Origin: an uncultured virus (IMG/VR IMGVR_UViG_3300024270_000055) | Taxonomy: Duplodnaviria > Heunggongvirae > Uroviricota > Caudoviricetes | DNA length: 64,000 bases | Direction: 5' to 3' (one strand) | IMG/VR virus record: IMGVR_UViG_3300024270_000055 | Part shown: positions 1 to 64,000 of the stretch, piece by piece | Layout: each line of letters starts with the position of its first letter | How positions within the stretch are numbered: position 1 is the first letter of the stretch | Made by a program: the position numbers and the translations under genes | The notes under the pieces: model-generated | The model's database searches: none | Seen by the model: only the letters and a program-made list of their open reading frames with translations | What the model was told of the DNA's origin: nothing

Positions 1-60
1 GAAACAACTTGTATTTCTGCCCAAGAATAATTTCCTTTGCAGAAACAAACAGCAATAGCC

Positions 61-243
61 ATGAAACAATATACCCAAGAAGAAATTGATTTCATACAGC
101 GATGGATGAACGGTGAAAGAAACGTAGAACCACCTTCCGTGGAAGAACTTAATGATATACAAGAACTTGTAAATCAAGGAAAACTCATTCCAACACCATG
201 GGAATACCAATTAGGACTTACTGATGATTACTTCAAAAAATAG
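61..243 (+). CDS. Small hypothetical protein
   Basis: ORF track 37..243; ATG at 61 is the likelier start; followed by a hairpin. Confidence 0.55.
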   Translation: MKQYTQEEIDFIQRWMNGERNVEPPSVEELNDIQELVNQGKLIPTPWEYQLGLTDDYFKK

Positions 244-269
244 CCCCTCAATCCATAAGGAAAGAGGGG
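244..269. terminator. Hairpin between convergent genes (probable terminator)
   Basis: CCCCTC...GAGGGG inverted repeat between the stops at 243 and 276. Confidence 0.5.
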
Positions 270-275
270 TATGAT

Positions 276-977
276 TTAGAACGCTAACTTTTCGGGATAC
301 CCCTGCTTGTAGTCGTAGGCAAGGATTTCCTCGACTGTAGTTAACTGCTCAGCTTCAGCCAAATGGATTTCTGTCACGTCCCATGTCGCACGGGCATAAT
401 CCAATACGGCGTAATAAAGCTGCCAGCCCATCGCAACGGTCATCGGGAAGGCAAGACCTCCGTCACGCAAGGTCACATTCTCTTCACCCTTTTGCTGGGC
501 GGTCATGAGGTTTTCCCAAACCTTGGTGCGCTTGTTTGAATCAAGCCACATGTGTACGCCGCCGATTGAGAAGTCTTCCACTTCCTTGGACTTGTCGTAG
601 CGTCTGATTTCTTCTTTCAGTCTTTCCTTGAGGAATTGAATCTGAAGATGCACAGGCACGAACACTTTAGCCCATTCAACCCATTCTTCCATTGATGGAA
701 CTTCGTAACCCATTGCATTGCCTTGGTTGACAACTGAAACGATATTGTCACCGTTTGTCGGAAGCATGAACGTTTCATTGCAAGCCATACAATATTCGGT
801 TTCTTTCTGACTGACAACAATCGGCTTCTTGTCTTCGTCCAACATAATGTTTCCGTCTTCGTCACGTTGATACACGTTTTCCATCACTGGCGTACATCCC
901 CACATCAGGAAATATTCATTGTCACTCACTTGCTTTATCGGCGCATAGTCCGATTTCTTGATCATTTCATTAATCAT
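276..977 (-). CDS. DUF4376-like phage tail-associated protein
   Basis: C-terminal KEEIRRYDKSKEVEDFSIGGVHMWLD...YDYKQGYPEKL pattern resembles this family. Confidence 0.65.
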   Translation of the reverse strand: MINEMIKKSDYAPIKQVSDNEYFLMWGCTPVMENVYQRDEDGNIMLDEDKKPIVVSQKETEYCMACNETFMLPTNGDNIVSVVNQGNAMGYEVPSMEEWVEWAKVFVPVHLQIQFLKERLKEEIRRYDKSKEVEDFSIGGVHMWLDSNKRTKVWENLMTAQQKGEENVTLRDGGLAFPMTVAMGWQLYYAVLDYARATWDVTEIHLAEAEQLTTVEEILAYDYKQGYPEKLAF

Positions 978-1003
978 ATAGCTATAATATTAAATGTGAA
1001 AAA

Positions 1004-2209
1004 TTATATTGTTATATCCGGCAGAATAAGACCGTGGATAAATTCATTCCTGATTCTGAACCGTTTCTTCAGGCTGATTTTGGAATGATGTGAACAGATA
1101 TAGAAATGGCTGTACCATTTTGCCATCCACTTCTCCAATATTCGGCGACGGATGGCGTAGCTTGAATAATGAATCATGAATCCAAGATAAGAATTTACGC
1201 TACTCCAGAAATGAACGGCTGTTTCTGTTGTAATCGGGAGCTTTTCAAACTCACGCATCTTTGACTCAAAATTATTTATTGTTCTTTTGCCTACATAAAT
1301 TCTTCCCATCTTGCTTACTCCGCCAATAAATTTGCACCCTTTAGTATAGTACTGGATGTAAATCTTGTCATCATGAAGTTCAATATGAAGCGGTTCAAGC
1401 ATCTTTCGCATTTCCGGGATGAATTTCATTATCTTGCGCTTGTCAGTGTCAATAATGAAAAAGTCATCAACATATCTTCCATAGCCTTTGAAGTTGGATT
1501 TGACATATTTGTCAAACTCTGTAAGATAGAAATTGGCAAACATTTGACTAGTCAGATTGCCAATAGGCAGACCACAATTGTCGTCATTGGTAAATAAACT
1601 TTTGTTTTTTGAAAGTCCGTTCCACATGCTATTGTGCATCTTGCGGACGCAATTCAGCTCCGGTCTGTGCATGACGATTTTTTCAGTAAGCCACAGCACA
1701 AGCTCAATATCGTTCCCCTTGTATTTTTCCTTGATGAACTTTTGTAGCATGAGCCATAATGTCGGTTTGTGTATAGACATGAAAAAGCCTTTCAGGTCAA
1801 ATTTGGCAATCCAACATTCTTTTGTATACCCCTCACTTATTTTATGAATCTGACGGTGCATGTCCTGTACACCATACATTGTGCCTTTGTACTTTCGACA
1901 GTTGTAAGTGTTTTCTATAAAGTATTCTTCAAACAAAGGTTCAAGTCTCATACAGAGTAGATGATGCACAACACGGTCACGGAAGGATGCAGCGAATACC
2001 TCCCGTTTTTTAGGACGGGTAGTAACGAATGTAATGCTTGAACCTATTTCATAAGTCCTTGCATTCACTTCTTCGTACAGCTTGTAGACTTCAGTCTCCC
2101 AATTCAGTTCGAACTGGACTGCCGTTGATTTTCTACGCTTATTGCGGCGGCATTCCTTGTATGCCGCTACAAAATCTTCAAATGATATACTACCTTGCGT
2201 GTCGTACAT
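1004..2209 (-). CDS. DGR reverse transcriptase
   Basis: Motifs FRDRVVHH, KFDLKGFF, LPIGNLTSQ (DGR-type SQ) and YGRYVDDF; 401 aa with no maturase or nuclease extension. Confidence 0.97.
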   Translation of the reverse strand: MYDTQGSISFEDFVAAYKECRRNKRRKSTAVQFELNWETEVYKLYEEVNARTYEIGSSITFVTTRPKKREVFAASFRDRVVHHLLCMRLEPLFEEYFIENTYNCRKYKGTMYGVQDMHRQIHKISEGYTKECWIAKFDLKGFFMSIHKPTLWLMLQKFIKEKYKGNDIELVLWLTEKIVMHRPELNCVRKMHNSMWNGLSKNKSLFTNDDNCGLPIGNLTSQMFANFYLTEFDKYVKSNFKGYGRYVDDFFIIDTDKRKIMKFIPEMRKMLEPLHIELHDDKIYIQYYTKGCKFIGGVSKMGRIYVGKRTINNFESKMREFEKLPITTETAVHFWSSVNSYLGFMIHYSSYAIRRRILEKWMAKWYSHFYICSHHSKISLKKRFRIRNEFIHGLILPDITI

Positions 2210-2236
2210 TCCCTAAACTTTTTAATATCACATATT

Positions 2237-2342
2237 CCGAGAACGCCCGCACCCGATTGTTGTTGTTCAGATTGTTGTTGTTCACGTTGCCGTCACTCCA
2301 ATTGAGTATCCAACAGTTGCGGTTGCTGCTGTTCACGCCCCA
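2237..2342 (-). repeat. DGR template repeat (TR)
   Basis: Aligns gap-free to 2964..3069; AAC-rich (reads WGVNSSNRNCWILNWSDGNVNNNNLNNNNRVRAFS); lies between avd and RT. Confidence 0.97.
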
Positions 2343-2469
2343 CACTTCCACTACCTTGTTCGTAACCGTTCCTCTATACTTTCAAGAGACGTCGGTGGGA
2401 AGCCTTATATAAAAATTAAAAACACACCCGATGAAGTCGTGACCGCACCGGTTCCGGTCAAGCCGACAG

Positions 2470-2826
2470 TTATCTTGAACTTCCCGATGAAGAGCTGTTT
2501 TTCCACCCCGTCACTTGACGCTCGATACTTACAGCCTTTTCGGTTAGTCTGCCCAAACATCTTGTCTTTAGAATCTGCTCGTCAGCACAAAGCCGAATAA
2601 TCATACGTGCAGATTCAAAGTCTATAAGAAAATCAGTCAACGCAGCAATTCTTTCAGTTTTGTTGCGATTGGCACGGGCAAGATGTTGTGGCAATTTGAT
2701 ACAGAGTCTCAACAATTCTTCTCCGATTGTGTAACGCTCGAACCTTGGAAAATTCTTCAATTCCTTCATTGCCAACCGTGTGAATTCATATGTATCTCTG
2801 TATACTTTCAGCTCGTCTGTACGCAT
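2470..2826 (-). CDS. avd: DGR accessory variability determinant (four-helix bundle)
   Basis: 118 aa, basic and helical, with FPRFERYTIG and RQVTGWK motifs; located between target and TR. Confidence 0.9.
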   Translation of the reverse strand: MRTDELKVYRDTYEFTRLAMKELKNFPRFERYTIGEELLRLCIKLPQHLARANRNKTERIAALTDFLIDFESARMIIRLCADEQILKTRCLGRLTEKAVSIERQVTGWKNSSSSGSSR

Positions 2827-2873
2827 AACTTGAACCTTTATGTTTGAAGAACGCTATTTTTATCAATTGATAT

Positions 2874-2955
2874 TTTTACGCCCCTTTCCCCTAAAGGCGG
2901 CTGCGCCGCCCATTCGCCCTTCGGGACGAATGAAAGAGGAAAAGGGGTAAAGGGG
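2874..2955. promoter_or_regulatory. DGR target-recognition hairpins downstream of VR
   Basis: GGCGGC-TGC-GCCGCC (2896-2910) and CATTCG.CCC-TTC-GGG.A.CGAATG (2911-2932), inside an imperfect outer inverted repeat. Confidence 0.75.
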
Positions 2956-4812
2956 CTATAAAGCCGAGAACGCCCGCACCCGACCGGTGTAGATCAGATA
3001 GCTGCCGGTCACGTCGCCGTCACTCCAACCGAGCATCCAACAGTAGCGGCCGCTGCCGTTCACGCCCCAGAACGTAGATGTCCAGTAATACGCTGAGGTG
3101 AGCGCTGTACCACCAGCCTTGGTAAGAGCTGCGTCAACGGCAGTCTTGTTGCTGTATGCAGCCCACATTTGACCAAGTGAAGGCAGGAAGCCCTTCTTTC
3201 CCGACGGGAAGGAGAACGCATTACACCAGCCTGCCGCATAACCAGTTCCGCTTTGCAGTTTCATGATATTGGTGGTGTTTGTTGCACCATCATAATCGGC
3301 CTTGGCTTGCGTTTCATCGGATATTGCGGTCATGTAGTTTTCCAGTGTTCCTGAATAACTGCTGTGGATTTGCATCGTATCGGATGCTTCCGTCAATGCG
3401 ATACCGAATCTGCAATTACTTGTAATGACAGCTACGCAATCGGCTGTATATGTACCATCCCAAGCGTCAGTGGTGTGATAATACCCTTCAGTATCTTTGA
3501 TGTACACGCCATTGGTCGGATTTGTAGTACCGGGGCGATAGGTATACGCCACGCTCACCGTTCTAGCTCCGCCTGCTACAGCCGTATATGGTCCGAATGA
3601 TTCCGTCACTATATATCCGCTCACGCTGGAGGCATACACATAATAAACAGTTCCCTTTGCAATCGAGAATGCCTTGGTTGCCGATGTCGATGTTCCCAGT
3701 ACATTTCCGCTGCTGTCCTTTACTGTTATCGTAAACCCCGAAGTCAAACCGCTGACGTTTACGGTCAGCGTTTCATTGGCAAGCTTGTACTCCATTGTGG
3801 CGGAATAGCTTGCCTGCGAAGCCGTGCGGTTCGTGATGGACGTCGGCGTAGTATAGTTTGTCTTTTCATCAGCCGTAATGCTGTACGTTGTTCCGAATGC
3901 CACCTTCTGAGTACATGTTCCGGTTGCGGTCAATGTATGAGACTTGCCGTTAATGGTAATTTTCTGACCTGCCACGCTTGCTCCATCTTCAGCGGTCACT
4001 GTAACGGTCACAAGCTCAGTTTGGTATGTGCCTGTCTTGGTCTGCGACGTTCCTGATGTTGTGAATGTTTCAGTCGGTGCTTTATAATCCGTAACTGCAC
4101 TCCATGTGATTGTACAGCTGGCTCCTGTCGGGACTTTTGTTGTACCTCCGCTTGAAAGTGTTACTGTATCCATGCCTGACGCTGCAACAGTACAGGTAGC
4201 GCCACTGATGTCAGTATGGGAACTTTGGTTGGTGATTGACTTTACAGTAAGTATGGTTGTACTGTAAGTTCCGGTCTTTGTCATAGAATCCTGAGAACAT
4301 GTGAGACCTGTAACTGCGGCAGGAGTCGCATATCCGTTTACCGCACTCCATGTAATGCCTACGCCGGTTGTTCCATAAGGAATCATGACCGAGCCTCCTG
4401 AAGCCAATGTTGCCGTTTTGCTTGTACCATCCTCGCTGTAAGTTACGGTAGCTTTTGCGTTGGCAATATCAGTGTGGGAACTTTGGTTGGTTGTCATGCT
4501 CACGGACAGGTTACATGTTTTGTATGTTCCCGTTACGTTTCGTGAGTTCCCTGCAACGGCTGTTGAAGTGAAAGAATCTGGAGTCTTGTAACCTTCAACT
4601 TTCGAGTATTCAACTGAATATTCCACGTAGGGAGGGATGTTTACGGAAATTTCCGTGCCTTCCCATGTATATTCAACACTTCCACCCGGATGGGTTACGG
4701 TGATCGTCGCTCCAAGCAAACCGTCATGGCTAGCTTGATTGGATAAGAGAGAGAGGTTCAGGATTTCTCCCTGAAGCCCTCCACCTCCAGTTGCGTTGGT
4801 TATTCCTATCAT
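2956..4812 (-). CDS. DGR target: tail-fibre tip/adhesin with Thr-rich beta-sandwich repeats and a C-terminal CLec-like variable domain
   Basis: About five repeated 80-aa Ig/PEGA-like units; C-terminal GFLPSLGQM...YYWTST...RVRAF CLec-type pattern containing the VR. Confidence 0.9.
   Translation of the reverse strand: MIGITNATGGGGLQGEILNLSLLSNQASHDGLLGATITVTHPGGSVEYTWEGTEISVNIPPYVEYSVEYSKVEGYKTPDSFTSTAVAGNSRNVTGTYKTCNLSVSMTTNQSSHTDIANAKATVTYSEDGTSKTATLASGGSVMIPYGTTGVGITWSAVNGYATPAAVTGLTCSQDSMTKTGTYSTTILTVKSITNQSSHTDISGATCTVAASGMDTVTLSSGGTTKVPTGASCTITWSAVTDYKAPTETFTTSGTSQTKTGTYQTELVTVTVTAEDGASVAGQKITINGKSHTLTATGTCTQKVAFGTTYSITADEKTNYTTPTSITNRTASQASYSATMEYKLANETLTVNVSGLTSGFTITVKDSSGNVLGTSTSATKAFSIAKGTVYYVYASSVSGYIVTESFGPYTAVAGGARTVSVAYTYRPGTTNPTNGVYIKDTEGYYHTTDAWDGTYTADCVAVITSNCRFGIALTEASDTMQIHSSYSGTLENYMTAISDETQAKADYDGATNTTNIMKLQSGTGYAAGWCNAFSFPSGKKGFLPSLGQMWAAYSNKTAVDAALTKAGGTALTSAYYWTSTFWGVNGSGRYCWMLGWSDGDVTGSYLIYTGRVRAFSAL
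2964..3069 (-). repeat. DGR variable repeat (VR)
   Basis: 18 mismatches to TR, all at TR adenines; invariant GC-rich 3' end CGGGTGCGGGCGTTCTCGG. Confidence 0.97.
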
Positions 4813-4858
4813 AATCTTAATTGTTTAAATGTTATTATTGAGTACTAATGCTTCGGCT

Positions 4859-5413
4859 TTATGCTGCCTTTCTTTCGACTCTTGGAACGTAGGTTACGTT
4901 CCAGTTGCGTGACGACTGGGACGCCACGATTCCCGTCTGCGATGCGGGTGTCGAGTATCCGCTGAGTGCTTGCGGCACTACGGAATATGTCGTTCCGAAC
5001 GGCACTTTCTGCGTGATTGCTGTTCCGTTCCATGTGTGGGACTTTCCGTTGATTGTCACCTTCGCGCCGTTTACCGATGAGTTGTCGTCAGCACCCAATG
5101 TGACGCTTACTGCTTCCGTTTCGTACTTGGCGTTCAGCGTACGTCTGTTGCCGTTCTGTGCCGTATATGTAACGCTTGACGGCTTGCGGTAGCCTTCCAC
5201 TTCCCCGAATGTCACGGTGTAGTCCACATAGGCGGGCACGTTGACGGTAAGTGCAATCCCTTCCCATGTGTATGTCTTGGATGCACTGCCGTATTCCACG
5301 GTAAAGGTTGCACCAAACAAGTCCTCGTGGGACAACTGGTTGGTCAACAGGGAAAGGTTCAGCATTTCGACCTCACCCTGCTTCTTTCCTAATGCATTCG
5401 TACTTCCTTTCAT
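4859..5413 (-). CDS. Short paralog of the DGR target (N-terminus plus two repeat domains, no CLec/VR)
   Basis: LNLSLLTNQLSHEDL...YTWEG...VEGYRKP and KVTINGKSHT...TQKVPFGTTYS match segments of 2956..4812. Confidence 0.85.
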   Translation of the reverse strand: MKGSTNALGKKQGEVEMLNLSLLTNQLSHEDLFGATFTVEYGSASKTYTWEGIALTVNVPAYVDYTVTFGEVEGYRKPSSVTYTAQNGNRRTLNAKYETEAVSVTLGADDNSSVNGAKVTINGKSHTWNGTAITQKVPFGTTYSVVPQALSGYSTPASQTGIVASQSSRNWNVTYVPRVERKAA

Positions 5414-5414
5414 G

Positions 5415-6248
5415 TTACTTATGGATTATAATTGTTGGAACAGTTATTGATACATTCTTCTTGGAGTAGATGCGTACCACATCCGTCATCGTTTCGCATA
5501 CCATAGCGTAGTCACCGCTTACGGCATCCGCCTGACTGAACACGACTTCCGCAAACATGGCGGCAGTAGCACCTGTACATGTCATGTCGCAATGGTATCC
5601 GAAATCGGAATAGGTGGAGTCTTCCACCCAATTGGAAGCCGTCACGTTTTCGAACTTCAATATCTTGTCCTGCTTGTTTGCAATACTTTCATTGATTGCG
5701 TCTACTACGTCAGCATTGTTCTTTAAAGCAGCCGAAAGTTCCCCGATGGTATCAAGTGTTTCGGGTGCTTCACCTACAAGGTCTGCGATAGCCGTACTTA
5801 CATCCGTCTTGGTTGCGTAGTCACCCTTCTTCTGATAGGTGCTTTCCGCTTCCGTCTTTGGGAGCAAGTGCGAAATGTCTTGGTGCGAAGTCAGATAACC
5901 GCTATCATTGGTAAGTTCACTTACCTTTGTAGGTAACGTATACCATGCCGAATTTGTTTCAGTTATGTCCTTGCATACCGCAATGCGGTAATCGTTTCCT
6001 ACCGCCCATCGGCAAAGCTGACCAACATGGAAATGGTTGGTGCTTCCGTCCGTATCAATGTATGTCAGTGTGGACGACGTTGGGGCGGCAGACAAGGTAG
6101 GACAATAGGCATCACGGGAGAGAAGCTCGATGAACCTGTCCTCCGAGATTTCCAGTTCCTTGCAAATATCTTCTAGTCTTGAACCAATCATCTTGTAGGA
6201 TTTACCGCCCACGTTGATGACCAAGTTCTTCGTTTTTATTTCTGCCAT
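5415..6248 (-). CDS. Tail fibre/adaptor protein
   Basis: PTKVSELTNDSGY and APETLDTIGELSAAL tail-fibre motifs; C-terminal domain shared with 8541..10895. Confidence 0.7.
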   Translation of the reverse strand: MAEIKTKNLVINVGGKSYKMIGSRLEDICKELEISEDRFIELLSRDAYCPTLSAAPTSSTLTYIDTDGSTNHFHVGQLCRWAVGNDYRIAVCKDITETNSAWYTLPTKVSELTNDSGYLTSHQDISHLLPKTEAESTYQKKGDYATKTDVSTAIADLVGEAPETLDTIGELSAALKNNADVVDAINESIANKQDKILKFENVTASNWVEDSTYSDFGYHCDMTCTGATAAMFAEVVFSQADAVSGDYAMVCETMTDVVRIYSKKNVSITVPTIIIHK

Positions 6249-6276
6249 ACTAATTTCTTATTGCTTTTGAAAGAAA

Positions 6277-6308
6277 GAAAGCCCGCCCGATGGACGGAAC
6301 GGGCTTCC
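6277..6308 (-). terminator. Intrinsic terminator-like hairpin
   Basis: AAGCCCG...CGGGCTT stem with an adjacent A-rich tract (U-rich on the minus strand). Confidence 0.55.
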
Positions 6309-6327
6309 ATAATCGCTTCTCAGTCTA

Positions 6328-7326
6328 TTACTCAACTGTGATAGTCAAAGTAGCAGATGCTTCATCGTAAGATGAGCTTACCTTGTTAGCACCAGCAGTG
6401 ATGCCGTCCAACTTGGTCTTGTTGGCATCAGCGATAGACTTGGCTGAGTTCCAGTTGGTACGTTCTTCAGCAGTGATGTGACGAACTTCGTCAGCGATGT
6501 GGTTGTCAACCTTGGTGTTGATTGGCTGGACAGTGTTGGTGTCGTAAGCACCCAACTTAGCGTCAATCTGGTCAGCAACAGAACCCGCACCACCTGAGAG
6601 TGAGTTCAAGTCAGCCTTAACCTTGTTGATTTGAGCGAAAGCAGAGCCGTCAGCGTTAGCTTCGTCACCCTTCTGACCAACCAACAATTCCAAAGCGTCA
6701 ACTTCGTTCTGTGCAGTCTGAGCCTTGCCGTCAGCAGCTACAGCCTTTGCGTCAGCAGCAGCAGCAGCGTCCTTGGCTTCTTGGATGCCTGTTTCAGCAG
6801 CAGTCTTGTTGTCACCGATAGTCTTGTTTACGGCTTCAATCTGAGCGTCTACATACTCAGTCTTGGCGTAAGCGGACAAATCCATATCAGCCTTGAACTT
6901 GCCGAGCAATTCCCACTTGCTGCCGTCCCACAAGTATTCAGCGTAGCTGTTGCCTTCAACGCCCGATGCGTCCAAAACAACGTGAATCTTGCTTTCGTTA
7001 CCAGCTTCAGGAGCAGAAGGGAGAGATTCAACAACCTTGAATGCAGCAACGTCCAAAGTAGTGCTGATAGTACCGTCTTCAGCGATTGCGATACCAGCAC
7101 CAGCAGTCAAGGACTTCTGCAAGTTGCCCAAGTCAACAGCCTTGCTTGTTACAGCCAATTCCTGACCGTTCAAGGTAATCTTTTCGATTACGTTCACCTG
7201 TGCGCCTTCAGCGATGCCTTCCAACTTGGCTTTCAAGTCGTTTGTAAAGTCATTTTCTGACCAACCTGTGTTGTAGCTCACTCCGCCCCAATTGAGGACT
7301 TTCAAATTCTTAATCAAATCTGCCAT
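6328..7326 (-). CDS. Putative tail-fibre/structural protein
   Basis: AQVNVIEKITLNG, YAEYLWDGSKWELLG, Ala-rich coiled coil; tail context. Confidence 0.6.
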   Translation of the reverse strand: MADLIKNLKVLNWGGVSYNTGWSENDFTNDLKAKLEGIAEGAQVNVIEKITLNGQELAVTSKAVDLGNLQKSLTAGAGIAIAEDGTISTTLDVAAFKVVESLPSAPEAGNESKIHVVLDASGVEGNSYAEYLWDGSKWELLGKFKADMDLSAYAKTEYVDAQIEAVNKTIGDNKTAAETGIQEAKDAAAAADAKAVAADGKAQTAQNEVDALELLVGQKGDEANADGSAFAQINKVKADLNSLSGGAGSVADQIDAKLGAYDTNTVQPINTKVDNHIADEVRHITAEERTNWNSAKSIADANKTKLDGITAGANKVSSSYDEASATLTITVE

Positions 7327-7378
7327 AATCTTGATGCGATTTAAAAAAGTTAAACAATAAAAAAACTAATACAAGTAT

Positions 7379-7777
7379 TTAGAACAGCACCAGTGTACCA
7401 GTGCTTTCGTCATACGTCGATTTCTTGGAGATTGCCGAAGCAATCGAGCCGACGGCTTCCTCGTTCTCAGCGATAGCCGTAGCCATGTTCTCAGCAGCTT
7501 CGTCTCCGAATGTAAGCGAACGTGAGATGATTTCCGATTCGGGAACTACCTCATTCACTGCTGCGTTTTCAATTTCGAACCCTCCAATCTCCTTTGACTT
7601 CAAGGAGATGATTCGGTATTCCTTCTGTTCGTCTTCCACCCAAACAGTACCTCCGATGGCGGGGTTGTCGATGGAATAGATTTCCTCGAACGTGCTTACA
7701 CGTTCTCTCTTGTCCGATGGTGTATTGATGGTACTCGGCTGCGTAGCCCCACCGATGATGATAGTATTGTCTGCCAT
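7379..7777 (-). CDS. Hypothetical virion-associated protein
   Basis: 132-aa ORF tightly packed in the tail operon. Confidence 0.6.
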   Translation of the reverse strand: MADNTIIIGGATQPSTINTPSDKRERVSTFEEIYSIDNPAIGGTVWVEDEQKEYRIISLKSKEIGGFEIENAAVNEVVPESEIISRSLTFGDEAAENMATAIAENEEAVGSIASAISKKSTYDESTGTLVLF

Positions 7778-7783
7778 ATCCTA

Positions 7784-8536
7784 TTAGTTTACATAAATGA
7801 ACATTTCACCTTCGGTGGTCATCATTTCTCCGTAGGCACGGTACTGTACCCCGTCGATGGTAACGACATTCTCACCGTTTGAACCCATGATTTGGGTATT
7901 GAAAGCCATCTGACCGCCGAAACCGTTGTCCTTGGTAGCCGAATAGCTTGTATCCATCGGGATAAGCACAACCACCTTGTCGCCTTCTTCCATCACGCCG
8001 CACGATGTCTTGCCCATCTTTCCCGAAGGTACGGAAATGATGTGGTTTTCGGGGGACACGAGCATATCCGAGGTGATTTCCGCATAGCTTGTCAACTGGT
8101 TCACCAAGTGACCGTAGAAGATGTATGCCACCTCTGGTTTCGGGAGACCGTACACGAAGTTGAACGACACCTTGTAGCCTTCCTCGAAAGCACCGCACTG
8201 GTTGTTCATCAGTGAGCTTCCGCATGAAGCACCAATCACCTTTCCCGTGCTGTGACGGAGGATTACGGGTCTTGCACCGCCAGTCCATCTCGGTTCGGGG
8301 TCGCTGATGGTGATGTCGCACTTCAGTTCACCGCTACCAACCTTGCGTGAATCAAGGAGTGCAAAATACTTGTCGCCCTCTTCCATCTGAATGTGAATGA
8401 GGTCATTCTTGTGGAATGTCTCACGTCTGTTGGTGTACACGAAGAACGACACGTTGAAGTCAAGGTCACGCATCAGAGTTCCCTTGATGCTCTCGACCGT
8501 TATCTCAATGATATAACCTGTTCCTTGTAGTTCCAT
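7784..8536 (-). CDS. Hypothetical tail-associated protein
   Basis: 250-aa beta-rich ORF in the tail operon. Confidence 0.6.
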   Translation of the reverse strand: MELQGTGYIIEITVESIKGTLMRDLDFNVSFFVYTNRRETFHKNDLIHIQMEEGDKYFALLDSRKVGSGELKCDITISDPEPRWTGGARPVILRHSTGKVIGASCGSSLMNNQCGAFEEGYKVSFNFVYGLPKPEVAYIFYGHLVNQLTSYAEITSDMLVSPENHIISVPSGKMGKTSCGVMEEGDKVVVLIPMDTSYSATKDNGFGGQMAFNTQIMGSNGENVVTIDGVQYRAYGEMMTTEGEMFIYVN

Positions 8537-8540
8537 ATCT

Positions 8541-10895
8541 TTACTTGTTTATGATTATAGTCGGTATTGTTATCGTCTTGTCGAGATTCGACCAAATGGA
8601 TAGTATTCCGTCCTTTGTCTCGCAGATGGGCGCATACTGTCCGCTTGTAACCTCATTGATTCCGAAAATCACTTCAGCAATCATAGACGGTGTTACATCG
8701 ACAAGAGGAATGTCGCTTCTGTACGGATAATTTTCATAGGTGTCATCTTCCACCCAAACCGAAACGGTCACGTTCGTGAAATACAGGTTCTTTTCCTGTT
8801 TCTGCTCCAACCCTTGACCAAGCTCAGTCTTGGTGGCGTAGTTCTTGGCAACCAAGTCGTCTTCCTGAATGGCGGTCTTTCCAAGTACAGCACCTTCACG
8901 AATGGATGCAAGGTCAGTAATCGTTTCCTGTTTGCTTCCCAAACCTTCGTTGAGCTGTGCAACGGTAGCGTAACCCTTCTGCGTGAGTTCGTCTTCAGTC
9001 ACATACTCGGAAGGAATCTCCTGTATGGCGGTTGCTCCCAATGAAGCACCTTCTCTGATTGCCTCAAGGTCTGCTATCGTAGGCTGCTTGCCCGAAAGCC
9101 CTTCAGCCAATGCCTGTGAAGTGGCATACCCCTTTCCCTCCAACTCGGTAGAGGTAACATATTCCTCGTCATTGTCAAGCTCGGAGACCTTTGTAGGGAT
9201 TTCGCTCTTTTCAGCATACTGGCTGTGGAAGTGAGACTTGATGTCTCCTTGGAATACACCTTCAATCTTTTCCTTTGTAAGAATATAGTCGGAGCTTACC
9301 GCTTGACCCGTATCTACATATACACCGTTCTCATCATCCCAAGTCCACCAAGTGCCGTTCTGAATCTGCGGTGATTTCGATGTCGCTGGGGTAGCGGTGT
9401 CTGCATAACCGCCTTCTGCTGCGCTGTAAATCCACCAAGTACCGTTCTTGATAATCGGTGTGTTGCGTGTTTCCGACGCTGCGTCATTTGCGTTGTCGGT
9501 AGCTTCCACAATATCCTTCCTGAGTTCATCGTAATCTGCCGCACGGTCTTCCTCTGCCTTTACACGGGCAGCTTCGTTGGTGTTGCGTGCCGTTTCACTC
9601 TGTTCTCTCTTGGCTTCGTTGTCCTGTCTAGTACCTTCGTTGGAGATTCTAGTGTTTTCAGAAGCCGTTCTGACCGATTCGTTGGATTGGCGTGTCTGTT
9701 CCTGTGAGTTACGGGTATTTTCACTTGCCTTTCTTGTGTTTTCCGATTCCTCCCTTGAGTTTTCAGCGTCCACACGCCCTTGTTCGGCTGTGTTTCTTGC
9801 GTTCTCACTTGACACACGGGTGTTTTCGGATGCCTTTCTTGCATCTTCGTTGGCGATTCGGATAGGTTCGTTTGCCGAACGGGTGGTTTCTGCGCTCTTG
9901 CGTGCGTTTTCATTGTTCGCACGGGCGGTTTCGGCATCCACTCTAGCCTTTTCAGCGTTCACCCTTGATGTCTCAGCCTGTACCCTTGACTTTTCGGTCT
10001 CCACTCTGATGTTTTCAGAAGAAGCCCTCTGTTCTTCCGCCGACACCCTCGCTTCCTCGTTAGCCTTCACTTGGTTATCGGTCTCTTCAAGCTGTGAAAT
10101 CATTTCGTTTGCGGGGCTTTGCAAGAGAGCGATTTCCTCGCTTGAAAGGTCACTCAGACGGATGGAAGGGATATGAAGGTTCAATAAGTACTTAGGATTG
10201 CCTTCTTCGTCCAATCCGTTTTCGGTAAGGGTAGCACCTGCATCATCACGACCTTCGCCTACAGTGACGATTCCGATTTCGATTTGCGGTGTCTTGCCAG
10301 TGAAACCAATCGCACCAGACATGTCCACAAGAAACGTAAACTTACCTTCAGCATCTACTACATAAATTTTGGCATTGTCGGGATTCTCCACGTCATCGGT
10401 GTTGATGAGAACGAAGTCACCTTCCTTCAGTCCGTGTTCGGTGTCGGCTTCCATTTCCTCGATGGAAACGTATGTCTTCGATACCTTGAACCCTTCACCA
10501 CGGACATATACCGATGTCTTGTTGTAACTCTTTGTGTTCTTGTCCCAAACGTAAACGTAATTGTCTTCACCCACATAAGTAGGATGGTTGGCTGTATCTT
10601 CCGCATTGGCGATTGCTTCGTCAATGTCCGACTGAGCCTGTTCCACGGCATCATTGGCAATCTGTACCGCTTCTGCTGCTGCGGCATCGGCTCGTTCGGC
10701 TGCGTCTTCCGCCGGTCGAGACAACAATTCAAGCGGTGCTTCCACCACTGATGTGCCTCTAAGCGCAGGCAGCGAATTGATGCCCGAAAGGGAATCCACC
10801 ACTTCCACCTCGCCAACACCCTGCGATTCCGCAAGGAGCTGTTGCTTGACTTCACTTACAAGCTGTTCGAACTGTGTTGTCTCCAGTACCGCCAT
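8541..10895 (-). CDS. Long tail-fibre protein with E-x-x-R heptad coiled coil
   Basis: About 25 (A/S/N)E-x-x-R heptads, NGTWW repeats, duplicated DL..IREGA.LG.TAIQ unit, C-terminal adaptor-like domain. Confidence 0.75.
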   Translation of the reverse strand: MAVLETTQFEQLVSEVKQQLLAESQGVGEVEVVDSLSGINSLPALRGTSVVEAPLELLSRPAEDAAERADAAAAEAVQIANDAVEQAQSDIDEAIANAEDTANHPTYVGEDNYVYVWDKNTKSYNKTSVYVRGEGFKVSKTYVSIEEMEADTEHGLKEGDFVLINTDDVENPDNAKIYVVDAEGKFTFLVDMSGAIGFTGKTPQIEIGIVTVGEGRDDAGATLTENGLDEEGNPKYLLNLHIPSIRLSDLSSEEIALLQSPANEMISQLEETDNQVKANEEARVSAEEQRASSENIRVETEKSRVQAETSRVNAEKARVDAETARANNENARKSAETTRSANEPIRIANEDARKASENTRVSSENARNTAEQGRVDAENSREESENTRKASENTRNSQEQTRQSNESVRTASENTRISNEGTRQDNEAKREQSETARNTNEAARVKAEEDRAADYDELRKDIVEATDNANDAASETRNTPIIKNGTWWIYSAAEGGYADTATPATSKSPQIQNGTWWTWDDENGVYVDTGQAVSSDYILTKEKIEGVFQGDIKSHFHSQYAEKSEIPTKVSELDNDEEYVTSTELEGKGYATSQALAEGLSGKQPTIADLEAIREGASLGATAIQEIPSEYVTEDELTQKGYATVAQLNEGLGSKQETITDLASIREGAVLGKTAIQEDDLVAKNYATKTELGQGLEQKQEKNLYFTNVTVSVWVEDDTYENYPYRSDIPLVDVTPSMIAEVIFGINEVTSGQYAPICETKDGILSIWSNLDKTITIPTIIINK

Positions 10896-10896
10896 A

Positions 10897-11190
10897 TTAT
10901 CCTAAGATTGATTGTAAGTCGTTATAGAACTGCGAAGCGATGGTCGCTTGGTTTGATACGGTTGTAACGTAGCTTGAATCGAAACGCACGTTTGTAACTC
11001 CGTTCGCAAATGAGCCGTAGCCCACACGCTTCTTGATTTCACCGATGACATACATCGTTGCGTTCACTTCTGTCGGTGTTCCGTCGATAGGACCAGTTGC
11101 GATGTATTCAATCGCATAGTTGCCGTCACCCATTGCCATTTCAGTGACAGCTTTCCTTGTCTCAAACTGTTCTGTATAAGTAATTGCCAT
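10897..11190 (-). CDS. Hypothetical protein (tail module)
   Basis: 97-aa ORF in the operon. Confidence 0.6.
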   Translation of the reverse strand: MAITYTEQFETRKAVTEMAMGDGNYAIEYIATGPIDGTPTEVNATMYVIGEIKKRVGYGSFANGVTNVRFDSSYVTTVSNQATIASQFYNDLQSILG

Positions 11191-11194
11191 ATCT

Positions 11195-11473
11195 TTATTC
11201 CTTAACGGTCAATAATTCGTTGAATGCTCTCTGTACGCTTGCAAGGTAGTTGTCCTTGATGATTGCCTTCAAAGGCTCTATATACTCCTGTGGAACTTCA
11301 ATCTCACCATCGGAGAAATAGATGTTGCGAGCCAAGTCATCAAAGCCGATGTCACCGGTCGTCTGATGAATCTTGTTACCAAGCTGCTTTCTCATGTCAA
11401 CGGCTACGGGTTCTCCCTCGAAGGAATGCTGAACCATCACCTTGCCGAAATCAATCATTACTTTATTTTCCAT
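11195..11473 (-). CDS. Hypothetical protein (tail module)
   Basis: 92-aa ORF following the large tail protein. Confidence 0.6.
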   Translation of the reverse strand: MENKVMIDFGKVMVQHSFEGEPVAVDMRKQLGNKIHQTTGDIGFDDLARNIYFSDGEIEVPQEYIEPLKAIIKDNYLASVQRAFNELLTVKE

Positions 11474-11484
11474 ATATTTATAAT

Positions 11485-14400
11485 TTAGTCTACACTTAGG
11501 AATTCATACCAATAAGAACCGTTGCTTATATAGAAAGCACTAAGGTTGTTATGCGTAACAGAGCTTACCGTAGAAGTGCTGTTTCTAGGAAATATGCTTC
11601 CGCTCAACGTTTTCGAACCGTTGAACTTTATAAATATCACTTTACCTTTGCATGAACTTGCGCTAGGCAAAGAAGAAGATGATGACATAACCGTGAAATC
11701 AGTTGTTATTGACGGAGAACCTGACGACACGTTCCCAAGAGCGAAATTGTACAGTTTAGCCCCCGATGCGAGTGTCAATCCCTTGCTGTCAATGGTTGTA
11801 GCACCTCCCGATGAAGGGGCGTAACCGATGCCCAATGCGTTCAGCGTCAAATTGCCCGTTCCGCTTTTGTAGATGCCGATAGCAGGTTGCAGACCGTCAG
11901 CATTGATTTCCAACAGAGGTGTTCCCGATGAGTTTTCGCATACGAATCCTCCACTATCCATCTTCAATGTCCATCCTTCGCTGTTGGTAGCCTCCAATTT
12001 ATTCACAGTAATGGCATCAACATCAATAAGTGATGTCTTTATATACCCGCCCGAGATAATCGTAGAATCAAGCATTGCAGAGCTGACAGCACTTTTGTAG
12101 GCTAAACTTCCCAAACTTGAAGAGTTTACCTTCCCGTTGATGGTGGTTTGCACACCACTAGCCAAATCACTGAAAGTAACCTTGCCTGTAAGGTCTATCT
12201 GGTCTGCCGAAATTTCAATCTTTGAAACCAAGTCACCTAAATCATCTTCAAGAACGTATGCTGAAAGAGATGCTTTCGTTGCCATCCCATCACTGACCAA
12301 AGACGAATAAAGAGTGGCTCTATTGCTTGTAGTATAAAGACCGCTCTTGCTGAAGTTGGTAATTTCTCCGCTAGAATTGAAAGTTATCTTTTCTGTAAAC
12401 GCTTCAAGTTTTCCAGCCGTAACGGAGATGTCGCTACTGTTCTGCGAAACGGTTTTACCAAGCGCATTCAATTCTTCTTTCGTAGCTCGCAGATTGATAG
12501 CTTCGGTATTCTGTGAAATTTTAGTTGAATGTGCACTGATGGAATCCCCGTGAGACGATACGGTCTTCGTAAGACTTGTGATTTGTCCTGCCTGTACAGA
12601 GATATTCGTCTCGTTTGTAGTAATCCTTCCATCCAAATCTTCTTCTACAGAGGATACTTCAGCCCGTATCTCTTTAGCCGTTTGGGATATTGACGACTCA
12701 AACGAGTTGGTCAATCCTGTTTCAAGGTCTGTAAAGTCAGCACTGAAATCTGTACGCAATTCCCTTGCAGTTGCACTTATCTGTGATTCATAATCCTCAA
12801 TCAAGCCACTTTCAGTGTCCTCCACAAGTTCGGTAAGCTCTGCCTTTATTTCCCTTGCTGTCTGAGATACCAAACTTTTATAGCTTGAGGTGATGTCGTT
12901 TTCAGTATCTTCCACAAGCTCGGTGTATTCCGAACGCAATTCCTTGGCAGTCTGAGTAATCTTGCTTGAATACTCAGTCGTGATGGTATTGTATTGATTT
13001 GTCAGCTTGGTATTGAAAGACGATTCAAGTTTTTCGGCTGTCAATATGAACTCGCTGTGATATTCTTCCAACTTGCCATTCGTGTAATCCAAGTTAGCTT
13101 GAATCTTCTTGTCCGTAGCTTCAAAGCGATTGGTAAACTTCTCTTCCACATCGGCAAGGGCATTGTCCGAAAGGGCAAGGTCGTAGATATAGATGTCACC
13201 GTCAAACGAGAGGTAGAAATCACCCGTTCCGTTCCACTTGCCTTCGAATTCTTCCACTTCAAACGATACGTTCGGGTCAATCCATTTTTCTTCATTGATG
13301 GATGTATATTGCTCGAAAGTACCGTCATTGGTTTCATCCTTGAAGTAAACCTTCATCGTACCTGCTTCAACGCAAAGATACTTGAATGATACATAGAACA
13401 TTCTAGGGCGGTACTTCTCAATACCAGTTTCCTCTTCCTTGTAAAGGTCAAAGGACGGGTGGAGGTTGTAGTCGGAGTTCTTCTGAGTGATGAACGAATT
13501 CTTGATGCGGAGCACATTCTTGGAATCCCTTACAACCACACCTGCGAAGTTGTTCTTGATGGAGTAGAAGTTGCCGTTGAAGTGAAGCAATCCTCCCGAT
13601 GTCCTGAATACCTGTACATCGTTCTCGTAAGTCCATGATTCAAGGTTGGACGAGAACGAAGCGTTGGTAAGATAGTTGTCCTTGGCATTGATTTCAGCAC
13701 GCACGGAAGAGATTTCAGAACGAATCATGCCTTCCATGATGGTGAACTGCGTCTGTACATCCTTCCCGTTGGAAAGGACAAACACACCAGTCAAGAAACA
13801 GTTGTCGGCATACAGGCCATATCCGTGAGGCTGCATGTCGCTAGGGAATCTTGAATCACTGATACCGTCAAGGCATCCCACACGGGTTCTCAGGCATCCT
13901 TCGAAGTTCTTTGTCCTTACACCGTCCAAGCAGTCGAATCTCGGCTGTCCGTCTTCGGTTGCGCTGATAAGGATTAGGTTCTGACGGAGCTTGTTCTTGG
14001 TATTACCCATAAGGACACATTCATCGCCGGCAGCAGGCATCACTCCGTTGAAGTCAGCTACCCTTGCATATACATCTTCACCTTCCACACGGGTCACTTC
14101 CACCCAATAGTATTTCAATCCGCTAGGGGAGAACACCTGACAGCGCATGAGGTCATTTACGGCAAAGGTATTCGTGTCCTCGAAATTGAACTTGTATTCG
14201 ATGCCCACTCTCTCCACGGACTTTACCTTGCCGTTGCCCGCACTCACGACAATCATACCCCCTACGGCACGGATTTTCTGAATGACAAGCTCGTAAATCA
14301 TCATTACCTTGCGGACAGTAAGACGGTCAAGCGTCATAGACCAGTCACCTGAAGCGATGTCCTTCCATATCTGATAGCCCTCGCCAGCGAACCCGTCAAC

Positions 14401-16488
14401 AAAGGTGGATGAACCGAGTGTAGTGACGATAGCCCTTGCGATGGTTGCAAGCTCTTCCACTTCAAGGTTCATCATCTTTGCAAGGCCATATACTGTGATG
14501 CCTTCCTCGAATGTGATATGCTTGTGGGCTGTATCTTCCTTGTCCTTCCTGAGGAACTTGTCGCCCATGCCTTCTATTCCCTCCTTGATTCTCTTGTCGG
14601 TCATCAAGGCAGAATAGATTTCAGCGTCACTTGCGAATTCTGGCTTCACTTCGTCTGTGTATCTTGTTACATCGGTAATCTGCTTGTCTCCGATGGAAAG
14701 GCTTCCTACTCCTAGATGGTGAGGTGTCCTGTCCGACTTGTCCTTTCGGAGGAACGTCTTTTCACCTACCGCTTTCACGATGGATGTTATCTGCTCGATA
14801 TTGAACTTACCCGTATTTTCAGAACCTCCGACACCGTTTCGCACGATTGAATCAATCTGATTCTGAATCTTTTCAATCGTTCCTACTGTCTTTTCATTTC
14901 TGAGGGTAATTTGATATTCAGGTATACTTCCGTTTTCAAGGTCTTCCTTGATATTGAGAGTATCGATGATTATGTTTCCGCTAACGCCCAAGTCATCATC
15001 TTCGAACAACATGAGGTCTCCCTCCTTGATTGTCTCATAGAAGCTTGTAGTGCCATACTTCTTGGCATTGTCATGCTGACGTGCCATATAGATATTGTCT
15101 ACGGTAGGGGAGTAGCTGTATCTTACATAATCATTCTTTGCCAAATACGCCTTTGCAGCTTCAAGAAGTCTCTGTGATGCCGCCTTTACATAAACGTCTG
15201 GCATTTCAATGTTCAGAAGCACGAACTTGTCACCTGTCTTGATTTGGTAGTCCACATACGGGAAATACAGACCAAGTGTTGAATCTTCACTTCTGTTACA
15301 AGTAAGCAGATGCGAACCGTCATCCTGCTTTTCACAGGAGACGATTTCAAATTCACGACCGCCGCACATTCCGTTCTTCATGGCTATCGTTGCCGATGAA
15401 GTGGAGAGGTAGTCATTTATATCGAAGCCGATGTCCTTCAATGTGATAGTGAAGGTGGCTTGTATTTCATTTTCTTCAGTAGCCTTTCCGTTGTCAGCTA
15501 TCTGCTCAGCACCCAACACAACATCTAGATTACCTGTTGACTGTACTTCAACGCCCGCCTTTTCCAAATCTTCTGCGGTCATTCCTTCCATTGAAGGGTA
15601 AATTTCTTCAAGGTCGCCGCTTCCGTCAAAGAACACAGTACCTTCACGGATTCCCAACTTTTCAATGTTCTTGCTGTCCAAGTACGGGTCCTCCTTGATT
15701 GGGAAGTCTGGCAGCATGAGGTTGTTCACAGCCATGTTGTTCGGTATGCCGCTTCCTTCAAGATTGTGGTAATATCCGCTAGGCATATTACGTGTGCTAC
15801 CGTAAGCACGAAGTCTTGTGATTATCTTCTGGTTGCTTTCCGCATTGCGTTCAATTTCACGCAGACCTTTACCCTTACCGTAAGAGAACACGTTCTCCAT
15901 TGCTATACCAGCAGTCCCTACGGTAATTGTCCTGTTCTTAATGATGAATGTAGCACCGAACTGACTGTTTACCATCGCCAACGCATCCCATACAGTCATG
16001 TTGCTGACCGATATGTTCACGTTTGTCTTTCCTTCATATTCTGGATGAAGAGATACAGTCCATTTCTTTTCATCCTTATATACTCTGTCAAGATTTGCTT
16101 GGATGCGTTCTACCAGCTTACCGACGGATTCCGCAAAGAAGCTGAATGTAGGCAGCGAAGAATAATGGATAAGATTGTCCGATGATACATAGTCAAGGAA
16201 ATCACATCTTGTAAGCTCGTCAGAGAGAGAGTTGAAGATTACATCATTGTAGACGAATCCTTCACCATTGGTATTGACGGATGATGTCTTTACAACCGTC
16301 GGGTCGTAATTCATTTCAAAGCGTTCGCCTCTGTACATGATATAGTCCCCAATCCCGAATTCTACGGTAACGGGAGAGGAGATGGTGACGCTGACAGAGC
16401 AAGCCCCCATAAACTCACCAGAGTATTCGAGCTTTCTCGCCTCGCATCTTTTATGTCCGTCCTTACTATATACTATCCACGCACTCAT
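11485..16488 (-). CDS. Large tail/baseplate hub and host-specificity protein
   Basis: 1667 aa; N-terminal IITRLRAYGSTRN tail-protein motif, SQTAREI coiled-coil repeats, IEISADQIDLTG; follows the distal tail gene. Confidence 0.8.
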   Translation of the reverse strand: MSAWIVYSKDGHKRCEARKLEYSGEFMGACSVSVTISSPVTVEFGIGDYIMYRGERFEMNYDPTVVKTSSVNTNGEGFVYNDVIFNSLSDELTRCDFLDYVSSDNLIHYSSLPTFSFFAESVGKLVERIQANLDRVYKDEKKWTVSLHPEYEGKTNVNISVSNMTVWDALAMVNSQFGATFIIKNRTITVGTAGIAMENVFSYGKGKGLREIERNAESNQKIITRLRAYGSTRNMPSGYYHNLEGSGIPNNMAVNNLMLPDFPIKEDPYLDSKNIEKLGIREGTVFFDGSGDLEEIYPSMEGMTAEDLEKAGVEVQSTGNLDVVLGAEQIADNGKATEENEIQATFTITLKDIGFDINDYLSTSSATIAMKNGMCGGREFEIVSCEKQDDGSHLLTCNRSEDSTLGLYFPYVDYQIKTGDKFVLLNIEMPDVYVKAASQRLLEAAKAYLAKNDYVRYSYSPTVDNIYMARQHDNAKKYGTTSFYETIKEGDLMLFEDDDLGVSGNIIIDTLNIKEDLENGSIPEYQITLRNEKTVGTIEKIQNQIDSIVRNGVGGSENTGKFNIEQITSIVKAVGEKTFLRKDKSDRTPHHLGVGSLSIGDKQITDVTRYTDEVKPEFASDAEIYSALMTDKRIKEGIEGMGDKFLRKDKEDTAHKHITFEEGITVYGLAKMMNLEVEELATIARAIVTTLGSSTFVDGFAGEGYQIWKDIASGDWSMTLDRLTVRKVMMIYELVIQKIRAVGGMIVVSAGNGKVKSVERVGIEYKFNFEDTNTFAVNDLMRCQVFSPSGLKYYWVEVTRVEGEDVYARVADFNGVMPAAGDECVLMGNTKNKLRQNLILISATEDGQPRFDCLDGVRTKNFEGCLRTRVGCLDGISDSRFPSDMQPHGYGLYADNCFLTGVFVLSNGKDVQTQFTIMEGMIRSEISSVRAEINAKDNYLTNASFSSNLESWTYENDVQVFRTSGGLLHFNGNFYSIKNNFAGVVVRDSKNVLRIKNSFITQKNSDYNLHPSFDLYKEEETGIEKYRPRMFYVSFKYLCVEAGTMKVYFKDETNDGTFEQYTSINEEKWIDPNVSFEVEEFEGKWNGTGDFYLSFDGDIYIYDLALSDNALADVEEKFTNRFEATDKKIQANLDYTNGKLEEYHSEFILTAEKLESSFNTKLTNQYNTITTEYSSKITQTAKELRSEYTELVEDTENDITSSYKSLVSQTAREIKAELTELVEDTESGLIEDYESQISATARELRTDFSADFTDLETGLTNSFESSISQTAKEIRAEVSSVEEDLDGRITTNETNISVQAGQITSLTKTVSSHGDSISAHSTKISQNTEAINLRATKEELNALGKTVSQNSSDISVTAGKLEAFTEKITFNSSGEITNFSKSGLYTTSNRATLYSSLVSDGMATKASLSAYVLEDDLGDLVSKIEISADQIDLTGKVTFSDLASGVQTTINGKVNSSSLGSLAYKSAVSSAMLDSTIISGGYIKTSLIDVDAITVNKLEATNSEGWTLKMDSGGFVCENSSGTPLLEINADGLQPAIGIYKSGTGNLTLNALGIGYAPSSGGATTIDSKGLTLASGAKLYNFALGNVSSGSPSITTDFTVMSSSSSLPSASSCKGKVIFIKFNGSKTLSGSIFPRNSTSTVSSVTHNNLSAFYISNGSYWYEFLSVD

Positions 16489-16955
16489 CTTGCCAATGTG
16501 ATGTCTGTTACAGGGTCATTTACCTTGAACTTCACCACAAACACAATGATGTCACCACTGTCTTCCTGTCTGAAGAACATGTCGTCTTCAACTGAGACAT
16601 AACGAATGCGCTGCCTTCCAATCTTTGTATATGTGTCGTACACCTGCATTTCTGAACCAGTGCCGTCACGACCTGTCAGATAATCCAAGAAAGACCTGAT
16701 TTTGGAATTTGCAGTACCCATGTCGCCTTTATAAGCGAACTCCACGTCAATTTCGTATGATGCGATAGGAAGGATGGAAGGGATGTATTCATCGTCCCCG
16801 TCCTCATCCTTCCAGTCGTGGTTAGCTAGTTCCTTGGCTTCACCGTACAATTGGAATGGAAAGTCCTTGCAGACGATATTCCAGTTGTTGAACGTGTCAA
16901 CAACAGAAGCATTTTCAGTCATCTTTTTAAAATAGATAGCGTACGGTTTTGCCAT
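16485..16955 (-). CDS. Putative distal tail protein
   Basis: DWKDEDGDDEY motif; lies between tape measure and tail hub. Confidence 0.55.
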   Translation of the reverse strand: MAKPYAIYFKKMTENASVVDTFNNWNIVCKDFPFQLYGEAKELANHDWKDEDGDDEYIPSILPIASYEIDVEFAYKGDMGTANSKIRSFLDYLTGRDGTGSEMQVYDTYTKIGRQRIRYVSVEDDMFFRQEDSGDIIVFVVKFKVNDPVTDITLAR

Positions 16956-17011
16956 TACTAGCTTAATTTTGTGTTTGTAGTGTGAAACGGAAGCTTCAAG
17001 AGCTTAATCCA

Positions 17012-17072
17012 CCGCAAATATAATCATTTGAAAAACAATTCCAAACAAAAATAGGTTAAAGTTTTACTTTAA
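17012..17072 (-). promoter_or_regulatory. Late-type promoter (-7 TATATTTG, -33 TTTG) with upstream palindrome
   Basis: Same motifs and spacing as 27447..27507. Confidence 0.7.
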
Positions 17073-17097
17073 GTTTGAAGTATAAGAAAAGCGAGGT

Positions 17098-17607
17098 TCA
17101 ATCCCCGCTTTTTCTCTGCATAACTTCACCTTCAGTTTCTACTTCGCAACATTCTCCGTGCTTGTAGACATAAACCGAAGCAGCATCCCTTTGTGATACC
17201 TTCAGCTTTGCGTTGTCGTAAAGACTGATGAATATCTTACTGACCCTAGAGCAGTCAATGGTCACTTCGCTGTCATGCCTGATATAGACATCGGCAGTTG
17301 TGTAACCATCAAAAAGCAGCGTACCCTTCGATTTACCTTGAACAATCACAACCTGCCTTGCGTTCCTTCTTTCAAATTCAGCATCCACATAGATATTGTT
17401 GTGTTCCAATAAAGCCTTGTCGAAATTCTCTTTGATGAACTCGTTTGACGGAAAATCCTTTTCGATTGAAAAATCTATAAAGTGTACATAACGGTTTATC
17501 AGCTCATACTCGTTGAGCTTTTCTAGGTTGTCAAGCCCTTTCTCGCAAGCCCCAAGCGATTCTGCTTGGAGCTTCAGTTTTTTCCCGATATTATTCTTGA
17601 AAAACAT
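17098..17607 (-). CDS. Hypothetical protein
   Basis: 169-aa ORF abutting the tape measure gene. Confidence 0.65.
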   Translation of the reverse strand: MFFKNNIGKKLKLQAESLGACEKGLDNLEKLNEYELINRYVHFIDFSIEKDFPSNEFIKENFDKALLEHNNIYVDAEFERRNARQVVIVQGKSKGTLLFDGYTTADVYIRHDSEVTIDCSRVSKIFISLYDNAKLKVSQRDAASVYVYKHGECCEVETEGEVMQRKSGD

Positions 17608-17611
17608 GATA

Positions 17612-20600
17612 TTATATTTTTAGTTTGTTACCACTCTTGTCTACTACACGGTTAAAGAGGTCTCTTATTTCAGTAGCAACATCTGCATTCCGTTTCGTAT
17701 TTGAAACAATCATCTGCAACTGCTGTAATTGAGCTTCAGCAATGATGCTCATTCTTGGGAAATCTTCACCAATTAGTTTTTCGATAAGAGAACGCTGCGC
17801 AGATAAGTCGCCTCTAATTGAATTGAGGTAGCTTCCAACGAGATTTGCCGTATCTTCTGTTACGGATTGAGCACTCTTTGAAAGACCTTCTTTTTGGTCT
17901 CCCTCTGTGTCGTCAAGGATTCCACCAACAGCCTCGTTAATCTTATCCCAATAATCGTTTGATGCCTCAATTTGACCTTTTAGTTTGTCAAGTTCTGATG
18001 CAAGTCCTTCGGCTTCACCCTCAGACATATTCATTCCGTTTTCAGAACCGATAGTGAATATACCGTTTCTTCCGAACATGTATTCACGAAGGTTATCCAT
18101 TGCAGGCTGTATGAACTGAAGACGTATTGCTTCTGTCGCAAGCTCTCTGAGGATTCCTGCAACGGTGTCGTCAAATGCTTTAGCCGCATCTTCACCACTG
18201 GCAAACGCATCAGTCAATGCTTCCGCAATCTGACTAGCCCAACCTTTTATATCTACACCGTATTGTTCATTAGCCCAATCCTCGTAGAAATACTTGATTT
18301 GGTCGTCAAGCTCAGCAATCTGATTCTTGTAGTCTTCAAGTTTCGACTTGTCGGTTTTCTTCTTTTCATCTTCAAGCTCATACTGCTTTGCTAGTTCCGC
18401 ACGTTGTCCTGTCAATGATTCAAGCATTTTTAGAGCTTGGTCGTTTGATACACCTTCAAGTTGTCTTTCGATAGTTCGTTCTAATTGTGAGTATGCATTC
18501 TCTAGCTTTTGAACCTCAAGCTGAGATTTCTTGATTGCTTTGTCCAATTTCTTGTCATGCATTGCAGCGATAGAACCTATAATTCCAGTCACTCCACTGA
18601 TACCACCATAGATACCACCAAGAATATCACCACTGGCAAATGAAGCTGCTGCTTTACCCAATGTGCTGACACCATTCAGCATATCTCCTGCAAAAGAGAA
18701 AGCATCTGCCAAATCTTCATTGCCTAATGCGTCAAACATAGAAGAAAGCTCGTCAGACGCTTTTGCTGTAGCCTCGGTAAGAGCTGACATATCTTCCAAT
18801 GCTCCTTCAAGAGTTCCTTTCTTTTCTCCTTCACCTAATTCACCTTTACCTCTAAGAGCATCCCAAATTCTTGTCAGTGGAGTTTCTAGTTTCTTAGACT
18901 TGTCTTCAAGTTCTTCTAACAATCTAAGAAGCTCCTTATATTTTTCAATGCTTATTTCTTGAACTTTCCCGTTCTCATCAGTAAAGCTATATCCAGTAAC
19001 AACATTGTCTTTATTCCTGTTTTCTTGGCCGTTTCTTACAAGTTCTACAAGTTTCTTTGTTCGCTCATATAATGATTGAACCTCAGTTCTTGCAAGACCC
19101 GTCGTATCAACAAATAGTTCGGTGAAGGCTGGACTTAGAGCAAACAATTGAGCCTTCAAGTCCGATATTATCTTGTCAAATTTCTCAGCCGTTGCTGTAT
19201 ATTCAGGTGTATCTTCCTGCAAAGGAATAAGAGCTTCCCATTTCTTGTTGGTTTCAGCTTCAATCTGTTCTTGGATACTCATTGCATCCTTAATTGCATT
19301 ACCTGTATTTATCTTTAAGTCAATACCATTCTTCTCGATTCGGTCTTTGATTTGTTTCCAAGAATCATACAAGTCCCCATAGAAAGCCTTGGCTACATTG
19401 TCTGAAATATTAAATTCCACCGTAGTGTCAAGACCTTGGCTTTCCAATGCTCTCTTCATTTCTTCAAGCATTTGCTCGGCAGCTTCATCCCATACTGGAG
19501 TAACAGTGAATGCAGTAGATGCGAATTGCTTGTCGCCCGTCAAGTCAAACAATTGCTTGTACAAGTCCCATTGTGAGGTAATACGTTCCATTTCAGACTT
19601 AACACCGTCTGCGAATGCCTTTGCAGCTTCCTTACCTGCCTTTTCATTCTGCTTCGCTTCGTCTTGACGTTGCTTTTCACGTTCCTTGCGTGCTTCTTCC
19701 GCAGCCTTGATTGCTTCCTCGTTCTTACCTCCGAGAACTCCGTAGTAAATTTTCTCGTAAGCCTCCAATTCAGCATCAAGATTGCCGAGCATGGTTGAAT
19801 AATTTGCCGATTCAGGGTTGAGCAAATCCTTTTTTTTCTTGATGTCATCCATGCCTTGCTTGATTCGGTCAAAGTATTCCCATACATCAGTTTCCTTGTC
19901 GGTAGGAATGAGGGACTTCAAGCCTGATTCTTCGGCTATTTTCTTGGATTCGGTGTACCACCTTGACGTCCTTTGACTTTGCAGCTCGGCTTCTTTCTTC
20001 TCAACTAATGCTATCTTTTCTAGCAACTTCAATCTTTCCGTTTCAAGGTCTATCACATCTTGCGCTTCCTTCTTTTTCTGCTTTTCAGATTTCAAGTCAA
20101 TTTGGTTTCCGAAGCGGTCGTACATTATCGAAGAAGAATCCCTTGTTTTTTTTGCTTCCAAGATTTTCTTGTCCAAGTCTACAAGATTGGATTTAAGTTT
20201 TTCCTTTGTTTCTTCTTTTGCGGCTTCTGTTATCTTGTTTCTTAGTTCAAGCTCATCCATAAGTAAAGCTTGCTCCTTGGTCATGCCTTCAAATATGGAA
20301 GGATACAAAGACTTAATCGTTTCGTAAGCCCTTGACCTGTCTTCGATTGATTTCTTTTCGTTTGACATTACAATCGCCATGTCTTGAGCTTTCTGCTTGT
20401 TCCTTTCAACAAGTTCAGATTCCTCGGCAATTTTAGCATTCAATTCAACAATAGCATCCGACGCATCTTCTGAATTGCTTCTTAACGCAACAACAACTCC
20501 AACAAGCGTTGCCATCACGCTAGCAAACATCCCAATAGGGTTCTTTGTTACTACATTTCCAAGTAATTTGAATGCGGCGCTGACACCGTTCGTGGCCTTT

Positions 20601-21997
20601 CCTAGAAACTGCATTGAAGTTATAGCCCTCTGAATAACCTCTAGCTTGATGGCTGTCTTTTGGATGGCGGTTACAGCAATCAAAGCAGCTTTGTAAGTCC
20701 CATAAGCTGCGACAACAGCCATAATTGCGTTTTGTATTTCTCTCCAATGATTTAATATACCCGTCAGCATATCAAGAGTGCCACCAAGAGCATCGTTATT
20801 AGAATTTCCTACTTCTGCAAGAAAAATCTCATAACTATCAATAAGTTTATCCAATTTACCTTTCAAGGTATCGGTAAGTCGCGCTTGCATATTGAAGAAT
20901 CGACCACCTTCATTAGTCAAATCCCAAAGTACAGCTCTTACATCCGCAAAAGGAACTTCCTTCTTGCTGATTCGGTCATACACATCACCTACGCTTACCA
21001 ATGTACCTTCAAGTTCGGTGTATCTCCTAGCAAGTTCAGCAACCAAAGGAATACCAGCTTCTGTGAACTGACGGAGTTCTGTACCTTTCAGGAACTCAGC
21101 GCTGCGAACCTGTCCGTAAGCAAGTATGATACGACCCATATCAACACCAAGACCTGCCGACAAGTCACCGAAACGCTTCAAAGTGTCAAACATTTCTTCG
21201 TAAGGAATGCTGAATGCTGCAAGTTGTTTTGCGTATTTAGTCAAATCCCCGAACTTGAACGGGCTTTCTACCGCCAATCCTTTGATGCGTTGGAAGAGTA
21301 CGTCGGCTTGCTGTGCATCACCCAAGATTGTTTGCAAAGCCACATGTTGCTGTTGAAACTCACCGCTGATTCTAATAATCCCTTCCAAGAACCTGCCTAC
21401 ACGATAAAGCGCATAGGCGTTGGCTACCTGTTCACGGATGCCTGCCATAACACCTTTCTGTCTTTCGGCTGTACGGTTCACACGTTCCATTGCGGAGTTT
21501 TGCTTGTTGGCGGCATTAGCAGAAGCAATCTGCGCCCTGCGATAGTCCTCCAATGCCTTTTGTGCTCTTACATACGCATCAGTTCTAAGGTTTCGTGTGT
21601 CGATAAGATTCTGTCTTACATCGCTCGCAGAAGTATTGTAGTTTAGACCAGCCTGTGCAAACGCTTGTCGGATTGCTTGCTGTACGGAGGCTTTCTTTAC
21701 AACCAAGTCTACATTAGCCTTGAAGGTCTTGTCTTTAAGAAAATCCGTAACACTCTTGGATAGAATGGTCTTATTGGCTTCAACAGCCGCTTTTTTGATG
21801 TTTTTACTTGCAGCCAAGTCAACATTGAAGGTTTTGTTTTTCAATGCAGCTTTTATGTTGGCTTCAAAAGTTCTCCTGTCTACGTCCGCACCGATTTTGA
21901 CACCGACCTTTTCAAGTTTTTTCTTTATCTTGTCGATGTCGGCATCGGTCATATCACGGAGCAATATGTCAAAGTACAGATTTCCGAGGTCTGCCAT
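17612..21997 (-). CDS. Tail tape measure protein
   Basis: 1461 aa, helical; tape-measure N-domain (AVESPFKFGDL...AYGQVRSAEFLKGTELRQF); follows the chaperone genes. Confidence 0.92.
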   Translation of the reverse strand: MADLGNLYFDILLRDMTDADIDKIKKKLEKVGVKIGADVDRRTFEANIKAALKNKTFNVDLAASKNIKKAAVEANKTILSKSVTDFLKDKTFKANVDLVVKKASVQQAIRQAFAQAGLNYNTSASDVRQNLIDTRNLRTDAYVRAQKALEDYRRAQIASANAANKQNSAMERVNRTAERQKGVMAGIREQVANAYALYRVGRFLEGIIRISGEFQQQHVALQTILGDAQQADVLFQRIKGLAVESPFKFGDLTKYAKQLAAFSIPYEEMFDTLKRFGDLSAGLGVDMGRIILAYGQVRSAEFLKGTELRQFTEAGIPLVAELARRYTELEGTLVSVGDVYDRISKKEVPFADVRAVLWDLTNEGGRFFNMQARLTDTLKGKLDKLIDSYEIFLAEVGNSNNDALGGTLDMLTGILNHWREIQNAIMAVVAAYGTYKAALIAVTAIQKTAIKLEVIQRAITSMQFLGKATNGVSAAFKLLGNVVTKNPIGMFASVMATLVGVVVALRSNSEDASDAIVELNAKIAEESELVERNKQKAQDMAIVMSNEKKSIEDRSRAYETIKSLYPSIFEGMTKEQALLMDELELRNKITEAAKEETKEKLKSNLVDLDKKILEAKKTRDSSSIMYDRFGNQIDLKSEKQKKKEAQDVIDLETERLKLLEKIALVEKKEAELQSQRTSRWYTESKKIAEESGLKSLIPTDKETDVWEYFDRIKQGMDDIKKKKDLLNPESANYSTMLGNLDAELEAYEKIYYGVLGGKNEEAIKAAEEARKEREKQRQDEAKQNEKAGKEAAKAFADGVKSEMERITSQWDLYKQLFDLTGDKQFASTAFTVTPVWDEAAEQMLEEMKRALESQGLDTTVEFNISDNVAKAFYGDLYDSWKQIKDRIEKNGIDLKINTGNAIKDAMSIQEQIEAETNKKWEALIPLQEDTPEYTATAEKFDKIISDLKAQLFALSPAFTELFVDTTGLARTEVQSLYERTKKLVELVRNGQENRNKDNVVTGYSFTDENGKVQEISIEKYKELLRLLEELEDKSKKLETPLTRIWDALRGKGELGEGEKKGTLEGALEDMSALTEATAKASDELSSMFDALGNEDLADAFSFAGDMLNGVSTLGKAAASFASGDILGGIYGGISGVTGIIGSIAAMHDKKLDKAIKKSQLEVQKLENAYSQLERTIERQLEGVSNDQALKMLESLTGQRAELAKQYELEDEKKKTDKSKLEDYKNQIAELDDQIKYFYEDWANEQYGVDIKGWASQIAEALTDAFASGEDAAKAFDDTVAGILRELATEAIRLQFIQPAMDNLREYMFGRNGIFTIGSENGMNMSEGEAEGLASELDKLKGQIEASNDYWDKINEAVGGILDDTEGDQKEGLSKSAQSVTEDTANLVGSYLNSIRGDLSAQRSLIEKLIGEDFPRMSIIAEAQLQQLQMIVSNTKRNADVATEIRDLFNRVVDKSGNKLKI

Positions 21998-22000
21998 GTC

Positions 22001-22273
22001 TTATTTTGTTTTTATATCGTTAAATGCGTCAATTCCTTTCCGCAAGAAATCATTCATGTTCACTTTTGTTCCCGTCTTGAAATCGGTGCTCTTTCCTTCT
22101 CTCTCACGCTTAGCCTTCCATCTAGCCATCACATCGTCCATTTCTTTCTTGGTATGCTTCGGCTTGTCGTCCTTATTGTGCTTCTTGTAAGAAATGATTG
22201 GCTGGTCGCAAATCAGAAGTTCCAAGTGTGCGTTGCTGAGTACCCAATCCATGTACCAGTTAGGTATTGTCAA
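22001..22273 (-). CDS. Tail assembly chaperone, -1 frameshift extension (gpT-like)
   Basis: Weak TTG start; frame stays open upstream to the A9 run at 22459-22467 of the preceding gene. Confidence 0.7.
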   Translation of the reverse strand: MTIPNWYMDWVLSNAHLELLICDQPIISYKKHNKDDKPKHTKKEMDDVMARWKAKREREGKSTDFKTGTKVNMNDFLRKGIDAFNDIKTK

Positions 22274-22302
22274 CAGCCCCCAAAAGAGGACTAGCGGCTG
22301 CG

Positions 22303-22764
22303 TCAGTTCTGGGTGTTTTTCTCCGTAGGAGAAGGATGCGCCTGCCGAAGTTCTTGAAGGGTACGTTCTGCTTCCTTCCTCGTCATCGTCATCACCGTGT
22401 CCTTCATCCCTATCAGATATATGGTATTCGTCAAGTAAGCCCGTGTCTGCGAGTCCACTTTTTTTTTAGCAATGAGGAACACTTCAAGAAGCTCCTCGTC
22501 AGAATACTTTCTCCATAGATAACGCCAGTAGAACCAGTGGAAGAAAAATATCTTCCAGTATCCGTTGAGCAGTACCAACGAAGCGCACCTTGCACTCAGT
22601 TCGTCTTCCTTCTTGCATGTCAGTATGGTGTCGGACAGCTTTCGGATAACACCTTTCTTTATCCATCCGATACTGTATTTCTTTCCCCTTATTTCAATCA
22701 CATCCTTACCGTTTTCAAGGATGTCGTTGAGTTTCTGTTGTGTTGCGTTGTTCGGTTGTTCCAT
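22303..22764 (-). CDS. Tail assembly chaperone (gpG-like)
   Basis: Between major tail and tape measure genes; ATG at 22764 (MEQPNN). Confidence 0.75.
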   Translation of the reverse strand: MEQPNNATQQKLNDILENGKDVIEIRGKKYSIGWIKKGVIRKLSDTILTCKKEDELSARCASLVLLNGYWKIFFFHWFYWRYLWRKYSDEELLEVFLIAKKKVDSQTRAYLTNTIYLIGMKDTVMTMTRKEAERTLQELRQAHPSPTEKNTQN

Positions 22765-22781
22765 AATTGACGTTATAAAAG

Positions 22782-22812
22782 AAAAGGGCGGTGGCTCTTG
22801 GCTCACCACCCT
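22782..22812 (-). terminator. Terminator/attenuator after the major tail gene
   Basis: Minus strand GGGTGGTGAGCC...GCCACCGCCC followed by a T-rich tract. Confidence 0.55.
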
Positions 22813-22838
22813 AAACTCTGAAAACCTTTTTACCTATA

Positions 22839-23396
22839 TTATGCTTTCGCAAAGTCCAAGAAAGCGATGTCGTCATCGTTTGTTTCGCTTTCGTCAACAA
22901 CCAATGTACCTGTCAAAGCGATTGCAACAGGGGTAGTTGAAGCGTTTTCGAACACGAAACGTGGAGTTACGGACATCTTCTTTACCAATACAGCCTTGTC
23001 GCCTGCTTCGTTCACGAGCACCAAGCCCAAGTCTACCATTACATTCTTCATTGTCAATGAGAAGCCTGAAGCGGTCTTACCGTCGATTGAAGCCGAATCG
23101 ATGTCGTTTGACTCACCGAAGAAGTAGTTGCACAAGTCCTTTGCTGTACTTGGGATAGTACAAGCGAATTCGAACTCACCTGCTGTGTAGCTTACAGCCC
23201 AATCAGTCTGCAAACCGTGTACTTTCACGCTGTTCTTTGTCGGTTCACCCATAGACATAGTAAGGGTGTCAACAAGAACTGGAATTTCCATCTCAGATGT
23301 AACGGAAGAGAAATCACTGATACCTCCCTTTACGGTTCTGACTTCAGAAAGACCCATGAACGCGTCTTTCAATTCTTTTTTAGTTTTATAAGCCAT
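22839..23396 (-). CDS. Major tail tube protein
   Basis: 185 aa, acidic and beta-rich; canonical position. Confidence 0.75.
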   Translation of the reverse strand: MAYKTKKELKDAFMGLSEVRTVKGGISDFSSVTSEMEIPVLVDTLTMSMGEPTKNSVKVHGLQTDWAVSYTAGEFEFACTIPSTAKDLCNYFFGESNDIDSASIDGKTASGFSLTMKNVMVDLGLVLVNEAGDKAVLVKKMSVTPRFVFENASTTPVAIALTGTLVVDESETNDDDIAFLDFAKA

Positions 23397-23423
23397 GTCT
23401 TATATTTTTTAATCGTTTGTAAA

Positions 23424-23828
23424 TCATTTTATTGACAATTCTGCACGTATAAGCATTGCGCTGAATCCTAGCCCGTCATTTCCTTTTAGCATTACCGATG
23501 GTCTTGAAATCTGAAGCACGTTGTCGGAGTAGGGGAGTTGACCGATGATGTCAGAAAGCATCTTCTCCATCTTGTTCTGGTCTTCCATTCCTCCTTTCTT
23601 CAACCGTGCATATATTTCAAAGCTACAGTAACCAGAAGACATTCCATAACCGCCGCCATAAGTGGAAGAGCTTACGCTTCCTACAATGTTGACAACCACG
23701 AAATCCTTCATCTGTTCGGGTACGGCTTGCGGTCTACTTCCTGTGAACACATTGGTAGAGGCAATCTTCCCCAAACTGTATAGTGACTGCATCGCATCCT
23801 TTATCTTGAAATCTTCCTTATAACTCAT
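23424..23828 (-). CDS. Putative tail terminator/completion protein
   Basis: Size and synteny. Confidence 0.55.
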   Translation of the reverse strand: MSYKEDFKIKDAMQSLYSLGKIASTNVFTGSRPQAVPEQMKDFVVVNIVGSVSSSTYGGGYGMSSGYCSFEIYARLKKGGMEDQNKMEKMLSDIIGQLPYSDNVLQISRPSVMLKGNDGLGFSAMLIRAELSIK

Positions 23829-24355
23829 GGTAATGGTTTGAAACTACTGTATAACAATTTCTTGACATTGCTCTCACTGGCTGTTTCTGAAAGAACATTA
23901 AGCTTGTACACGTTCTCCAAGTAGGTAGAGTATTCAGTACCCGTTGTCATGACAATGGAAATACCCTTCGATGGAGAGCCTATACCTTTAAGTATTTCAA
24001 AAGAGGTTTCCATACCCGAAATGCTGTATCGGATGTCAACCTTTCCTCGTACACTTCTAGCTTCGCCTTCATAAGGATTCGCCAAATATACAAGTTCCCC
24101 TTTCTGAACTTTTGCATGTACAGGTGCGTCCATGTCCTCACCACTTGCTACCATATAGTTCAAGTCTCCGTCAACATAGATGCCGCACGCAAAACTTGTA
24201 ATGGTATTGCCTGTAAAGCTTTGGAACTCTCTTTTCGTCAGTGCGTCGCTTACAAGCGCATCGCATAACTTGATGCACTGGTTATACAGATGTCCGAAGA
24301 TTATCTGCTTAGCCTTCTTGAAACCATTATCCAATGCTGCCCTATTGTTAGCCAT
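23825..24355 (-). CDS. Putative neck/tail completion protein
   Basis: FQSFTGNT and EYSTYLE motifs reminiscent of HK97 gp10-like proteins; synteny. Confidence 0.5.
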   Translation of the reverse strand: MANNRAALDNGFKKAKQIIFGHLYNQCIKLCDALVSDALTKREFQSFTGNTITSFACGIYVDGDLNYMVASGEDMDAPVHAKVQKGELVYLANPYEGEARSVRGKVDIRYSISGMETSFEILKGIGSPSKGISIVMTTGTEYSTYLENVYKLNVLSETASESNVKKLLYSSFKPLP

Positions 24356-24358
24356 ACC

Positions 24359-24703
24359 TTAGTTCTTTGGAAGATTGAAATAAATGGTCGTACCTTCATG
24401 TCTGCCGTAAACGACTGGCATGGAGTTGGTTATTACACAAGCAATGAATGTCCCGTTGTAATCGGTCACATCAATAAGGTCGCCCGAATTGACACCTTTT
24501 ACAAGCTTCGGAATGTCAACGGCATATTCACCCTTGATGACCCCGCTTTGCTTGAATGTACGAAGTGTCGAACTTCCGTACATGTGGCATTCCCCTTGGT
24601 AAAAGAGAGATTCAGTACCTTCCTCAAAAGGGGTTTCCCCACTTACATTGTACACCTTGCAAGTGTGAGGGAATCTGGTGCTGTATGCGTCGTATTTCTT
24701 CAT
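24359..24703 (-). CDS. Putative head closure (stopper) protein
   Basis: 114 aa, beta-rich; synteny. Confidence 0.5.
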   Translation of the reverse strand: MKKYDAYSTRFPHTCKVYNVSGETPFEEGTESLFYQGECHMYGSSTLRTFKQSGVIKGEYAVDIPKLVKGVNSGDLIDVTDYNGTFIACVITNSMPVVYGRHEGTTIYFNLPKN

Positions 24704-25101
24704 GCTTTTAACTTTACCATTTTCATACCGAAAGAAGAGAGCTTTATACCCGAATTCACGGTGCTTTCACCATATTTCTTGTATATGGCGTTTGCCATCG
24801 AACGAAGGTGTTTCTTGTCCGAAGCAGACATTTGAGTACCTCCTTCCTTGTGCTTCCATACACCGTTGTTGTCTTCTACATTGCCCGACACGCTTGGTGA
24901 AGAGACAATGCTCATGTAGAGGTCAGCCTTGCACAAATCCCTGTCCCTCTTGCTCATGGCAGTAACGGACGAATTCGGTTCAACGCCCCTGTCTACAAGG
25001 ATTACATTGACGGTGTTTTCGGGAATGGTATAACCGACACAACCATAAAGGTAATCCTCTATGGTCATGTCAGCAGTATAACGGGTTTCAGCGCACATCA
25101 C
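24700..25101 (-). CDS. Putative head-tail adaptor
   Basis: Directly after the major capsid gene; RDLCKADLY helical motif. Confidence 0.55.
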   Translation of the reverse strand: MMCAETRYTADMTIEDYLYGCVGYTIPENTVNVILVDRGVEPNSSVTAMSKRDRDLCKADLYMSIVSSPSVSGNVEDNNGVWKHKEGGTQMSASDKKHLRSMANAIYKKYGESTVNSGIKLSSFGMKMVKLKA

Positions 25102-25104
25102 TTA

Positions 25105-26310
25105 TCAGCCTTTAATTGTCAAGTAATACATCCAACGTACCTTGTTAGGAACGCAGAGACCTGTTACCTCACTCTTGACAACCTGAGTCATTGTCTCGTC
25201 ATTGAAAATCTGACGAATCAATGTACGACCGCCATCATACAATGCGGTACGGGCACCCGGAGTTTCCATGAAGATAGGCTTGCCGCACTGAACGTCACCG
25301 ATTGCACCGTCTGGAACGTAAACCAGTACACCTTCGTTGAAGCTTTCAAGGTTGGTGTATTCCATCTTCTTGCTTGTTACGTTGAACTTTTCAACGACAG
25401 CCAAAGCGTCGATTACGTCGATTCTTGCACCGATGAGCTTTTCAATGAATGCCTTGATTGTATCGTCTGGAATCAATGCACCGAAAGCTGAAGCTTGGTC
25501 AGCGTCGCTGATGTCAGGACGGTTTGCCAATACATACATCTTGCGGAAGTAAGGCAAAGAAATCAAGTCTTCGTAAGTAGTCTGCGAACATTCCCAGTGA
25601 CCAGCAGGAGCGAAGTCCTTGCGTGCTGCGTTCAACTTCACTTCACGCATAACCTTGATTGGGTCGATAGTACCGTCAGTCACGCCTGCTGCCTGTGCTG
25701 CTGCATCTGCGCTCTTTGTGTACCATACGGAAGTCTTCTTGTTCTTTGAAGGAACACCGAAGTCGATTTCTACTGGAACGCCCAACGGGTTGTTTGTTGC
25801 GTTGATGACCAACTTACCCATGTTGGAAACGATTTGATGGCGTTGGTAAAGCATGGTGTTGTAGTTACCGCCAAGCAAGTCGTCCAAGCCGTTGAACAAG
25901 AGCTCCATTACTGTGTCCTCGATTTCTGCGTTGCTGCCACCGATAGCGTCAGCGAGCATCATCTTTTCACGTAGAATCTTGCGGCTCAATACAACTTCAT
26001 GCTTGAAGGTTGGAATACCACCATACTTCAAAGCCATGCCGTCAGTTGACTTGGTAGGACCATCTGAATCAATGTCCACATATCCCGCCATAGTATAAGG
26101 ACGGATAGTCGCTTCAATCTGTTCGAATGTCGGATTGATTGGAATATTCGGGTTCAACGGAAAGCCCGCTTCAGCGAAAGTGCTTTCTGCGTTGTATTTC
26201 TGTGCAAACATGTCTTGGATGTATGCACCAAAGGCGTTTGCGCCTTCGTAGCCCATAGAAGCTAAGCCCTTGGCTACAATGTCATAGAATTGTTTGTCTC
26301 TTGCGTACAT
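25105..26310 (-). CDS. Major capsid protein
   Basis: 401 aa, strongly biased codons, IDFGVP motif; order scaffold-decoration-capsid. Confidence 0.85.
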   Translation of the reverse strand: MYARDKQFYDIVAKGLASMGYEGANAFGAYIQDMFAQKYNAESTFAEAGFPLNPNIPINPTFEQIEATIRPYTMAGYVDIDSDGPTKSTDGMALKYGGIPTFKHEVVLSRKILREKMMLADAIGGSNAEIEDTVMELLFNGLDDLLGGNYNTMLYQRHQIVSNMGKLVINATNNPLGVPVEIDFGVPSKNKKTSVWYTKSADAAAQAAGVTDGTIDPIKVMREVKLNAARKDFAPAGHWECSQTTYEDLISLPYFRKMYVLANRPDISDADQASAFGALIPDDTIKAFIEKLIGARIDVIDALAVVEKFNVTSKKMEYTNLESFNEGVLVYVPDGAIGDVQCGKPIFMETPGARTALYDGGRTLIRQIFNDETMTQVVKSEVTGLCVPNKVRWMYYLTIKG

Positions 26311-26324
26311 AGTAACCTCCTCTT

Positions 26325-26729
26325 TTAAGCTTCACGAACGAATTCAATTTCTGCAAGTCTCACATTGCTTTCAACTTCGGCAGGGATGCCGCTAGCAACA
26401 CGGTCTGCATAAATTCTACCACTCTTCACAACTGCACAAGTAGCGTGAATGCAACCGTCAGGAATGCAAACGTCCTCGAAAATCAAGCCGTTCACCTTTT
26501 CCAAGTTGTCGGCATCTTCAGCCTTCACGATAGTAACTTCCTTACCTGCACCGTTGAAGATTACCATTGTACCAGCACCGATAACGTCACCAGCCTTGAA
26601 GTCGGCAACGTCAAGATAACCACCGCCCTGATACAGCTTGTCTACTCTCGACCAAACGGGAAAGTGACCGCCAAATTCAGCAGAACCCTGTGCGATGGTG
26701 TTGAATGTACCTTTCTGTAAATTCACCAT
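26325..26729 (-). CDS. Head decoration protein
   Basis: 134 aa; VIGAGT...GLIFEDV...VVKSGRIYADR; upstream of the capsid gene. Confidence 0.65.
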   Translation of the reverse strand: MVNLQKGTFNTIAQGSAEFGGHFPVWSRVDKLYQGGGYLDVADFKAGDVIGAGTMVIFNGAGKEVTIVKAEDADNLEKVNGLIFEDVCIPDGCIHATCAVVKSGRIYADRVASGIPAEVESNVRLAEIEFVREA

Positions 26730-26754
26730 GTTTTAAATTGCGTTTGTTTGTTTG

Positions 26755-27399
26755 TTATTTTGGCAACTTGCCTTGGCTGCGCATCTTTTCCTTGAACGCT
26801 TCACGTTTGGCATTTGCCGTTTCTTTGCTAACTCTTTGTGGAGACTGTGCGCCTCCGTATGGTATAGCTCCATCGCCAACGTATGACTTGAGTCTTGTCT
26901 CGTAATCCTTCTTTACCTGTTCCAGTACCGAGTCTATGGTTGAATCGTCTCCTATGCTTGCGGCACTTACGCAATCCTTCCAAAGGTTCTTGTTGGAGAC
27001 ATTCAAATCCCCTCCTTTTGAAAGTGCTTGCGCTCTGAGAGATTCCATTGCAGATTTTTTCTGCGACTCTTCGTTGGCTTTCTTCAAGCCTTCGATTTCC
27101 TTCAGCAAGATTTCATACTTGTCATCCTTGGGAGTTTCTTGAGGTGGAGGCGGTGTCTGCGGATGATTCTTTTCCCACTCGCTTTTGAATACGTTCACTC
27201 GGTTTGCCACTTCGTGATTCAGATTGCCTTCAAAGGATTTCAGAATAGTCGTGTGGGCATTCCAGAACGAATCATTTACCATTTCTTCACTCGAAATCAT
27301 CGGAAGGATGCTTGTTGCATACTCGTCAATGGTTCTATCCGATAGAGCGGTTGTTCCGACTCTGGTCTTCAACTCGGACAAAAGTTTTTCTTTTTCCAT
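26755..27399 (-). CDS. Capsid scaffolding protein
   Basis: Charged, helical, poly-Pro linker; ATG at 27399 lies downstream of the promoter. Confidence 0.65.
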   Translation of the reverse strand: MEKEKLLSELKTRVGTTALSDRTIDEYATSILPMISSEEMVNDSFWNAHTTILKSFEGNLNHEVANRVNVFKSEWEKNHPQTPPPPQETPKDDKYEILLKEIEGLKKANEESQKKSAMESLRAQALSKGGDLNVSNKNLWKDCVSAASIGDDSTIDSVLEQVKKDYETRLKSYVGDGAIPYGGAQSPQRVSKETANAKREAFKEKMRSQGKLPK

Positions 27400-27446
27400 A
27401 AGTTTCTTAGTTTGTGTTGTAGTAAAGGTCGTTCCTTCACTATTTT

Positions 27447-27551
27447 CCGCAAATATAATCCATTGATTTCTAATTAACAAACAAAAAGCATTAAAATTTT
27501 ACTTTAATAAGTGTTATTAAATTGTTATAAGCCAATAATTTACTATATTTG
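27447..27551. promoter_or_regulatory. Divergent late promoters (head-tail operon leftwards, terminase operon rightwards)
   Basis: TATATTTG on the minus strand (27450-27457) and on the plus strand (27544-27551), with a TTAAA-N-CTTTAA element between them. Confidence 0.7.
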
Positions 27552-27570
27552 TGCCAACAACACGAATTTT

Positions 27571-30288
27571 ATGCACGATTCAGTTCTTAAAACAAGCGGA
27601 GACGTGGAAGTTTTCTCTTACGAGTACATTGAACGCCTTCGGCAAAAAAGAAGCGATAAAAGGATTATAGCACAACGAGGTTGTCAGGAGAAATTCTTGG
27701 CGACAAATGCCGATATTACCATATTCGGCGGGAATCGAGGCGGACCACTTTTGGTTGATACAAAAGTAGTTACACCATTTGGATACCGAAGAATCGGTGA
27801 CTTGAAGGCTGGTGACATTATATCCGCTACCGATGGAGGTATGCAGCGTGTGGTTTACAGACAAGACCACGGAAAGCTGCCTGCCTACCGATTGACATTC
27901 ATTGACGGTTCATCCGTCATTGCCTCTTACGACCATTTGTGGAATGTAAGAAGGACTTGCTACATTTCAAAGAAGAGACACTTGAACGGTCTTGACTTGA
28001 AAGATGATTGGCGAGTTTGGACTACTCAGATGATTGTAGATTTTCTCCAAAAGAAAAAGGACGGAGATTTGAAGAATGGGCACATCGTTGTTCCATTGTG
28101 CGAACCCGTAAAGTTTACGCAAGGTATTGGGCGTGGTAGAAGACCAAATTTTGACCCGTACATTTATGGTGCTTTACTTGGTGATGGATGCACGACTGAC
28201 ACCGTTATAAAACAAGGTAAATGTCTTCTTGAATCAGAGCCAAATCAAGTCGTTGAAGAATTTGAATTGGCTGGGATTGATATGGGTAATATTCGTTACA
28301 AGGAAGGTTCGCTTTCGAATAGCTATGCTATTCGTAACGAATCTCTTATTGAAGACTTGATATATTTTGACATTGCAGGTCATGGTGCACTTGATAAATA
28401 TGTTCACAAATATTTCTTGTTTGGCAATGTGGATGAAAGATGGGCTATACTTCAAGGTTTGATGGATACGGATGGTACAGTTGACAGCCGTGGGCATTGT
28501 TCGTTTACTTCAATTAGCGAACAGTTGGCTAAGGATGTAAAGTTCTTGGTTAATAGTTTGGGCGGTGTTGCTACCATATCAAAGCATGAAGCAGGATATA
28601 GAAACGAAGAAGGTGAATATGTTAGATGCAACGATGCTTATGAAGTGTACATCCGAATTAAGGATAGCGAAAGATTGTTTCGTTTACCTTATAAGAAAGC
28701 AAGATGCCGTGAATACAACGGAGGTATTAGCGAATATACAAGGCGCATCGTTGATTTTGAATATCTAGGAGAACAAGAATGTTGCTGTATTGCGGTGGAT
28801 AATGCCAACAGCCTTTTCATGGTTGAGGATTTTATCGTGACACACAATTCAAAATCGTTCTCCTTGCTCATGGAGTCATTGAAAGACATCAGGAATAGTC
28901 ATTTCAATGCTATCCTTCTCCGTAACGAACGAGATGACTTGATTGACTTGGTGAATACATCCTACCAACTTTATTCACCGTTCGGTCAGTACAACCGTTC
29001 CATCAACGACATGACTTGGAATTTCTACAACGGAGGAAAGCTGAAGTTTTCCTACTATGCGGGAGGATATGAAGACTTTGAAACCCGTTTCCGTGGTCGC
29101 CAGTATTCCTATATCGGCATTGACGAAATCACGCAGATTGCATACAAGAAGTTCAAATTCCTAGTTACCTGTAACCGTAACGCATACGGAATCAGAAACC
29201 GTTTCTACGGTACATGCAACCCCGACCCCGACTCATGGGTACGGAAGTTCATCGACTGGTGGATTGACGAGGAGGGTCTTCCCATACCCGAGAGGGATGG
29301 AATCATACGTTACTGCTTCATGGACGGTGACACCCCCGACCAAATCTATTGGGGAGCTTCACCGGAGGAAGTGTACGCACAATGCAAGGACATCATCGAC
29401 CCTTTGTGGAAAGACGAATACGAAGCATTGGGATTCAACAAGATTACCATGTTCGTGAAGTCAGCCACGTTCATCAAGGGTAAACTGGAGGAAAACATTG
29501 CCCTCATATCATCAGACCCAAACTATGTGGCTAACTTGGCTCAACAGGACGAAGAACAGCGTGCTAGAGACCTTGAAGGGAACTGGAACTTCAAGCGCAC
29601 TGGCGATGACATGATTAAGATGGAGGACATGGAGCGTTTCTTTGCGGCATCATCACAGACGGGTGGAGCTAGGTATGTGTCTGCCGACATCGCATTTGAA
29701 GGCGGTGACTTCTGTGTAATGTGGCTTTGGGATGGTCTCCACATCAAGGACATTTTCGTCATGCGTGAGAATTCGGCAAACACGGAGAAGATATTCGCCG
29801 CCAAGTTGCTTGAATGGGGAGTGCGTGAAGAGAATGTGGTATACGACTATTGGGGTGTCGGACAGGCTTTGTCTGGGCACTTCAGAAGGGCGGTGAAGTT
29901 CACTGGAACGGAGAGACCGAAAGAGCCTTTTGACAGGTCGTACAAGAACGTGAAGTCACAATGTGCCGAAATGTTGGCTCACTACATACAGGATGGAAAG
30001 ATTTCGATAGAGCCGCGTCTGCTTGACCTCCGATTCAACGGGAAGAAGGGCAAGTACAGCAATACCCCGCTTCGTCAGATATTGATGAAGGAGAGGAAGT
30101 GTATCAGACACAAGGACAATTCCTCGATAGGCGGCTTCGAGCTTGTGAACAAGGAAGGCATGATTAAGGCGGTCGGTTATTCTCCCGACTTCTTTGAATC
30201 CCTCATATACAGAATGATTTTTGAAATTAAAACCAAACACCGCAAACCGAAAGGTCTGCTAAGATACACAAAACCCATATATAGATGA
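27571..30288 (+). CDS. terL: Terminase large subunit (intein-containing)
   Basis: Walker A GGNRGG/SKS split by the intein; Walker B YIGIDE; TCNP; nuclease SADIA...SPDFFESL. Confidence 0.93.
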   Translation: MHDSVLKTSGDVEVFSYEYIERLRQKRSDKRIIAQRGCQEKFLATNADITIFGGNRGGPLLVDTKVVTPFGYRRIGDLKAGDIISATDGGMQRVVYRQDHGKLPAYRLTFIDGSSVIASYDHLWNVRRTCYISKKRHLNGLDLKDDWRVWTTQMIVDFLQKKKDGDLKNGHIVVPLCEPVKFTQGIGRGRRPNFDPYIYGALLGDGCTTDTVIKQGKCLLESEPNQVVEEFELAGIDMGNIRYKEGSLSNSYAIRNESLIEDLIYFDIAGHGALDKYVHKYFLFGNVDERWAILQGLMDTDGTVDSRGHCSFTSISEQLAKDVKFLVNSLGGVATISKHEAGYRNEEGEYVRCNDAYEVYIRIKDSERLFRLPYKKARCREYNGGISEYTRRIVDFEYLGEQECCCIAVDNANSLFMVEDFIVTHNSKSFSLLMESLKDIRNSHFNAILLRNERDDLIDLVNTSYQLYSPFGQYNRSINDMTWNFYNGGKLKFSYYAGGYEDFETRFRGRQYSYIGIDEITQIAYKKFKFLVTCNRNAYGIRNRFYGTCNPDPDSWVRKFIDWWIDEEGLPIPERDGIIRYCFMDGDTPDQIYWGASPEEVYAQCKDIIDPLWKDEYEALGFNKITMFVKSATFIKGKLEENIALISSDPNYVANLAQQDEEQRARDLEGNWNFKRTGDDMIKMEDMERFFAASSQTGGARYVSADIAFEGGDFCVMWLWDGLHIKDIFVMRENSANTEKIFAAKLLEWGVREENVVYDYWGVGQALSGHFRRAVKFTGTERPKEPFDRSYKNVKSQCAEMLAHYIQDGKISIEPRLLDLRFNGKKGKYSNTPLRQILMKERKCIRHKDNSSIGGFELVNKEGMIKAVGYSPDFFESLIYRMIFEIKTKHRKPKGLLRYTKPIYR
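27745..28848 (+). mobile_element. Class-3 intein (368 aa) with LAGLIDADG homing endonuclease
   Basis: Starts PLLVDTKVVTPFG and ends IVTHN|S; W in DHLW, C in CCIAV, T in VTHN; endonuclease motifs GALLGDG and QGLMDTDG. Confidence 0.92.
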
Positions 30289-31835
30289 AGGCAAAGGATA
30301 TAAAGACTAAGAAGCCGTGGCGTAGAGTTAAGCCTATAGGTTATCTCACAGGCGGCGTTTTCAATTACGGTGAAGAACCTCTGTATTCGGACGACACCGT
30401 AATGTTCAACGTGGTAAGGCAATCGGATTTCCTCAGGGAGTATTATCCGAGCGGTCATAGAATCAACGACACGTCCCATTACCCCGACATTTACAAGGAA
30501 GAGAATGTTCCCGTACTTGATGAAAATGGAAACCCGACCGAAAAGATGCAGCGGAAAGTCTATTGCGAGAAGCTTCCTAGGTATTCATTCGCATTCCAAC
30601 AGATTATCACTACCAAGCAGTTGGTTCACCTTTGCGGCAATGACATCCAGTTTGAACTGAACACTTCAGAGCCTACCGCCAAGGAACAGGACGACTTCAA
30701 GCTTTTCAAGGAGGGATGGCTAGGCAAGGACATGGAAGTGGCGTTCTACGAGGCTGCAAAATCCGTCAAGATAACGGGAGACGGCGCTATTGTAGGATTC
30801 CTCAACAATGGAGAGTTCGGCTACAAGGTGTTGTCCTATCTGTACGGAGACACACTCTATCCTCACTATGATTCCATTACAGGAAAGCTCAATGTATTTG
30901 CACGTTCCTATTATGACTACGACGATGAAGGGGAAATAGTATGCGAATGGCTGGAAGTATGGGACAATACAATGCTCCGTCGTTTCAAGAAGGCTGGAGA
31001 CAAGTACCAGTCGTTTACTGACAAGATATTGGGCATTTTCAATCTAAGCGGATATACGCTCGTTGAGGAGAAGCCTCATGGATTCCCGTTCATCCCTGTT
31101 GCATACAGACGTGACGAGAACGGTGCTTGTTGGTCTGCTTCACAGAACTCGATAGACGGGTATGAAATGACTTTCTCGCAGATGGCTCACAACAACCAGG
31201 CTTTCGGTGAACCTATCCTTTATCTTCAAGGAGAGGATGTGGAAATGACACACGACATCAACGGCTCGCTTAAAATACTCTCTATGGGAACGGATGACAA
31301 GGCTGGGTATCTTGAATCACAGTCCGCTTCCGAATCGTTCATGAAGCAGCTGGACACACTCTACAGGATGATTAACGAACAGAGCTTTGCGGTTATACCT
31401 CCAGAGTTGCGTTCGGGCGACCTTCCTGCCGCAGCATTGAAGATTCTCTATTCCCCCGCATACGAAAAAGCCACTTGTGATGCCGCCGAATACCAGCCTT
31501 TCCTCAACGCAATGGTGGAAATGTTCATGTTCGGGTATGGAGTTGAATCTGAAAAGAGCATCGACTTTACAAACCTACCTATTAAGTGGTGGATTAAGGC
31601 GTACATACATTTGAACGAATCAGCGATTGTGACCGACTTGTCGGCTGCTGTACAGAACGGCTTCATTTCGAAGGAAACCGCTTCGGAACGAATACCTTTC
31701 TATGCCACAGTAGGAGAATGGGAAAGAGTGATGAAGGAATACAAGGAGCAACAGCAACAGGACTTGCTGGCTGAAATCAAGCTCCATGATGCCACTCAAC
31801 CCGACGATGCCGTACAAGTAGAAAAGACTGAATGA
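30285..31835 (+). CDS. Portal protein (SPP1 gp6-like)
   Basis: 516 aa directly after terL; HGFPFIPV, SGDLPAAALKILY, GFISKETA. Confidence 0.85.
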   Translation: MKAKDIKTKKPWRRVKPIGYLTGGVFNYGEEPLYSDDTVMFNVVRQSDFLREYYPSGHRINDTSHYPDIYKEENVPVLDENGNPTEKMQRKVYCEKLPRYSFAFQQIITTKQLVHLCGNDIQFELNTSEPTAKEQDDFKLFKEGWLGKDMEVAFYEAAKSVKITGDGAIVGFLNNGEFGYKVLSYLYGDTLYPHYDSITGKLNVFARSYYDYDDEGEIVCEWLEVWDNTMLRRFKKAGDKYQSFTDKILGIFNLSGYTLVEEKPHGFPFIPVAYRRDENGACWSASQNSIDGYEMTFSQMAHNNQAFGEPILYLQGEDVEMTHDINGSLKILSMGTDDKAGYLESQSASESFMKQLDTLYRMINEQSFAVIPPELRSGDLPAAALKILYSPAYEKATCDAAEYQPFLNAMVEMFMFGYGVESEKSIDFTNLPIKWWIKAYIHLNESAIVTDLSAAVQNGFISKETASERIPFYATVGEWERVMKEYKEQQQQDLLAEIKLHDATQPDDAVQVEKTE

Positions 31836-32617
31836 TGTATACAGACAAGGACATAGAAGAAGCGAAAGCCTTTATCCGAAAGAGGGTAAACGCTGAAATC
31901 TCCATGCAGAACCATTTGGATGAAGCACTCATTTGGGCTGCAAGGGAGATTATCAGAATATCCTACAAGTACAAGATTAAGGCTTCGCTGTTCAAGTTCT
32001 CCGTGAATCCAGAACTAAAGAAGGAGGTCGATGCTGTATTGGCTAAGCTTCGTGAGATGCTCTATGAATATACTGAAACTCTCAGTGTGGCGGTAGATAA
32101 TAAGCAGAAAGACGATATTATCCTTTACATCAACGAAGAAACCTACGGATACACCTTGAAGGAGCGCATCAATACCTATACCAACCGATACAAGTATGAG
32201 CTTGAAGCCTTCATTGCATCGGGTCTTGCTTTCGGATATGGAGTGAACAAGCTACTTTCCACCGTAAGGGCTAACATGAATGCACCCTACAACAATGAAC
32301 TTTTCCGAAACACCGTTGTTAGAGGAGGTATGGCAGCAACTCGCATCAAGACGGGTGGCATCAGCTATGGTCAAGGTCATTCCAATTCCGCAAGAAATCT
32401 GTTGCTAACGCTTACTAGGCACACCATCGGTTCAGCATGGATGAACGTGTACGGCTCAAATGCCTATCGGGACGGAGCTATTGGATTTTATTCGTTCAGA
32501 GGAAGCAGCTACCCGTGTCGTACTTGTCAAAGCATGGTGGGCTATCATCCCATTCAAGAGTATCAAGGAGAATGGCACTTGAACTGCCGATGTTACTTCG
32601 TATTTGTCTACAACTAA
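31832..32617 (+). CDS. Minor head morphogenesis protein (gp7/MuF-like)
   Basis: C-terminal CRTC...HLNCRC; follows the portal. Confidence 0.75.
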   Translation: MMYTDKDIEEAKAFIRKRVNAEISMQNHLDEALIWAAREIIRISYKYKIKASLFKFSVNPELKKEVDAVLAKLREMLYEYTETLSVAVDNKQKDDIILYINEETYGYTLKERINTYTNRYKYELEAFIASGLAFGYGVNKLLSTVRANMNAPYNNELFRNTVVRGGMAATRIKTGGISYGQGHSNSARNLLLTLTRHTIGSAWMNVYGSNAYRDGAIGFYSFRGSSYPCRTCQSMVGYHPIQEYQGEWHLNCRCYFVFVYN

Positions 32618-32632
32618 TATACCTTATTATAT

Positions 32633-33184
32633 ATGGCTTTACCAAAACCGACCAACGCACTTCTGAAGGAGTGCAAGAAATACAAGCTACGGACACCCAT
32701 GCACAAGGTCTTCTGCGAACTCGTGCTTGCAGGATGGGAGAAGGAGGATGCATACGCCTTCAGTGGGCTATGGAATCCTACATACTCCACTCTTATGAAC
32801 ATACAGGACATGAACCACCTTCTTAAAGAAGATGTAGGGGTAGTAAACTACATCGACATGAGAGTGAAGGAAATGGAACTGCTGAAGAAGAAAGCTAAAC
32901 GTGCGGCAGTCGAAGAAGAAAAGGCAAAGACCGAGCTTGCCGAGATTGACATGACAACCGAGCTTTCCAAGGAAATGCAGTTGAAGGAACTCCTAATCGC
33001 AAAACAGAAGCACCCTGTAGGCAGCAAGGAATGGCTAGACATCAAGAAGCTCATTGCGGATTTGTCCAAAGTCAAGCAGGATGATTTACAGGACGAAGAG
33101 GACATTGTACACTTCTACGTCCCTATCCAATGTCACAATTGCTCTCTCTACATGGCTCAGAAGGCGAAAATGGAGAAAAAATAG
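32633..33184 (+). CDS. Hypothetical protein, possibly terminase small subunit
   Basis: N-terminal HTH-like KVFCELV...AY, coiled coil, C-terminal CxxC; in the packaging operon. Confidence 0.4.
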   Translation: MALPKPTNALLKECKKYKLRTPMHKVFCELVLAGWEKEDAYAFSGLWNPTYSTLMNIQDMNHLLKEDVGVVNYIDMRVKEMELLKKKAKRAAVEEEKAKTELAEIDMTTELSKEMQLKELLIAKQKHPVGSKEWLDIKKLIADLSKVKQDDLQDEEDIVHFYVPIQCHNCSLYMAQKAKMEKK

Positions 33185-33272
33185 TATATTTGCAAAAAAC
33201 CCGATGTTATGGAAAAGATTAAGTTGTCCAGTAGAGAGAAAGATAGTTGTAAATGAAACTACTTGCAAAAAG

Positions 33273-33302
33273 AAAAGCGGAGTTTATTGCTCCGCTTTAT
33301 TT
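33273..33302. terminator. Bidirectional terminator
   Basis: AAAGCGGAG-N7-CTCCGCTTT between convergent genes. Confidence 0.75.
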
Positions 33303-33303
33303 G

Positions 33304-33690
33304 TTATCTCTTGTTGGCTTTGAACTTATACTTGTCGCCAATTGAGTTTGAATAGTCAATTACAGCCTTACTTCCGTCCAATTCAACGAATTTGTAATAT
33401 TCCGTAATCGGGTCTATAGTAGTGCCTACCACTGTATTTCCTTGTAATTCCCAAGTTCCTCTATAATACTCGTCAAGGAAGTTTACAGTATAAGTTCCGT
33501 TACTATTGAGATTGATGTAAATGAATCCTTTAGGAACATCCATACTCTCTCCATTTTGTTCAGCCCAATAAACATCCCATTCACCTGCAACAAGAGCAGT
33601 TGTAATCTCAACATCGTCATCAGACGAACAAGCGGTAAAAACCATCATCGGCAGCATCGCCAACAAAAACAAAATCTTCTTCATAATCAT
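33304..33690 (-). CDS. Lipocalin-like surface lipoprotein (moron)
   Basis: Signal peptide and lipobox FTAC, acidic SSDDD export signal, VAGEW lipocalin-like motif. Confidence 0.8.
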   Translation of the reverse strand: MIMKKILFLLAMLPMMVFTACSSDDDVEITTALVAGEWDVYWAEQNGESMDVPKGFIYINLNSNGTYTVNFLDEYYRGTWELQGNTVVGTTIDPITEYYKFVELDGSKAVIDYSNSIGDKYKFKANKR

Positions 33691-33801
33691 ATAGTTTTTA
33701 GAATTAGTTCACAAAATTACCCACAATAAATGAAAGTAGGATAGGGAAGGAGTATGTTTGAGAACATAAAGAAAGGAGAGTGTCATGCTCCCCTTAACTC
33801 T

Positions 33802-33975
33802 TTACCAAGACCTCTTGTCCTTAAAATTCACACACCAATCGTAGTTCAGAAACATGCTCCTCGTCTGAAACTTGCATTTACAGAGGAAAGGTTCGCCCTT
33901 CGCTCCAATCTCATGAAAGTCCGTGGCGAACCTGCAATCCCTACACCTCTGCGTCGGTCTTTCCTTCTTCGCCAT
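33802..33975 (-). CDS. 57-aa Cys-rich protein (below the ORF-track cutoff)
   Basis: MAKKERPTQRCRDCRFA...FLCKC...WCVNFKDKRSW, overlapping the upstream gene's end. Confidence 0.6.
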   Translation of the reverse strand: MAKKERPTQRCRDCRFATDFHEIGAKGEPFLCKCKFQTRSMFLNYDWCVNFKDKRSW

Positions 33976-34351
33976 CCGCAGACTTCCTTAGTTCCTCACC
34001 AAGCTCGTACTCAACCTTCATTTCACGGATGATTTCAAGCTCTTCCTCCGCAGTGGCAGGCTTCACCTTCTCGGCAATCTCACCGTAAACCTCCAGACAC
34101 TTCACATAAAGGTGATAGAACACAGGGTCAAACACATGGATGAACGATGACATGATGCCTATACATGTCTGGAAACCGTCATGTACGCTTTCATCATCCA
34201 CCGCAGCCTCAATCTTAGGGTACGCCTCATCGAGTGACGAATACTCCCATGCAAACTCACCGCTTACAGGCTTGATACGAATGAAGGGAACACCCTCCTT
34301 GTTGTACTTGGTAACAATCCAGTTACCCAATCTCTTCTTTCCGAAATCCAT
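33941..34351 (-). CDS. Hypothetical protein
   Basis: 136-aa ORF downstream of the primase-helicase. Confidence 0.65.
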   Translation of the reverse strand: MDFGKKRLGNWIVTKYNKEGVPFIRIKPVSGEFAWEYSSLDEAYPKIEAAVDDESVHDGFQTCIGIMSSFIHVFDPVFYHLYVKCLEVYGEIAEKVKPATAEEELEIIREMKVEYELGEELRKSADGEEGKTDAEV

Positions 34352-34371
34352 AATTCTGTCGTGTTATAAAG

Positions 34372-36051
34372 TTAGTCAATGTCTATATCCTCAATATTTT
34401 CAAGCTCCTCGTTTCCAAGAACCGCCTCCAAGTCGAGAATCTTCTCTATCGAAGGTATCGCAGCAGTGAATATCATCGAATTGTGCGGCTCGCTCCAGTA
34501 CATGATATAACCGTTGCAGTTGTTCGCACCGAAACCTATCCTCTTGCTGAATCCCAAAGTACCGAAGTCAAGACTCAGCTTATGCGCACTCTTCACATAG
34601 GACGCTATACCGTTGCTGATACAGAACTTCTTGTAATTCTCATAAATATCCGTAGATGATACAAGAACTGAATGTTTATGCACTTCATCCATGATAGGGG
34701 TTATATCCTTGAAACGTACATACTCGATGATGCTTCCGTGAACCTTCTTCCCGTTCACCACCACCACGCTCTTGTTCGCATTGTGACGGACTTTCTCAAC
34801 CCTTCCGAAAAGGGAATCATGTATCTTCCACTTGTTCGACTTCAGACGCTTGTAACCACGAACCATCCACATGAAGATACCCTCCTTCTCCTTCAGGAGC
34901 TTGTCGGAGAGCTCAGGGTCACGCTTGTCCTCAGGCACTTTCTTGTCGAAGTTCAGTAGAAGCACACGCCTAGCCATGCTCTCGTCGTTCGGGGAATCCT
35001 TAGGTATAAGCTCCACTTCACCCCAATCATAGTTGGAATTGCACATGAATATAGGTATGTCAACCACAGGCTTCGTGTTCTCCCCGATACCACGTGCAGC
35101 CATACTCTCCCCGGATGCAGCAGCCTTCACAAGCTCAGGTCTACGGAACTCGTTGGGGGACATCTCCGTACAATACGCAAACCTGCATCCCTCTATCGCC
35201 CTACGGGAATTGAAACCGTCAAAACCCTCCTTCGTAAGCGAGCTGAACTGAAGGTTGGGAAATACCTCCTCCTTGCCGAATATACCGTCAAGGACATCCT
35301 TCACCACACTCTTGCCGTTAGCACCAGTACCGTACAGTATCATCAGATACTCGAACTTGACCTTCCTTCTGTCTATGAAACCACCTCCCAAGAACTTCTG
35401 CAACACGACACGCTTGTGTCTCTCCGGGAGTACACCGTCAATCTCTTCAGGGTCTTGACCTTCAAACGCAGGGATGCCCAAGAACTTCTTCCAAGTAGGA
35501 CACTCAGCCTTCGGATTCCACCTGAAGTCATACTGCTTCACGCAATGGTAGTCGGGAGAGAAAGGACGCAACACATCCTTGTAGGACTTTACACCCACAT
35601 CCTTGAAATCAACCACGCCGTTCCTGAAGCACATCAAGTCAAGACGGGGTTCAAGCCTACGCACTTCCAACGCACGCTTCACGCTCTTGTAACAAGCCTT
35701 CTCCAGCTTGGAATAATACTTGTGGTTCATCTTGCAGTGGTCGAACAACCAGCCACCATAAACCGTATCAACAACAAGCGTCATCGGAATCTTCTCGTAA
35801 TACTCCCCATTGTATATACGCAAATGACCGAAATAATCGGGATTGTTGTCCTTGGAATAGGAAGCAAGAGGAAGCTCGGACATCACTTCGGAAATCAGCC
35901 TTTCAAACAAAAGACGTGCCGCACCAACCGTACTGCATGAGTCCAAAGCAGCAGCCTTGGATACATACTTAGAAGACATCGGAATGAGAAAATTCATCAA
36001 CAAACCACGTAAACGGTTGACTTTCAATTCACTATCGAAAACTATCGCCAT
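34372..36051 (-). CDS. D5/P4-family primase-associated SF3 helicase
   Basis: FRNGVVD (D5_N), Walker A GTGANGKS, CTEM, CNSN, MARRVLLLNF. Confidence 0.88.
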   Translation of the reverse strand: MAIVFDSELKVNRLRGLLMNFLIPMSSKYVSKAAALDSCSTVGAARLLFERLISEVMSELPLASYSKDNNPDYFGHLRIYNGEYYEKIPMTLVVDTVYGGWLFDHCKMNHKYYSKLEKACYKSVKRALEVRRLEPRLDLMCFRNGVVDFKDVGVKSYKDVLRPFSPDYHCVKQYDFRWNPKAECPTWKKFLGIPAFEGQDPEEIDGVLPERHKRVVLQKFLGGGFIDRRKVKFEYLMILYGTGANGKSVVKDVLDGIFGKEEVFPNLQFSSLTKEGFDGFNSRRAIEGCRFAYCTEMSPNEFRRPELVKAAASGESMAARGIGENTKPVVDIPIFMCNSNYDWGEVELIPKDSPNDESMARRVLLLNFDKKVPEDKRDPELSDKLLKEKEGIFMWMVRGYKRLKSNKWKIHDSLFGRVEKVRHNANKSVVVVNGKKVHGSIIEYVRFKDITPIMDEVHKHSVLVSSTDIYENYKKFCISNGIASYVKSAHKLSLDFGTLGFSKRIGFGANNCNGYIMYWSEPHNSMIFTAAIPSIEKILDLEAVLGNEELENIEDIDID

Positions 36052-36540
36052 AAATCTGTCGTGTGTAAGTTAAAAGTAAAAAATATAATATATAATAATA
36101 AACAACTAAACCTATATATAAGTGTATGTGTTCTATATCTTCTCTACAAAGATAGAAAAATACTAAATATCAAACAATTACAAAAGGTGAAAAGTTTTAA
36201 AGATTATGCCAAAAAATAGGAGAAAACCGAAGACTTTAATTAAAGTGGTTAAATATGCAATAAATATACAATTTAATGCAAGAATATACAAAATAAGGAA
36301 AAACGAAAAAATCGGGAAGAAAAAATTTTTATGAGGGGTAAATGCGTGATTTTAAATTCAATATAAGGGGGGTAGGGGCACTATCTTGTAAGCGATTGGG
36401 GGTTAATGGGTTATGATTATATTAATGTTATAGTTATAACATAAACAACAAAATAAGGCTTACATCTACCAGAAGAAACAAAACTAAAAACCTGAGATTT
36501 TTCATCCTAAAACAGGTGCAAAGGTTTTGAGGTTGTAACC

Positions 36541-36640
36541 NNNNNNNNNNNNNNNNNNNNNNNNNNNNNNNNNNNNNNNNNNNNNNNNNNNNNNNNNNNN
36601 NNNNNNNNNNNNNNNNNNNNNNNNNNNNNNNNNNNNNNNN
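36541..36640. other. Assembly gap (100 N) flanked by a 127-bp duplicated overlap
   Basis: 36414..36540 is identical to 36641..36767. Confidence 0.95.
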
Positions 36641-36973
36641 TGATTATATTAATGTTATAGTTATAACATAAACAACAAAATAAGGCTTACATCTACCAGA
36701 AGAAACAAAACTAAAAACCTGAGATTTTTCATCCTAAAACAGGTGCAAAGGTTTTGAGGTTGTAACCCTCACCTCTTTATAAATACACTAACAAAACATA
36801 CCCTCAATTACCACTACATCCAGATAGCTGGTACTTGTATTAATTCCTTTATTCCTGATGCTTCGTATCCTGATAAACTACCCGACAACCTAATATCAAA
36901 ACAATATCATTAAAAACATGTTCTACAACACCCAAAAAAATCCGTAATTTATTGAAAATAAAGTAGTTATTTC

Positions 36974-37004
36974 TTTGGTATATCATAAAAAAGTTGTATA
37001 TTTG
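36974..37004 (+). promoter_or_regulatory. Bacteroidota sigma-A promoter for the small-gene region
   Basis: TTTG (36974) and TATATTTG (36997). Confidence 0.65.
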
Positions 37005-37280
37005 TATATCCTAATAAGGGATAAGCGAGTTACAAAATAATGATGAAAAGAAAGGAGTCCCGAAGTACGCCAATACTCCAGAACTCCAAAAGGTTGGGTA
37101 ATTGGAAAGAACTACCCCCCCCCACAACAGGGAACAAAAGTAGTTCTTTCTTCTTTCCTCTCCAAATTCTTTCCTATTTATTTTTTTGATTTATTGAATA
37201 TCTGACGGGCAAAGGATATAGTTTGGTATAGTACCAAACGAAAGCGGAGGGCTTTAACCCTCCACCAAATCCCGTAAATT

Positions 37281-37343
37281 ATGGAAATACGTTTTTCCGT
37301 TAGGTTCTGGAAGATTAAATTCACTTTCATTCTAGCCCTTTGA
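37281..37343 (+). CDS. 20-aa hydrophobic/basic peptide (candidate type I toxin)
   Basis: MEIRFSVRFWKIKFTFILAL, covered by a predicted antisense transcript. Confidence 0.5.
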   Translation: MEIRFSVRFWKIKFTFILAL

Positions 37344-37476
37344 TAGTGAACTTTGCAGAACTGGGGGGAATATAAGGAGTTCCCCCCTTTACGGTTTTCC
37401 TATTTCCTTTGCAAATATAGATATTCTTTGAACAACTCGCCAAATCTGATTGTTTAATTTAAAAAATATTAAGATT

Positions 37477-37794
37477 ATGGCTAAAGTTATCACTACAAAT
37501 TTTGACGAACAAATTACTATTGTTCCTTCTATGTACTTCGTTTGTGCTACTGATAAGTTTTTATCTGGTTGGGGTTGTGCTGAGGGTAGAACCGCAAAGC
37601 GTGTTATTATCTGCAATTCATATCGTGAGGCTCAACGTATGGCGGACGCTTTCAGAAATTACCGCAACAGTGGTATGAATTATATAAATATTTGTTCTAA
37701 ACTCCCTTATTACAACGAAAAGCGATACAAGGTTACTTATTCGACATTTTCGGATTTTAGTGATTGGCTGAAATGGACTTGCATTCCAGAATAA
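37477..37794 (+). CDS. Hypothetical early protein
   Basis: ATDKFLSGWGCAEG motif; A-rich leader. Confidence 0.7.
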   Translation: MAKVITTNFDEQITIVPSMYFVCATDKFLSGWGCAEGRTAKRVIICNSYREAQRMADAFRNYRNSGMNYINICSKLPYYNEKRYKVTYSTFSDFSDWLKWTCIPE

Positions 37795-37942
37795 CCCTAT
37801 TTAATCGGGCTAACCTGTTAGTTTGTTAGCCCTTCTTCTATCCTTTAAATTCCTTTATCATGATTGAAACTATAATACTATTTGCGTGTTTGTGGGCTTC
37901 TTATAAGGTGGTGAATAATTACGAGAGAAAGAAAGCTAGTAA

Positions 37943-38215
37943 ATAACCTATATCTTTAAAGCTGAATACCAAAAAGGCTATAACAACAGGATTTGCAGAG
38001 TTTACAGAATTAAAAGGAACAATCCGATTTATTTAGGTTCTCACTCGTTTTGTACTGCTTCATGTCGTTGTGATAGGTCCGAAGTGTTCAACGCTTTAAT
38101 AGAGTGGGGGTGTATTCCTAAAGGCTTGTATACTGCCTCCGTAACTTCGTGGTGTGGTGCGGGCTACTATTGTCCAAAGGTTGAGGAAAAAGGCTATAAA
38201 ATCATTGAACTATAA
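37943..38215 (+). pseudogene. 90-codon open frame lacking an upstream ATG
   Basis: ITYIFKAEYQKGYNNRICRVYRIKRNNPIYLG...KIIEL*, preceded in frame by TAA. Confidence 0.45.
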
Positions 38216-38430
38216 AAAATATTATAACTACATGAAAAAAGAATATCCGTATGATAAAAGGTGTCGCCTTTCACTGTTTTAAGGCGTTGTATTCCGTTTT
38301 CTTTAGCAAGAGAAAGGATTATACCATATTACAGGAAAAAGCCGAAATAAGCGCAAAAAGAAAGGCTTTTTATCGTTCCTTGTACCTGTCATCGTTAACC
38401 AATACTTTGAATCTTAAATATAATTGAGCT

Positions 38431-38616
38431 ATGAAACAAGAAAAGTACCGTTATTTCTCCGTGCTGTTGATTGATGGCACGGAGGTAGAAGTAAAGACCT
38501 ACAGCGCAATGACGGAAAGATATTGTGAGCTGCTTTCCTACCACCTTGTAAACAAGCAGCACGGGCTGAATTTAAGCCCTTCCGATGTTGTGAGTGTGAA
38601 ATGCATATCTAAGTGA
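38431..38616 (+). CDS. Hypothetical protein
   Basis: ORF with A-rich leader. Confidence 0.55.
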   Translation: MKQEKYRYFSVLLIDGTEVEVKTYSAMTERYCELLSYHLVNKQHGLNLSPSDVVSVKCISK

Positions 38617-38672
38617 TTTAAACGGCTTAAATCGCCTTATATTGAGTAATTGAACTATTAAATAATGATGTT

Positions 38673-38912
38673 ATGAAATCGAAATCCGCAAAAGATATAT
38701 ACAAACAGGGCATGAAATTAATGCAAGAAGCCGCAATCCGTGGTTGGAATGGTAAGGAATACACGGATGAATCTTCAAATAGGATTGATTATATATACGA
38801 AGTATCACAAAGATATGTCGCTAATATTGTCAAATATCTAACTGGTACGGATTGGCTTCCGAATGATAAATACGATGCCAAGGTAGAACGCTGCATTTAT
38901 GCAAAATTCTAA
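38673..38912 (+). CDS. Hypothetical protein
   Basis: ORF with A-rich leader. Confidence 0.6.
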   Translation: MKSKSAKDIYKQGMKLMQEAAIRGWNGKEYTDESSNRIDYIYEVSQRYVANIVKYLTGTDWLPNDKYDAKVERCIYAKF

Positions 38913-38993
38913 CAACTACAGGGGCTGCAAACCGCATTGTACCACGGTTGTAACGTGGCAGCCCACTAATATTAACCTATTAAATTAAATTGT

Positions 38994-39191
38994 ATGAAAC
39001 TTATTAAACTTGAAACTAAGAAAGGATTTCACTATGTAAATCCAAATTACATTGTATCAATAGAGGACAAAACGGATTTTTCCCGAATATGCACGAGAAT
39101 CGTCTTTGTACATGGTGATTATATTGATTTTGACATGAATATAGATAAAGTATTGAAAATTATAAGCAAAAGCCAAAGTACTATTCTTTAA
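38994..39191 (+). CDS. Small FlbD-like hypothetical protein
   Basis: IKL...YVNPNYIVSIE pattern. Confidence 0.5.
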   Translation: MKLIKLETKKGFHYVNPNYIVSIEDKTDFSRICTRIVFVHGDYIDFDMNIDKVLKIISKSQSTIL

Positions 39192-39262
39192 ATGCCGAAT
39201 AACATCAATTGAGATTTTTATATAACATGTATATTTTCTAACTTTACAAAAAAAATAAGATT

Positions 39263-39457
39263 ATGCCTAAAGGAAGACCGAAAGGTAGCAAAAATAAAGT
39301 AATCAAGGAGCGTGATATGAGAAATCGTACTATATTCCGTATAGATATGGATATAGATTCGTGGCTTCGTAGTAAAAAGAACATGGGAGCGTATATTAAC
39401 GGGCTTATCCGCAAGGATATGGAGGAACAAATGAAAATTAAAGAACAGGAGGACTGA
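39263..39457 (+). CDS. Ribbon-helix-helix DNA-binding protein with AT-hook
   Basis: KGRPKG, then FRID...WL...YINGLIRKDM. Confidence 0.65.
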   Translation: MPKGRPKGSKNKVIKERDMRNRTIFRIDMDIDSWLRSKKNMGAYINGLIRKDMEEQMKIKEQED

Positions 39458-39802
39458 TTATGGGTTTAGCGATTGGAGTTATCATACTATTATTGTTCAT
39501 TTCGTGGTGCAACACAAATGATTGTTGGGCTTTCGGACTTACTATGTTCTTCGTCTGCTTTGTGCTGATGTTCATCGGTGTATGGCAGCAACAGAGCGAG
39601 GAAAAGAAAAAGAAACGTGGATTTTAAGGGAAGGAGGCATTATGTTGTTCTTTTTGTTTGTCACGATATGTATATGTATCATATATCCTATATTGATACC
39701 TTGTTTCTTTATGCCGTTTGTCCTGTTCTGTATTATTGAGTACATCAAGGACAGACGGAGGCTGAACCGTTGCAAGAAAATGGGTGGAAGGAGGGCTAGA
39801 CG

Positions 39803-40651
39803 ATGAATGTACAGACTTTCAGAAATGCCTTTCTTGAAAAATATCCAGAAAGGGGTGCAGTGTTGGCTTATTATGAGAAGGCGACCAACAGGAAGCCGAC
39901 TTGGGCTGACTTTTCCGCTTATTCGCTGAACAAGTTCCGGAAGTACATGTTGGAAGAATCGGGATTGTGTCAAAAATCGGTAAGAAGGTATCTTACATGG
40001 TTTTCCATTGTCATGGGTATGTTTGAGGAAGAAGTTAAACTTCCGAAGAATTGGCGCAAGTTCCTGTATGTGTCTGATGACATATCACAGAACGTGTATT
40101 TGACGGAAGATGAAATCAACCTTATTATAGATTATGTACCCCAGAGCGACAACGAGCAGTTTGTTAAAACTTCATTTCTTCTTGGGGCTTTGACAGGTGC
40201 GAGACACAGCGATTACATGCGTTTTACGGAAAGGAACATACATGATGGATGGTTGAACTATGTATCACAGAAAACCCGCAAGGAGGCGAATATACCTACC
40301 TCTCCTTTGATTTTAAAGCTGATTAAACAGAAATCAAAGGTTGCAAGGGAATTGAGCGAGCCGACTATTAACGACATTATCAGAAGAATCTGCAAAAGTG
40401 TAGGAATCACGGATGAAGTGCAGTTATACCAGAAGGGGAAATATCAAGTCAAGCCAAAATATGAGTTCATAACGAGCCATTCAGCCCGACGAAGTTTTGC
40501 GACGGGACTGTATCTCCGTGGTGCTGACCTGTACCAGATTATGAAACTCATGGGACATAGCAGTACGACACAGACTGAAGGATATATCTGTTGTGGGTTG
40601 CGTACTTTATCGCCCGAGGTAATGGGATATTTTGAGAACTTTAAGCAATAA
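39803..40651 (+). CDS. Tyrosine recombinase without arm-binding domain
   Basis: TGARHSD, QKT, HSARRSFAT, MGHSS, catalytic Y. Confidence 0.92.
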   Translation: MNVQTFRNAFLEKYPERGAVLAYYEKATNRKPTWADFSAYSLNKFRKYMLEESGLCQKSVRRYLTWFSIVMGMFEEEVKLPKNWRKFLYVSDDISQNVYLTEDEINLIIDYVPQSDNEQFVKTSFLLGALTGARHSDYMRFTERNIHDGWLNYVSQKTRKEANIPTSPLILKLIKQKSKVARELSEPTINDIIRRICKSVGITDEVQLYQKGKYQVKPKYEFITSHSARRSFATGLYLRGADLYQIMKLMGHSSTTQTEGYICCGLRTLSPEVMGYFENFKQ

Positions 40652-40683
40652 GGTAGCCGAATAAGATACATAAATTAATAGCT

Positions 40684-40923
40684 ATGGATAGATTTTACTT
40701 TGATTCAGACGAAGATGGCGTACGAAGAGGTTATAAAACGCTTGGTATATGTATCGCTCAATGCAAAAACCATCTCCGTAGAGCTTACGAATATAGTTGT
40801 GGGAATAGCGTCACCGCTGATGTTTATCAATTTATTCAAGGAACGGATAAACTTGGAAAATCAAAATTGTTGGGAACAATCCGATTTGATGGTGATGAGT
40901 TTACAGAAGAGGCAGCCGAATAA
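40684..40923 (+). CDS. Hypothetical protein flanked by 15-bp direct repeats
   Basis: 79-aa ORF; AGG(T/C)AGCCGAATAAG at 40651 and 40910. Confidence 0.6.
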   Translation: MDRFYFDSDEDGVRRGYKTLGICIAQCKNHLRRAYEYSCGNSVTADVYQFIQGTDKLGKSKLLGTIRFDGDEFTEEAAE

Positions 40924-40932
40924 GCTGCCTTT
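40910..40932. terminator. Terminator between convergent genes
   Basis: AGGCAGC-CGAATAA-GCTGCCT-TT. Confidence 0.65.
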
Positions 40933-40934
40933 CC

Positions 40935-42077
40935 TTATATCTTGTCCCAAACCGATTGTACCTTTTCGTATGCCTGTTCCACCTCGTCATTAAGCAGTTT
41001 TGCGTAAATCTGCGTGGTCTTTATGTTCGCATGACCGAGCATCTTTGAAACGGTTTCCATTCGGATGCCGTTGTTGAGAGCCAAGCAAGCTGCGGTGTGC
41101 CGTGCGTAGTGTGTGGTAATCGGCTTCTTTATATTGGCAAATTGAGCTATGACCTTCAAATAATCGTTCATTCTCTGATTTGCGAACACGGGAAGTTTAT
41201 ATTCATACTTTTCCAATATCCCGATAGCCTGTCTGTTAAGCACGATGAAATATTCCTCATCCGTCTTTTGTCGGGTGTCTTGGAACACAAGCTTACCGTC
41301 TTTTTCAAAAACATCACGTTTGAAGTCGAATTTCTGTGCGTCCGCATAGGCAAGTGATGTATAGCACATGAACAGGAACACATCACGAACCTTGTCCAAT
41401 GTAGGATTGAGTTCCACCTCCTTCAATGCACGGAGTTCAAGTTCGGTCAGGTATTTGCGACCTTTCGCCTTTCCACGGTCATAATGTACTCCCACAAACG
41501 GATTTTTCTCGATGAGACCGAATTTCAAAGCCTCCGCAACATAGACCTTGAATCTTTTCATGTAGGCATATATTGTGGTCTGCGTGATTCCCTTCTGTCT
41601 TAACCAGTCCTCGTATTTGTTGATATTGACGATTGTAACATCATTGAAGGTCTGGATAAGTGCGAAATCAACGAGCGAGCCATGGAATACCCAATGTTGC
41701 TTCTGAGTGGATTCCCGATTCCCTCTCTTTTCGATTCTGTCGGCTACAAAATCTATGAATGAACCGATTTTATTGTCGGATGCCTCGAAAAGAGCCTTGA
41801 ACTTGTCGAAGAAGAAATCCCCCGAAGTCTTGTACAGCTCGTTTATGCACTCACGAACCTTGTTGAGTGTAATGTTGATTTGCTCATTAAGCTGGAGTGC
41901 GTCCTTTCTGTTCTTCACAAGTGTTTTGTCAGACCATTGGTCGGAGTATACTTTTACACCAGTAGAAATGAACCTTCTTGAATGTCTGTGGTAAATTTCC
42001 ACCTGAACCAACCCTGTTTTGGTTTTTGTTGCTCTCTTGTGCCTGTCAAAGACAATTTTTACGATTGGATATGCCAT
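40935..42077 (-). CDS. int: Phage integrase (Bacteroidota type, arm-binding N-domain)
   Basis: RRFISTGVKV arm domain, SAM-like core, YTSLAYAD, RQKT, HYARHT, MLGHANIKTTQIYAK; next to attP. Confidence 0.93.
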   Translation of the reverse strand: MAYPIVKIVFDRHKRATKTKTGLVQVEIYHRHSRRFISTGVKVYSDQWSDKTLVKNRKDALQLNEQINITLNKVRECINELYKTSGDFFFDKFKALFEASDNKIGSFIDFVADRIEKRGNRESTQKQHWVFHGSLVDFALIQTFNDVTIVNINKYEDWLRQKGITQTTIYAYMKRFKVYVAEALKFGLIEKNPFVGVHYDRGKAKGRKYLTELELRALKEVELNPTLDKVRDVFLFMCYTSLAYADAQKFDFKRDVFEKDGKLVFQDTRQKTDEEYFIVLNRQAIGILEKYEYKLPVFANQRMNDYLKVIAQFANIKKPITTHYARHTAACLALNNGIRMETVSKMLGHANIKTTQIYAKLLNDEVEQAYEKVQSVWDKI

Positions 42078-42252
42078 AATTTGTGGTTTTTGACCGATTT
42101 TCATTGTTGGAATCATCCGTTTTTTCACTCATTGATGTGCCTACAATGTGCTGTAACGCCATTTTTGGACGGAAGAACACACGTTCTGACCTCATCATGA
42201 CCGCATTTATTTGTATGTACTTTTACCTGATTCCCGATTTCTTGAAAAAAAT

Positions 42253-42590
42253 TGGGTACACAGGTGGGTGCATACATGGGTACAAAGTTTGTCATTTTCT
42301 TCATGGTTTTTGTCATTTTCTTCATGTTTAATAACATAATTTGTTCCTGTTTTGTTCGCCTTTAGAACCTATTAAAATGCGTAAATCTCTGATAATCAAT
42401 AAAAAAGGTCGACTACCGAAGTAACCGACCTTAGTGTTTAAGTGATTCCGAAGCGATTATCCGACTAATTGTAACTATACTGAAAATCAGTTGGTTAATG
42501 ATTTTGACTTATTCGCTTGGGTACACAATGTTACTCCGTTTTAATATGTTTTTATTTAGGGTACGCAAATCTAAGGAATCGGGTACACAC
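42253..42590. other. attP: tRNA 3'-end core (42442-42458), terminator and arm-type repeats
   Basis: Minus strand AATCGCTTCGGAATCAC, then a terminator at 42401-42432; GGGTACAC-like repeats at 42253, 42265, 42277, 42518, 42558, 42580. Confidence 0.8.
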
Positions 42591-42750
42591 CCTCCATTCC
42601 CTATGATTAGCTCCATTTTCGGCCTGATGCCGAGTGCCATGTCTACCATCATGGAGAACTGTTCTCTCTCCAATAATCTTTGTTTCATTTCCGTCGTCAA
42701 GTCCATATTCTTAGCTTTTCCATTAGAACTGACAACTGGACGAAATTGTT

Positions 42751-43290
42751 CTATTGACATTTAGTTCCCATACTCTCTAACTTTGATTTCGTTTCCATAA
42801 TTTCATCGTTCTTTTTATTGAGTTCATCCATAAGTCTCATTGCTTGCTTTTTGTAGAAGTCCGCTTCCTCCCTGAAGAAGTCCGTTTCTATTGACTTAGC
42901 CATATTGTCACGCATCCTTTCATTCTCTTTCCGCACGTTGCTCAACAGTGTCGCAATGCTTTCATTCTCCTTCTTTAGTTCGCCGATGTATATTTGAGAC
43001 TGCTTGATGATATTGTCTTGGTCTTTCAGTCTTATTTCAAGTTGCTTGCATTTGTCAACGATGCTTGCGTCGAGGAACTTCGGTCCATTCCCTGTCAATA
43101 TATAGTTTGCATTGACTTGAGGGTATGCTTCAAGGAACGGAATCAGCCATTTGTTGGAAATGTCCGTGGTAAGCCCTTGTCTTAATCTGTCGAGCATACT
43201 CTTTGTTACGCCCTCAATGTCTGTATAGATGCGGTAGTCAGTTAGACCTAAAGCATCTCTTACTTCGAAAAATCTGTCTCTAGCATCCAT
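42751..43290 (-). CDS. CI-like HTH repressor with coiled-coil C-terminus
   Basis: N-terminal HTH ending YPQVNANYILTGNG; divergent from the lytic genes; no S24 peptidase visible. Confidence 0.8.
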   Translation of the reverse strand: MDARDRFFEVRDALGLTDYRIYTDIEGVTKSMLDRLRQGLTTDISNKWLIPFLEAYPQVNANYILTGNGPKFLDASIVDKCKQLEIRLKDQDNIIKQSQIYIGELKKENESIATLLSNVRKENERMRDNMAKSIETDFFREEADFYKKQAMRLMDELNKKNDEIMETKSKLESMGTKCQ

Positions 43291-43304
43291 AATTTATGTT
43301 TTTA

Positions 43305-43360
43305 ATATTAAAATAAATACTAATTCCTTTGGTAGTACTAAAATAAATACTACCTTTGCA
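43305..43360. promoter_or_regulatory. Rightward promoter with repeated operator-like sites
   Basis: TTTG...TACCTTTG with TAAAATAAATACTA-like repeats. Confidence 0.6.
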
Positions 43361-43472
43361 TTCGTTGTTTGACACAGACAAACTCATTTACGAATTTAAG
43401 CCATTGGCTAAATATATATAATCCTGTAATACATCATGTCTGTGTCCTCGTATTGCAGGACTTTTATTTTAT

Positions 43473-44252
43473 ATGAAGCAGAGATTATATTTAAGTACCA
43501 TAGTAGCTAACGAAGCAGTTCAATCGAAAGACAGAATTGAAGCGTTGGCTTTTTCTATGCTCATAAAACTAACCTTTGTTTCATCAAATGTACAATCGGC
43601 TACAGTTGCAAGATGCAAGTCTATTTTTGGTATGGGTTCTACAAAGATGAGCCGTATTATACGAAACTCATTGAAGTTCGGATATACCAAGAAGGTTGGT
43701 AAGGACTTGATTTCTCTTCCTTTTAAGGGGAATAAGAACTACTGCCTAAAATTGGATTTTAAATTCTTGACTGCTAGATTCACTGGTGAGAATGTCTGCA
43801 AATATTCAATCAGAGACCTTGTTCGGATAATAAAGCAAAGTGTCCTGCTTAATCATATCCGTAAGAGCAACGATTGCGCTGATACCTATAATAATTCAAG
43901 CAATCCCAAGAACCACGCTGTTCTTGCTAAAGCAAAAAGAAAACTCAAGCGTATGCAGTGCGACAAGCCTTATGGAGAATGTCTAAGCATCAAACGCATT
44001 ATGGCTTTAACCAATACAAAGAGAACCAACGCTAGAAAGCTGATTGGAAGCCTCGTCGTCAAAGGTATGGTTGAAAAGGTTGAACATTCTGTGAAAACGA
44101 ACATTAACCCTCTTGACTTTGTTAAGTCTGCAAACGAATGGTTTAAACAAACAGGTCAAAATGGTTATCTCTATCGTAAGGGTAAGGCTGTGTATTGTAG
44201 ATTGTCGAATGTCTACAAATACAACTCTGATGTAATCACTTACATCAAGTAA
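43473..44252 (+). CDS. Basic putative DNA-binding/replication-initiator-like protein
   Basis: 259 aa, very basic, two wHTH-like segments; function inferred only. Confidence 0.45.
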   Translation: MKQRLYLSTIVANEAVQSKDRIEALAFSMLIKLTFVSSNVQSATVARCKSIFGMGSTKMSRIIRNSLKFGYTKKVGKDLISLPFKGNKNYCLKLDFKFLTARFTGENVCKYSIRDLVRIIKQSVLLNHIRKSNDCADTYNNSSNPKNHAVLAKAKRKLKRMQCDKPYGECLSIKRIMALTNTKRTNARKLIGSLVVKGMVEKVEHSVKTNINPLDFVKSANEWFKQTGQNGYLYRKGKAVYCRLSNVYKYNSDVITYIK

Positions 44253-44317
44253 TTTTATGCCTTGTTCCTATTTTTGACACCTAAAATAATTCAAGCAATC
44301 CTAGAAAGTTAGAGCTT

Positions 44318-44794
44318 ATGACAAGAGAAGAATTTATAACCCTAGTACGGAAGAATGATAGACTATATGGAAACTATACTTCTACGCTACCATACATGAA
44401 ACGTAGGGAGAAAAGATTAGCTAATGCGAATGAGAAGATTATCCGTGTAGCTGAATATCTTCACTCAAAGGGAATCAGGTTCATGACGATGGAGGCTATA
44501 TTAAGACCTTCTGCAAAGAATCCGATGTTTGCTGATATATACATCCCAAAGTATCGTATTTTTGTCCGCAACGTGGATGATTCCGATACCTCCCGTAAAA
44601 GCGCACAGATATTTTATCACCTAACTCAAGGTGTTTACTATCAAATCTTTTCAAGGCACGACGAGGATGTTGATTTCGTGTTGATGAAAGTCGAAAATAC
44701 CATCGAAAAAGCAGTACAGAAACCTCTTGTATGTAAATTCTCGCCAGAGCCAACCAAGAAAAAGAAGGAACGCATCAAAGCCGTAAGGGCTTAA
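44318..44794 (+). CDS. Vsr/PD-(D/E)xK-fold-like protein
   Basis: YLHSKGIRF...FADIYIPKYRIFV pattern. Confidence 0.45.
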   Translation: MTREEFITLVRKNDRLYGNYTSTLPYMKRREKRLANANEKIIRVAEYLHSKGIRFMTMEAILRPSAKNPMFADIYIPKYRIFVRNVDDSDTSRKSAQIFYHLTQGVYYQIFSRHDEDVDFVLMKVENTIEKAVQKPLVCKFSPEPTKKKKERIKAVRA

Positions 44795-45000
44795 ACGGGG
44801 CGACCACTGAGAGTCGCCCATGGGTTTCAACTTTTTTGTATCTCGATTTTGAGTGTAAACAATCCGAGGACATTAAGAGAAACCTTGATAATAGATTTAT
44901 TCATGTTTTTGAAATTTGTGTTTGAAATGAAATTTGTAGTCTCACAAAAACACAACAAAACGACTTTATGGAAAAAGAAAATCTATTATCCTATTTGATT

Positions 45001-45033
45001 AGGCGGTGTTGCCTACCGCCTTTTCTTTCTTTT
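45001..45033. terminator. Intrinsic terminator
   Basis: AGGCGGT-N-ACCGCCT followed by a T-tract. Confidence 0.7.
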
Positions 45034-45150
45034 AACCGATTGTACCAATAAATCAAAGAACGATGACTAAAGAAGAATTGGAACTCATAAAGAGAAGATG
45101 TAGGATTATAAATACGGCAGGGTGTATATCCATAATCCTAAGTGTTATTT

Positions 45151-45540
45151 CTATTTGTATATCAGTGTATAAATTGATATGCACATAGAAATGATTGAAA
45201 TGGCAAGAGAAGCTAATGCTACCCAGTAAGATTTAGTCGTTGACCTGTTTGCTCCAACGGCTATTTCTTTTTCCTCTTCATCTTTCTTTAATTTTTCCAA
45301 TATCTGTTCATATTTAACCAAGAGGAAGTCGAAATCGTTATTTATGACGACATCAACGCCTCCAAAGTCTGTTGACAGACATCTATATTCATCTAATTCG
45401 TTTTTTACGAAATTCCATAAAGCACCCGTCAATTCACGACCTTTCTTGTCGTCTAATGACTTATTGATGGATAGATACCTTAAAGATTTGAGTATAGATT
45501 CCACCTCTAAGATGCTATATGTCTTTTCTTCTTTGTTCAT
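45151..45540 (-). CDS. AT-rich moron with a C-terminal transmembrane helix
   Basis: Opposite orientation to neighbours; YWVALASLAISIISMCISIYTLI. Confidence 0.7.
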   Translation of the reverse strand: MNKEEKTYSILEVESILKSLRYLSINKSLDDKKGRELTGALWNFVKNELDEYRCLSTDFGGVDVVINNDFDFLLVKYEQILEKLKKDEEEKEIAVGANRSTTKSYWVALASLAISIISMCISIYTLIYK

Positions 45541-45611
45541 ATATATTATAAAGTTTTGAATAACTTTTTAATAACTAACCACTTATGCAAAAAGCATGTT
45601 GTACAACATAT

Positions 45612-45673
45612 AAAATACTACTAAAAATAGTAGCAATAAGTTTGTTAGTACTGAAAAAAGTAGTACTTTTGCA
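45612..45673 (+). promoter_or_regulatory. Early lytic promoter with palindromic operator-like sites
   Basis: TTTG...TACTTTTG; CTACTAAAAATAGTAG and AGTACTGAAAAAAGTAGTACT. Confidence 0.65.
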
Positions 45674-45800
45674 AAGTGAAAGAAACAAACATGGTTTTCA
45701 CGTTTGCCCAAACAATCCACTTGAAACCTTTGTTATTTAAGGTGTGGATGGCAAATTTAGGAAAAAGGTTTGAATCTTCCAAGAAAGAAAGAAAGAAAAT

Positions 45801-46055
45801 ATGAAAGTATCAACCGAATTTCTAAGAGGTCTCGCAGTCGGAACGGACGTTCTGTTGGAAAATATTGAAAACGTGATGTCGGTTCAATCCCTCTGCGTAA
45901 GACTGAAGAGGATGGAAGGAAAGGTCAGCTTTGAGGTGAAGACCTATCCTCTTGAAAGAAAAGTACGAATCAAAGTTTTGCCCTATGACAGACAAGGATT
46001 CAAGGATGTTCCTCAGAATGCTGAAGGAAATCAAGTTGGAACTTTCGGAACTTAG
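45801..46055 (+). CDS. Small early protein (Cro-position)
   Basis: First ORF after the promoter at 45.66 kb. Confidence 0.5.
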   Translation: MKVSTEFLRGLAVGTDVLLENIENVMSVQSLCVRLKRMEGKVSFEVKTYPLERKVRIKVLPYDRQGFKDVPQNAEGNQVGTFGT

Positions 46056-46257
46056 GAACAGGCTGGACAACCACCCGAAACTGAGTGATGACCCCGAAAA
46101 GTTCCTCACGAAGAAGCAAGCGAGTGAATACCTCCAGATGACGGAGAGACAAATCAACTACATGCTTGCGATGAACAAACTCCCGTTCGCTACGAAAGTA
46201 GAAGGAAGGTGGAGATTCCCTCAATCAGAATTGGAGCGATTCGTTGCTCGAATGTGA
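45985..46257 (+). CDS. Excisionase-like HTH protein
   Basis: FLTKKQASEYLQMTERQI...GRWRFPQSEL. Confidence 0.8.
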   Translation: MTDKDSRMFLRMLKEIKLELSELRNRLDNHPKLSDDPEKFLTKKQASEYLQMTERQINYMLAMNKLPFATKVEGRWRFPQSELERFVARM

Positions 46258-46556
46258 TTTGGAATAACAGGCTGATTAAGCTAACTACGCTCTTTAACTT
46301 ATTGTCACAAAGTAAAGCTGCTATAATGTAGCACCCGAATTAGCAGGAATGCGGTCATAGGAGGGTAGGGCTACAGCAGACGATGGTTTGATACATCGGA
46401 GTAGTGCCGTGGTTAGCGATAAAGGCGAGGCACAAAAATTATCCTATAACAGTCGGACGTAGAGGTGTCCGAGGAGTAATAATATATAAGGAATCCCCTC
46501 CCGTAAAATTCGGGTACGCAGAAACGCCAAACACGCACTGTTGCGTTGAGGGGAGC

Positions 46557-46922
46557 ATGAGAAAATTTAACCCTGTAGGCATAACAGCCCTTGAATATCG
46601 GGAGTACAAGCAGAACGGCTGTATTCGGGTAAAGGACTACCCTATTCCAAGCAAGAAAAAGTTTGACCCCGAAAATGAGGAAATCAAGTTCACGTTGTTT
46701 GAGATGCTTGACATCGAACGGAGTTTTAATTGGGGTAAAGTAAGGATAGCGCACTCATTCTCTTTCGGTGTCCTTAACATCGAGCAGGTGTTCGGAGGTT
46801 ATGAGATACATGCGGAAGACTGGACAATGAGACCTCTTATAGTGAGAAGGTTGAAGAAGTTCGGTCTGTATGCTGAAATTGAAGATGACGGATTCATCTA
46901 TGTAAAGAAGAGACTACTTTAA
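46557..46922 (+). CDS. Hypothetical protein
   Basis: ATG at 46557 preferred; the upstream extension overlaps a structured RNA candidate. Confidence 0.55.
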   Translation: MRKFNPVGITALEYREYKQNGCIRVKDYPIPSKKKFDPENEEIKFTLFEMLDIERSFNWGKVRIAHSFSFGVLNIEQVFGGYEIHAEDWTMRPLIVRRLKKFGLYAEIEDDGFIYVKKRLL

Positions 46923-47056
46923 CTCAAATAGTTATTAAAGGTTTAATCACAAGCTAAGCGTAGCTTTCGTTTATGTTGTTAAACATATAATTTTTCCTTC
47001 CCCCTTGTGAAAGTCGGAAGGTTTTTAGTGAAACATCTTTTTAAAATATATGGAAC

Positions 47057-47347
47057 ATGGAAGAAAATGAAGTAAAGACAAAGAAATGCACGAAATGCGG
47101 AATGGAAAAGCCTCTTTCTGAATTTGCCTTAAACAGAAAAGCGAAGGATGGGCTTCAGCATTACTGCAAGGATTGTTCCAATAGGGTCAACTCAGAACGT
47201 TATTGGAGAAAAAAAAGAGGCGATTGCATAAATAAGGTTTATTTAAACCCAAAATTGGCAGATTTCCAACCGAGGGAACTTATTGCAGAGCTTCGTGCAA
47301 GAGGTTATAGAGGAGAGCTTTCATACACGCAGTGTATCCAAGTATAA
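47057..47347 (+). CDS. Zn-finger protein
   Basis: KKCTKCG.EKPLSEF...YCKDC. Confidence 0.7.
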   Translation: MEENEVKTKKCTKCGMEKPLSEFALNRKAKDGLQHYCKDCSNRVNSERYWRKKRGDCINKVYLNPKLADFQPRELIAELRARGYRGELSYTQCIQV

Positions 47348-47408
47348 TTTTCGTTTTTCATGATTTAAAGTTAACTGACAGACCTCACCACGGGTTGGTG
47401 GGGTACAT

Positions 47409-47474
47409 TCCTTGGTATCTCAATTGGTAGAGCCGTGTTGCACGTGGTTACAGGTTCGAGTCCTGTCCAAGGAG
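47409..47474 (+). tRNA. tRNA-like element with truncated anticodon arm
   Basis: Acceptor TCCTTGG/CCAAGGA, D arm, T arm ACAGG-TTCGAGT-CCTGT; only 16 nt between D and T stems. Confidence 0.75.
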
Positions 47475-47661
47475 CTAGTGATAGTTAATTGAATTGTTTA
47501 ATATTTAAAGAAAAAAAGATAAACAAATAGGAATAAGACTAATATTGTCGAGTTACATATTTGAACACTTCTTTCTTTTAAGACTTGGGCATTCACTTAA
47601 CTGCGCTAAATTGGCAAATAACACTTTAGGTTCTACCTGTCTGTGAAGATGGGTAGAATAT

Positions 47662-47735
47662 GGCTGATTAACTCAACTGCATAGAGTATCTCAATCCTAA
47701 TGAGAAAGTTGAGGGTTGGAGTCCCTCATCAGCCA
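47662..47735 (+). tRNA. tRNA-Arg(CCT), atypical T loop
   Basis: GGCTGAT/ATCAGCC, ACTC/GAGT, TCTCA-ATCCTAA-TGAGA, GAGGG-TTGGAGT-CCCTC. Confidence 0.85.
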
Positions 47736-47953
47736 CTAGGAAGCCCTAGTTTCATTTAATTATTCTAACAACCAAAAGCCCTTCCGAAAGGTATCTAGTA
47801 GGTCGTCCCGTGAAAGGTTCGGGTTATGTCAATATCAGCTTACTATAAATTTAATCACATGGGGCTTCCAACACATTTTACTTTGGAATCATAGTATTTA
47901 TTTTTGTGTTTAACGGCATCTGTCTGTGAAGATAGATGCCTTTCTTCTTGATT

Positions 47954-48235
47954 ATGAAAACATTATATAGATTATTGGAAAAGCTTCTGTGGAAAGTCGG
48001 TGACTGCATGGAAGCGAAAGGAAGTTTCCCGTTCGGGAATTGTATCGTGAAATACTCCCTGACTGAAAGCGGAGACGAGATTGAGGTTTACAATCCGATG
48101 AAAGGCACATTCATGGATAATGTGTCTGAATGGCTGCTGCTGAATGTTGGTGACAGATGTACACAATCTTTCAACGAATGGAATGAGCACGGATTCCGTG
48201 ATGAAGCAGATTATTTGAAATATAAATTTGGATAA
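47954..48235 (+). CDS. Hypothetical protein
   Basis: ORF ending GFRDEADYLKYKFG. Confidence 0.6.
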   Translation: MKTLYRLLEKLLWKVGDCMEAKGSFPFGNCIVKYSLTESGDEIEVYNPMKGTFMDNVSEWLLLNVGDRCTQSFNEWNEHGFRDEADYLKYKFG

Positions 48236-48237
48236 GT

Positions 48238-48966
48238 ATGGAAATTAAAGGTAAGGTACATCTTCTGTTCGAGCAAAGCGGTACTTTTAAGAATGCCTTC
48301 AAAAAACTCGGTTACGAAGCGTATTGCTATGACATTCAGAACAATTTTGGAGAAACAGACTTTCAAATAGACATCTTTTCAGAGATAGAAAAAGCGTACG
48401 AGGGGGGGCAAGAATCAATCTTTGACAAAATGACAAAGGATGATTTAATATTGGCTTTTTTCCCCTGCATATACTTCTGTGCAACTAGCCAAATGGCTTT
48501 CAGTTACGGATACACGAACTATCGCAAGCTGAATATCATAGAGAAAACCGAGAAGATTCTTGAACGCTCAAAGAACAGGGAATATTTCTTTTCTCTAGCC
48601 GTGAAGATGCTGTCGGTTGCTACACATAAGGGTCTAAGGCTAATTATGGAAAATCCTTGGAGCGAACAGACATTCTTGAAAGCCAACTTCGTAATGCCGC
48701 CTACTTTGGTTGACAACAACAGGATGTTGAGAGGTGACTATTACGTTAAGCCTACAGCATATTGGTATATCAATTGTGAACCGACACATGGAAAATCCTA
48801 TCAGAACGACAAGGAAAAGAAAACGATAATGAAATCCAAGGGTGCATCAAGAGCGGGTCTTTGTTCCGAAGAACGAAGCCTTATCAGTCCAGATTACGCC
48901 CGTAATTTCGTATGTGACTTTATCCTAGGTAAAGAGCAGAAACATACAATGAGAAGTTTGTTTTAA
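48238..48966 (+). CDS. Putative DNA cytosine methyltransferase
   Basis: LFEQSG (motif I-like), AFFPC (motif IV), MENP (motif VI), KPT. Confidence 0.7.
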   Translation: MEIKGKVHLLFEQSGTFKNAFKKLGYEAYCYDIQNNFGETDFQIDIFSEIEKAYEGGQESIFDKMTKDDLILAFFPCIYFCATSQMAFSYGYTNYRKLNIIEKTEKILERSKNREYFFSLAVKMLSVATHKGLRLIMENPWSEQTFLKANFVMPPTLVDNNRMLRGDYYVKPTAYWYINCEPTHGKSYQNDKEKKTIMKSKGASRAGLCSEERSLISPDYARNFVCDFILGKEQKHTMRSLF

Positions 48967-49609
48967 TCAATTAAATTATAAATCATGGAAATATCTATTA
49001 AAACCAAGTTTGACTTAGGTCAGACTATCGTTGCGTTCGTTGGCAGCAAGAATAAGTTGATTCCTTTTGTAGTAACCCGAATCGACTTCGGATATACGAA
49101 AGACGGGGCTGACATTTGGTATCACGGAGATGACAATATAATTGCAAGGGAGTGTAATTGCTTTTCGTCCAAGGAAGAATTCATCGCACAATTATGAAAC
49201 TGAAACCAAAGCTGCTTGCAGCTATAATAATAATTTCTTTCATTTCTGTATTGATGACAGGATGTGAAGCCCATAGACCAGAAACGGCTGTGGGTTTTGC
49301 GTTCTGGATTTCATTCGGTGTCTTTGCGGCATCAATGATACATCTTGCAAAGAATGACAAGTATTATAGCAAGTATATAGATGAACACATTGGATAACAA
49401 GTGTCTCTTTCAGTTGTACGACGAACTCGACCAACTGATTGAAGAGCGGAAGCATCTGAAGCAATACCGCCACGTTCCCGAAGGACGTACTCTTGAAGAA
49501 GTCTTGCAGGAACTCGACGAGGAAGAGATTTATATAAGACAGAAGATTGACGAACTCTCAATCGTTCAGTCGGATTACTTTGATGAAGAATTTTAAAACT
49601 TAGATAGAA

Positions 49610-50413
49610 ATGTCGAATCAAACAACAGCAGTTACCCTCAAATCAATGTTGGGTAACGAAAACGTCAAGGCTAGATTCCATGAAATCCTTGGCAAGAAAG
49701 CACCGGGATTCATCAGTTCAATCCTTTCAGTGGCAAACAGCAATGCATTATTGCAGAAGGCAGACCCTAAGACCGTGATGAACGCAGCGGTAATAGCCGC
49801 AACCCTCGATTTGCCTATCAACCCAAGTTTAGGCTTTGCTTACATAGTCCCTTTCGGTGGTCAGGCTCAGTTCCAATTGGGATGGAAAGGGATTACCCAG
49901 CTGTGCATGAGGTCGGGTCAGTACGCAAAGATTGAAGTAAACGAAGTGTATGAAGGTGAGGTAAAAATCAAGAACCGATTCACGGGTGAATATGAGTTCG
50001 GGGAAGCAACTTCTGATAAGATTGTCGGATTTCTCGCTTTCTTCAAACTGAATAACGGATTTGAAAAGTACCTCTATATGACCAAGGAAGAATGCGAAGC
50101 TCACGGCAAGAAATACTCGCAAACATTCAAGAGAGGGGGAGGTCTTTGGGCTTCGGACTTCAATTCAATGGCAAAAAAGACGGTATTGAAGCAGCTTCTT
50201 TCAAAATTCGGTATCATGTCAATCGAAATGCAACGAGCGCAAATTTTCGACCAAGCCGTTGTCAAGAATGACTTGATTGAAGAAAATGTGGACGAAGCTG
50301 AAGTTGAATACGTTGACAATCCTTCCAATGCTGATGCCCGTAGACAAGCTATGAAGGAAGCTATGGAAGAAGCGGAAGTTGTAGACACTGAAACTGGAGA
50401 GTTGTTCAAATGA
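49610..50413 (+). CDS. recT: RecT-family single-strand annealing protein
   Basis: LDLPINPSLGFAYIVPF, AQFQLGWKG, MAKKTVLK. Confidence 0.92.
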   Translation: MSNQTTAVTLKSMLGNENVKARFHEILGKKAPGFISSILSVANSNALLQKADPKTVMNAAVIAATLDLPINPSLGFAYIVPFGGQAQFQLGWKGITQLCMRSGQYAKIEVNEVYEGEVKIKNRFTGEYEFGEATSDKIVGFLAFFKLNNGFEKYLYMTKEECEAHGKKYSQTFKRGGGLWASDFNSMAKKTVLKQLLSKFGIMSIEMQRAQIFDQAVVKNDLIEENVDEAEVEYVDNPSNADARRQAMKEAMEEAEVVDTETGELFK

Positions 50414-51054
50414 TAGAGGAAGTTTGGGTAGACATAGAAGGGTTTGAGGGATTGTATCAAGTTAGTTCTATGGGGAGAGTGAAATCATTCGATAGAGTAA
50501 CAAGAAATATAATCAGACCTTTTATAAAAAAAGGAAGAATACTTAAGCCAAATCCAGATGGACATGGATATGTTTACGTTACTCTTTTTAAAGATGGCAT
50601 ACGTAGTAGAGTGAAGGTTCATAGATTGGTAGCCAATGCTTTTATTCCTAACCCAGAGAATAAACCCGAAATAGACCATATAAACTCTATTCGTGACGAT
50701 AATAGATTAGAAAATTTAAGATGGGTCACAAGGTCTGAAAATAATAAAAATCCAATTTGGATTGAGAGACAAAGGGCTGCGGCTGTTGGTCGTGTCATTC
50801 TTCCTGAAACTCGTATAAAAATATCTCAAAAATGCAAGGGGCATAGGGTGAACATGGAAGCTATTCAGAAGATGGCTGAATCCAGAATGAGGGCTGTTGA
50901 AGCGTATGATGCCAATTGGATTTTAATTAAATCTTTCAAGAATCTTTCTGAAGCATGCGAGTTTGCAAATGTTTCAAAAATGGCGATAGTTAATGCTTGT
51001 AAAGGGAAAACAAAAACAAGCGGTGGGTATAAATGGAAATATAAACAATTATAA
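50410..51054 (+). CDS. NUMOD4-HNH homing endonuclease with C-terminal NUMOD1-like domain
   Basis: EVWVDIEGFEGLYQVSSMGRVKS; VHRLVA...IDHIN..RDDNRLENLRW; GGYKWKY. Confidence 0.92.
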   Translation: MIEEVWVDIEGFEGLYQVSSMGRVKSFDRVTRNIIRPFIKKGRILKPNPDGHGYVYVTLFKDGIRSRVKVHRLVANAFIPNPENKPEIDHINSIRDDNRLENLRWVTRSENNKNPIWIERQRAAAVGRVILPETRIKISQKCKGHRVNMEAIQKMAESRMRAVEAYDANWILIKSFKNLSEACEFANVSKMAIVNACKGKTKTSGGYKWKYKQL

Positions 51055-51725
51055 TGGAAAAACAGAATACTGCGGAATGGATGAAAGCCCGCCTTGGTCG
51101 CTTCAACGGGAGTGCGATAGGCGAGCTTATGACCAAAGGAAAGAAAAATGGCGAAGTTTTCGGAAAGGTAGCCTTGACATATATCTTTCAGATTGCAAGT
51201 GAGAGAGACCTGATTTCAGCCTACAAGGAGGACGACTACCTGTGGGAGATGTATCAGAGTCAGGTGTCCTCATATAGTAAGTATTTCGATTGGGGGCATG
51301 AGCAAGAACCTTTTGCTATCGAGGAATACGAGAAAAGGACTGGCAGGATGTGCGAGGAGACTGGGAGCGTATGCCATCCAACAATACCGAACTATGCAGC
51401 CTCCCCAGACAGGTTTTCTTATGACGGTAGTGAAAGGATTGTGGTTGAAGTAAAGTCTCCTACCCCGAAGGTCTATATGCAATATCGAAATGAAATCAAT
51501 GACAACGAATCCTTGAAGGCTGTCAAACCTAAGTATTATTACCAAATCCAAAGTCAGCTCCATTGCACAGGATTAAAGAGTGCTGACCTAGTGTGCTTCT
51601 GTCCGTTCTTGAAACATCCTATCCACATCGTCCGCATAACAGCAGACGAAGAGGTACAGAAAGAGATTGAATTCCGAATCTCGGAAGCTGAAAAAATTAT
51701 TGAATCAATTTTAAATAACAAATAA
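51054..51725 (+). CDS. YqaJ/lambda-exonuclease-family protein
   Basis: EWMKARLG, WGHEQEP, ASPD, VEVKSP, YYYQIQ. Confidence 0.9.
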   Translation: MEKQNTAEWMKARLGRFNGSAIGELMTKGKKNGEVFGKVALTYIFQIASERDLISAYKEDDYLWEMYQSQVSSYSKYFDWGHEQEPFAIEEYEKRTGRMCEETGSVCHPTIPNYAASPDRFSYDGSERIVVEVKSPTPKVYMQYRNEINDNESLKAVKPKYYYQIQSQLHCTGLKSADLVCFCPFLKHPIHIVRITADEEVQKEIEFRISEAEKIIESILNNK

Positions 51726-51776
51726 TATGGATTATAACTATATCCCCGATTGGTGGATGCCAAATACTAAATAACT

Positions 51777-52058
51777 ATGAACAAGATTAAGATTTTTAAC
51801 GAACAGGAAAGAGTGAAGATTGAATTCGACTTTGAAAACGTCGAGGTGGCTAGACAATACTTCAACGACGATGAATGCATCAAAGACATTGCGGAAGCAT
51901 TGAAGGATGAAGATGACAACGAAGGTAAAGAAGAAGCGACTAGCCCCGAAATAGAAAACATTAAGAATAGCCTTCGTGACCTCATGAGAACTGCGCCGAT
52001 GTCTGTCTTGACCAGCTTGCAGGGCATGATTGACGAAGAACTTGGTAAACGTGAATGA
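51777..52058 (+). CDS. Acidic hypothetical protein
   Basis: 93-aa ORF. Confidence 0.55.
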   Translation: MNKIKIFNEQERVKIEFDFENVEVARQYFNDDECIKDIAEALKDEDDNEGKEEATSPEIENIKNSLRDLMRTAPMSVLTSLQGMIDEELGKRE

Positions 52059-52059
52059 T

Positions 52060-52461
52060 ATGTTCTACGAGGTAAAGGTCAAAGTGGAGCGTGAAAACTC
52101 CAAGGGAGAACTCAAGAAAGTAACCGAACACTACATCGTTGACGGTTGTGAGCTGTTCGCTGAAATTGAAGCAAAAGCCTTCGAAGAGTTCGGAAACGAT
52201 TGTGACGTGTTCTTCATTGCACGGAGCAAGATTGTTGAAATTGTCAATTGGAAGGAAATCGGGAAGCCGTTCTTCAAGGCTACGGTGGTAGATACCTTCA
52301 CGGACGATGACGGGAACGAAAAGGAAACCAAGTATCAGATGCTTGTATGCGCCAAGGACATTGCCGAGGCAAACAAGATTATGTCTGAGCATTTAAAACA
52401 AGGATTTGATATGCACTTGGACGGTATCACCAAAACAAAGATTTTAGACGTGCTTACTTAA
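52060..52461 (+). CDS. DUF4494-like protein
   Basis: FYEVKVK...KKVTEHYIV...FFKATV...TKILDV. Confidence 0.7.
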   Translation: MFYEVKVKVERENSKGELKKVTEHYIVDGCELFAEIEAKAFEEFGNDCDVFFIARSKIVEIVNWKEIGKPFFKATVVDTFTDDDGNEKETKYQMLVCAKDIAEANKIMSEHLKQGFDMHLDGITKTKILDVLT

Positions 52462-52607
52462 TCATAGATTGTTGTGGCTTGTGTGTAAAGTCGAGTGGGG
52501 CATGTTCCTCAATGGTTCACCACGGTAGATACTGATACAGGGCTTTGGATGTTTTTTCAGGAGATTTTTTCCATCCATCCCCCGTATTCCTTGACGGGGG
52601 ACAACTC

Positions 52608-52757
52608 CACGGGATAGTTCATATTGATAGAATATCGGTAGTTATAGGCGCAAGCAATGTGTGTTTTTGTCATGTTTGATATTGTTTATTGTTAGTAACC
52701 CTCATATATTTCATGCCTGCAAAACCGAAGAAAGAGGGTCGTTACCTCTTCCCGTGA
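52608..52757 (+). tRNA. tRNA(GCA)-like cloverleaf interrupted by a 77-nt insert
   Basis: CACGGGA/TCCCGTG, GTTC/GAAT, TCGGT-[52640-52716]-CTGCAAA-ACCGA, AGAGG-GTCGTTA-CCTCT. Confidence 0.75.
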
Positions 52758-52859
52758 CGACATTGTTTTTAAGTTTTATTGTGTTTAACCGAAAGCCCTT
52801 TGGCTGTAGCCATCGTGGAGTGCAAGGTTCTCCTGTTATTGATATAGCAATGTATAGCA

Positions 52860-52928
52860 ACCCCGTTAGTTTACATAGAAGAACGCCATTGCACTTTGGA
52901 GAAGGCGGAGCATTACCGCCACGGGGAA
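52860..52928 (+). tRNA. tRNA-like element with shortened anticodon arm
   Basis: CCCCGT/ACGGGG, GTTT/GAAC, CCA-TTGCACTT-TGG, GGCGG-AGCATTA-CCGCC. Confidence 0.65.
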
Positions 52929-53145
52929 CAACACAGACTGTCATTGTTTGTATTTTAAGTGGTTAATGTGGGCGGAAGTCATTCGGTTGGCTTCCGTTCT
53001 CTAAATTAAAGGCGTATGGTACTGAAGATAAACAAAGGCGACTATGAAAGGTTGATTGGTGCGTTGGAGGTCGCAAGGGAATCGGAGACCAACGCAAACA
53101 AGAAACGATTATACAATCTAACACGAAAGAAACTGAATAGACAAA

Positions 53146-53583
53146 ATGAAATACTTCTCAAAAAAAGTAAGAAACCAGTACGGAGAGTTTGATTCCGAAA
53201 CTGAATTCAACAGGTATCTATACCTGAAACACCTTGAAGATGTCGGGGAAATCAGAGACTTGCAAAGACAGGTGAGGTTCGAGATTATCCCTAAGCTGGT
53301 CAAGAATGTGGAAGTACAATTGAAGACAAAGGTCAAGATTGTGCAGAAAGTGGAAGAAAAGGCTGCCCACTACACCTGTGATTTCACTTACATCGAGAAA
53401 GGCGGTAAGTACATCATAGAAGAACAAAAGAGCCAAGGCACTGTGTTAGCACGTGACTATCCACTGCGCAAGAAGCTGATTAAGCAGATTATCCATAAAC
53501 ATAATGAGGAGGTGGGATTCGAAGATTGGCTGTTCAGAGAAATACTTCCACCTCCACCGAAAAGAAAGAGAAAATCAAAATAA
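53146..53583 (+). CDS. DUF1064-like nuclease-fold protein
   Basis: FDSETE..RY..LK...GEIRDLQRQVRF...YTCDFTY...EEQK. Confidence 0.75.
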   Translation: MKYFSKKVRNQYGEFDSETEFNRYLYLKHLEDVGEIRDLQRQVRFEIIPKLVKNVEVQLKTKVKIVQKVEEKAAHYTCDFTYIEKGGKYIIEEQKSQGTVLARDYPLRKKLIKQIIHKHNEEVGFEDWLFREILPPPPKRKRKSK

Positions 53584-53707
53584 GATAAGTATGTGTTTAA
53601 CGAAAGATAAGTATCTTCCACCGTGAGGATGCTTATCTTATTCAAGAAAGATTAGTATGTGATTGCAAAAAACAAAGAATAATATTTGGCATTTCAAAAA
53701 GAAGCCG

Positions 53708-53920
53708 TATATTTGCAGTGCTCAAACATAATTCAAAGGCAGACGGAAGCCTGCTAATAGTAGGCATTTTTTTATGTCTATGCAGCACTGTATATATGCT
53801 ATACGGCTGTCTAACCCCGTTGGAGAGATTAATGTCCTCCTGACTGCCTTTGGTATGTTTGAGCCCGGGAAGTGGACAGCCGTTTCTCTGTCCTATAATG
53901 CCAATAAAGCTCATATAATT
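53708..53920 (+). ncRNA. Structured leader/antisense-RNA-like element upstream of the antirepressor
   Basis: Promoter, terminator and internal complementary boxes (see findings). Confidence 0.65.
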
Positions 53921-54724
53921 ATGGCAAACGAAATTCAAATTTTTGAAAATCCTAAATTTGGGAATGTACGCATTCAAATGAATGCAAGTGGTGAACCAAT
54001 GTTTTGCTTGGTAGATGTTGCATCCGCACTTGACATCAAGAACACAAGCGACTTAAAAGCGAGATTGAATCCTAATGGGGTCGTTATTACCGAGGTCATA
54101 GATTCAATGGGAAGAGTCCAGCAAGCCACTTTTGTTAATGAAGGTAATTTGTATAAATGTATCTTCAAGAGTAGAAGACCTGACGCTGAACAATTCCAAG
54201 ATTGGGTATGCGATGATGTCCTCCCATCCATCCGAAAGACGGGTAGCTATTCAATCACAAACAAACCCAAGCGTGAACCTTCATTGACAACAAAAGTAAG
54301 AGTAGGTCTTGAATGGGTGAAGGGTGTGAGTGAAATCCTTAACCTCAACGATTCATCAAAGCTTCTACTTCTTGGGAAGGTAGCAAAACCTCTTGAACTC
54401 CCGTTGCCCGACTACACTCCAAGCAAGGGTATATTGAAATCGGCATCCGACCTTCTGAAAGAACGTGGTCTGCAAATATCATCCCGTGAGTTCAACACGA
54501 GAGCAATCGAAAAAGGATTCCTCTGTGAGATGGAACGCAAGTCAAAGCACGGTGCTAAGAAATTCTTCAAATCAATAACAAAGAAAGGTCTTCCATTCGG
54601 AGAAAACCAAGTTAGTCCACACAACCCGAATAGTACACAGCCGCATTGGTATGTGGAAAAGTTCGATGAGTTGCTTGGCTTGGTAGGTATTCAGATAGCA
54701 GGAGGGCTTGTCTATGGAAACTAA
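53921..54724 (+). CDS. BRO-N domain antirepressor-like protein
   Basis: IQIFENPKFGNVR...FCLVDV...EGNLY..IFKSRRPDAEQFQDWV..DVLPSIRKTGSY. Confidence 0.9.
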   Translation: MANEIQIFENPKFGNVRIQMNASGEPMFCLVDVASALDIKNTSDLKARLNPNGVVITEVIDSMGRVQQATFVNEGNLYKCIFKSRRPDAEQFQDWVCDDVLPSIRKTGSYSITNKPKREPSLTTKVRVGLEWVKGVSEILNLNDSSKLLLLGKVAKPLELPLPDYTPSKGILKSASDLLKERGLQISSREFNTRAIEKGFLCEMERKSKHGAKKFFKSITKKGLPFGENQVSPHNPNSTQPHWYVEKFDELLGLVGIQIAGGLVYGN

Positions 54725-54950
54725 CCCAATCTTCATCAGCAAGAACCTTTCGGATTTCATCATCAAATACCGTAAAGACCAAGAACTCGTATCAAATGAA
54801 ATGAGAACGATAGCCGACGCCATGTGCGGACTCGACATAACCATATCGGGATTGCATGTGGACAAGAGAACTGAATCATTGCTCAAAAGTGCTATGGATG
54901 CAATCTCATCCTATCATTGGATTCTTGGCATGATAGCCGAAAGACAATAA
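54708..54950 (+). CDS. Hypothetical protein
   Basis: Overlaps the end of the BRO gene. Confidence 0.55.
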   Translation: MSMETNPIFISKNLSDFIIKYRKDQELVSNEMRTIADAMCGLDITISGLHVDKRTESLLKSAMDAISSYHWILGMIAERQ

Positions 54951-55014
54951 TCAACAAGTTTATTAACCTATGTAGGGTGTGTCAAATGATGCACCCTGCT
55001 ATACCTATACCCTT

Positions 55015-55416
55015 ATGACAAAGACATTACCCGAAATCGCACACGAATATGCGGAACAGAATCCGAACGTGAGCGTGGAGCTTGCATTCCTCGAAGGGAT
55101 GCTTTACCATTCAAAGCAAGAGAATGACAAGATTGACAAAAGACAGACAAAGTTCAAGCAAGAACTCTCTCTGTATGTCTCCAAGTACGGAGCGTCAATG
55201 ATAACCGAGTTTTATGAGTATTGGTCGGAACTCAATAAGTCTGGAACAAAAATGCGTTTTGAGCAGCAAAAGACTTGGGAACTTAGCAAGAGATTGAAAC
55301 GATGGTCGGATAACAACAAGAAGTATGGCAACAGAAATAACTTTAGAAGACAGGAAAGCAGAGGTGGTGAGAGTCTTTTCGACGCAGCCAATGCTCTACT
55401 GCAAGAATATCAGTAA
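55015..55416 (+). CDS. Replication-module protein (initiator C-terminal-like)
   Basis: EFYEYWSE...MRFEQQKTWELSKRLKRW. Confidence 0.55.
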   Translation: MTKTLPEIAHEYAEQNPNVSVELAFLEGMLYHSKQENDKIDKRQTKFKQELSLYVSKYGASMITEFYEYWSELNKSGTKMRFEQQKTWELSKRLKRWSDNNKKYGNRNNFRRQESRGGESLFDAANALLQEYQ

Positions 55417-55981
55417 CAATATCACTACCATTAGGCAGGCATTGGATACAGAAAACCCAATTCAGCTTTCCGAATGGAAACGTGAAGCACCAGACCAAAT
55501 CCGTGCCGTTCTCATCAAGTTTATTGAAGGGTCACTCGAATACTTCTCATTCAAGAGAACCGACATGTCCCCACAACAGATTGTGATGATTGTGAATGAC
55601 ATCATGGAGAAATACTACTATTTCCGTCTTGAAGATGTTTGTCTATGCTTCAAGAAAGGTAGAATCGACAGCGGTTACCGAAAATTCTACGGAAGGGTTG
55701 ACGGCTCTGTCTTTCTCGAATGGTTTGCCAAATATGACAAGGAACGTGAGAATGTAGTACAATCGCACCCTTCAAACAACCTCAGTCCAATTGACTTGTC
55801 AAATGGAGTTCCGTTTGAGCAATACGAAGAGGATATGCTTGCGAGGATGGCTGGCGGAGACCTGTACGCAAATGAACAGTACATGCAGATGAAGAGCGTA
55901 CAGCAGTTGTTTGCAATGAATATGGGGGCATACAAGAATTATCAATATAACAGGAAGCATCGCTTTGACAATAGAAAGTAA
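55325..55981 (+). CDS. Replication-module hypothetical protein (possible helicase loader)
   Basis: YYYFRLEDV.LCFK...FYGRVD..VFLEWF.KY; follows the initiator-like gene. Confidence 0.5.
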   Translation: MATEITLEDRKAEVVRVFSTQPMLYCKNISNNITTIRQALDTENPIQLSEWKREAPDQIRAVLIKFIEGSLEYFSFKRTDMSPQQIVMIVNDIMEKYYYFRLEDVCLCFKKGRIDSGYRKFYGRVDGSVFLEWFAKYDKERENVVQSHPSNNLSPIDLSNGVPFEQYEEDMLARMAGGDLYANEQYMQMKSVQQLFAMNMGAYKNYQYNRKHRFDNRK

Positions 55982-55985
55982 TAAC

Positions 55986-56549
55986 ATGGAAGTAAGAATC
56001 AAGCAAGGAGAAGAAATGATAGATGCCACAATCGAAATGATTGATGATGTTATGGTTGTGTCACCGAAGGAAGTGAAGTTTGAACCGAAGGATGGGGATG
56101 TGTGCAAATCAATTAATTGCATCTACATATTTAAAGGATTAAGGCATTCTAATGTTTGTAAAGATAAATCAGCCATTATTTACCATTGTTGTTATAATGG
56201 CGATTACCTTACAACGATTGAGAATGTTGGTGTTGGACATATAAGCCGTAATCAAAGGTACGCCACCGAAGAAGAGAAGAAGCTCTTGTTCGACAAGCTA
56301 GCAGAGAAAGAATTGGCTTGGGATGCTGAGAAGAAGGAGCTTGTCAAATTGAAGTGGAAACCGAAAGATGATGAGCTATATTGTAGACCAGGGTTTAATA
56401 ACGAAGAATTTGCATGTTATAAAGACCGATGGGATAATACCAAATATGAAAATTTCCTCTACAACAAAGGCTGGATATTCAAGACCGAACAAGAGTGCCA
56501 AGAGTTCTGTGACCGTCTTAATGAGGCGATAAATAGTGTGAAACTATAA
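55986..56549 (+). CDS. Hypothetical protein
   Basis: RYATEEEKKLLFDKL...WDAEKK motif. Confidence 0.6.
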   Translation: MEVRIKQGEEMIDATIEMIDDVMVVSPKEVKFEPKDGDVCKSINCIYIFKGLRHSNVCKDKSAIIYHCCYNGDYLTTIENVGVGHISRNQRYATEEEKKLLFDKLAEKELAWDAEKKELVKLKWKPKDDELYCRPGFNNEEFACYKDRWDNTKYENFLYNKGWIFKTEQECQEFCDRLNEAINSVKL

Positions 56550-56560
56550 ATCAGACAATC

Positions 56561-57169
56561 ATGAAAACAAAGATAGAAATCAAATCAATATTCGGTAATG
56601 TCCTTTTCGAGTTTAAGAAGGAGAGTAATTCGGTAAAGGATACATTGATAGAAGCAGTTAAGCGTGATGCTTACTTGCGTGATGCTAACTTGTATGGTGC
56701 TGACTTGCGTGGTGCTGACTTGCGTGATGCTTACTTGGGTGGTGCTTACTTGCGTGATGCTGACTTGCGTGATGCTAACTTGGGTGGTGCTGACTTGTGT
56801 GGTGCTGACTTGCGTGGTGTTAACTTGGGTGGTGCTGACTTGTGTGGTGCTGACTTGTGTGGTGCTAACTTGCGTGATGCTGGCTTGCGTGATGCTAACT
56901 TGGGTGATGCTGACTTGCGTGGTGTTAACTTGGGTGAATTGGGTAAAATCCAAAGTTCCTCCGACATCTTAATTGTAGGAAGGATTGGTTCTCGAAATGA
57001 TTATACCACAATATTCCATACAGACAAAGGTGTATTCGTAAGATGCGGATGCTTCAAAGGGACATTGGATGAGTTCGAGTCAAAGGTTAAACAAACTCAT
57101 AATGGAAGTAAGCATGAGAAGGATTACCTCGCACTAATCCAGTTCGTCAAGATTAAGTTTGAGTTATGA
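56561..57169 (+). CDS. Pentapeptide-repeat protein
   Basis: About 18 A(D/N/Y)L(R/C/G)(D/G) repeats; C-terminal RCGCFKGTLDEF. Confidence 0.92.
   Translation: MKTKIEIKSIFGNVLFEFKKESNSVKDTLIEAVKRDAYLRDANLYGADLRGADLRDAYLGGAYLRDADLRDANLGGADLCGADLRGVNLGGADLCGADLCGANLRDAGLRDANLGDADLRGVNLGELGKIQSSSDILIVGRIGSRNDYTTIFHTDKGVFVRCGCFKGTLDEFESKVKQTHNGSKHEKDYLALIQFVKIKFEL
56662..56937 (+). repeat. 15-bp coding tandem repeat
   Basis: Units such as GATGCTGACTTGCGT. Confidence 0.9.
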
Positions 57170-57302
57170 TAGACGATTACCAACCAAGCGAAAGCCTCTT
57201 AGACGGGGATTTTAGCTGCGAAACTACGGAGGAGGAAATATAATGGAGGTATTGAGTATTATATCGTGCATATTGGTTTTCTTTGTTTGCATCTTGATTT
57301 AC

Positions 57303-57698
57303 CTACTTCCTATTATATGCAACAAAACAGATAATTCCAAAGATAATGTTTGTAACGACAATAGAGAAACTCAATAAGTTATACCCCAAATCATGCAAAT
57401 ATGGTATGGGTATAAGAGTAGATGATATTGCTATTGTCGGCAATATGAGCATCATTTTAGTTATTCTATCGTTGAAACCGCATTTTTGTAATGGGATAGC
57501 ATGTGCTATAAATGATAGATACACGCACCCTATACTAAATGCTGAAGTGAAAATCGTTTGGAGATGCATTTCTAGGTTTTTGAACTCCGGGATATAAAAG
57601 TAAAGCAATGTAAAGCATAACGGCAATAAAATACAGAAGCAAGAGAATATGTCCTTTTCTGATTTTGAGAACTCTTTTAGTATATTAAAGAAATCCAT
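57303..57698 (-). CDS. Multi-pass membrane protein (moron)
   Basis: About four hydrophobic segments, AT-rich, own TAACTTTG promoter near 57724-57731. Confidence 0.7.
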   Translation of the reverse strand: MDFFNILKEFSKSEKDIFSCFCILLPLCFTLLYFYIPEFKNLEMHLQTIFTSAFSIGCVYLSFIAHAIPLQKCGFNDRITKMMLILPTIAISSTLIPIPYLHDLGYNLLSFSIVVTNIIFGIICFVAYNRK

Positions 57699-57813
57699 AA
57701 CAATAAAAATTTTAGTGACATCGCAAAGTTATAAATAAATTCGGAGTGTTCGGCTAAACAATAAAAGTTTTAGTGACGCATTACTTCTATTAGGTCGAAC
57801 ACTCCACTTTATA

Positions 57814-60800
57814 TTGACGATTATGAAAATAGAAACTAAGTACAATGTTGGTGACAAAGTATGGGTCATTAACGATACTCAGAAGGCAGTTAATGTCCAA
57901 ATTCAACACATAGACGTGGAGTTTCATTCAGCAACTCCCTTTGATGATGACATGTTAAGTATCACTTATGAGTTTGGATTTGGCAAAAGATGTGAAGGGT
58001 TTGTTTTCCCCACCAAAGAAGAATTACTTAAAAGTTTGTAGAGTATGAAAGAGATTTTTGAACTTATGAATGAATACCCTATAACTTCGAATTGTGCCTT
58101 AATCTTTATATCATTATTAATATGTGTCTTATCTGTAAGGAGGGATTGATATGAACGAAGTAAGCATAATAATCAACGGAGTGAGGTATGATGCGGTGGA
58201 AGCAGCAGGATGTACTGAATGTGCGTTTTTTGAAAACTGCAAAGACCAATGTGTGTTTTTCGAATTGCCTCTTGATAAGGTTTTCAAGAAATCCGATAAA
58301 AAGTTTGAGCCATGAGTAAAGATAAATGTTGCGGAAATTGCATGCACTTCAAGGATGAAGATGTAAGCGGTAAAGGATGGTGCGAAGAACAATCTTGGGT
58401 AACTGAATGTAGTAAGGTATGCAAATGCCATGAACCCGACCTTAACGGTTGGACTGAAATCACTCCCGACAATGTGGATGAGGTAAGAAATAACGAAAAG
58501 AATGCTGTAATAATGCACCCCAAAGAATGGAATGCCCCTGAGATTGTTTGTTTTATAACAGCAGAAAATCTATCCTTTTATTCGAGATGGGGAGGTTACT
58601 ATTACTATGTCTTACCTAAATTAAAATTGGAGGAATCAAAATGAAAGTAAAGGATTTGATAGCAGAATTGAGAAAACTCGACCAAGAGAAAGGGATTTGG
58701 TGTATCTATGACGGGTTTGCATTAGTAAACCTTGTCCCAGAAGGTGAAGTTGATGAATACGATGTGAGAAATTTCAAGAATGAAGGGATGGAATTAGGAG
58801 ATTATGTAATAAATGCTGACTAATATGGAATTATCCCCATTTGAAAAGAAATGCCTCGCACTCACCATTGGATTAGAGCATAGCGTATGCGATGGGAAGT
58901 ATTGCGAAAGGAAGCTGACTTGTCTTCGATACATGCTTCATACGAAGGCGAGACTTGAAGAACGGGGTGGATGCTTGAGTTATATAGGTAAAACTTTTAA
59001 TGATAACTGTTATTTGAAATATGGACAAGAAGACAAGCAAGAAAATAGATGATGCCGTATCTGAAATAAGGATAGCATTATACAATGCAACTTTGAAGAT
59101 AACCGATGAAGTTCAACGGGAAATAGAAACAAGGCTTATACAGACCATCCACGACCGATGGGAGTATATGGAGAGAAAGAAAGAGAAGAAATGACACTGA
59201 CTGATATATTAACTATGCTCTTTGCGGTTGTAGGACTGCATGGGGAGATATTTAAAGGAGGATAAAATGCGAGTAAATAAAATAATCCACAAAGCCGAAA
59301 GAGCCAACGATGAAGGCTATTGGCTTGTTTGGGCGCAGTGTCACATCAATGGGCAGTACAGGTATTGCACGTTGATATACGATACTTGGGAAGAATCAAG
59401 GGCAGTCAAGGAAGGGCAGCTCTTGGATGTTGAGAAAACAAGATTCAGCATTAGGAGTTATGGATAGGAAACAAAAGCTGTTCAGTCTTCTTTACGAATG
59501 GACGATCGAAGAGAATTGCGACTACTGCAAGTATCTTAAATCGTTCCGTGACGAAGACAATCGACACCCTTGCAACAGGTGTGAGACTTACGATTTATTC
59601 AAGTTGGACGATGCCTTGAAGAAGGAACTGGACGACAGAGTTAGACAAGTTATTAACACAGTTAAAGCTGAATGATTATGAAACTATGGATAGCCCGTAA
59701 TGAGGATTTAAGATTGCTTATATTCCCATGTAAGCCTAATGTGAATCTTAATAAAATAACGGATTTACATTATTGGACTTGCTATAATGCGATGGAAATT
59801 AGCCCAGATAGATTTCCCGAAGTAACCTTTGAGAATAGTCCACAAGAAGTTGAACTTAAATTGGTAAATGACTTATGACAAGAGAAGAAGAAATAAAACG
59901 GTACTGTGCAGACAACGGATTCCCTTATGGAGCTTGTAGCAGTATGTCAAGTCTTAAAGCTAATATAGCAACAGAGGCGATAAAGTGGGCGGATAATCAC
60001 CCAAACGGCAGTCTTATTAAATGGCAGACGGTAGAGCCGAAAGAAAGAGGAGTTTACCTTGTGACATATCAACTTGAACTTTCCCCATATACAACCGCAC
60101 TTTTCTATATTGGTGGGGTATGGTTGAATGGAGATTGGTTGGAATGTCCTAAAAGAAACATTAAGGCTTGGTGTAAGCTAAGCGACATTGAACCTTATAG
60201 AGAAAAGGAGGAAATATAATGAGTAAAGAGTTTGTTAGTATCGTTAAAGCAGAGAATCCGTTTTGGAATTGTGTATGTGCAAGAGTCCGTTCCACGGGGG
60301 TGATAATTATGGTAAGAAACATTCATGCATTTGAGCCTGATGTTGTTCCCGAATGGGTGCAGATTGGTGCAAACGGAATAGAACTTAGACATTTCAAGCA
60401 CCATGAATTAGAATTCTAAGGAGGAAACGAAATGAAAATGACTACAGCAGCAGTATTAATAGAATTGTTTAATTGTGCAACAATCTGTTTCGGTGTTTAT
60501 ATCACTGAGTGCGGATGGTGGTTGTTGTTATTGTGTCTTATGAAAGTTAGTATCAGAGATAAAGATGATAAGGAGGAACAACCATGATATGTATAGCATA
60601 CGCAATATGCGCCACCTTGTAGTGTTCGCAATACTAGGCGTGGTAGCATTTGTGAAATTCGTTAAAACAATTTTTGGAAAGGATGATGAACAATAACGAA
60701 GACCCTCAGAAAGTCTATCTTATCGCAAAGATAGAAGAGCTTGAAAAGAGTTTGAAAACTGCATTAACTCAATCGGACGAAGCAATCAAGCTCGCCAAGA

Positions 60801-60895
60801 TGTACAAGGAGAAGTACGATGACTTGGTAGAAGAAGTCGAGATGTTTAACATGATGCCTTGGTACGAAAGGCTAATACATAAATTTGAAGTATAA
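57814..60895 (+). other. Run of short co-directional hypothetical ORFs
   Basis: More than a dozen tightly packed 60-115 aa ORFs, several Cys-rich; no function recognised. Confidence 0.7.
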
Positions 60896-61485
60896 TGGTA
60901 GAGATAAGCAATGTAAGAGTTTATGATTTAAGGGAGAGTGTAATAAGTTCTAGGAACGCCATGCGGATTGCACCTCCACAATATACGGATGAAGAATTTG
61001 AAGCTGCACTACCGAGAGCAATCAAATTAGCAAAACTCGGTGGAGGAAGCGGACATAGTAATTTCAGAAAGGGTATCCGTGTGTCATTCGACATCAAATA
61101 CCCGAACTATTTCTCTCCAGAGTTGCAAAGATATGGCTTTGTTGATATTGTATGCTCGTCTAGTAAGATGCACAAGTTAACCTCAATGGATATGGACGCT
61201 TGCTTCAACGAGTATGTCACCGATGACACGAAGACCTACATGAAGGTGCTTTTGCAGAGGTACAACCAAGACAAGTCATACGAAAATTGGATGACACTTC
61301 TTTCAAATTGTCCTCTTGGTATAGAATTGTTCATGAGGTGTTCAACCAACTACGAACAGCTTGCAACGATTTATAAGCAAAGAAAGCATCACCGACTGAA
61401 AGATGATTGGGGCGCATTTTGCAAATTTATTGAGTCTCTTCCTTATGCCAACGAATTAATACTTTGTAATTATGATAAACCTTAG
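60895..61485 (+). CDS. ThyX/Thy1-like protein (divergent)
   Basis: GHSNF...ELQRY...SSSKMH...TNYEQL..IYKQR. Confidence 0.5.
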   Translation: MVEISNVRVYDLRESVISSRNAMRIAPPQYTDEEFEAALPRAIKLAKLGGGSGHSNFRKGIRVSFDIKYPNYFSPELQRYGFVDIVCSSSKMHKLTSMDMDACFNEYVTDDTKTYMKVLLQRYNQDKSYENWMTLLSNCPLGIELFMRCSTNYEQLATIYKQRKHHRLKDDWGAFCKFIESLPYANELILCNYDKP

Positions 61486-62521
61486 TACGCCGAATGAAGA
61501 ACTCTTGAAAGAAATACAAGAGGATGAAATTAAGGCTGAATACTGGTTAAAGAAGAAGATTGGCGGAGAATGGAAACTTGAAGAATTAGGTCGATATTTG
61601 TATTATAAGGCAAAGGTTTCAAATAAGATAGAATTCTCCGACAGTATTGAGTATATCTCGCCAAAAGGCAACAGATGGTTTTGTGGCATAAGCGTAGGTA
61701 GCATCAGTGGAAACGCCTACCCGTTTGTCCAACTGAATATGTTCGTTTACTACGAGACATACGGTAGCATCGGTGCTTTTATACCTACGGTTAGTTTGGG
61801 CGCAAATCTTAAATCATGTGTTATATTCACTTCGCACTTCTTCTACCAGTTTTGTGAACGTGCAAAGATTGCATTCAGAAGCAGGGAAATGATTATGGCA
61901 TTTAATAGACTCCTTCCCGTTATGACGTTCAAGATTGTGAAAGATAGGGGTAAAAAAGAAATCTTGTGCAGACTTCCCGGTGGAATAGGTTTCGGAGTAC
62001 CTAGAAGCGAAGATACCTCCGTTGTAGAAATCAGAACCTACCTAACTGACCCCGAACTAAATGGAAGGCAAGGGCGTGTAAGCGAAGATTTGCGAAAGAG
62101 GAGTGACGATAAGACTGACGAATTTCTTGAACTCGCTCTCGGAGCTAATGTAATAGATATAGAGAAGGCTTTCAAGGCGATGAATTTAATGTGCAAAAAT
62201 AATTTGATTAAAGAAGGTTACAAGGAAAGTCAAGCTGTAAACGTCTCGTCTGTATTGTCCATCGTGTATTGCGTATTCGTTTCTGTTGGATATGCAGGAA
62301 GAGTGGACTTCCAACAGCAACGTGAGCATTTCAAGATTAACGCAAAGGTAGTTCACGAAGCATTGCTTAATCCAGACCTAACCGATGACCAACTCTTTGA
62401 AATGCTGTTCACTGCTTGTGCAAAGAATTTAAAGATTGAAGATTTTGATTTAGAGATATGTATGAAGAATCTACATGACTCCGTAGATAAAATTAAGAAA
62501 AAGAAAAATTTGCAAGTATGA
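61472..62521 (+). CDS. Hypothetical protein
   Basis: 349-aa ORF; IFTSHFF.QF.ER motif. Confidence 0.7.
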   Translation: MINLSTPNEELLKEIQEDEIKAEYWLKKKIGGEWKLEELGRYLYYKAKVSNKIEFSDSIEYISPKGNRWFCGISVGSISGNAYPFVQLNMFVYYETYGSIGAFIPTVSLGANLKSCVIFTSHFFYQFCERAKIAFRSREMIMAFNRLLPVMTFKIVKDRGKKEILCRLPGGIGFGVPRSEDTSVVEIRTYLTDPELNGRQGRVSEDLRKRSDDKTDEFLELALGANVIDIEKAFKAMNLMCKNNLIKEGYKESQAVNVSSVLSIVYCVFVSVGYAGRVDFQQQREHFKINAKVVHEALLNPDLTDDQLFEMLFTACAKNLKIEDFDLEICMKNLHDSVDKIKKKKNLQV

Positions 62522-63030
62522 AAGTTAGAATTAAGAAGTTACACAAGGATGCCGTTGTCCCTAGTTATGCACATAAGGGTGACGCTGGTATGGATTTGAC
62601 AGCAATTGATTATTACTTTGACCTTGACGGGAATGTAGTTTACCACACGGGATTGGCAATCGAAATACCCGAAGGATATGTGGGTCTTGTATTCCCACGC
62701 AGTTCAGTATGCAAGAATGACATTAGCCTTGCGAACGCTGTAGGGGTGATTGATTCGGGCTATCGTGGTGAAATCACGCTGAAGTTCAAGCCTACATTGG
62801 TCTTTAATCCTAATGATGATACTGAATTTAAAGAAGGTAAATTCGATGTGCATAGCGGAGTGTCTATCCCTTATGATGAACGGATTCCTATTGAACCTAG
62901 TTTCTATAAGACTGGTGAAAGAATCGGGCAGCTAATCATTATGCCTTATCATAAGATTGAGTTTGAAGAGGTGGAAGAACTAACCGAAACAGATAGGAAC
63001 AATGGCGGATTCGGAAGCACAGGGAAGTAA
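62518..63030 (+). CDS. dut: dUTPase (trimeric)
   Basis: AGMDL, PRSS, GVIDSGYRGEI, RIGQL, RNNGGFGSTG. Confidence 0.96.
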   Translation: MKVRIKKLHKDAVVPSYAHKGDAGMDLTAIDYYFDLDGNVVYHTGLAIEIPEGYVGLVFPRSSVCKNDISLANAVGVIDSGYRGEITLKFKPTLVFNPNDDTEFKEGKFDVHSGVSIPYDERIPIEPSFYKTGERIGQLIIMPYHKIEFEEVEELTETDRNNGGFGSTGK

Positions 63031-63319
63031 GAAATATGACGAAGGGAAATTGATGTGGCATCTTCTTCCATTGTCATTAATCAAGCCCGTAGTTGAGATA
63101 TTCCAATACGGATTGAAGAAGTACAAGGAAGAAGGTTCTTGGAAGCGTCTTGACAATGGTTATATCCGTTATAGGGATGCTTTCTTCAGACATCTTGAAC
63201 GACATGAAAGCGGAGAGTCAAAAGACCCCGAAAGCGGTTTCCCTCATATTCAGCATTGTGCTTGGAACGCACTTGCGATGATGTATTTTGCATTGAGAGA
63301 TGAAAGAAAAGAAATGTAA
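63002..63319 (+). CDS. dATP/dGTP diphosphohydrolase-domain protein (DUF5664-like)
   Basis: KYDEGKL.W.LLP...YG.KKY...W...RH...DPESG.PH..H.AWN. Confidence 0.8.
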   Translation: MADSEAQGSKKYDEGKLMWHLLPLSLIKPVVEIFQYGLKKYKEEGSWKRLDNGYIRYRDAFFRHLERHESGESKDPESGFPHIQHCAWNALAMMYFALRDERKEM

Positions 63320-63791
63320 GCCCCCAAAGTCAAAGGTGGTTGTTATGGAAGTTCTCGACAAGCCTGTAGGATGGTTTGACAGCATCACCGATGCCGCAAG
63401 AAAGCTCGGCTACAACAAGGATTCCATTTCCAACCGAATAAAGAAAGACCTAGTTATATCGGGTGTAAGGATAAGATACCCTAAAGAGGGGGAGGAATAC
63501 ACAAGCCTCCCCAACCTTTCCCCTCCAAAGGTTTACGGAAAAAGCGAAAGACCTAAAGGCAACAGAGGAGGAAAGAAGAAGGCTGAAAAGCCTAAGGAAG
63601 AGAAGAAGGAGGTATTCAAGGAACTCAACAGGGAGAAGTACAGCATCATCCCCTACGAAGTACGAAACGTCCTTCAATGTATCACTCCTTGCCCTTATAT
63701 GCTGTCACCGAAGATTATGGTCGGCAGCGTGAAATGCCAAAAATGCGGCTCGTTCAGGGGAAAAGACAAAAGGACGCATGAAGTGGCTTGA
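63300..63791 (+). CDS. NUMOD1-like HTH protein with Cys-rich C-terminus
   Basis: FDSITDAARKLG; TPCPY...VGSVKCQKC. Confidence 0.55.
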   Translation: MKEKKCKPPKSKVVVMEVLDKPVGWFDSITDAARKLGYNKDSISNRIKKDLVISGVRIRYPKEGEEYTSLPNLSPPKVYGKSERPKGNRGGKKKAEKPKEEKKEVFKELNREKYSIIPYEVRNVLQCITPCPYMLSPKIMVGSVKCQKCGSFRGKDKRTHEVA

Positions 63792-63821
63792 AATAGAAGT
63801 TATTACAAATGAAGTTTAGTT

Positions 63822-64000
63822 ATGGCACTTGAAGATATACTAACCAAGGAAGCGATAGAGGACATTTACAAGGATATATACGCTTCGAAGGAATACAGGA
63901 AACTGGCTGACAAATATCAGTCTTTGAAAGCACAAGGGAACATCGCCCAAGCAGTCATCTATGCCAAGAAGATGAAGCAGTACGAGATTGGAGTTTTCGA
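63822..64000 (+). CDS. Hypothetical protein, partial (runs off the window)
   Basis: MALEDILTKEAIED..., open to the end. Confidence 0.55.
   Translation, partial: MALEDILTKEAIEDIYKDIYASKEYRKLADKYQSLKAQGNIAQAVIYAKKMKQYEIGVF

Follow-up and report, generated by a model that had tools for sequence, protein, structure and literature searches.

The window analyzed here, i.e. the whole stretch of 64,000 nt of viral DNA, belongs to a phage that is a temperate siphovirus of Bacteroides-type gut bacteria, a host range indicated by a Bacteroides MAG contig and by the host-like tRNA-Cys arm described below. In its recombination module, ~10 kb from the integrase genes (39803-42128), a 554-nt gap separates the DUF4494 gene (PF14902, phrog_19572; 52030..52461, + strand; identified by Pfam with 71 bits, by PHROG search and by synteny) from the next ORF (start at 53016), behind which lies the downstream neighbor, a gene for a DUF1064-type Holliday-junction resolvase (53146..53583, + strand; PHROG and Pfam searches). 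DUF4494, for which 227 homologues were found, including proteins with 80-92% identity to that of the window, is the upstream neighbor of the element described below in all related loci. The AlphaFold model of its product (pLDDT 87.2) exhibits a tandem beta-beta-alpha-beta-beta repeat, and a PDB sequence search with the protein gave no match. DUF4494 was also considered as an RNA partner of the element, and nothing was concluded from the best structural matches (Foldseek E 1.5e-3 and TM 0.24, to ribosomal eL20-type chains; VIA-align Z 4.7). The phage additionally encodes a DGR-type reverse transcriptase. A search of GenBank phages with the phage DNA gave no match, and the close relatives comprise only a contig identical throughout the gap, which is therefore uninformative. 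The sole tRNA in the 64-kb window called by default ARAGORN and by Rfam at gathering scores is a tRNA-Arg(CCT) at 47662-47736.

With introns allowed, ARAGORN identified in the gap a tRNA-Cys(gca) i(33,77) at 52608-52758, with exons of 73 nt plus one trailing base and an insert at 52640-52716, the same coordinates at which a sequence-only reading had placed a cloverleaf with a 77-nt insert. No other call of the intron type was made in the window, and none appeared when the entire window was shuffled 30 times (first-order Markov). All parts are on the + strand. The 5' exon-like half (52608..52639; ARAGORN) comprises the 5' strand of the acceptor (52608-52614), the D arm (52617-52633) and the 5' strand of the anticodon stem (52635-52639). 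The insert (52640..52716) follows between tRNA positions 31 and 32, a point given by ARAGORN and fixed by the uninterrupted host arm. The 3' exon-like half (52717..52757; ARAGORN and sequence reading) contains the anticodon loop CTGCAAA (52717-52723), the 3' strand of the anticodon stem (52724-52728), the variable loop AGAA (52729-52732), the T arm with the loop GTCGTTA (52733-52749), the 3' strand of the acceptor (52750-52756) and the discriminator A (52757). The acceptor CACGGGA/TCCCGTG forms 7 Watson-Crick pairs, the D stem GTTC/GAAT includes one G-U pair, and the anticodon and T stems are TCGGT/ACCGA and AGAGG/CCTCT, respectively; all 21 of the 21 scaffold pairs are formed in the window copy, giving a four-stem cloverleaf with a 7/5 acceptor/T stack (12 bp). 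Whether the 150 nt are folded by themselves or within 221 nt that include flanks, the MFE and centroid structures correspond to this cloverleaf with an extended anticodon arm; the fold energy of the 150 nt is only modest (z -1.97, with 6 of 200 shuffles as good). A scanner of our own for acceptor, T and D arms proved non-discriminating (24 matches against 5-19 in 10 shuffles) and was dropped as evidence. The Rfam tRNA model (RF00005, 29-bit threshold) matched nothing between 52300 and 53100, even with E raised to 10. Searches for tmRNA (ARAGORN and Rfam) and YrlA (Rfam) were likewise negative, and pair 3:70 is C-G rather than the G3-U70 pair.

Several further structured elements were found in the gap, all on the + strand. 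A leader block, AAGTCGAGTGGGG ... TCACCACGGTAGATACTG (52489..52535), is common to the related locus L088 according to the alignment, and its parts CTCACCACGG and GTGGGGTAC recur at 47384-47406 (BLAST). An 8-bp hairpin (the CCCCCGUA...ACGGGGG region, 52578..52601; z -3.43) ends 6 nt before the 5' end of the tRNA-like element; differing hairpins occupy the same place in L088 (z -2.39), L004 (-3.23) and L085 (-3.15) and precede the tRNA-Arg at 47662 (z -7.06). A hairpin lies immediately before the 5' end in five lineages. The hairpin GGAG-UGCAAGGUU-CUCC (52817..52833; alignment with L088 and BLAST) has counterparts in L088 and at 47806-47822 of the window with CCCG/CGGG stems and a near-identical loop, i.e. 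with compensatory changes (BLAST of 47756-47837 vs L088 1548-1617, E 4e-12). A second, compact tRNA-like cloverleaf (52861..52926; z -3.25, none of 200 shuffles as good) comprises a 6-bp acceptor, a D arm, a 3-bp 'anticodon' stem with the loop UUGCACUU and a T arm GGCGG-AGCAUUA-CCGCC; L088 has a nearly identical counterpart, and the T stem equals that of the host tRNA-Cys. Directly before the ORF at 53016, the hairpin CGGAAG...CUUCCG (52973..52996; alignment with L088) corresponds to CGGAGG/CCUCCG in L088, again a compensatory change. The scan for sigma-70 promoters and terminators gave 4 and 3 sites (1.9 and 0.9 expected), and the gap contains no copy of the Bacteroides-type motif TAnnTTTG. 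A terminator-like hairpin (52738-52761) is an alternative to the T arm, but in the 221-nt fold the cloverleaf prevails.

The exon anticodon arm TCGGT-CTGCAAA-ACCGA is identical in 17/17 positions to the chromosomal tRNA-Cys of Bacteroidaceae-type genomes, with full identity in 4 of the 201 family genomes; the loop followed by ACC(G/A) occurs alongside a GGCGG T stem in 43/101 genomes. The arm retains the canonical C32, U33 and A37 and the cysteine anticodon GCA, and the comparison indicates that the element is derived from a cysteine tRNA. On the other hand, according to PMC9976931, bacterial Cys identity requires U73 in addition to GCA, while 52757 is A where the host tRNA-Cys has T. As it stands, the window copy is unlikely to be an ordinary decoder, because its anticodon loop is split by 77 nt, position 73 is A rather than U, the D loop ATATTGATA lacks GG, the T loop GTCGTTA has lost T54 and A58, and the Rfam tRNA model does not match it; the discriminator and the D and T loops had led the sequence-only reading to the same view. 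The D loop of the accepted tRNA-Arg(CCT) of this phage also lacks GG, so odd loops alone are no proof of lost function.

The comparison with L088, whose neighboring protein is 71% identical, revealed an identical anticodon arm, which an 86-nt insert interrupts at the corresponding position. In this comparison, which rests on two window-type sequences, 11 of the 21 scaffold pairs are the same, 8 are changed on both sides and still paired, 1 carries a one-sided change and 1 is broken. Identity is 22/22 across position 26, anticodon arm and variable loop and 0/14 in the acceptor, the mean for the gap being 78%. The tRNA body of L088 is canonical (D loop AACGGTA, T loop TTCGATT) and its discriminator is C or A; given these D and T loops, the L088 copy could be a working tRNA. 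For the contigs of two closer relatives (X2 and X3), no difference is listed in 52608-52649 and 21 substitution rows are listed in 52655-52713. Judged from these alignments, the element is under selection for structure and the insertion is older than the split between the window and L088.

The insert itself is conserved unevenly. Its alignment with that of L088 contains 57 identical positions (77 vs 86 nt), and the conserved parts are the 9-nt base (AGTTATAGG), with which the insert starts in both, and a 10-nt U-rich core (TTTTTGTCAT); the distal part is hypervariable, the segment ~52670-52713 being the fastest-changing part in three relatives, and the distal fold of the window copy is absent from L088. 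A proposed link of the insert to the DGR was rejected, as the insert changes are not adenine-specific. The ends of the insert had been suggested to pair with each other; the helix does exist, but UAGGCG (insert bases 6-11) pairs with the last three insert bases and also with C32, U33 and G34, so that the partner strand is only partly insert. One pair of this proximal helix is compensatory between the window and L088 (C-G to A-U). In the MFE folds of both, the 5' junction is at the end of the anticodon stem beside a 5-nt loop and the 3' junction is inside the helix.

The window type is one member of a wider family. Of the related loci, 152 extend 400 nt or more downstream, and in 140 of these ARAGORN calls a tRNA or tRNA-like gene downstream of DUF4494, at about 110 nt (103-153 nt) in 137 of them and ~1.1 kb away in 3. 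The top half is conserved across the family and the anticodon domains vary, from a 20-nt loop (the 84-nt class) to inserts of ~77 to ~150 nt elsewhere; classes with one common acceptor/T arm have interiors of 36 to about 180 nt. Thus, the anticipated finding of the same scaffold with different inserts in homologues was made, and the element can be regarded, as had been supposed, as a natural tRNA-shaped one with a long insert in the anticodon region; it is conserved beyond chance (in L088 and the family loci). Relatives of other classes pass the Rfam tRNA model (L016 and L071, 43 bits), and for L086 it aligned the acceptor, D and T arms and skipped the anticodon arm (34.3 bits). Main-class elements leave 14-22 nt between their 3' end and the following start codon, and a search of 201 genomes gave no match to the 3' half of this class. 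The 5' half is missing in L054 and L139 and most of the element in L164, which means either that the main-class element is dispensable or that these copies are defective. Several family members exhibit leucine-type bodies with A73, which could still be charged, as published minimal-tRNA work suggests.

The RNA evidence comprises three runs, all from relatives and none from this strain, represented by contigs only, which cannot show RNA ends. One RNA-library contig extends from the DUF4494 gene into the element, which it shows unspliced, and ends at 52748; DNA carry-over is possible, so this evidence is weak. The element region is present in this one RNA library only, and no joint skipping the insert is listed in the RNA-library contigs. 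Those of X1 and X2 span 52969-53011, X1 without covering the element, a gap in cover that carries no information.

We conclude that a tRNA-shaped RNA is encoded here by a genuine gene under selection. Proceeding from the directly observed structure, compensatory conservation, fixed genomic place, tRNA-Cys ancestry and relatives with altered anticodon domains, our preferred explanation, tentative and somewhat short of probable, is a non-decoding tRNA-shaped RNA module excised by tRNA-processing enzymes. The element would be transcribed together with the rightward genes of the recombination module; the insert between positions 31 and 32 prolongs the anticodon stem into an irregular arm. The 12-bp acceptor/T-arm stack would be recognized by the host RNase P, cutting at 52608, and by RNase Z, cutting behind 52757, for which the element is a predicted substrate as far as the structural prerequisite, i.e. 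this stack, is concerned. Cutting of the operon transcript would leave the upstream DUF4494 message with a protective 3' hairpin, and the same cuts at 52608/52757 would release a free ~150-nt tRNA look-alike, which would stay unspliced and read no codons. The conserved junction (anticodon stem, 5-by-4-nt internal loop and 4-6-bp helix over C32-G34) may form a factor-binding surface, with the far end of the insert as a free-running spacer. If the RNA is indeed unspliced, gut phages keep a family of tRNA mimics that do not decode, the roles of which could be operon processing, a decoy for tRNA-targeting defenses or amino-acid donation. Some observations speak against the module, among them the possibly working L088 copy, the main-class relatives that have lost part of the element, and the tRNA-Arg with its odd D loop. 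In addition, an anticodon arm is dispensable for a plain processing signal, but here it is the best-conserved part, and judging from the sequence an arm identical to that of the host fits a spliced decoder or a tRNA-Cys mimic better than a processing signal.

Could the insert instead be a true short tRNA intron of a novel type, removed by a small ribozyme or by a host or phage endonuclease and ligase, with the exons joined into a translating GCA tRNA? We regard this possibility, which the sequence-only reading had named as an unusual short intron, as rather doubtful, though deserving serious attention. Once the insert is taken out, the 5-bp stem pairs perfectly and the 7-nt loop is canonical, both matching the host tRNA-Cys exactly; the insertion point and the first 9 insert bases are kept in L088, where the body is canonical, and the conserved junction could be a splice signal. 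Introns in spliced pre-tRNAs pair with anticodon-loop bases, as this insert does with C32-G34 through a helix with one compensatory pair. The 'enigmatic introns' of Lak megaphages (PMC6784885) provide a precedent. However, the Rfam scan identified no group I or group II intron and no self-cleaving ribozyme in the element (E up to 10), nor any intron, ribozyme or tRNA in that of L088 (E up to 1). At 77-86 nt the insert is far below group I size, its last base being C rather than the terminal G of such introns, and the junctions in the predicted MFE folds are unlike a bulge-helix-bulge. Position 73 (A in the window, C or A in L088) is not the U73 of tRNA-Cys, and an acceptor without a single identical position is odd for orthologous working tRNAs. 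The PHROG matches of 56 ORFs included no RNA ligase or splicing endonuclease, the sole RNA-library contig is unspliced, and a search of IMG/VR for an intron-less phage copy (two motifs with a 0-30-nt gap) yielded one unrelated coding-region match only. The fully specified version is unlikely: a new short-intron class of Bacteroides-type phages at 31/32, unlike group I, which would be recognized via the anticodon stem, the AGUUA/CAAA internal loop and the intron/C32-G34 helix and excised along a bacterial or phage pathway not yet described, which would yield a GCA tRNA without Cys identity (A73). Were the insert spliced, it would reveal a new RNA-processing pathway in bacteria, which to our knowledge are the textbook case of no protein-spliced tRNA introns; on the short-intron explanation, the GCA tRNA with A73 could insert another amino acid at Cys codons, and it could escape a tRNA-Cys-directed defense nuclease until spliced.

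For two other explanations, the fast drift of the distal insert is among the supporting points. According to the first, which appears improbable, the insertion killed a phage tRNA-Cys gene and the remainder is decaying without function. The lost GG, T54 and A58 of the window copy, its failure to be recognized by Rfam and the partial deletions in the main class all agree with such decay. Yet the insertion predates the split from L088, and since then 8 of the 21 pairs have changed on both sides and remained paired, with none of the 21 broken in the window; moreover, the exon halves are invariant in the two closer relatives, compared with the 21 listed changes in the insert, and the stretch identical in 22/22 positions far exceeds the gap mean. 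The second explanation, the first of the two put forward by the sequence-only reading and in our view quite improbable, is a tRNA scaffold that stabilizes a functional cargo RNA, an antisense 'anti-start' segment or a decoy in the insert. A conserved scaffold with a variable insert, within the window type and across classes, would suit it, fast change could reflect an arms race, and the layout resembles that of engineered tRNA scaffolds. The proposed active segment is, however, the least conserved part in both sequence and fold, the conserved base and U-rich core lying outside the 'anti-start' stretch. The best complementary matches to the insert in the window are 11-12 nt long (E above 0.6, i.e. 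chance level), and the window-type gap DNA gave in the 401 family genomes a single 25-nt AT-rich match upstream of an unrelated gene, also at chance level; the idea of a regulatory cargo is not supported. That no RNA gene exists here at all, but a site acting as DNA (an origin or attP), a short coding sequence on one strand or the other, or a cloverleaf formed by chance, is very improbable indeed: although a partial copy of a host tRNA is common in phage att sites and the arm matches that of the host tRNA-Cys, and minus-strand ORFs of ~35-38 codons start from a conserved ATG (the complement of GTCAT) in the window and L088, the integrase genes are distant, the identity to the host tRNA-Cys is confined to the arm (about 17-18 nt) and does not reach the 3' end as att cores do, the compensatory changes are of the RNA-helix kind, the minus-strand frames are non-homologous, with 3- and 2-nt indels in the window/L088 alignment, the ATG of the plus-strand mini-ORF is missing in L088, the ORFs 52661-52966 (+) and 52711-52944 (-) have no PHROG match, and the shuffled windows produced no such call.

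Among the known systems, group I tRNA introns (RF00028) likewise interrupt the anticodon-loop region and follow a 5' exon ending in U, but they are roughly 200 nt or longer, and in the present insert of 77-86 nt with its terminal C no P1-P9 architecture and no Rfam match were found. Archaeal and eukaryal protein-spliced introns share with it the short length and the pairing with anticodon-loop bases, and archaeal ones occur at non-canonical positions such as 31/32; the present MFE folds, however, lack the two 3-nt bulges around a 4-bp helix of bulge-helix-bulge introns, and we know of no tRNA splicing endonuclease in bacteria. In mascRNA, YrlA-type Y RNAs (RF02553) and tmRNA the acceptor/T 'top half' is kept and the anticodon domain replaced, inside a longer transcript unit; like them, the present element is probably non-decoding, but unlike them it retains a complete, host-identical anticodon arm around the insert. 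The topology of YrlA is also different, its ends lying in the protein-binding (Ro-binding) stem, and in contrast to tmRNA there is neither G3-U70 nor a tag reading frame. Engineered tRNA scaffolds also carry a foreign RNA in the anticodon arm of a tRNA body. They need their D/T-loop tertiary contacts to be intact and their ends to be matured to CCA, whereas the window copy has degenerate D and T loops and an insert without conserved cargo.

The nearest precedent is provided by the Lak megaphages of Prevotella, in which tRNA genes with 'enigmatic introns' of 23-141 nt are described (Devoto et al. 2019, PMC6784885). As here, these are Bacteroidota phages with anticodon-region inserts of tens to ~140 nt that fit no known intron class, and the insert is kept among related phages. 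The differences are that tRNAscan placed the Lak inserts at ~36-41, the usual 37/38 region, instead of between 31 and 32; that at least one Lak insert printed there has a T-arm-like hairpin, one being said to encode a possible tRNA, while no such hairpin was seen in the present insert; and that Cys identity is missing from the present tRNA body (A73), as are canonical D and T loops from the window copy. Lak is a 540-kb megaphage, whereas the present phage is temperate, with ~64 kb or more. The megaphage tRNA inserts of 2019 were left unexplained, and a similar puzzle is now found in an ordinary-sized temperate phage lineage, with the insertion point pinned exactly by the uninterrupted host tRNA-Cys arm and with natural relatives ranging from an 84-nt form (20-nt loop) to inserts of 146 nt; this lineage is common in human-gut metagenomes and should therefore be far easier to study at the bench.

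The intron-permitting mode of ARAGORN identified a tRNA-Cys(gca), i(33,77), at 52608–52758, which places the insert of the interrupted cloverleaf (52608–52757, plus strand) at exactly the coordinates proposed by the sequence-only reading (52640–52716). No other intron-type call was made across the 64 kb, nor any in 30 Markov-shuffled versions of the window. Default ARAGORN and Rfam searches of the window did not call the element and reported a sole tRNA, tRNA-Arg(CCT) at 47662–47736 (Rfam: 57 bits). All 21 of the 21 stem pairs are formed in the window copy, which exhibits the discriminator A, a D loop (ATATTGATA) devoid of GG and the T loop GTCGTTA. For the 150-nt element alone, the MFE and centroid structures are the same cloverleaf with a prolonged anticodon arm (z -1.97, matched by 6 of 200 shuffles), and both persist upon refolding with the flanks. 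The helix suggested earlier for the insert ends is indeed predicted, but with other partners, in that insert bases 6–11 pair with C32, U33 and G34 together with the three final bases of the insert. A terminator-like 8-bp hairpin comprising the T loop and the trailer (52738–52761, plus strand), followed by AUUGUUUUUA, could form at the expense of the T arm and acceptor; in the 221-nt fold it loses to the cloverleaf.

The window represents a temperate tailed phage, encoding the major head protein, terminase, portal, tape-measure protein and primase, two integrases (39.8–42.1 kb), and a DGR-type reverse transcriptase (1004–2209, minus strand; phrog_1423, E 3e-83) that adjoins tail-fibre-like genes. 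About 3.5 kb between the primase and integrase genes (36052–39571) lack any ORF of at least 120 aa and contain AT-rich repeats at ~36.4–36.9 kb. The element lies within a 554-nt gap (52462–53015) of a plus-strand recombination module ordered RecT, HNH endonuclease, exonuclease, small ORF, DUF4494 (52030–52461), gap, small ORF and DUF1064 resolvase; the HNH/homing-type endonuclease gene (50410–51054, plus strand) is wedged between those of RecT and the exonuclease. At least 227 homologs of DUF4494 exist, and their alignment was used to gather 80 viral, 1 genome and 80 metagenome loci, which are of human-gut origin, with one contig from an uncultured Bacteroides MAG and several on contigs of 100–280 kb. 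Many viral contigs start or stop 100–1100 nt upstream of the DUF4494 gene, so that a genome end, the start of packaging or a recurrent break in assembly may lie nearby.

Among the gathered loci, only L088 (a 1797-nt contig, with DUF4494 71% identical to that of the window) shares the gap sequence. As the sequence-only reading envisaged, it presents the same scaffold with a different insert: the arm (TCGGT, insert, CTGCAAA-ACCGA-AGAA) and split point are identical, and the insert is 86 nt long, having 57 positions in common with the 77-nt one, including the first 9 bases and the TTTTTGTCAT core. L088 departs from the window copy in its D (AACGGTA) and T (TTCGATT) loops, which are canonical, and in its acceptor, which differs throughout (identity 0/14); all 22 bases of position 26, anticodon arm and variable loop are identical. 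Among the 21 scaffold pairs, 11 are unchanged, 1 shows a one-sided change, 8 differ on both sides yet remain paired, and 1 is disrupted (A1.A72 in L088). The predicted fold has the same topology, including the 5-by-4-nt internal loop, with a C-G of the proximal helix now A-U; no stable fold is predicted for the distal insert of L088.

The uninterrupted 18-mer of position 26 plus the arm was found in 4 of 201 genomes from the family to which the Bacteroides MAG belongs, always in a chromosomal tRNA-Cys(GCA) with discriminator T and the T arm GGCGG-TTCGAGT-CCGCC, and a looser pattern (same loop with stems ACCG(T/C/A) or ACCA(G/T), same T stem) in 43 of 101. Thus, the window exons correspond to a family-typical tRNA-Cys anticodon arm, and the insertion point between positions 31 and 32 is unambiguous, since the host gene is uninterrupted there. 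Bacterial cysteine identity requires U73 in addition to GCA (PMC9976931, excerpt); position 73 is A in the window and C/A in L088.

Closer relatives were provided by contigs from three sequencing runs (X1–X3), aligned to 52000–53600 with differences listed up to 52713. Among these, the X2 and X3 contigs show no substitution or indel in 52608–52649, at least 21 substitution rows in 52655–52713 and several indels from 52650 on, a distribution indicating that constraint acts on the exon half and the insert base, as opposed to a hypervariable distal insert. None of the joints listed for the run contigs on 52000–53600 skips the insert. An 865-nt contig from X2, a metatranscriptome library, runs from the DUF4494 gene into the unspliced element, stopping at 52748; as such libraries may contain DNA and contigs cannot show RNA ends, this gives a weak hint of co-transcription.

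Rfam searches revealed no family match for the element at E up to 10 (no group I/II intron, ribozyme, tmRNA or Y RNA) or for L088 at E up to 1. The insert size and terminal C do not suit a group I intron, the junctions in the MFE folds do not match a bulge-helix-bulge, and a coding insert is rejected as frames are not conserved and a PHROG match is absent. No antisense target of the insert longer than 12 nt was found within the window, and the element does not adjoin the integrase genes.

In 140 of the 152 loci with at least 400 nt of downstream sequence, intron-permitting ARAGORN found a plus-strand tRNA or tRNA-like gene downstream of DUF4494, at 103–153 nt in 137 loci and ~1.1 kb in 3. The 12 uncalled loci comprise five of a 165-nt class (found by pattern), a 192-nt form (L085), a variant of the 232-nt class (L160), a T stem with a point mutation (L124), a weaker call (L005), two 3' halves ahead of an N-methyltransferase gene (L054, L139), and a deletion fusing the D loop to a downstream RuvC-like gene (L164). 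The common classes (82–86, 95, 118, 165, 229 and 232 nt) share the acceptor TCGGCAG/CTGCCGA, the T arm GCGGG-TTCGAGT-CCCGC, A73 and near-identical flanks, and have mutually unrelated interiors. The 82–86-nt form (Rfam tRNA: 43 bits) has as its MFE structure a cloverleaf whose 'anticodon' loop measures 20 nt. L004 and L086 share an interior, with acceptors different yet fully paired; in L086, the Rfam tRNA model (34.3 bits) aligns with the acceptor, D and T arms, the anticodon arm being passed over. The distance from the end of the element to the next start codon is 14–22 nt in the main class. In L032, the 87 nt at the 3' end of the 229-nt element (3148–3234) recur 1.05 kb further on (4283–4369, 97.7% identical), the repeats flanking a cytosine-methyltransferase gene, which suggests that the conserved 3' half also serves as a recombination joint between gene cassettes. 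In several forms the D and T arms are leucine-type, as in host tRNA-Leu. Because E. coli tRNA-Leu stripped of its anticodon and variable arms is still aminoacylated as long as A73 and the D/T contacts are preserved (PMC9976931, excerpt citing Larkin 2002), it is conceivable that these relatives could be non-decoding yet chargeable RNAs.

Further blocks common to the window and L088 are a leader (52489–52535), a hairpin with loop UGCAAGGUU and compensatory stem changes, the last hairpin of the gap (one compensatory change), and a second, nearly identical compact cloverleaf (52861–52926, plus strand; z -3.25, 0 of 200 shuffles as good) whose T stem is that of host tRNA-Cys and which bears a UUGCACUU loop closed by a 3-bp stem. 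A hairpin differing in sequence stands just ahead of the 5' end of both elements, with equivalents before those of L004 and L085 and the window tRNA-Arg. Part of the gap module recurs around tRNA-Arg at 47.4–47.9 kb: a post-tRNA module (AAAGCCCTT..., then a hairpin with loop UG(A/C)AAGGUU and compensated stem, GGAG/CUCC vs CCCG/CGGG) is found at 47756–47837, at 52787–52835 and in L088 at 1548–1617. A 66-nt tRNA-like cloverleaf (47409–47474, plus strand; z -2.25), missed by ARAGORN and Rfam, combines the acceptor TCCTTGG/CCAAGGA with a GG-containing D loop and a canonical T loop (TTCGAGT), but its 'anticodon arm' is merely CCGUG-UUGCA-CGUGG. In all, at least three tRNA-Cys-flavoured cloverleaves are thus retained by the phage, and in none of them is the anticodon arm normal. 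The plus-strand tRNA-Arg also lacks GG in its D loop (AACTGCATA) and an encoded CCA; its T loop TTGGAGT may reflect a swapped 19:56 pair. A strong hairpin with apical GUCU-GUGA-AGAU (GNRA-type loop) directly precedes it (47630–47659), as it does the tRNA-like elements in three further lineages (L004 4537–4563, L005 ~4537, L085 3028–3059); no tRNA follows the second window copy (47916–47940).

We tentatively favour a non-decoding tRNA-shaped RNA, which putative RNase P and RNase Z cleavages would cut out of the operon transcript and which would remain unspliced. This is suggested by the missing Cys identity, the degenerate elbow of the window copy, the wholesale replacement of the acceptor, the family-wide retention of the top half with an altered anticodon domain, the place inside an operon behind a hairpin, and the lack of any known splicing signal found. 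This reading is weakest on the conserved junction and on the anticodon arm, which matches that of the host perfectly. A processing signal needs neither; both fit a true intron, rather doubtful as that is, and also a tRNA-Cys mimic. As the element is real and evolves under selection, it is improbable that it is a simple pseudogene. A tRNA scaffold carrying cargo RNA, as the sequence-only reading had it, is likewise improbable and fails on the hypervariability of the supposed cargo.

The closest precedent for the window insert is provided by the 'enigmatic introns' of 23–141 nt in tRNAs of the Lak megaphages of Prevotella, whose authors state that introns in phage tRNAs had not been reported previously (PMC6784885). 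Among the papers listed by full-text literature searches, none of later date dealt with short phage tRNA introns.
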